Part shown: positions 1-18,839 of the stretch, in pieces
How the letters are laid out: every line of letters starts with the position of its first letter
Numbering within the stretch: position 1 is the first letter of the stretch
Source: an uncultured Deinococcales bacterium
Lineage (GTDB): Bacteria > Deinococcota > Deinococci > Deinococcales > JAAFIG01
Length of the DNA: 18,839 bases
NCBI GenBank assembly: GCA_964244895.1
Contig: CAXTKV010000033.1
Span: 1 to 18,839, forward strand
Direction of reading: 5' to 3'
Made by a program: the position numbers and the translations under genes
Notes under the pieces: model-generated
Databases searched by the model: none
Told to the model about the DNA's origin: nothing
What the model saw: the letters and a program-made list of their open reading frames with translations, nothing else

Positions 1-2
1 CA

Positions 3-509
3 GAGGGCTTTGAACGCGTCCTCTGCGGCGTCCGCGTGGCGGCGCGCGCTGGATCGGATCGTGAACTCGGCCTCCTCGATCAACTTGGCCTGCGTGCTCG
101 AGCCGAAACCCTTGAGCACCGCGACCCGGCCCGAGCGCGCCGCCTCGAGCAAACCGGGAATCGAATCGATACCCGCGTCCCACAGCACGCGAATCTTTTT
201 AGGCCCCAAGCCCCGAATCCGGAACAGTTCCAGCACGCCCGGCGGCACCAGGCTGCTCGCGTCCTCCAAGGGTCCAAACGAACCCGTCAAGGCGAACTCC
301 GTGATCTGCGGCGCGAGCTGCCCGCCCAGACCCGGCACGCCCGTCAGGCCGCGCTCGAGCGCCGCGCCCCAGTCGCCATCCCAGCGATCCAGCATCCGTT
401 CGGCCTTGCGGAAGGCCAGCACCCGGAATTCGTTTTCCCCCAGCAATTCCAGCACGTCCGCCGTGAGTCCCAACGCCCTGACCGCCTGTTTTTTCTCGAG
501 GGAATCCAC
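3..509 (-). CDS. polX: DNA polymerase X family (PolX/PHP-type), N-terminal part; continues beyond the window start
   Basis: Absent from the ORF track because it is open at the edge. Manual translation from GTG 509: VDSLEKKQAVRALGLTADVLELLGENEFRVLAFRKAERML...GVPGLGGQLAPQITEFALTGSFGPLE...PPGVLELFRIRGLGPKKIRVLWDAGIDSI...LKGFG. This shows the PolX 8-kDa domain and HhH motifs (GLGPKK, LKGFG). In-frame TAG at 519-521; TAGGCT -10 box 6 nt upstream of the GTG. Confidence 0.9.
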   Translation of the reverse strand, partial: MDSLEKKQAVRALGLTADVLELLGENEFRVLAFRKAERMLDRWDGDWGAALERGLTGVPGLGGQLAPQITEFALTGSFGPLEDASSLVPPGVLELFRIRGLGPKKIRVLWDAGIDSIPGLLEAARSGRVAVLKGFGSSTQAKLIEEAEFTIRSSARRHADAAEDAFKAL

Positions 510-515
510 ACCAGA

Positions 516-521
516 AGCCTA
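516..521 (-). promoter_or_regulatory. -10 box (TAGGCT) of a putative leaderless polX transcript
   Basis: TANNNT 6 nt before GTG 509, with no Shine-Dalgarno; the same geometry recurs at several genes in the window. Confidence 0.65.
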
Positions 522-530
522 TCAGAGCAG

Positions 531-694
531 ACCGTCCTGGACGCACAATCTATCTTGCGTCCTGGACGGTGTTTTTTAGTCAGGGGTCAGAGGGAAAGGC
601 AGGCGGCGTTCGCTCGGGTGTTGGTCTGAGGTCTCGAGAGACCGTTGTGGACGGTGTTTTTGAAACGCTCGAGATGCTGTACCAGACGGTGTTT
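531..694. repeat. Cluster of ACCGT-N5-ACGGT palindromic repeats
   Basis: accgtcctggacgca (531-545) and tgcgtcctggacggt (556-570) form an inverted pair (14/15). Further copies: accgttgtggacggtgtttt (641-660) and gctgtaccagacggtgttt (676-694). Confidence 0.85.
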
Positions 695-750
695 CGCTTG
701 ATGACCCAACGCGATCTTCGCCGTTCACCGCTGACTTCTGACTTCTGACC
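578..750. repeat. Inverted short heptamer tandem repeats (GTCAGRR / CTGACTT)
   Basis: agtcaggggtcagagg at 578-593 and ctgactt-ctgactt-ctgacc at 731-750 are in opposite orientation. Confidence 0.5.
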
Positions 751-754
751 GCCC

Positions 755-1447
755 CTAAAACCTGAACCGTCCGCGCAAGAAAACGTAAGAGCCGCTGGTG
801 TTCGCCAGGAAGCCACCGTTGTCGTAACCGCCCTCCAGAATCAGCGCGGTGCTGCTGTCCAGTCGGTAGATCAGGTTCAGGTACGGGTTGATGTAAAAGC
901 CCGCAAAGTCCGTGCCGATATTGGAACCGAACGCCACCGTCAGCGCCTCGAGCGCGTTGTAATCGCCTTCCAGGTAGAACGACAAAAACGGTGAGGGCGC
1001 AATCGGTTTGCCGTCAAAGTTGACGGTCAGATCGAATTCCGTACCCGCGTACACGCCGAAAGGGTCGCTGACGGTGTACGTCAGGTCAACACCGACCAGC
1101 GGCGTGACGTACAACCCGACCGGCGTCGGCAGCACGCGCACCAGGAAGTCCAGCGCGCCGAAAGCGCTGATTGACAGATCCGTCATCTCGAGCAGCGAGA
1201 GCGTGTACTTCGGGGTGGCGCGCAACGACAACCCGAAGGCGCTGCTGGCCGAGTTGTAGTTGACTCGCGCCTGAGCCGTCAGCGTCAGACCGTCCGCCAG
1301 GGTCGCGCTGTAGGCCAGCACACCGCGCACGCTGAAGGCTTGCGCGATCGGGCTGGTTCCGGCGCTGAGGGTCGCGGTGAAGCCGTCCGCCAGGGCGGGA
1401 CTGGCCAGGGTGACGGCCACGACCAGGGTGAGCAGCACTTTTTTCAT
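755..1447 (-). CDS. Secreted protein, predicted outer-membrane beta-barrel (230 aa)
   Basis: Start MKKVLLTLVVAVTLASPALA|DG (Sec signal) after a GGAGG RBS. Alternating hydrophobic/aromatic strands and a C-terminal ...YVFLRGRFRF ending in Phe (beta-signal). The ORF-track extension to 1675 runs through the promoter. Confidence 0.8.
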   Translation of the reverse strand: MKKVLLTLVVAVTLASPALADGFTATLSAGTSPIAQAFSVRGVLAYSATLADGLTLTAQARVNYNSASSAFGLSLRATPKYTLSLLEMTDLSISAFGALDFLVRVLPTPVGLYVTPLVGVDLTYTVSDPFGVYAGTEFDLTVNFDGKPIAPSPFLSFYLEGDYNALEALTVAFGSNIGTDFAGFYINPYLNLIYRLDSSTALILEGGYDNGGFLANTSGSYVFLRGRFRF

Positions 1448-1466
1448 CTCGTTCCTCCCGGTCGGG

Positions 1467-1495
1467 AGTGTAACGGGTTGGTCGGAGCCTGACAA
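1467..1495 (-). promoter_or_regulatory. Sigma70-type promoter of the beta-barrel gene
   Basis: Minus strand reads TTGTCA-N17-TACACT, then a short leader with GGAGG and ATG 1447. Confidence 0.75.
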
Positions 1496-1750
1496 GATTC
1501 GCGCGTTTCTGGCGCACATTCTCGAGCGTTGACCCGTGAGCATCGGACTCGCGAAAGATTTCTGCGCCTCGAGAACCCGCCGGAGCCTCGATGCGCTTTC
1601 AGGTGAACATCGTTGTGCAGCATGCCGCGCGCCAAGGTTTAAGCGTTCACCCCAGCTTTTCTCAAAGCCGAGCATCAGGATTTTCGCGCTGGACAGTATC
1701 TCGAGAACCCGGCCCGAGCACCGAGCGTCTTTCGTCGATCTTCAATCACC

Positions 1751-1807
1751 AACGCCGTCCAGCGCGAATGTCCCTGGAACGCGAAGAGCATCGTCCTGGA
1801 CGGCGTT
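1751..1807. repeat. Inverted doublet of the palindromic repeat family
   Basis: aacgccgtccag (1751-1762) is the exact reverse complement of ctggacggcgtt (1796-1807). Confidence 0.8.
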
Positions 1808-1857
1808 CCTCGCGGATTCAGAATTCAGGCTTCGCGCAAAAACGGTAGACTCCACCC

Positions 1858-2634
1858 ATGACCGAGACGAACCAGAAACACACGTCCCTGCGCGCGCTGA
1901 TCGCGTGGCTGGACGATTACTTGCAGATTCTCGCCTTCAAGGACCCGAGCCTGAACGGCCTGCAAATCGAAGGGCGCGACGAGATCAAACGGGTGGCCGT
2001 GGCGGTCGATTGCACGCTCGCCACGATCCAGGATGCGGTCAACGCCAAAGCGGATCTGTTGATCGTGCACCACGGCCTGTTCTGGCGCGATCCGGTCGCC
2101 CTGAGGGGCCCGATGGGGCGGCGCGTCAGAACCGCGATGGAAGCTGGACTCTCGATTTACGCCGCGCACCTGCCCTTGGACGCGCACCCGGAAGTCGGCA
2201 ACAACATCGTGCTGGCGCAGGCGCTGGCGCTCAAGGAGATTGAGCGCTTCGGGGAATACGACGGCCAGCCCATCGGTTTCAAAGGCCGCTTGCCCGTGCC
2301 CATCAGCCTTCAGGACTTGGCGGACAATATTCAGAAAACCACCGGGGAAATCTGCCTGGTTCACGGTGGCGGCCCGGCCATGATCAGAACCATCGGCATC
2401 ATCTCCGGCGGTGCGGCGGGGGAAATTCCGGCGGCATCAGCGGCTGGCCTGGACGCCTTCATCACGGGCGAACCCAGCCACGCGCATTTCGCTGATCCCT
2501 TCGAGTACGGCGTGAACGCGATCTTCTGCGGGCATTACGAGAGCGAAGTCTTCGGCGTGCGCGCCCTGGGCGTCAAGCTCGAGGACACCTTCGGTTTGCC
2601 GTGGCAGTTTTTGCACCTGCCGACCGGGCTTTGA
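1858..2634 (+). CDS. Nif3-like dinuclear metal center hexameric protein (YbgI/GTP cyclohydrolase 1 type 2 homolog)
   Basis: Motifs D..NGLQIEG, IVHHGLFW, YAAHLPLDAHPEVGNN, FITGE, GHYESE. TAGACT -10 box at 1846-1851, 6 nt before ATG. Confidence 0.95.
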   Translation: MTETNQKHTSLRALIAWLDDYLQILAFKDPSLNGLQIEGRDEIKRVAVAVDCTLATIQDAVNAKADLLIVHHGLFWRDPVALRGPMGRRVRTAMEAGLSIYAAHLPLDAHPEVGNNIVLAQALALKEIERFGEYDGQPIGFKGRLPVPISLQDLADNIQKTTGEICLVHGGGPAMIRTIGIISGGAAGEIPAASAAGLDAFITGEPSHAHFADPFEYGVNAIFCGHYESEVFGVRALGVKLEDTFGLPWQFLHLPTGL

Positions 2635-2663
2635 GCCCTCTGGGGTTCGACTCGAGCCTCATC

Positions 2664-2713
2664 AGAACATCGTCCAGCACGCGTTCTTAAACTCGCGTGC
2701 TGGACGATGTTCT
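2664..2713. terminator. Perfect 20-bp hairpin made of two repeat-family units; probable bidirectional terminator
   Basis: agaacatcgtccagcacgcg (2664-2683), 10-nt loop, cgcgtgctggacgatgttct (2694-2713), then an A-run (U-tract on the minus strand). It lies between convergent genes. Confidence 0.7.
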
Positions 2714-2743
2714 AAAAAAGCGCGATCGTGTGGCCCCGAACGA

Positions 2744-2869
2744 TCAACCCCCGTGCAATTGTCGCACCAGCCCCAATAGGTTCAGCGTGTGCGCGGTGTA
2801 GCCGAGTGCGCCCAGCACGACCAGAACGAAGGCGGTGGTGATGATTTTTCTTTTTGTGGCGTGACTCAT
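2744..2869 (-). CDS. Small membrane peptide (41 aa), downstream of the ABC permease
   Basis: AGGAG RBS then ATG: MSHATKRKIITTAFVLVVLGALGYTAHTLNLLGLVRQLHGG*. Basic N-terminus plus one hydrophobic helix; below the ORF-track size cutoff. Confidence 0.7.
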   Translation of the reverse strand: MSHATKRKIITTAFVLVVLGALGYTAHTLNLLGLVRQLHGG

Positions 2870-2933
2870 GGTGATCTCCTGTCAACGTCTCGAGCGATGG
2901 TGTACTCGAGATGTCCCGTGTTCGATGTTCGCT

Positions 2934-5345
2934 TTACAGGTACGCGAGGGTTTCACGGATCGTCAGCCGCGAGGCCGTCCACGCCGGGTACGCGCTCGCT
3001 GCGATGGAGCCGATCACGATCACGCCGAACCAGATGAGCAGCGCTGAAGGCGCGACCGTCAGCGCCAGCGGAAACCGGAACGCCAGCGATCCGACCAGAT
3101 TGCCGATCGCATACGAAAGCGGTAGGGAAAGCGGCACCGCGATCAGCCAGCTCAGCAGCCCAATCGACAGGCCCTCGGAGATCACGTTGCGCAGAACCGT
3201 GCCACTTCGAGCGCCGATGGTGCGCATGATGCCGAATTCTCTCGTGCGTTCGATCACGCTGGTGCTCATGGCGGACATCAATCCCAGACCGCCGACCAGG
3301 GCCATCAGGGCCGCCATGGCGATCAGCGCGAAGATCAGGATGTAGACGTGACCGTTCAATGCGGCGTCGAGTTTCGTTTCCGAGACGTTGATGCTGACGC
3401 CGATCCCGGCTCGCTCGAGCGCCTGCTCCGCTCGAGCGCCAACACCGTTCAGGTCGTGATTCTCGAGCACGATCCGCACGGCGTTGATACGCGAACCAGT
3501 GCCGATCGCTCGGTCGAACCCCTCGGGCGTGACGTAGGCGCTGGCGGGCGCGATCAACTCTCGGGCGACACCGACGAGTTTGAAGCTCGCCAGTTTTCCG
3601 CCCAGACTGAGCCTGACCTGATCGCCAATTTTGAGCGTCCCAAAGAACGCTTTGGCCGAATGGTTGAGCACGACGGCGTTCGTATCGCCCGGCTTCAGCC
3701 AGCGCCCCGCGATCAGGCTGAGCTGAATCAAGGTGCTGTTCGCGGGCAGTGAACGCAGCGTGAAGCTGCCGTGACCGCCATCCGGGTAGGTTCGCAGGAT
3801 CTCGAGGTGATCGGGGCGGGTCACGGCGGCGGGCGTGCGGTTCCAGGCTTCGAGGGCGCGGACACCGGGAACCGTCTTCAGGGCATCTCGAACGCGCTCG
3901 AGCGACTCGAAGCGGTTGAAACGAATTTCAGCGTCGTAATGCCGATCTCGGGCCGCTTCCCCGAGCGTGCGCTCCCAGCCCGCCTCGACGTTCAGGCTGG
4001 TCAAGAACATCGCGCCCGCCGAGGCGAGCAGGCCGAGCGTCAAGAGCAACCGTCCTCGACGCCGGAAGGTGTTGCGAAGGGCCATCAGAAGCGTGCCGTC
4101 CAGCCCACGAATCCGGGCCAGCAGCGCATCGAGGGAGCCAGCACCGAACGCCCTGCGATTCACGCCCACGTCGTCCAGCGCCTGCCGAACCGTCGTGCGC
4201 GTCGCCGCCAGCACCGGCACGAGCGCGATCAGCACCGGTGCGACGATGCCCGAGGCGGTCTGTACGAGAAACACCCAAGCCGGAATCGCATCGCTGGTGA
4301 TGTCGAAGTTCAGCAATTCACCGATCACGCTCGAGAGGCTGCGAGCGGCGAAAAGGCTCAAAGGCAGCGCGATCACCGTGGCACTCAGGCCGATCAACCC
4401 GATCAGCGCGAGGTACATGCCAGCGATCTGCGAGGTGCGAGCCCCGACGGTTTTCATCACGCCGATCTGTCGGATTTGCTGGCCCAGCAGCGCGGCGATG
4501 GTGTTGGCGACCAGCACTGCGCTCAAGAACAGCGCCAATGCGCTGAACAGCGAGAGCATCGTCAGGATCGTGGCCATCTGCGTCTGGTGCGGGTGCATTC
4601 CGGGCGGCGGAATGCGAATCTGTTCCACGTTGCGCCCGTGTTGCCGCAACCAAAGACTCAAACGACCGACCGCACCCTCGATGGCCTTCACGTCTTGCGG
4701 CTGGTCACGAACGATCACTTTGAGGATCTGCAAGTCTCGCCCTTCGCCGAGTTTCTCGAGCGTGGCGGGCGTGGTGTACGCCCAGGCGGTCTGTTCCTGA
4801 CTTGCGGGCGCGAGGCCCGGATCGTGAACTGTCCCCGAAATCTGCACGGGTTGGCTCGAGCCGTGGGGCGTCTGCACGGCCAACACGTCACCCACGCTGG
4901 CCTCGATCAGCCTCAACGCCTGACGCTCGAGCAGGATGGTTCCGGTCGGTGGCGGCCACGCACCGGATTCGGGTTTGAAGGTGTTGATCTCGAGCGCTTT
5001 GAAGTCCGGGATCACGAACAGCAACAGCGGCATCCACTCGCCGGAAGTCAGTTTGATCTTGGCGAGCACGGTTGAGCTGGCTTCGGCGGCGGCGATCTCT
5101 GGCTGTTGGCGAACCGCATTCACCAGCGCCGAATCCACGCGATCCAACTCGAGTTGGGCGCTCGCCGGGTTGGTGCTCCGGTAATTGACGCGTATCTCGC
5201 GGGTCAAAATGCTGAACGCCCCGAGGATCACGCCGACCCCGAACAGTCCGGCGGCGATGGCCAGCACCATCATCAGGATGCGGCCCTGCGCGGCTTGCAA
5301 ATCGCCCAGCAACTTGCGCCAACGCGGGCTGATCGAACCCATCAT
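2934..5345 (-). CDS. ABC transporter permease, duplicated MacB/FtsX type (about 803 aa)
   Basis: Two FtsX-type repeats ([28 protein letters not shown]), each preceded by a periplasmic domain; typical end [17 protein letters not shown]. Start overlaps the ATPase stop (ATGA). Confidence 0.92.
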
Positions 5346-6118
5346 CGCGTCACCTCGAGCCCCGATGGTCGCGCCGCCTCAGTCAAGAGAATCCCATCCG
5401 CCAGGATGATCGAGCGCGTGAAGTAACGGCTGAAATCGCGTTCGTGCGTGACCATCACGACGGTTTTACCTTCGCGCACGAGCCTTTGAAAAAGCTCCAT
5501 CACGTCCTCGGAAGTTCTCGAGTCGAGGTTGCCGGTCGGTTCGTCCGCCACCAGAATCGGCGGGTCGTTGGCGAGCGCTCGGGCGATGGCGGCGCGCTGC
5601 TGCTGACCGCCGGACAGGTCGGTGGGGAGCTTGTCGGCCTGCTCCGCGATGCCGAGTTTCTCGAGCAGCGACAGGGCTCGTGCCCGGCGCGCGCTTTGCG
5701 GATAGGTGTTGCAAAAATCCATCGGCAGCATCACGTTTTCAACGATGGTCAGGGTCGGCAGCAACTGGAAGAACTGGAAGATCACGCCCACAAACTTGCC
5801 GCGCCAGACGGCGAGTTGCTCCTGGTTGAGGGCGTGGATCGGGCTTCCGGCGACCATCACCTCGCCAGAAGTTGGGCTGTCGATCCCGGTGATGACGTTG
5901 ATCAGCGTGGATTTGCCGCTGCCGGACTTGCCGACGACCGCGACGAGTTCGCCCCGTGAAACCTCCAAACTGATGTCTTGAAGGGCGCTGAAGTCTCCCG
6001 TGGGCATCGGGTAGGTCTTGCAGACGTTCTTGAGGGCGATCAGCGGTTGCCCTCGGGCTGTCGAATGCTGATCGGCGTTGTGTTGAGACGGCTCTTTGAT
6101 GGATCGAAGATCCTGCAT
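5342..6118 (-). CDS. ABC transporter ATP-binding protein, LolD/MacB family
   Basis: Walker [10 protein letters not shown], signature [29 protein letters not shown]. Confidence 0.95.
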
Positions 6119-6154
6119 GGGTGATCCTTTCGCGGTCGGGTTTGACCTGCACCG

Positions 6155-6171
6155 AGGCTAGGATCTAGCTT
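6155..6171. promoter_or_regulatory. Back-to-back -10 boxes / palindrome in the divergent ABC-regulator gap
   Basis: aggctag-gat-ctagctt: TAGCTT (+, 6166-6171, 6 nt before ATG 6178) and TAGCCT (-, 6155-6160). Confidence 0.5.
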
Positions 6172-6177
6172 GTACGA

Positions 6178-6852
6178 ATGCTCAAAGGTTTTCGTAGTAG
6201 CCGTCTGCTCGAGCTCTCCGATCCGATCCGCGCCGCCGCATTGCTCGAGCCGAACACGTTGCGCTTCCTCACGCCGTTCATCGCCCGAACCCGCTCCGCC
6301 GATCAGGTCGCGCGCGAACTCGGGATCAGCTTGAACACGTTGCTCTACCAGATCAGACGCCTGATGGAACTCGGTTTTCTCGAGCTGGTCGAGGAAATTC
6401 CTCGCCGGGGGCGCGGTATCAAACGCTATCGGGCCAGCGCCGACGCGTTTTTCATCCCGTTCGAGGCCACGCATTTTGCAACACCCGAGGACATGCTCTT
6501 GCGCGAGTACGAGCCGTTGTACCGACGTTTCCTGGCCAGCTTTCTCGAGGCCGCCATGCAGATGGTCAACCTGAAAACCGCGCGCGATTTCGGGATGTGC
6601 GTCTCGCGCGACGACGACGGTCAGCTCAGCCTGCGCCACGGTCCGCACCCGTTGAAACCCATCGCGATCAACCCGCTCGAGCCGCACGCCCCGGCGATTG
6701 TGATCGACTGGGGGGATCAGTTGCGACTCGATTTCGAGGACGCCAAAGCCATGCAACTCGAGATGCTCGAACTGCTCGAGCGCTACCGCGCCAAGGACGG
6801 CAGCGGGTCGTACATCGCGCACGTGGCGCTCGCACCGATGAAAAAGAATTGA
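6178..6852 (+). CDS. Winged helix-turn-helix (ArsR-like) transcriptional regulator
   Basis: SADQVARELGISLNTLLYQIRRLMELGFLELVEEIPRRGRGIKRYRASA is an HTH plus wing. C-terminal LRLDFEDAKAMQLEMLELLERY resembles Deinococcus-type ArsR-like regulators. Confidence 0.85.
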   Translation: MLKGFRSSRLLELSDPIRAAALLEPNTLRFLTPFIARTRSADQVARELGISLNTLLYQIRRLMELGFLELVEEIPRRGRGIKRYRASADAFFIPFEATHFATPEDMLLREYEPLYRRFLASFLEAAMQMVNLKTARDFGMCVSRDDDGQLSLRHGPHPLKPIAINPLEPHAPAIVIDWGDQLRLDFEDAKAMQLEMLELLERYRAKDGSGSYIAHVALAPMKKN

Positions 6853-6914
6853 TCGGGTGGGGCTGGTCGTCCAGCTCGAGGCTCCAGAACCGTGTTCAGC
6901 CTCTGGCAGGAGCG

Positions 6915-7128
6915 CAAAACCGTCACACACGGCAGAGGATGCGTGTGTGACGATCGTACTGTCATTCCGGTACGACTGAACGAACCTTCTCGAGAGCTGC
7001 CAAAAAATGCGTGCGATTGAATCTCGAGTGAGCAGTGCCCTTCAAAGGGCGAACAGGCCTTTCACCCCTGCGAGAACCTTGAAACACCGTCCTGGACGCG
7101 GGATTGCGAACACGTCCCGAACGGTATT
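6915..7128. repeat. Palindromic repeat doublets between the regulator and tmk
   Basis: cgtcacacacg (6921-6931) and cgtgtgtgacg (6942-6952) form a perfect 11-bp stem. Also aaacaccgtcctggacgcg (7082-7100) and cgtcccgaacggtatt (7113-7128). Confidence 0.75.
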
Positions 7129-7186
7129 CTCGAGTCGGGCTGCGTCCAGTCGGAACGCCTGACGGACAGGTTTATACTCTGCGCCG

Positions 7187-7825
7187 ATGCCAGGAATCTT
7201 CATCACCTTCGAGGGCCCGGAAGGCGCGGGCAAGAGCACCCAGGCCAGGCGGCTCGTGGCCAGCCTAGAGGCGGCGGGTCATGCGGTGCTGTCGACGCGC
7301 GAACCGGGCGGCACGCCCTTGGGGGATCGGGTGCGCCAGATCGTCTTGCTGGAACCCGACCTCGAGATCGCGCCCGTGGCGGAATTCTTGTTGTACAGCG
7401 CGTCCCGCACCCAGATCGTGCGCGACGTGATCCGGCCAGCGCTGGACGATAACAAGGCCGTGATTGTCGATCGGTACTCGGATTCGACGCTGGCCTACCA
7501 GGGTTACGGGCGCGGCCTGAACCTGGATTTTCTGCGCGAGGTCACCTGGGAGGCCACGGGCGGATTGCGACCGCACATCACGGTGCTGCTCGATCTCGAT
7601 CCAGAAATTGGGCTGCGCCGCGCCGCGCAGACGGGCGCGCTGGATCGGCTCGAGCGCGCCGATCTGGGCTTTCACCGCCGCGTTCGGGCTGGGTTTCTGG
7701 AACTCGCCCAACTGGAACCGGAACGGTTTCTGATCGTGGACGCGCTCGAGCACCCCGACGCGATCAGTCAGGTGATCCTGGCGGCGGTTTCTGGTGCGCT
7801 GGACGGGCCTGGATTGGTGATCTGA
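7187..7825 (+). CDS. tmk: Thymidylate kinase (dTMP kinase)
   Basis: FITFEGPEGAGKSTQ P-loop, TREPGGT, VIVDRYSDSTLAYQGYGRG. TACTCT -10 box at 7175-7180, 6 nt before ATG. Confidence 0.97.
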   Translation: MPGIFITFEGPEGAGKSTQARRLVASLEAAGHAVLSTREPGGTPLGDRVRQIVLLEPDLEIAPVAEFLLYSASRTQIVRDVIRPALDDNKAVIVDRYSDSTLAYQGYGRGLNLDFLREVTWEATGGLRPHITVLLDLDPEIGLRRAAQTGALDRLERADLGFHRRVRAGFLELAQLEPERFLIVDALEHPDAISQVILAAVSGALDGPGLVI

Positions 7826-7832
7826 GCTGGGC

Positions 7833-7886
7833 AGACCGTCTGGGACGCGTATTTCTCGGATCAAAGATTCGCGTCCTGGACGGTCT
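7833..7886. repeat. Inverted doublet of the palindromic repeat family directly after tmk
   Basis: agaccgtctgggacgcg (7833-7849) versus cgcgtcctggacggtct (7870-7886), 15/17 complementary. Confidence 0.8.
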
Positions 7887-7967
7887 TCGCCCGGACTCAA
7901 GGTTTCGTGAACGAAACTTGTACGCAGCCTGCAACAGAGGCCTGACCCGCTCGGTTACACTTTGCTC

Positions 7968-8753
7968 GTGAAACCTTTCCGCCTGATTCCCGTCGCTCTC
8001 GCGCTGGCTGGCGCGTGGCTGGCCGTCTGGAACGCGAACGCCGCGCAGGGCAGCCTGCCGACCTTCGGTTACACCACCCTCAAGGTTTACCCGCACGACA
8101 CGCGCGCCTTCACCGAAGGGCTGGTGTACTTCGATGGCGCGCTGTTCGAAAGCGTCGGATTGAACGGGCAGTCCGACCTGCGCAAGGTCGATCTCGAGAG
8201 CGGCAAGGTGCTTCAGCGCGAGATCGTGCCAGCGCAGTATTTTGCCGAAGGGCTGACGCTGGTCGGCAACAAATTGATTCAACTGACCTGGCAGACCAAA
8301 AAAGGCTTCGTCTACGACCGCGACAGCTTCAAACAGCTCAAAACCTTCACCTACCCGACCGAGGGCTGGGGACTGACCTACGACGGCAAACGCCTGATCA
8401 TGTCGGATGGCACCTCGACGCTGTACTTTCTGGATCCGCTGACCCAACGGCGTCTGGGCAGCGTCAACGTGACCGGGCCGGACGGCCCCGTACTGAACCT
8501 GAACGAACTCGAGTTTATCGATGGTCAGGTCTACGCCAACGTCTGGCAGACGGATCGGATCGTGCGGATCGACCCGCGCACCGGCAAGGTCACGGCCCTG
8601 ATCGACCTGACCGGATTGCTGCCGCGCACCGACATGACGGCGGGTGCGGACGTGCTGAACGGCATCGCCTACGACGAGAAGGGCAAACGATTGTTCGTGA
8701 CGGGCAAATTCTGGCCGTTCGTGTTTCAGATCAGCCTCGTACCGAAATCCTGA
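7968..8753 (+). CDS. Glutaminyl-peptide cyclotransferase (plant/bacterial beta-propeller type), exported
   Basis: YPHD..AFTEGL, YFAEGLT, QLTW, EGWGLT, MSDGTS, LNELE, YANVW, DVLNGIAYD, LFVTGK.WP; N-terminal signal peptide. Start set at GTG 7968 because TACACT (7956-7961) is 6 nt upstream. Confidence 0.93.
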   Translation: MKPFRLIPVALALAGAWLAVWNANAAQGSLPTFGYTTLKVYPHDTRAFTEGLVYFDGALFESVGLNGQSDLRKVDLESGKVLQREIVPAQYFAEGLTLVGNKLIQLTWQTKKGFVYDRDSFKQLKTFTYPTEGWGLTYDGKRLIMSDGTSTLYFLDPLTQRRLGSVNVTGPDGPVLNLNELEFIDGQVYANVWQTDRIVRIDPRTGKVTALIDLTGLLPRTDMTAGADVLNGIAYDEKGKRLFVTGKFWPFVFQISLVPKS

Positions 8754-8815
8754 TACTCGAGGGTTGAAGCCCGAACCGGGACGGGCGTTCGTGGGCGAGC
8801 TTTGAATTTTCTCTG

Positions 8816-8903
8816 CATCGTCCAGGACGAGTCAATGCTCGAGAACACCGTCCCGAACGACGTTCCCGAGATCCAATAAACACCATCTGGGACGGTGTTT
8901 ATT
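8816..8903. repeat. Three copies of the palindromic repeat family
   Basis: catcgtccaggacga (from 8816), aacaccgtcccgaacgacgtt (from 8844), aataaacaccatctgggacggtgtttatt (8875-8903, near-perfect palindrome). Confidence 0.85.
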
Positions 8904-9011
8904 CAGGGTCACCGCAAAGCACGTCGGGTACGCAAAAACGCTTAACGAAAGCGCTTCCGTCACGTCCCTCACGATATTCAACGGATTCGTGCTTAAAATA
9001 AAGCGATCACC

Positions 9012-9437
9012 ATGACCTTTCCCGACTTCCGCGACCTGATTTCCAACCTCCTGGACGAACTGCCGCCGCAGGCGCTCGAGGGCTTGCAGGGCGTCCACGT
9101 CTTCGAGCACGCCAAACCCGACCCGATTGAACCCGGACTGGTGCGCATGGGCGAATACCTCGATCCAGGCATGGACAGCTTCTTCGCCACACACATCACG
9201 CTCGGACGGCACGTCGCGATGTACTACGGCAGCTTCGTGGCGGTCGCGGGTGGCAACCCGAACTTCGACTGGGAGACCGAAACCTGGGAAACCCTGACCC
9301 ACGAAATCCAGCACCACGTCGAATCCAGAGCCGGTGAGCGCAGTTTGATCGAGTGGGACATCGAACAGCTCGAGGCGTACCGCGAGAAGAAGCGCATGGA
9401 AAAAACGAGCCAATCGTTCTGGAGGTGGTCAGCATGA
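9012..9437 (+). CDS. Minimal zincin-like metallopeptidase family protein
   Basis: F..LI...LDELP start, 'MGEY', 'AMYYGSF', and the HExxH motif ETLTHEIQHH. Confidence 0.8.
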   Translation: MTFPDFRDLISNLLDELPPQALEGLQGVHVFEHAKPDPIEPGLVRMGEYLDPGMDSFFATHITLGRHVAMYYGSFVAVAGGNPNFDWETETWETLTHEIQHHVESRAGERSLIEWDIEQLEAYREKKRMEKTSQSFWRWSA

Positions 9438-9499
9438 ACCCATCTGGAAAGTGGTCAACGTGAACCCATCCGTGAGGTGGTCAGCATGAACCCGTACCG
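9422..9499 (+). repeat. Three tandem 26-bp units, each containing an RTGA start/stop overlap
   Basis: gaggtggtcagcatgaacccatctgg / aaagtggtcaacgtgaacccatccgt / gaggtggtcagcatgaacccgtaccg. Confidence 0.9.
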
Positions 9500-10274
9500 T
9501 TCTCGAACATCGAGCCCAGCAATCAACCGCATCGCCGTCGTATTCGTCGTGCTGATCGCCATTGGAGCCATCGGCGCATCGGTGCTGCTCGGCCCGAAAC
9601 CGAACGCGACGATCGTGGAAATGCAACCGATCCGGCCCGCGCAGACCGGCAGCGTGCCTTCCGGTACGCAGGTGACGGCGCCTTTGAGCGATCCGATGTC
9701 GGGCGTCCCAGACGAGCAATTGCCCGTGATTCAATCCCGCCCCGCCAAGCCCGTCACGCCCGAACCCAACACCCTCGAGCAGAGCGAACTCGGCGTGGAA
9801 ACGCCATCCGCGAGCGCCGCACCGATGGCGGATGGTTCGCAGACGGTCAACTCGAGCGCAGTGACTCCGCGCGCGGTGACTTCCAACGCAACCTCGAGCC
9901 AGACGACCCCGAGCCCAGCGACTGCTGATCCGGCCAAGCCCGAAGCCGCGACCCCGAGTGCCGCAACCTCGAGCATTGCGTCTGCGAGCGCATCGGCGGG
10001 TGCGAAACCCGAACCCGTCGGCGCGATCGCCGCGACAACACCAGCCGAACCCGTAAAAGCCCTCCTGCGGCGCGCCACGAACGGCGTCAGCGTGCAGGTC
10101 GTGGCGCTCAGCAGCGTGGATGCCGCCGCGAAACTCGCGCAGAACCTGGCCGCCAACGGTTTCACCGCCAACGTTCAACCGAGCGGCAAGATTTTTCGCG
10201 TCGTGATCGGCCCGTACCCGACGGATGCCGCCGCGCAAACCGCCGCCGCTCGAGCCAGCGCTTTCGTCCGGTAA
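9486..10274 (+). CDS. SPOR domain-containing membrane-anchored protein (FtsN/DedD-like architecture)
   Basis: N-terminal TM helix (IAVVFVVLIAIGAIGASVLL) and a long Pro/Ala/Ser/Thr linker. C-terminal SPOR domain VQVVALSSVDAAAKLAQNL..GF....FRVVIGPY....A. GAGGTG RBS before ATG 9486. Confidence 0.88.
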   Translation: MNPYRSRTSSPAINRIAVVFVVLIAIGAIGASVLLGPKPNATIVEMQPIRPAQTGSVPSGTQVTAPLSDPMSGVPDEQLPVIQSRPAKPVTPEPNTLEQSELGVETPSASAAPMADGSQTVNSSAVTPRAVTSNATSSQTTPSPATADPAKPEAATPSAATSSIASASASAGAKPEPVGAIAATTPAEPVKALLRRATNGVSVQVVALSSVDAAAKLAQNLAANGFTANVQPSGKIFRVVIGPYPTDAAAQTAAARASAFVR

Positions 10275-10287
10275 GCTTCGATCTGAT

Positions 10288-10323
10288 CGGCCTCTCATCC
10301 GTCGTGAATGAGAGGTCGCTTTC
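10288..10323 (+). terminator. Putative intrinsic terminator after the SPOR gene
   Basis: cggcctctcat ... atgagaggtcg stem followed by cttt. Confidence 0.5.
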
Positions 10324-10384
10324 GTGCGGCTGGATCATCGAGCCCGCTCCGGGAGCGTTCATCAATGCGCTCTAAAATGCGCTC

Positions 10385-11095
10385 ATGACGCTTTTTGCAG
10401 AACCTTCAGGCGCACTGGACGCGCTGGGCGCAGAGGTGCGCACCTGCACGCGCTGCGAGCTTTCGTTGACCCGCACGCACGCCGTGCCCGGCGAGGGCGA
10501 CCCGAGAAGCCGGGTGCTGTTCGTCGGTCACGCGCCCGGCAGCACCGACGACGCGACCGGGGAACCGTACACCGGGCCGGGCGGAGCGCTGCTGGACGCA
10601 CTGTTCGCCCAGGCGGGCATCGAACGCGAGCGGGTCTTCATCACGAATCTGGTCAAGTGCTGGCCGTGGAAAGAAGAATTCGGCAACCGCGTCAACCGCA
10701 CGCCCAGCGCCAAAGAAATCAAAGCCTGCGCTCCCGTGTTCTTGCGCCAGGAACTCGAGATCATGCGTCCCAGCGCGGTCGTCTGCCTGGGCGGGCCGAC
10801 CGCGCAGCAGTTTTTAGGCAAGGATTTCAAGATCACGCAATCCAGGGGCGAATGGTTGGCCTTACCCGATTCCAGCCCGATCCTCAAGCTGATCGGTTCG
10901 CAGGTGCGGCCCGCCATCATGGCGATCCTGCAACCCGCGTACCTGATTCATCTCGAGCAGCACTCGCCGGAAGCCTTTCCCGCCGCGCGTCAGGCCATGC
11001 TGCGCGATCTGGGCAAGGTCAAACGCGTGCTGGACGGCGAAGAACCCGAAATCAAGGGCGCGGATTCCGTCCCCGACGAGGAAACACCGTTCTGA
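10385..11095 (+). CDS. Uracil-DNA glycosylase superfamily protein, family-4-like with 4Fe-4S cysteines and atypical active-site motifs
   Basis: CTRCEL..TR..AVPGEG, ITNLVKC, NRTP...EI.AC, VCLG..A. Motif A reads GHAPG and motif B reads QPAYL. TAAAAT -10 box at 10373-10378, 6 nt before ATG. Confidence 0.88.
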   Translation: MTLFAEPSGALDALGAEVRTCTRCELSLTRTHAVPGEGDPRSRVLFVGHAPGSTDDATGEPYTGPGGALLDALFAQAGIERERVFITNLVKCWPWKEEFGNRVNRTPSAKEIKACAPVFLRQELEIMRPSAVVCLGGPTAQQFLGKDFKITQSRGEWLALPDSSPILKLIGSQVRPAIMAILQPAYLIHLEQHSPEAFPAARQAMLRDLGKVKRVLDGEEPEIKGADSVPDEETPF

Positions 11096-11175
11096 ACGAT
11101 GCTGGTTCTCGTGCGCCATGGGGACACCGTCTGGGAGGCTGTTTTCTGATCTCGAGAAATGCCGTCCAGCGCGGT
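11081..11175. repeat. Degenerate palindromic repeat copies between convergent genes; the first overlaps the UDG stop
   Basis: gaaacaccgttctgaacgatg (11081-11101), gacaccgtctggg (from 11123), gccgtccagcgcggt (11161-11175). Confidence 0.65.
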
Positions 11176-11189
11176 CTTCTCGGGCAACT

Positions 11190-11729
11190 TCAGCCCTGCG
11201 GCGCGCGCCGATTCATGGTGCAACGCCCGAACCTCGAAAAATCGTCCTTGCTGGCCAGACCGATGAATTCCTCGACGCTGCCGATGAAAAACCGTCCCTC
11301 GAGCGCCCCGTCCCTGAACGAGCGCGTCTGACGCACCAGACAGAAGGTTCCGTCCGTCGTGCTGAGGTCAATCGCGGTGGCCACCGCGACGTCCTTCTGA
11401 ACGGTGTACAGGATGCCAGCCAGCACGTACTGAACGCCCTGAACGGTCACGACCCGGTCATCGTCGAAGCTCAGATCGGTGCCGCGTTCCTTCGGGGCTT
11501 TCAGCAGGAAGGTGAACTGCCTGGTCTGTGCGCCGTTGGCGGGCGTCCCGGTCATCTCCCAGCGTTGCCCGGCCTGAAAGGTCGCGGCGGATGCGGCAGG
11601 GGTCGTTGCGGGCGCGCAGGCCGCCAGCAACGAGAGCCCCGCCAGCAAGGTCCAGCGTTGAACGAACGACTCGAGGCCCGAGCGGCGGTCGTCTCGGGAA
11701 TTCAACGCGAGACGGGGCGAGGGCTTCAT
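11190..11729 (-). CDS. Hypothetical lipoprotein
   Basis: Lipobox-like LLAGLSLLAA|C followed by an Ala/Thr/Pro linker and a beta-rich domain. It lies 10 nt after the lutC stop; start codon uncertain. Confidence 0.6.
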   Translation of the reverse strand: MKPSPRLALNSRDDRRSGLESFVQRWTLLAGLSLLAACAPATTPAASAATFQAGQRWEMTGTPANGAQTRQFTFLLKAPKERGTDLSFDDDRVVTVQGVQYVLAGILYTVQKDVAVATAIDLSTTDGTFCLVRQTRSFRDGALEGRFFIGSVEEFIGLASKDDFSRFGRCTMNRRAPQG

Positions 11730-11739
11730 GCGTAGCAAC

Positions 11740-12360
11740 CTACCCGATCAACACGATCACGTCCACCCGACCGGGGCCGTGAACGCCCAAGGCCATCGTC
11801 TGTTCGATGTCGGCGCTCTTGGATGGCCCGGTGTGCATGCCCCACGCGCCCGGCAAGGTTCCGGCCCGCGCGAGTTCCGCCATTTTCAGGTACCAGTCCT
11901 CGATGTCCGGCAGGATTTGCTCTGCGCGCAGCACGACGACGTGGTGGTACGGCAGTAACGCGGCCAGTCGGCCCCAACTCGAGGAAAAGGCCACCGATCC
12001 CGTCGCCGCGATGGCGTACTCGCAACCGGTGATGCCGACATCCGCCAGGCTGGCTTTCTCCGGAATCAGGTGCGCCACGAGTTGCGGCAATCCGACCTCG
12101 TCCAGAATTGCGTGCGGCGAACGGATATAGGATTTCGCGCCCTCGAGCGTTTCATTCAGGGCTGTTCGGGCTTCCGCAACTGATCGCACGATCTGAACCT
12201 TGCCCAGCACGCGCTCACTCTCGAGCTTGAAGCGTTCGGCGCGCACCTCATCGGACTGCGGGCTCGAGGCTTTCGGCGGTTCCGGCGGCCTGGTGACGGG
12301 CGCTTTCGGGTTGCGTCCAGTCGCGGTGCGCACGCGAGAGAGGAAATCCTGGCGCTTCAT
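11740..12360 (-). CDS. lutC: Lactate utilization protein C (LUD domain, YkgG)
   Basis: MKRQDFLSRVR start; ADVGITGCEYAIAATGS, LLPYHHVVVL, TGPSKSADIEQTMALGVHGP. ATG overlaps the EamA stop (ATGA). Confidence 0.92.
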   Translation of the reverse strand: MKRQDFLSRVRTATGRNPKAPVTRPPEPPKASSPQSDEVRAERFKLESERVLGKVQIVRSVAEARTALNETLEGAKSYIRSPHAILDEVGLPQLVAHLIPEKASLADVGITGCEYAIAATGSVAFSSSWGRLAALLPYHHVVVLRAEQILPDIEDWYLKMAELARAGTLPGAWGMHTGPSKSADIEQTMALGVHGPGRVDVIVLIG

Positions 12361-12785
12361 CGGCGCACCACCAGCGACAAACCGATCAGGCACAGCGCCA
12401 TCCCGATCAGGTTCTGCGGGCTGAGTTTCTCCTTGAAGAACAACAACCCGATCGGCGCGACCAGCACGGCCACGGTGACGTTGGACACCAACCCCGTGAT
12501 GTTCAACGCCCAGCCCGCGCGGAAGGCCAGAATCCAGCCCAGTTCGATCCCGACGGCGGCCACGCCGACCAGCGGCACGGCCCAATTGACGCCGCGCACG
12601 GCGTCCAGAAAACCCTTGCCGGAGCGGTCAAACAGGCTGGCCAAAACGCAGAATCCCAGCGCCACCGCGTAAACCACGACCAGCGCGTGCCACGGGTTGA
12701 GATCGTGCGGCAGGTTCTTCTGCGCGATCTGGTAGACCAGCACGCTGGTGACGATCAGGCTGATGGACGCGAGGTACAGGTTCAC
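12357..12785 (-). CDS. EamA/DMT-family small membrane transporter (142 aa)
   Basis: Five hydrophobic segments and the typical DMT end GLLFFKEKLSPQNLIGMALCLIGLSLV; GAGG RBS before GTG. Confidence 0.85.
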   Translation of the reverse strand: MNLYLASISLIVTSVLVYQIAQKNLPHDLNPWHALVVVYAVALGFCVLASLFDRSGKGFLDAVRGVNWAVPLVGVAAVGIELGWILAFRAGWALNITGLVSNVTVAVLVAPIGLLFFKEKLSPQNLIGMALCLIGLSLVVRR

Positions 12786-12821
12786 GCCGGAACCTCGAGA
12801 CGATGATTCAGGTGGCTTCGG

Positions 12822-12850
12822 ACGAGGGCGCGATGAATCGCGCCCGAACG
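12822..12850 (-). repeat. REP-like hairpin resembling GTAG-class REPs
   Basis: Minus strand GTTC-GGGCGCGATTCATCGCGCCC: perfect 9-bp inverted arms preceded by a GTAG-like tetranucleotide. Confidence 0.55.
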
Positions 12851-12888
12851 GACGCCCCAGGCATCACCTTCAGTCGGATACTTCGGGT

Positions 12889-12948
12889 GAACACCGTCCC
12901 ACACACATATTCTAGATTCTTGGGAACACCGTGCTGGACGGTGTTCCT
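12889..12948. repeat. Palindromic repeat copies between lutB and the EamA gene
   Basis: gaacaccgtccc (12889-12900) and ggaacaccgt-gctgg-acggtgttcc (12923-12947, perfect 10-bp arms). Confidence 0.88.
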
Positions 12949-12956
12949 GTGCGGGA

Positions 12957-14435
12957 TCAATCATCGGCGGCCTCGCGCTCGGGCTTCGGGCTGGGGATGT
13001 CTGGTTTGGCGGGTGTCGTCACGGAATCCGCGCGTTCGTCCTTCAAGCCGCCCTTCCACACGTCCCGAAAGGACTGCCTGGCGGGGCCGGGGAAATCCCT
13101 GGATTTCTGCCACTCACTCAGCACCGGCGCACCCCACTGCGGCAGCGTTTCAGGCCACGGCACGAACCGCGCGAGCTTGCTGGCCGCCTGGTACAACGCC
13201 GGGTGCGTCATCACGAAGCGGAATGAACCGATCGCGGCGGACTCGAGACCGCCGGAAAGACCTTGCTCCACGGTGCGTTCGCGCAAGGTGACCAGCATCT
13301 GCGGCAACGGAATCTTGACCGGGCAGACATCGCCGCACGCGCCGCACAGGCTGCTGGCGAACGGCAGGGACTTGGCTTCCTTGAGGCCCAGGATGGATGG
13401 GTCGAGCACACTGCCAATCGGCCCGGAGTAGACCCAGCCGTAGGCGTGCCCGCCGATCTGCTGGTAGACCGGGCAGGTGTTCAGGCACGCGCCGCAGCGG
13501 ATGCAGCGCAAGCTGGCGCGCATGGCCTCGTCCGCCAGCACGCTCGAGCGACCGTTATCGACCACGACCAGGTGGAAGGCTTCCGGCCCTTCGGGTTCAT
13601 CGGCGCGTTTTGGTCCGGAAATCACGCTGACGAAAACGGTCGAACGCTGCCCGGTCGCGGCTCGAGGCAGGAGTTTCAGGAACACGCCTAGATCTTCCAG
13701 GCGCGGGATGACCTTTTCCATTCCCATCACGGCCACGTGGACGCGCGGCAGGCTGGTCGTGAGGCGCGCGTTGCCTTCGTTTTCCACGATCACGATGCTG
13801 CCGGTTTCCGCCACCGCGAAATTCACGCCGCTGACGCCGATGTCCGCCGACAGGAATTTCTCACGGATGATCTCGCGGGCTTTGCCCGCCAGTTCGTCGG
13901 CGCTCGCGCCCATCGGCGTGCCGTACAGTCGGTTGAAGAGTTGCTCGACCTCGATTTTGGGCTTGTGGATCGCCGGGCCGATGATGTGGCTCGGGTACTC
14001 GTCCTCGAGTTGCAGGATGTACTCGCCCAGGTCGGACTCGATCGCTTCGATGCCCGCGCGCTCCAGGGCTTCGTTCAGTTCGATTTCCTCGGTGACCATG
14101 GATTTCGATTTGACGACCGTTTTGGCGTTCGCATCCTGCGCGATTTTGGTGATGATCTCGCGGGCTTCCACCGCGTCCAGCGCGAAATGAACCCGTCCGC
14201 CCCTGGCTTCGATGTTGCGGGTCAGCATCTCGAGGTAGTGATCCAGGTGCGTGAGCGTGTGATCCTTGACGGTCGCGGCGTACTGCTTGAGCGATTCCAC
14301 GTCCGGCAATTCGGCGTACATTTCCTCGCGTTTGGCGTTCCAGTTCTGGGTCGCGCGGAAGGTCGCGCCGCGAACCTGGTCGTTCTCGAGGGCTTTCTTG
14401 TGGCCTTCCGGGAAGTTGTGAATCGTCAGTTCCAC
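12957..14435 (-). CDS. lutB: Lactate utilization protein B (Fe-S subunit, YkgF/LldF)
   Basis: VVKSKSMVTEEI, ESDLGEYILQL, PSHIIGPAIH, ENEGNARL, LLPRAATGQ, CIRCGACLNTCPVY, ASSLCGACGDVCPVKIPL. AGGAGG RBS before GTG 14435. Confidence 0.95.
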   Translation of the reverse strand: MELTIHNFPEGHKKALENDQVRGATFRATQNWNAKREEMYAELPDVESLKQYAATVKDHTLTHLDHYLEMLTRNIEARGGRVHFALDAVEAREIITKIAQDANAKTVVKSKSMVTEEIELNEALERAGIEAIESDLGEYILQLEDEYPSHIIGPAIHKPKIEVEQLFNRLYGTPMGASADELAGKAREIIREKFLSADIGVSGVNFAVAETGSIVIVENEGNARLTTSLPRVHVAVMGMEKVIPRLEDLGVFLKLLPRAATGQRSTVFVSVISGPKRADEPEGPEAFHLVVVDNGRSSVLADEAMRASLRCIRCGACLNTCPVYQQIGGHAYGWVYSGPIGSVLDPSILGLKEAKSLPFASSLCGACGDVCPVKIPLPQMLVTLRERTVEQGLSGGLESAAIGSFRFVMTHPALYQAASKLARFVPWPETLPQWGAPVLSEWQKSRDFPGPARQSFRDVWKGGLKDERADSVTTPAKPDIPSPKPEREAADD

Positions 14436-14452
14436 GCTGGCCTCCTGTTGAG

Positions 14453-14512
14453 CAACACCGTCCAGCACGCGATGCTCGAGAACGCATAAAACGCCGTGCT
14501 AGACGGTGTTTT
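14453..14512. repeat. Inverted doublet of the palindromic repeat family between lutA and lutB
   Basis: caacaccgtccagcacg (from 14453) and aaaacgccgtgctagacggtgtttt (14488-14512). Confidence 0.85.
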
Positions 14513-14529
14513 CTCTTTATCGGACGGTT

Positions 14530-15297
14530 TCACGATTTCACCGCTTCGAGCTTCGGCTCGAGCGCGCGCCGACCGTCCAGCAGCAACTCCGCGATGTGGA
14601 CGACCTTCAAAGGCTTTCCCTGCCGCGTCAAACCGCCACCGAGCTGCATCAGGCAACCCAGGTCGGTGCTGGTCAGCACGTCCGCCTGGCTCGCGTCCGC
14701 GCTCAGGCTGGTCAACTTGCGGTTCATCATGGCGGCGGAAAGCTCCGGCAGTTTGACGCTGAACAACCCGCCGAAGCCGCAGCAGGATTCGTCCCAGGAA
14801 AGGACTTTCGCGCCTGCCGCCTCGAGCAACGTTCGCGGTTGCGCGCGCACGCCCAGGTTGCGCATGGCGTGGCAGGAATCGTGGTACGCGACCGCCAGGC
14901 CCGATAAATCCGCGCCGATCTTTGACACGTTCATCTCGTCCACCAGGAACTGCGTCAACTCGAAGGTGCGTTCAGAAACGCGCCAGGCGCGCCGCAAGTT
15001 GACCGGATCGTCGTGAAAGAGTTCCGGGTAGTGATGCACCATCGCGCCGCAAGACCCGGACGGCGCGACCACGCAATCGCTTTTCTCGAGCGCCCGCTCG
15101 AACACGTCCAGGTAATGCTTGGCCAGGTCTCGTGCATCCCTGGCGTAGCCCGCGTTGTAGGCGGGTTGGCCGCAGCAGGTCTGGGCTTCGGGAAAATCGA
15201 CCTCGCAACCCGCGCGGCGCAGCAACTGCACGGCAGCGGTGGCGCTCTGCGGTCCGAACTGGTCGGCCAGGCAGGTGACGAACAAACTGACTCGCAT
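14530..15297 (-). CDS. lutA: Lactate utilization protein A (CCG-domain Fe-S protein, YkgE)
   Basis: MRVSLFVTCLAD, QTCCGQPAYNAG, PSGSCGAM, YHDSCH, CCGFGGLFSVK, DLGCLMQ. TAGACT -10 box (15305-15310, minus) 7 nt before ATG. Confidence 0.95.
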   Translation of the reverse strand: MRVSLFVTCLADQFGPQSATAAVQLLRRAGCEVDFPEAQTCCGQPAYNAGYARDARDLAKHYLDVFERALEKSDCVVAPSGSCGAMVHHYPELFHDDPVNLRRAWRVSERTFELTQFLVDEMNVSKIGADLSGLAVAYHDSCHAMRNLGVRAQPRTLLEAAGAKVLSWDESCCGFGGLFSVKLPELSAAMMNRKLTSLSADASQADVLTSTDLGCLMQLGGGLTRQGKPLKVVHIAELLLDGRRALEPKLEAVKS

Positions 15298-15419
15298 TTG
15301 CAGGAGTCTAACAAGATCGTGTGCGGTTCGTATCGCATTCTCACGAGATTCGTTCAGGCCTTTCCTGCGGCGACTCGTGCAGCGTCTCGAGCTGCGCTTG
15401 CCAACCCGTTTCTCGAGAA

Positions 15420-15572
15420 ACCATCGTGCCAGACGGCACTCCATGACACGCGCTGGCACTCGCCTTCGGTCGATGCTTCAGAAGAACACTGTCTGGCACG
15501 CAACTTCTTGAGTTCAAACCGTGCGTTCCTGGACGGTCTTTTCCTGGTGAGCCAACCGAGAACACCGTCCCG
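15420..15572. repeat. Four degenerate palindromic repeat copies in the divergent gap upstream of lutA
   Basis: catcgtgccagacggca (from 15422), aacactgtctggcacg (from 15485), gcgttcctggacggtc (from 15523), gaacaccgtcccg (from 15560). Confidence 0.75.
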
Positions 15573-15716
15573 CCCGACTTCTTCCGAGCGATATCGAAGG
15601 ATTCTTCGTGGTTCCTCGGCAAAAAGACCACCAATCGAGCCTCGAGAAACGTGTACAACTCGCCCTCTCCTCCATCACCCACGATTTCCCGATCACTTCT
15701 GCTATCCTTTGCCCCG

Positions 15717-16256
15717 ATGCTCGAAGTCCTGCGCGATGTCCTGGTGGAACGCGGCGGCCCGCCCGAACGTGTGGCGCAGGCGCTGCGTCAGGCCGTGGGC
15801 GCGGTCTGGGCGTCCCAGGTCGGTCTGATTGCGGTCGTCTGCATCGCGGTGATCGCGTTCAATAAACCCGCCGGAGCGGACGCAGCCTGGGCGTGGGTCT
15901 TTTTGGCGGTCAGCGCGGTCGCGTACGCGCTGGTCGTTTCGATCACCTCAAATGACGTGGCAAACTCGCCGAAGCTCGTAACGGGCCTCAAGGCCGCCAT
16001 TTTGCTCGGCGCGATCTCGGCGCTACCCGCCGTGCTGTGCGCGCTGTTGCTCGCACTGGACGGCCTGAGTGCCGGACTGGTGATGCTCAGTCTGACCGCG
16101 CTGGCCGCGCCATTCCTGGCCTTCGGGCAGGTCACGCAGTACGGTTACGTGATCGCGTCGCAGCCCAAAGAAGCCACCCAGGACGAGGTTTTTCGAGGCT
16201 GGGCGACTGAAGACCCCGGCCCGGACGCGTTTTTTGGCCGCGAGCGCACGGATTGA
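15717..16256 (+). CDS. Hypothetical integral membrane protein (about 4 TM helices)
   Basis: Four hydrophobic segments and GC-rich third codon positions. Start set at ATG 15717, with TATCCT 8 nt upstream. Confidence 0.7.
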   Translation: MLEVLRDVLVERGGPPERVAQALRQAVGAVWASQVGLIAVVCIAVIAFNKPAGADAAWAWVFLAVSAVAYALVVSITSNDVANSPKLVTGLKAAILLGAISALPAVLCALLLALDGLSAGLVMLSLTALAAPFLAFGQVTQYGYVIASQPKEATQDEVFRGWATEDPGPDAFFGRERTD

Positions 16257-16405
16257 CCGTACAGATTTCCTCAGGTTCCGACGATCCACGGGTGAAACTT
16301 CCCGGAATCGTTGAGCATGGCGCGATGCTCGAGCACCTCAAAATCCACATCCGACGAGGCCAGAAACGCCGGTCGCTCGCCGCTCGCGTCCTCTGCCAGC
16401 CAAAC

Positions 16406-17071
16406 TCACTCGAGCTTCCAGTCGATCGGTTCGCCCAGCGCGGCATTGATCTTCGAGAACGGTTTGCTGCCAAAAAACCCGTTCCGGGCCGATAACGGCG
16501 ACGGGTGCGCACTCTTTAACACCGTGTGCCTGACGGTGTCTATCAATTCCAATTTTTTGTGCGCGTGCGCACCCCAGAGCACGAACACGACGCGTTCGGG
16601 TTTCGAATTGACCGCTGCAATCACGGCGTCCGTCAGCTTCTCCCAGCCTTTGCCTTTGTGAGACGCCGCCTGGTGCGCCCGCACGGTCAGCACCGTGTTC
16701 AGCAACAGCACGCCGTGGCGCGCCCACGGCTCGAGAAATCCGTGATCGGGCCGAGGCACGCCCAGGTCAGCCTCGAGTTCCTTGAAGATGTTCACCAGGC
16801 TGGGCGGTACTTTGAGGCCGCGCCGCACGGAAAACGCCAGCCCGTGCGCCTGAGCCTCGTCGTGGTACGGATCCTGACCCAGGATCACGACCCGCACCGC
16901 GTCGAACGGCGTCAGCTCAAAGGCCGAAAAAACCTGGTCTTCGGGCGGGAAGACTTCGTGTGCCCCGCGTTCAGCCTCGAGGAAGGCCTCGAGTTTCGCG
17001 ATGTAGGGCTCGGCAAATTCCGGCGCGAGAACGTCGCGCCACGAGGCGGGAAGCTCAAATCGAAGGTTCAT
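16406..17071 (-). CDS. ung: Uracil-DNA glycosylase, family 1
   Basis: VVILGQDPYH, AHGLAFSV, PPSLVNIFKEL, GVLLLNTVLTV, FVLWG, AHPSPLS. AGGAG RBS before ATG 17071. Confidence 0.97.
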   Translation of the reverse strand: MNLRFELPASWRDVLAPEFAEPYIAKLEAFLEAERGAHEVFPPEDQVFSAFELTPFDAVRVVILGQDPYHDEAQAHGLAFSVRRGLKVPPSLVNIFKELEADLGVPRPDHGFLEPWARHGVLLLNTVLTVRAHQAASHKGKGWEKLTDAVIAAVNSKPERVVFVLWGAHAHKKLELIDTVRHTVLKSAHPSPLSARNGFFGSKPFSKINAALGEPIDWKLE

Positions 17072-17191
17072 GGCTCTCCTGAAGCGAATGCTTTGTCCAC
17101 CTGAAGCGACACGAGAATACCGTGTCAGAAAAGACCAATCGAGAAACCGGGAACTTACCGGGCTTTTACCAAGTCGCGGCAGACTCGAGGT

Positions 17192-17476
17192 ATGCATCGC
17201 GAAACCGCCGCCCCTCCCGACAGATCCCGACGCCAGATCGTGATGACGATTGACGATGCCGAAGTTCGCCTGCGCGACCTGAACGCCCTGGAAGGTTTCG
17301 ACCGCTGGCAGCTCAAGGTTTACCCGAACGGCCAATATCAGGTTCTGGAACTCGACGCGAGCGGCAAGGTCTGCTGGCGGAGCTTTCGCAAAGAAAACAT
17401 TCGCGTCGTCGTCGGTTGGGCGGCCCAGCAGACGAACAAACGCAAGTCCACGCAAGCCCAACCCTCGCAATCCTGA
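17192..17476 (+). CDS. Hypothetical protein (94 aa)
   Basis: Fills the gap divergent from ung; GAGG RBS, gene-like codon usage, followed by a strong hairpin. Alternative start at MTIDD. Confidence 0.55.
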   Translation: MHRETAAPPDRSRRQIVMTIDDAEVRLRDLNALEGFDRWQLKVYPNGQYQVLELDASGKVCWRSFRKENIRVVVGWAAQQTNKRKSTQAQPSQS

Positions 17477-17496
17477 CCCGATCACACTCCCTCACA

Positions 17497-17529
17497 GCCC
17501 AGGCTCGAGCCAGCATCTCGAGCCTGGGC
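17497..17529. terminator. Perfect 13-bp hairpin between convergent genes
   Basis: gcccaggctcgag-ccagcat-ctcgagcctgggc followed by gtttcgtt. Confidence 0.7.
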
Positions 17530-17536
17530 GTTTCGT

Positions 17537-17800
17537 TCAACCTTTCGGGATGACCAGTCCGATCACTACGGCCAACACCAGCCCGCCGAGCGCCAGCAGC
17601 ACCGCTCTGGAGACCTCAGCGTCGCGAGATCGGCGCGCCTCGAGCCAGACCAGGATGGCGGCGCTGAACGGCACGACAAAAAGTGCGCCGACCCCAACCC
17701 ACAAGAGCGGCCTGATGACCAGCCCCAACAGCATCAGCACCAATCCCACCATCACGCCCAGACCGTACAGGCGCACCAACCTCGGCTCGAGCCCGTTCAA
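17537..17800 (-). CDS. Small membrane protein (3 TM), DUF1634-like partner of the TSUP gene
   Basis: Three hydrophobic helices directly downstream of the TSUP gene; GVGALFVVP pattern. Family assignment is inferred from context. Confidence 0.65.
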   Translation of the reverse strand: MNGLEPRLVRLYGLGVMVGLVLMLLGLVIRPLLWVGVGALFVVPFSAAILVWLEARRSRDAEVSRAVLLALGGLVLAVVIGLVIPKG

Positions 17801-17811
17801 GGCCTGACCAT

Positions 17812-18585
17812 TCAGGCCACCCAGTACTTTCTGACCAGATCGAAGGCCGAATACAGCACCAACACCGCAAAAAGCAGCTTGAGCGCCCGCACCGGCACGC
17901 GGCTGGCCAGCCCGGAAGCGACCCGCGCCCCAATCAAAATGCCGCAGGCCACGCTTCCGGCCAGCACCGGATCGAGCCGCCCGGATGAGGCGTAAATCAG
18001 CGTGTTACCGATGGCGGTCAAACCCATCATGAAGGTGCTGGTCGCAATTGCCGTGCGAAATGGCAAGCCGACCAGCAGGTTCAGCACGGGAACCTGCACG
18101 GTTCCGCCCCCGATGCCCAACAAGCCAGACATCACGCCCGCGAACCCCATGGCGGGCGTGGCCAGCCGGGACGGTTCCGCGCGTTCGACCTCCAAGCGGT
18201 TGATGCCGCGAATCATTTCCACACCCGTGTACACCAGCAACACGGCGAAGACCAGCGCCACGTACCTGGGTGGCAGCACCAGCCCCAACAAGGACCCGAC
18301 CACGCCGCCCAAGACCGTCCACGGCGCGAACAGGTAAGCAGTACGGAACCGCACCAGGCCACCCTGACGCAAGTACCCCGCCGACGATGCGACCGCGACC
18401 GACAGCACGCCGACCTGCGAGGCCGCGATGATGTTCTGGATCGGTACGTCCAGACCCATGAACCTCGGCCCAAGGATTTCCAGGGTCGGAACCACCACGA
18501 CGCCCCCGCCCAACCCGAGCATCGCGCCCAGCACGCCCGCGATCAGGCCGGTGAACAAGGGAAAAAGAATCGCGGCCAGGGTCAC
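17812..18585 (-). CDS. Sulfite exporter TauE/SafE (TSUP) family protein
   Basis: Duplicated motifs [14 protein letters not shown] and [14 protein letters not shown], plus AIATS. Start set at GTG 18585, with TATGCT (18593-18598, minus) 7 nt upstream. Confidence 0.92.
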
Positions 18586-18715
18586 GCCCTGGAGCATAAC
18601 GCGATCGGGTGCAACTGAGACACAATTCTGGTCTGGCTCCGCGCACCCCGCGCCGCGATGAAACTCCATCGTTCGGCCCACGAAGCAACACATTCCTGTT
18701 CTCAGAAGCGATGCT

Positions 18716-18755
18716 GAACGGTGCATCTCGAGAATACCGTCAGGGGCGGTGTTTT
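18716..18755. repeat. Degenerate palindromic repeat copies
   Basis: tgaacggtg (from 18715) and gaataccgt-caggg-gcggtgttt (from 18732). Confidence 0.65.
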
Positions 18756-18797
18756 CGAGATGCCAGATCCAGATTGTGCATTCCTCGCGCCGCTTGC

Positions 18798-18839
18798 ACG
18801 TGCGCTAGTCGCGCAGCTCCTACGTGCGCTAGTCGCGCA
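18798..18839. repeat. Direct repeat (18-bp identical units, 24-bp period) truncated at the window end
   Basis: acgtgcgctagtcgcgca-gctcct-acgtgcgctagtcgcgca; each unit contains a tgcgc/gcgca hairpin. Confidence 0.75.

Follow-up and report, generated by a model that had tools for sequence, protein, structure and literature searches.

Encoded on the forward strand at positions 10385–11095 of the window, the 18,839-nucleotide stretch of DNA analysed here, is a 236-residue protein (P0001) with a uracil-DNA glycosylase (UDG) fold derived from family 4, as identified by Pfam, TIGR00758 and an AF2 model. The open reading frame (ORF) is intact, as an earlier note made from the letters alone had stated, and the leaderless promoter proposed there agrees with a predicted −10 element, TAAAAT (10373–10378, +), 6 nt before the ATG. 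A TANNNT hexamer lies 5–7 nt before the start at 13 of 18 loci of the clade described below, against 131 of 4858 (2.7%) ATG/GTG triplets in the same loci. This element is a sequence pattern, a predicted rather than a mapped promoter; a scan for sigma-70 promoters and terminators found nothing.

Located 5.3 kb away on the reverse strand (16406–17071) is the canonical family-1 ung that the earlier note had also pointed out, recognized by Pfam and by its GQDPY and HPSPLS motifs. A functional link between the two genes was considered and rejected: among 24 loci, with 35 neighbours scanned, only close kin have neighbours in common, the linkage to ung is not conserved, and 5 of the 12 carriers other than the host yielded an Ung. 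Because no gene neighbour is conserved, the nearby ung looks incidental. Across the clade the gene lies among variable housekeeping genes (nuo, rpoA, glgA, pyrG), and the UDG-like gene has no match in PADLOC (defence).

Elsewhere in the window, a lipoprotein-looking ORF convergent with the UDG-like gene (11190–11738, −) has neither a Pfam nor a PADLOC match, nor do the ORFs at 15651–16256 (+) and 6178–6852 (−), and an ORF at 755–1447 (−) has no Pfam match. LutABC-like lactate-utilization genes occupy 11740–15459 (−), where an EamA-like gene separates the LutB-like gene from the LutC-like one (Pfam; the LutA-like ORF, 14530–15459, lay outside the scan), and the N-terminal part of a PolX-like gene, identified by eye, runs off the window edge (3–509, −).

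The protein matches the Pfam UDG family at 1e-30, scores above the cut-off of the family-4 model TIGR00758 (136.1 bits, cut-off 125.3) and falls below that of the UdgX model TIGR03914 (143.7, cut-off 189.95). Its top PDB sequence match is Thermus thermophilus UDGa (TthUDGa; PDB 1ui0, 7.5e-32), and its matches in the ESM Atlas were family-4 and UdgX clusters only. The AF2 model (pLDDT 90.4) aligns with 1ui0 over 188 residues (Z-score of 27.0 and r.m.s.d. of 1.8 Å), and in the comparison with Thermus UDGa and UdgX that had been suggested earlier, family-4 UDGs and UdgX tie as structural matches (Z 26–27). Side-chain geometry is taken below from published structures.

Motif A, GHAPGSTDDATGEPYTG (G48–G64; 10526–10576, +), carries H49 in place of E41 of Thermus UDGa, A50, D55 in place of the thymine gate E47, and Y62 in place of F54. 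Motif B, ILQPAYL (QPAYLIH at 10931–10951, +), carries Q183 at the position of H155 and H189 at that of R161, which is R184 in UdgX. In Thermus numbering the pocket therefore reads E41H, G42A, E47D, F54Y, N80 kept, N89 kept, H155Q and R161H. Of the kept residues, N88 (10646–10648, +), within the TN motif, is the equivalent of N80, reported to read uracil N3/O4 in TthUDGa (PMC5387724), and N104 aligns with N89 of TthUDGa and with H109 of UdgX. The claim that both catalytic motifs are substituted is borne out for E41 and H155, but the water-positioning Asn (N89, here N104) is retained, so some catalytic residues remain. Overlooked in the earlier note were E47D, F54Y and R161H, together with the C-terminal tail described below.

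Four cysteines are predicted from the alignment to be [4Fe-4S] ligands: C21 and C24 of a CxxC pair (10445–10456, +), C92 (10658–10660, +) and C115 (10727–10729, +). Their retention with the TN motif, noted earlier, holds for this protein and does not extend, for the cysteines, to the clade, in which all four are kept in 22 of 52 proteins and CxxC is absent from 30. Beginning at W93 and ending at N104 (10661–10696, +) is a long loop that includes WKEEFGNRVN, placed by alignment and predicted to form a β-hairpin. It aligns with the R-loop of UdgX, as had been proposed, with Asn (N104) rather than His opposite H109; the loop as a hallmark of UdgX was rejected, many canonical family-4 proteins having one. 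A clade-specific insert of about 15 residues (L160–P176; 10862–10912, +), with P161, P165 and P176 invariant, contains a predicted helix (165–170). Of the features of family 4, the protein has the fold, the TIGR00758 score, N80 and N89 and, in this member, the four cysteines, with cluster binding predicted; it lacks a GE[AG]PG motif A with E41, the E47 gate and the motif B HPxxxxR.

These substitutions define a clade. One search returned 51 homologues at 214–519 bits, the next match being at 132 bits, and these together with the query form a set of 52 proteins chosen by score rather than by motif, with identities of 45–97%. Invariant in all 52 are H49, D55, Y62, N88, W93, N104, Q183, Y186, L187 and H189; position 50 is S/A/G/C/N (S in 25, A in 12, G in 11 and C in 3 of 52). 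The 20 closest non-identical pairs have dN/dS of 0.04–0.25, indicating purifying selection, and 11 representatives are monophyletic with an SH-aLRT of 100 in a quick tree of 88 rows from which the diagnostic columns had been removed. The homology search and phylogeny proposed in the earlier note for a GHAPG/QPA-type clade therefore find one, and private decay or sequencing error, the refuting case it had named, is rejected, as close homologues share the substitutions under low dN/dS.

When 1.84 billion cluster representatives were searched with a profile, only P0006 and P0080 stood far above the rest. The clade occurs in 13 of 301 Deinococcota genomes, in three families (at least 285 bits; next 144.6), with named carriers among Calidithermus, Meiothermus, Thermaceae, Trueperaceae and Deinococcales records, and was not found in the 100 g7 and 31 g9 genomes searched. 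The named homologues point to a Deinococcota host. Searches for a mobile origin gave 31 pattern matches in viral contigs, of which none was confirmed, and best plasmid rows of only 34–37% identity; longer fused forms of the protein were not found at E ≤ 1e-30, which is weak evidence. By its sequences, the clade is a real subfamily derived from family 4 and under selection, standing outside both family 4 and UdgX by its catalytic motifs. Apparently it has not been described before, no earlier account having been found in the open-licence papers searched. Source names label its members uracil-DNA glycosylase or DNA polymerase, and the former label is probably wrong.

A canonical family-4 UDG (GE[GA]PG..E / HPAYLLR) is likewise encoded by each of the 12 carriers besides the host. 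The earlier argument that uracil excision is probably already covered is better based on that paralogue than on Ung, with its 5 of 12. In the host assembly (91% complete) the four UDG-superfamily matches are the studied gene, ung, a family-5-like gene and a Mug-like gene, and no canonical family-4 gene was found. The Mug-like gene (GLNPP motif; L004:1477-2019) has AT-rich-looking codons and adjoins a citrate-synthase-like gene.

At the end of the protein is an SSB-like acidic tip, PDEETPF (11072–11092, +), on a linker predicted to be disordered (pLDDT below 50 for residues 228–236); the tail is acidic and the core has a pI of 8.5. A terminal PF is present in 38 of the 52 clade members, preceded directly by at least two acidic residues in 32, and in 10 of the 15 members at less than 75% identity, and is missing from all 239 canonical/UdgX rows as well as from all 110 rows of the sister group introduced below. 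Acidic ends closing with PF occur in 8 of 20,396 six-frame ORFs of the host, namely two SSBs, the studied gene and five ORFs without a Pfam match that look like shadow frames. Both host SSB genes (G000:C46:19357-20235 and G000:C102:3761-4639) are full-length with two OB folds and end PPEEDLPF and SEDMPF, respectively, and the SSBs of five carrier genomes end E[ED]DLPF. The canonical family-4 paralogues of Deinococcota end QxxLF (26 of 27 rows, and 12 of 12 carriers), a tail that we take to resemble the β-clamp motif; judging by motif likeness, the MTLF start of the studied protein may presumably be a remnant of such a motif.

We take the tail of DdrB to be EETPF; DdrB was not found in the host assembly, and the literature search returned no paper for this tail. 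As in the SSB tip and the DdrB motif, a disordered linker carries acidic residues and then PF at the very end, but here this arrangement is joined to a UDG-fold domain, a combination for which no case was found in the literature searched. Judged on sequence, the tail is an SSB-tail mimic, with acidic residues, PF and a flexible linker, and partner binding is putative. The C-terminal domain of Deinococcus radiodurans RecJ is reported to bind the SSB tip EDDLPF (PMC4846377), and RecJ of this species to act in base excision repair (BER) (PMC7515722). Host RecJ has this domain, with equivalents of Y575 and K629 (indexed by hand), and its other pocket residues differ.

The sister group comprises 110 rows, duplicates included, defined by Gln (108) or Asn (2) at position 155, and its named members are mostly Chloroflexota. 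D47, N80 and R161 are present in all 110 rows and Y54 in 102. Position 41 is Q in 89, E in 15, H in 5 and M in 1, mostly as Q41 with Q155, and position 89 is M in 44, Q in 23, I in 14, N in 13, L in 11, T in 2 and V in 2, so that the water-holding Asn is usually lost. These proteins keep the Fe–S cysteines and are without the PF tail. The canonical enzyme was also found in all three Caldilineaceae/Anaerolineae-branch genomes checked, and none was clearly seen in the Chloroflexia genome G311. A single origin of the Deinococcota and Chloroflexota groups is not rejected by the AU test (p = 0.21 with 2000 replicates in a fast search that excluded two long rows), and both groups fall with UdgX and long-loop canonical enzymes into one supergroup (96% SH-aLRT). 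Because both sit with these proteins, the long loop is older than either group.

Placed elsewhere in the tree, as a separate clade (98% SH-aLRT), are four Desulfobacterales proteins (L110–L113) that have the family-4 fold with D47, Y54 and S55, lack E41, N80, N89 and H155, and look like pseudo-enzymes. Because they share D47 and Y54 without N80, these two residues may be signs of a decaying pocket and not of a new specificity.

Published mutants of TthUDGa allow the pocket to be read residue by residue. E47, which blocks thymine, leaves 0–4% of wild-type uracil excision when changed to Asp, as measured on uracil only; H155A/F/M/N/S/Y retain 0–7%, changes at E41 0–62% and F54Y 77–99%, and H155Q and E41H lie outside the published mutant table (all PMC5387724). 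The H155S protein keeps its Km (7.6 versus 9.7 × 10−7 M), and its k2 is about 3000-fold lower; positions 41 and 155 both contact uracil O2 and are functionally coupled, and activity can be restored by double changes within motif A (PMC5387724). Position 41 is described as meeting O2 through its backbone with its side chain facing C1′ (PMC5387724, PMC10359453), and in UdgX both H109 and the attacking water are next to the side chain of E52, with R184 binding the backbone (PMC10359453, PMC10776899). Because of the TthUDGa mutant data, fast uracil excision by the studied protein is unlikely; base binding and DNA binding probably remain.

Absence of a motif-B His need not abolish activity, UDG families 2 and 6 being reported to function without it (PMC5387724). 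Family 2 MUG/TDG offers a working analogy in its selection by leaving group, although it is distant (Z about 14, 18% identity) and its catalytic Asn at the third position of motif A is not a feature of the clade. TDG activity on C5-substituted uracils is reported to follow the N1 pKa of the leaving group (PMC13579944). DR0022, an acid UDG of D. radiodurans, is likewise an accessory Deinococcota family-4-like paralogue with an altered E47 gate; it cuts 5-hydroxymethyluracil (hmU), with Ala at the E47 site admitting this base and A50E abolishing the activity (PMC9796141). Compared through its published description only, DR0022 keeps E44 and H159 and its motif A starts LEAP, unlike the clade with GHxP and Gln.

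Of the readings weighed here, we tentatively favour an accessory family-4 paralogue that would slowly excise 5-substituted uracils, for example oxidized thymine (5-hydroxymethyl- or 5-formyluracil), and recruit an SSB partner such as RecJ. Directly supported are the fold, a set of pocket residues that never vary in the clade, purifying selection, coexistence with an intact family-4 UDG, and the tail. The existence of the clade and that of the tail stand firm; the substrate is the weakest step. Slow chemistry is favoured because both water-facing positions, H49 and N104, are fixed in the clade. In such an enzyme, the kept DNA-contact segments (GG136–137, FKIT148–151, R105 and Y186–L187) would flip the base into the pocket, where Y62 would stack on it and N88 would read the uracil-like N3/O4 edge. 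D55, one carbon shorter than the thymine-blocking Glu, would free room at C5. With Q183 replacing the leaving-group His, excision would be limited to bases that intrinsically leave more readily, and normal thymine would be spared; formyluracil leaves more readily than thymine does. The attacking water would be held by H49 and N104 on the sugar-facing side, and the tail would dock in SSB-tail pockets, the abasic site being handed on.

Several observations weigh against this scheme. Variation at positions 41 and 89 in the sister group fits a loss of chemistry, D47 and Y54 recur in the Desulfobacterales pseudo-UDGs, the E47D data come from uracil only, and no conserved gene neighbour points to a substrate. 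Against the docking step stand the 14 of 52 clade members without a PF tail, the pocket differences in host RecJ, and the SSB-like tail of DdrB, which is reported to be dispensable for radioresistance (PMC3834827).

Instead of cutting slowly the protein may cut nothing, and it is quite possible that it is a pseudo-glycosylase that would bind an abasic site, uracil or a lesion resembling uracil, serving as a shield, or as an adaptor recruiting SSB partners through its tail. The kept Km and lost k2 of H155S (PMC5387724) are what such a protein would resemble, substitutions at three sites, each of them crippling by itself, occur in combination, conservation extends to the DNA-contact segments and the tail, and the sister group has mostly lost N89, yet retains D47, N80 and R161 in all 110 rows. 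Set against it is the invariance of the water-facing residues H49 and N104 throughout the 52 clade proteins, which the sister group does not share; a common origin of the clade and the sister group is also neither demonstrated nor rejected. The new-substrate glycosylase and the non-catalytic sensor, the two options of the earlier note, remain the two best readings. A more specific proposal, which we consider rather unlikely, is a non-cutting UDG-fold lesion reader in which the clamp-type tail of the paralogue was swapped for an SSB-tail mimic, with the more degenerate Chloroflexota branch as its relative; if true, the lesion reader would bring SSB partners, RecJ and others, straight to the damaged base, a new route of repair targeting.

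That the protein is still a uracil glycosylase, perhaps slower or specialized for single-stranded DNA, whose catalytic His now sits in motif A instead of motif B (with H49/Q183 mirroring Q63/H187 of Ung), seems improbable. The coupling of positions 41 and 155 at O2 and the rescue by motif A double changes would allow it (PMC5387724), N88 and N104 are kept, and the host assembly yielded no canonical family-4 gene. However, position 41 reaches O2 by its backbone with the side chain towards C1′ (PMC5387724, PMC10359453), E47D alone nearly abolishes uracil activity (PMC5387724), most sister-group proteins have Q41 with Q155 and no His, and the enzyme would be redundant with canonical UDGa in the 12 other carriers.

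An anti-phage glycosylase acting on modified bases in phage DNA is very unlikely. Phages containing hmU and defensive glycosylases exist, and the patchy distribution (13 of 301 genomes) and the remodelled C5 pocket would suit this role, but the gene stands alone among housekeeping genes and has no PADLOC match. Least probable of all is a suicide enzyme of the UdgX kind, with H49, rather than a loop His, as the residue that would attack C1′ and cross-link to the abasic sugar: membership of the UdgX supergroup and an invariant His at the site of E52 of the UdgX E52–H109 dyad (PMC10359453) are outweighed by Asn at the H109 site, where changes in UdgX are reported to give a turnover enzyme (PMC10359453), by Gln in place of the His whose change, H178A, inactivates UdgX (PMC10776899), and by the score under the TIGR03914 cut-off. 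Of Mycobacterium smegmatis UdgX the protein shares the fold, the supergroup and the long loop at the R-loop site, but not KRRIH/H109, the GEQPG motif A, or the HPSxxxR motif B with H178 and R184.

The motif-B His is regarded as essential in family-4 UDGs and UdgX, and the clade is a natural one, under selection, without it. With its new His/Asn pair and altered thymine gate, it makes it possible to test directly how chemistry and specificity are retuned within this fold; UdgX arose from the same branch, and its chemistry proved to be new. The SSB-like tail points to a protein with a glycosylase fold that would recruit the partners of SSB, reversing the usual arrangement. Assays would be simple, since one carrier, Calidithermus chliarophilus DSM 9957, is in culture.

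Other long-loop family-4 proteins vary at the same positions. Four (L194:2912-3652, L196:2366-3589, P0110 and P0091) combine D47 with Asn at position 155, within NPAY in L194, L196 and P0110; the first two start EQLELF, and in their genomes a long-loop canonical UDG lies just upstream of a mutS-like gene (L195 and L197, by eye). P0083, P0110, P0142, P0143, P0191 and others start with QxxLF- or LF-like sequences (QRSLF, QLGLF, QPGLF), which suggests that the clamp-type motif has shifted to the N terminus in long-loop family-4 proteins.
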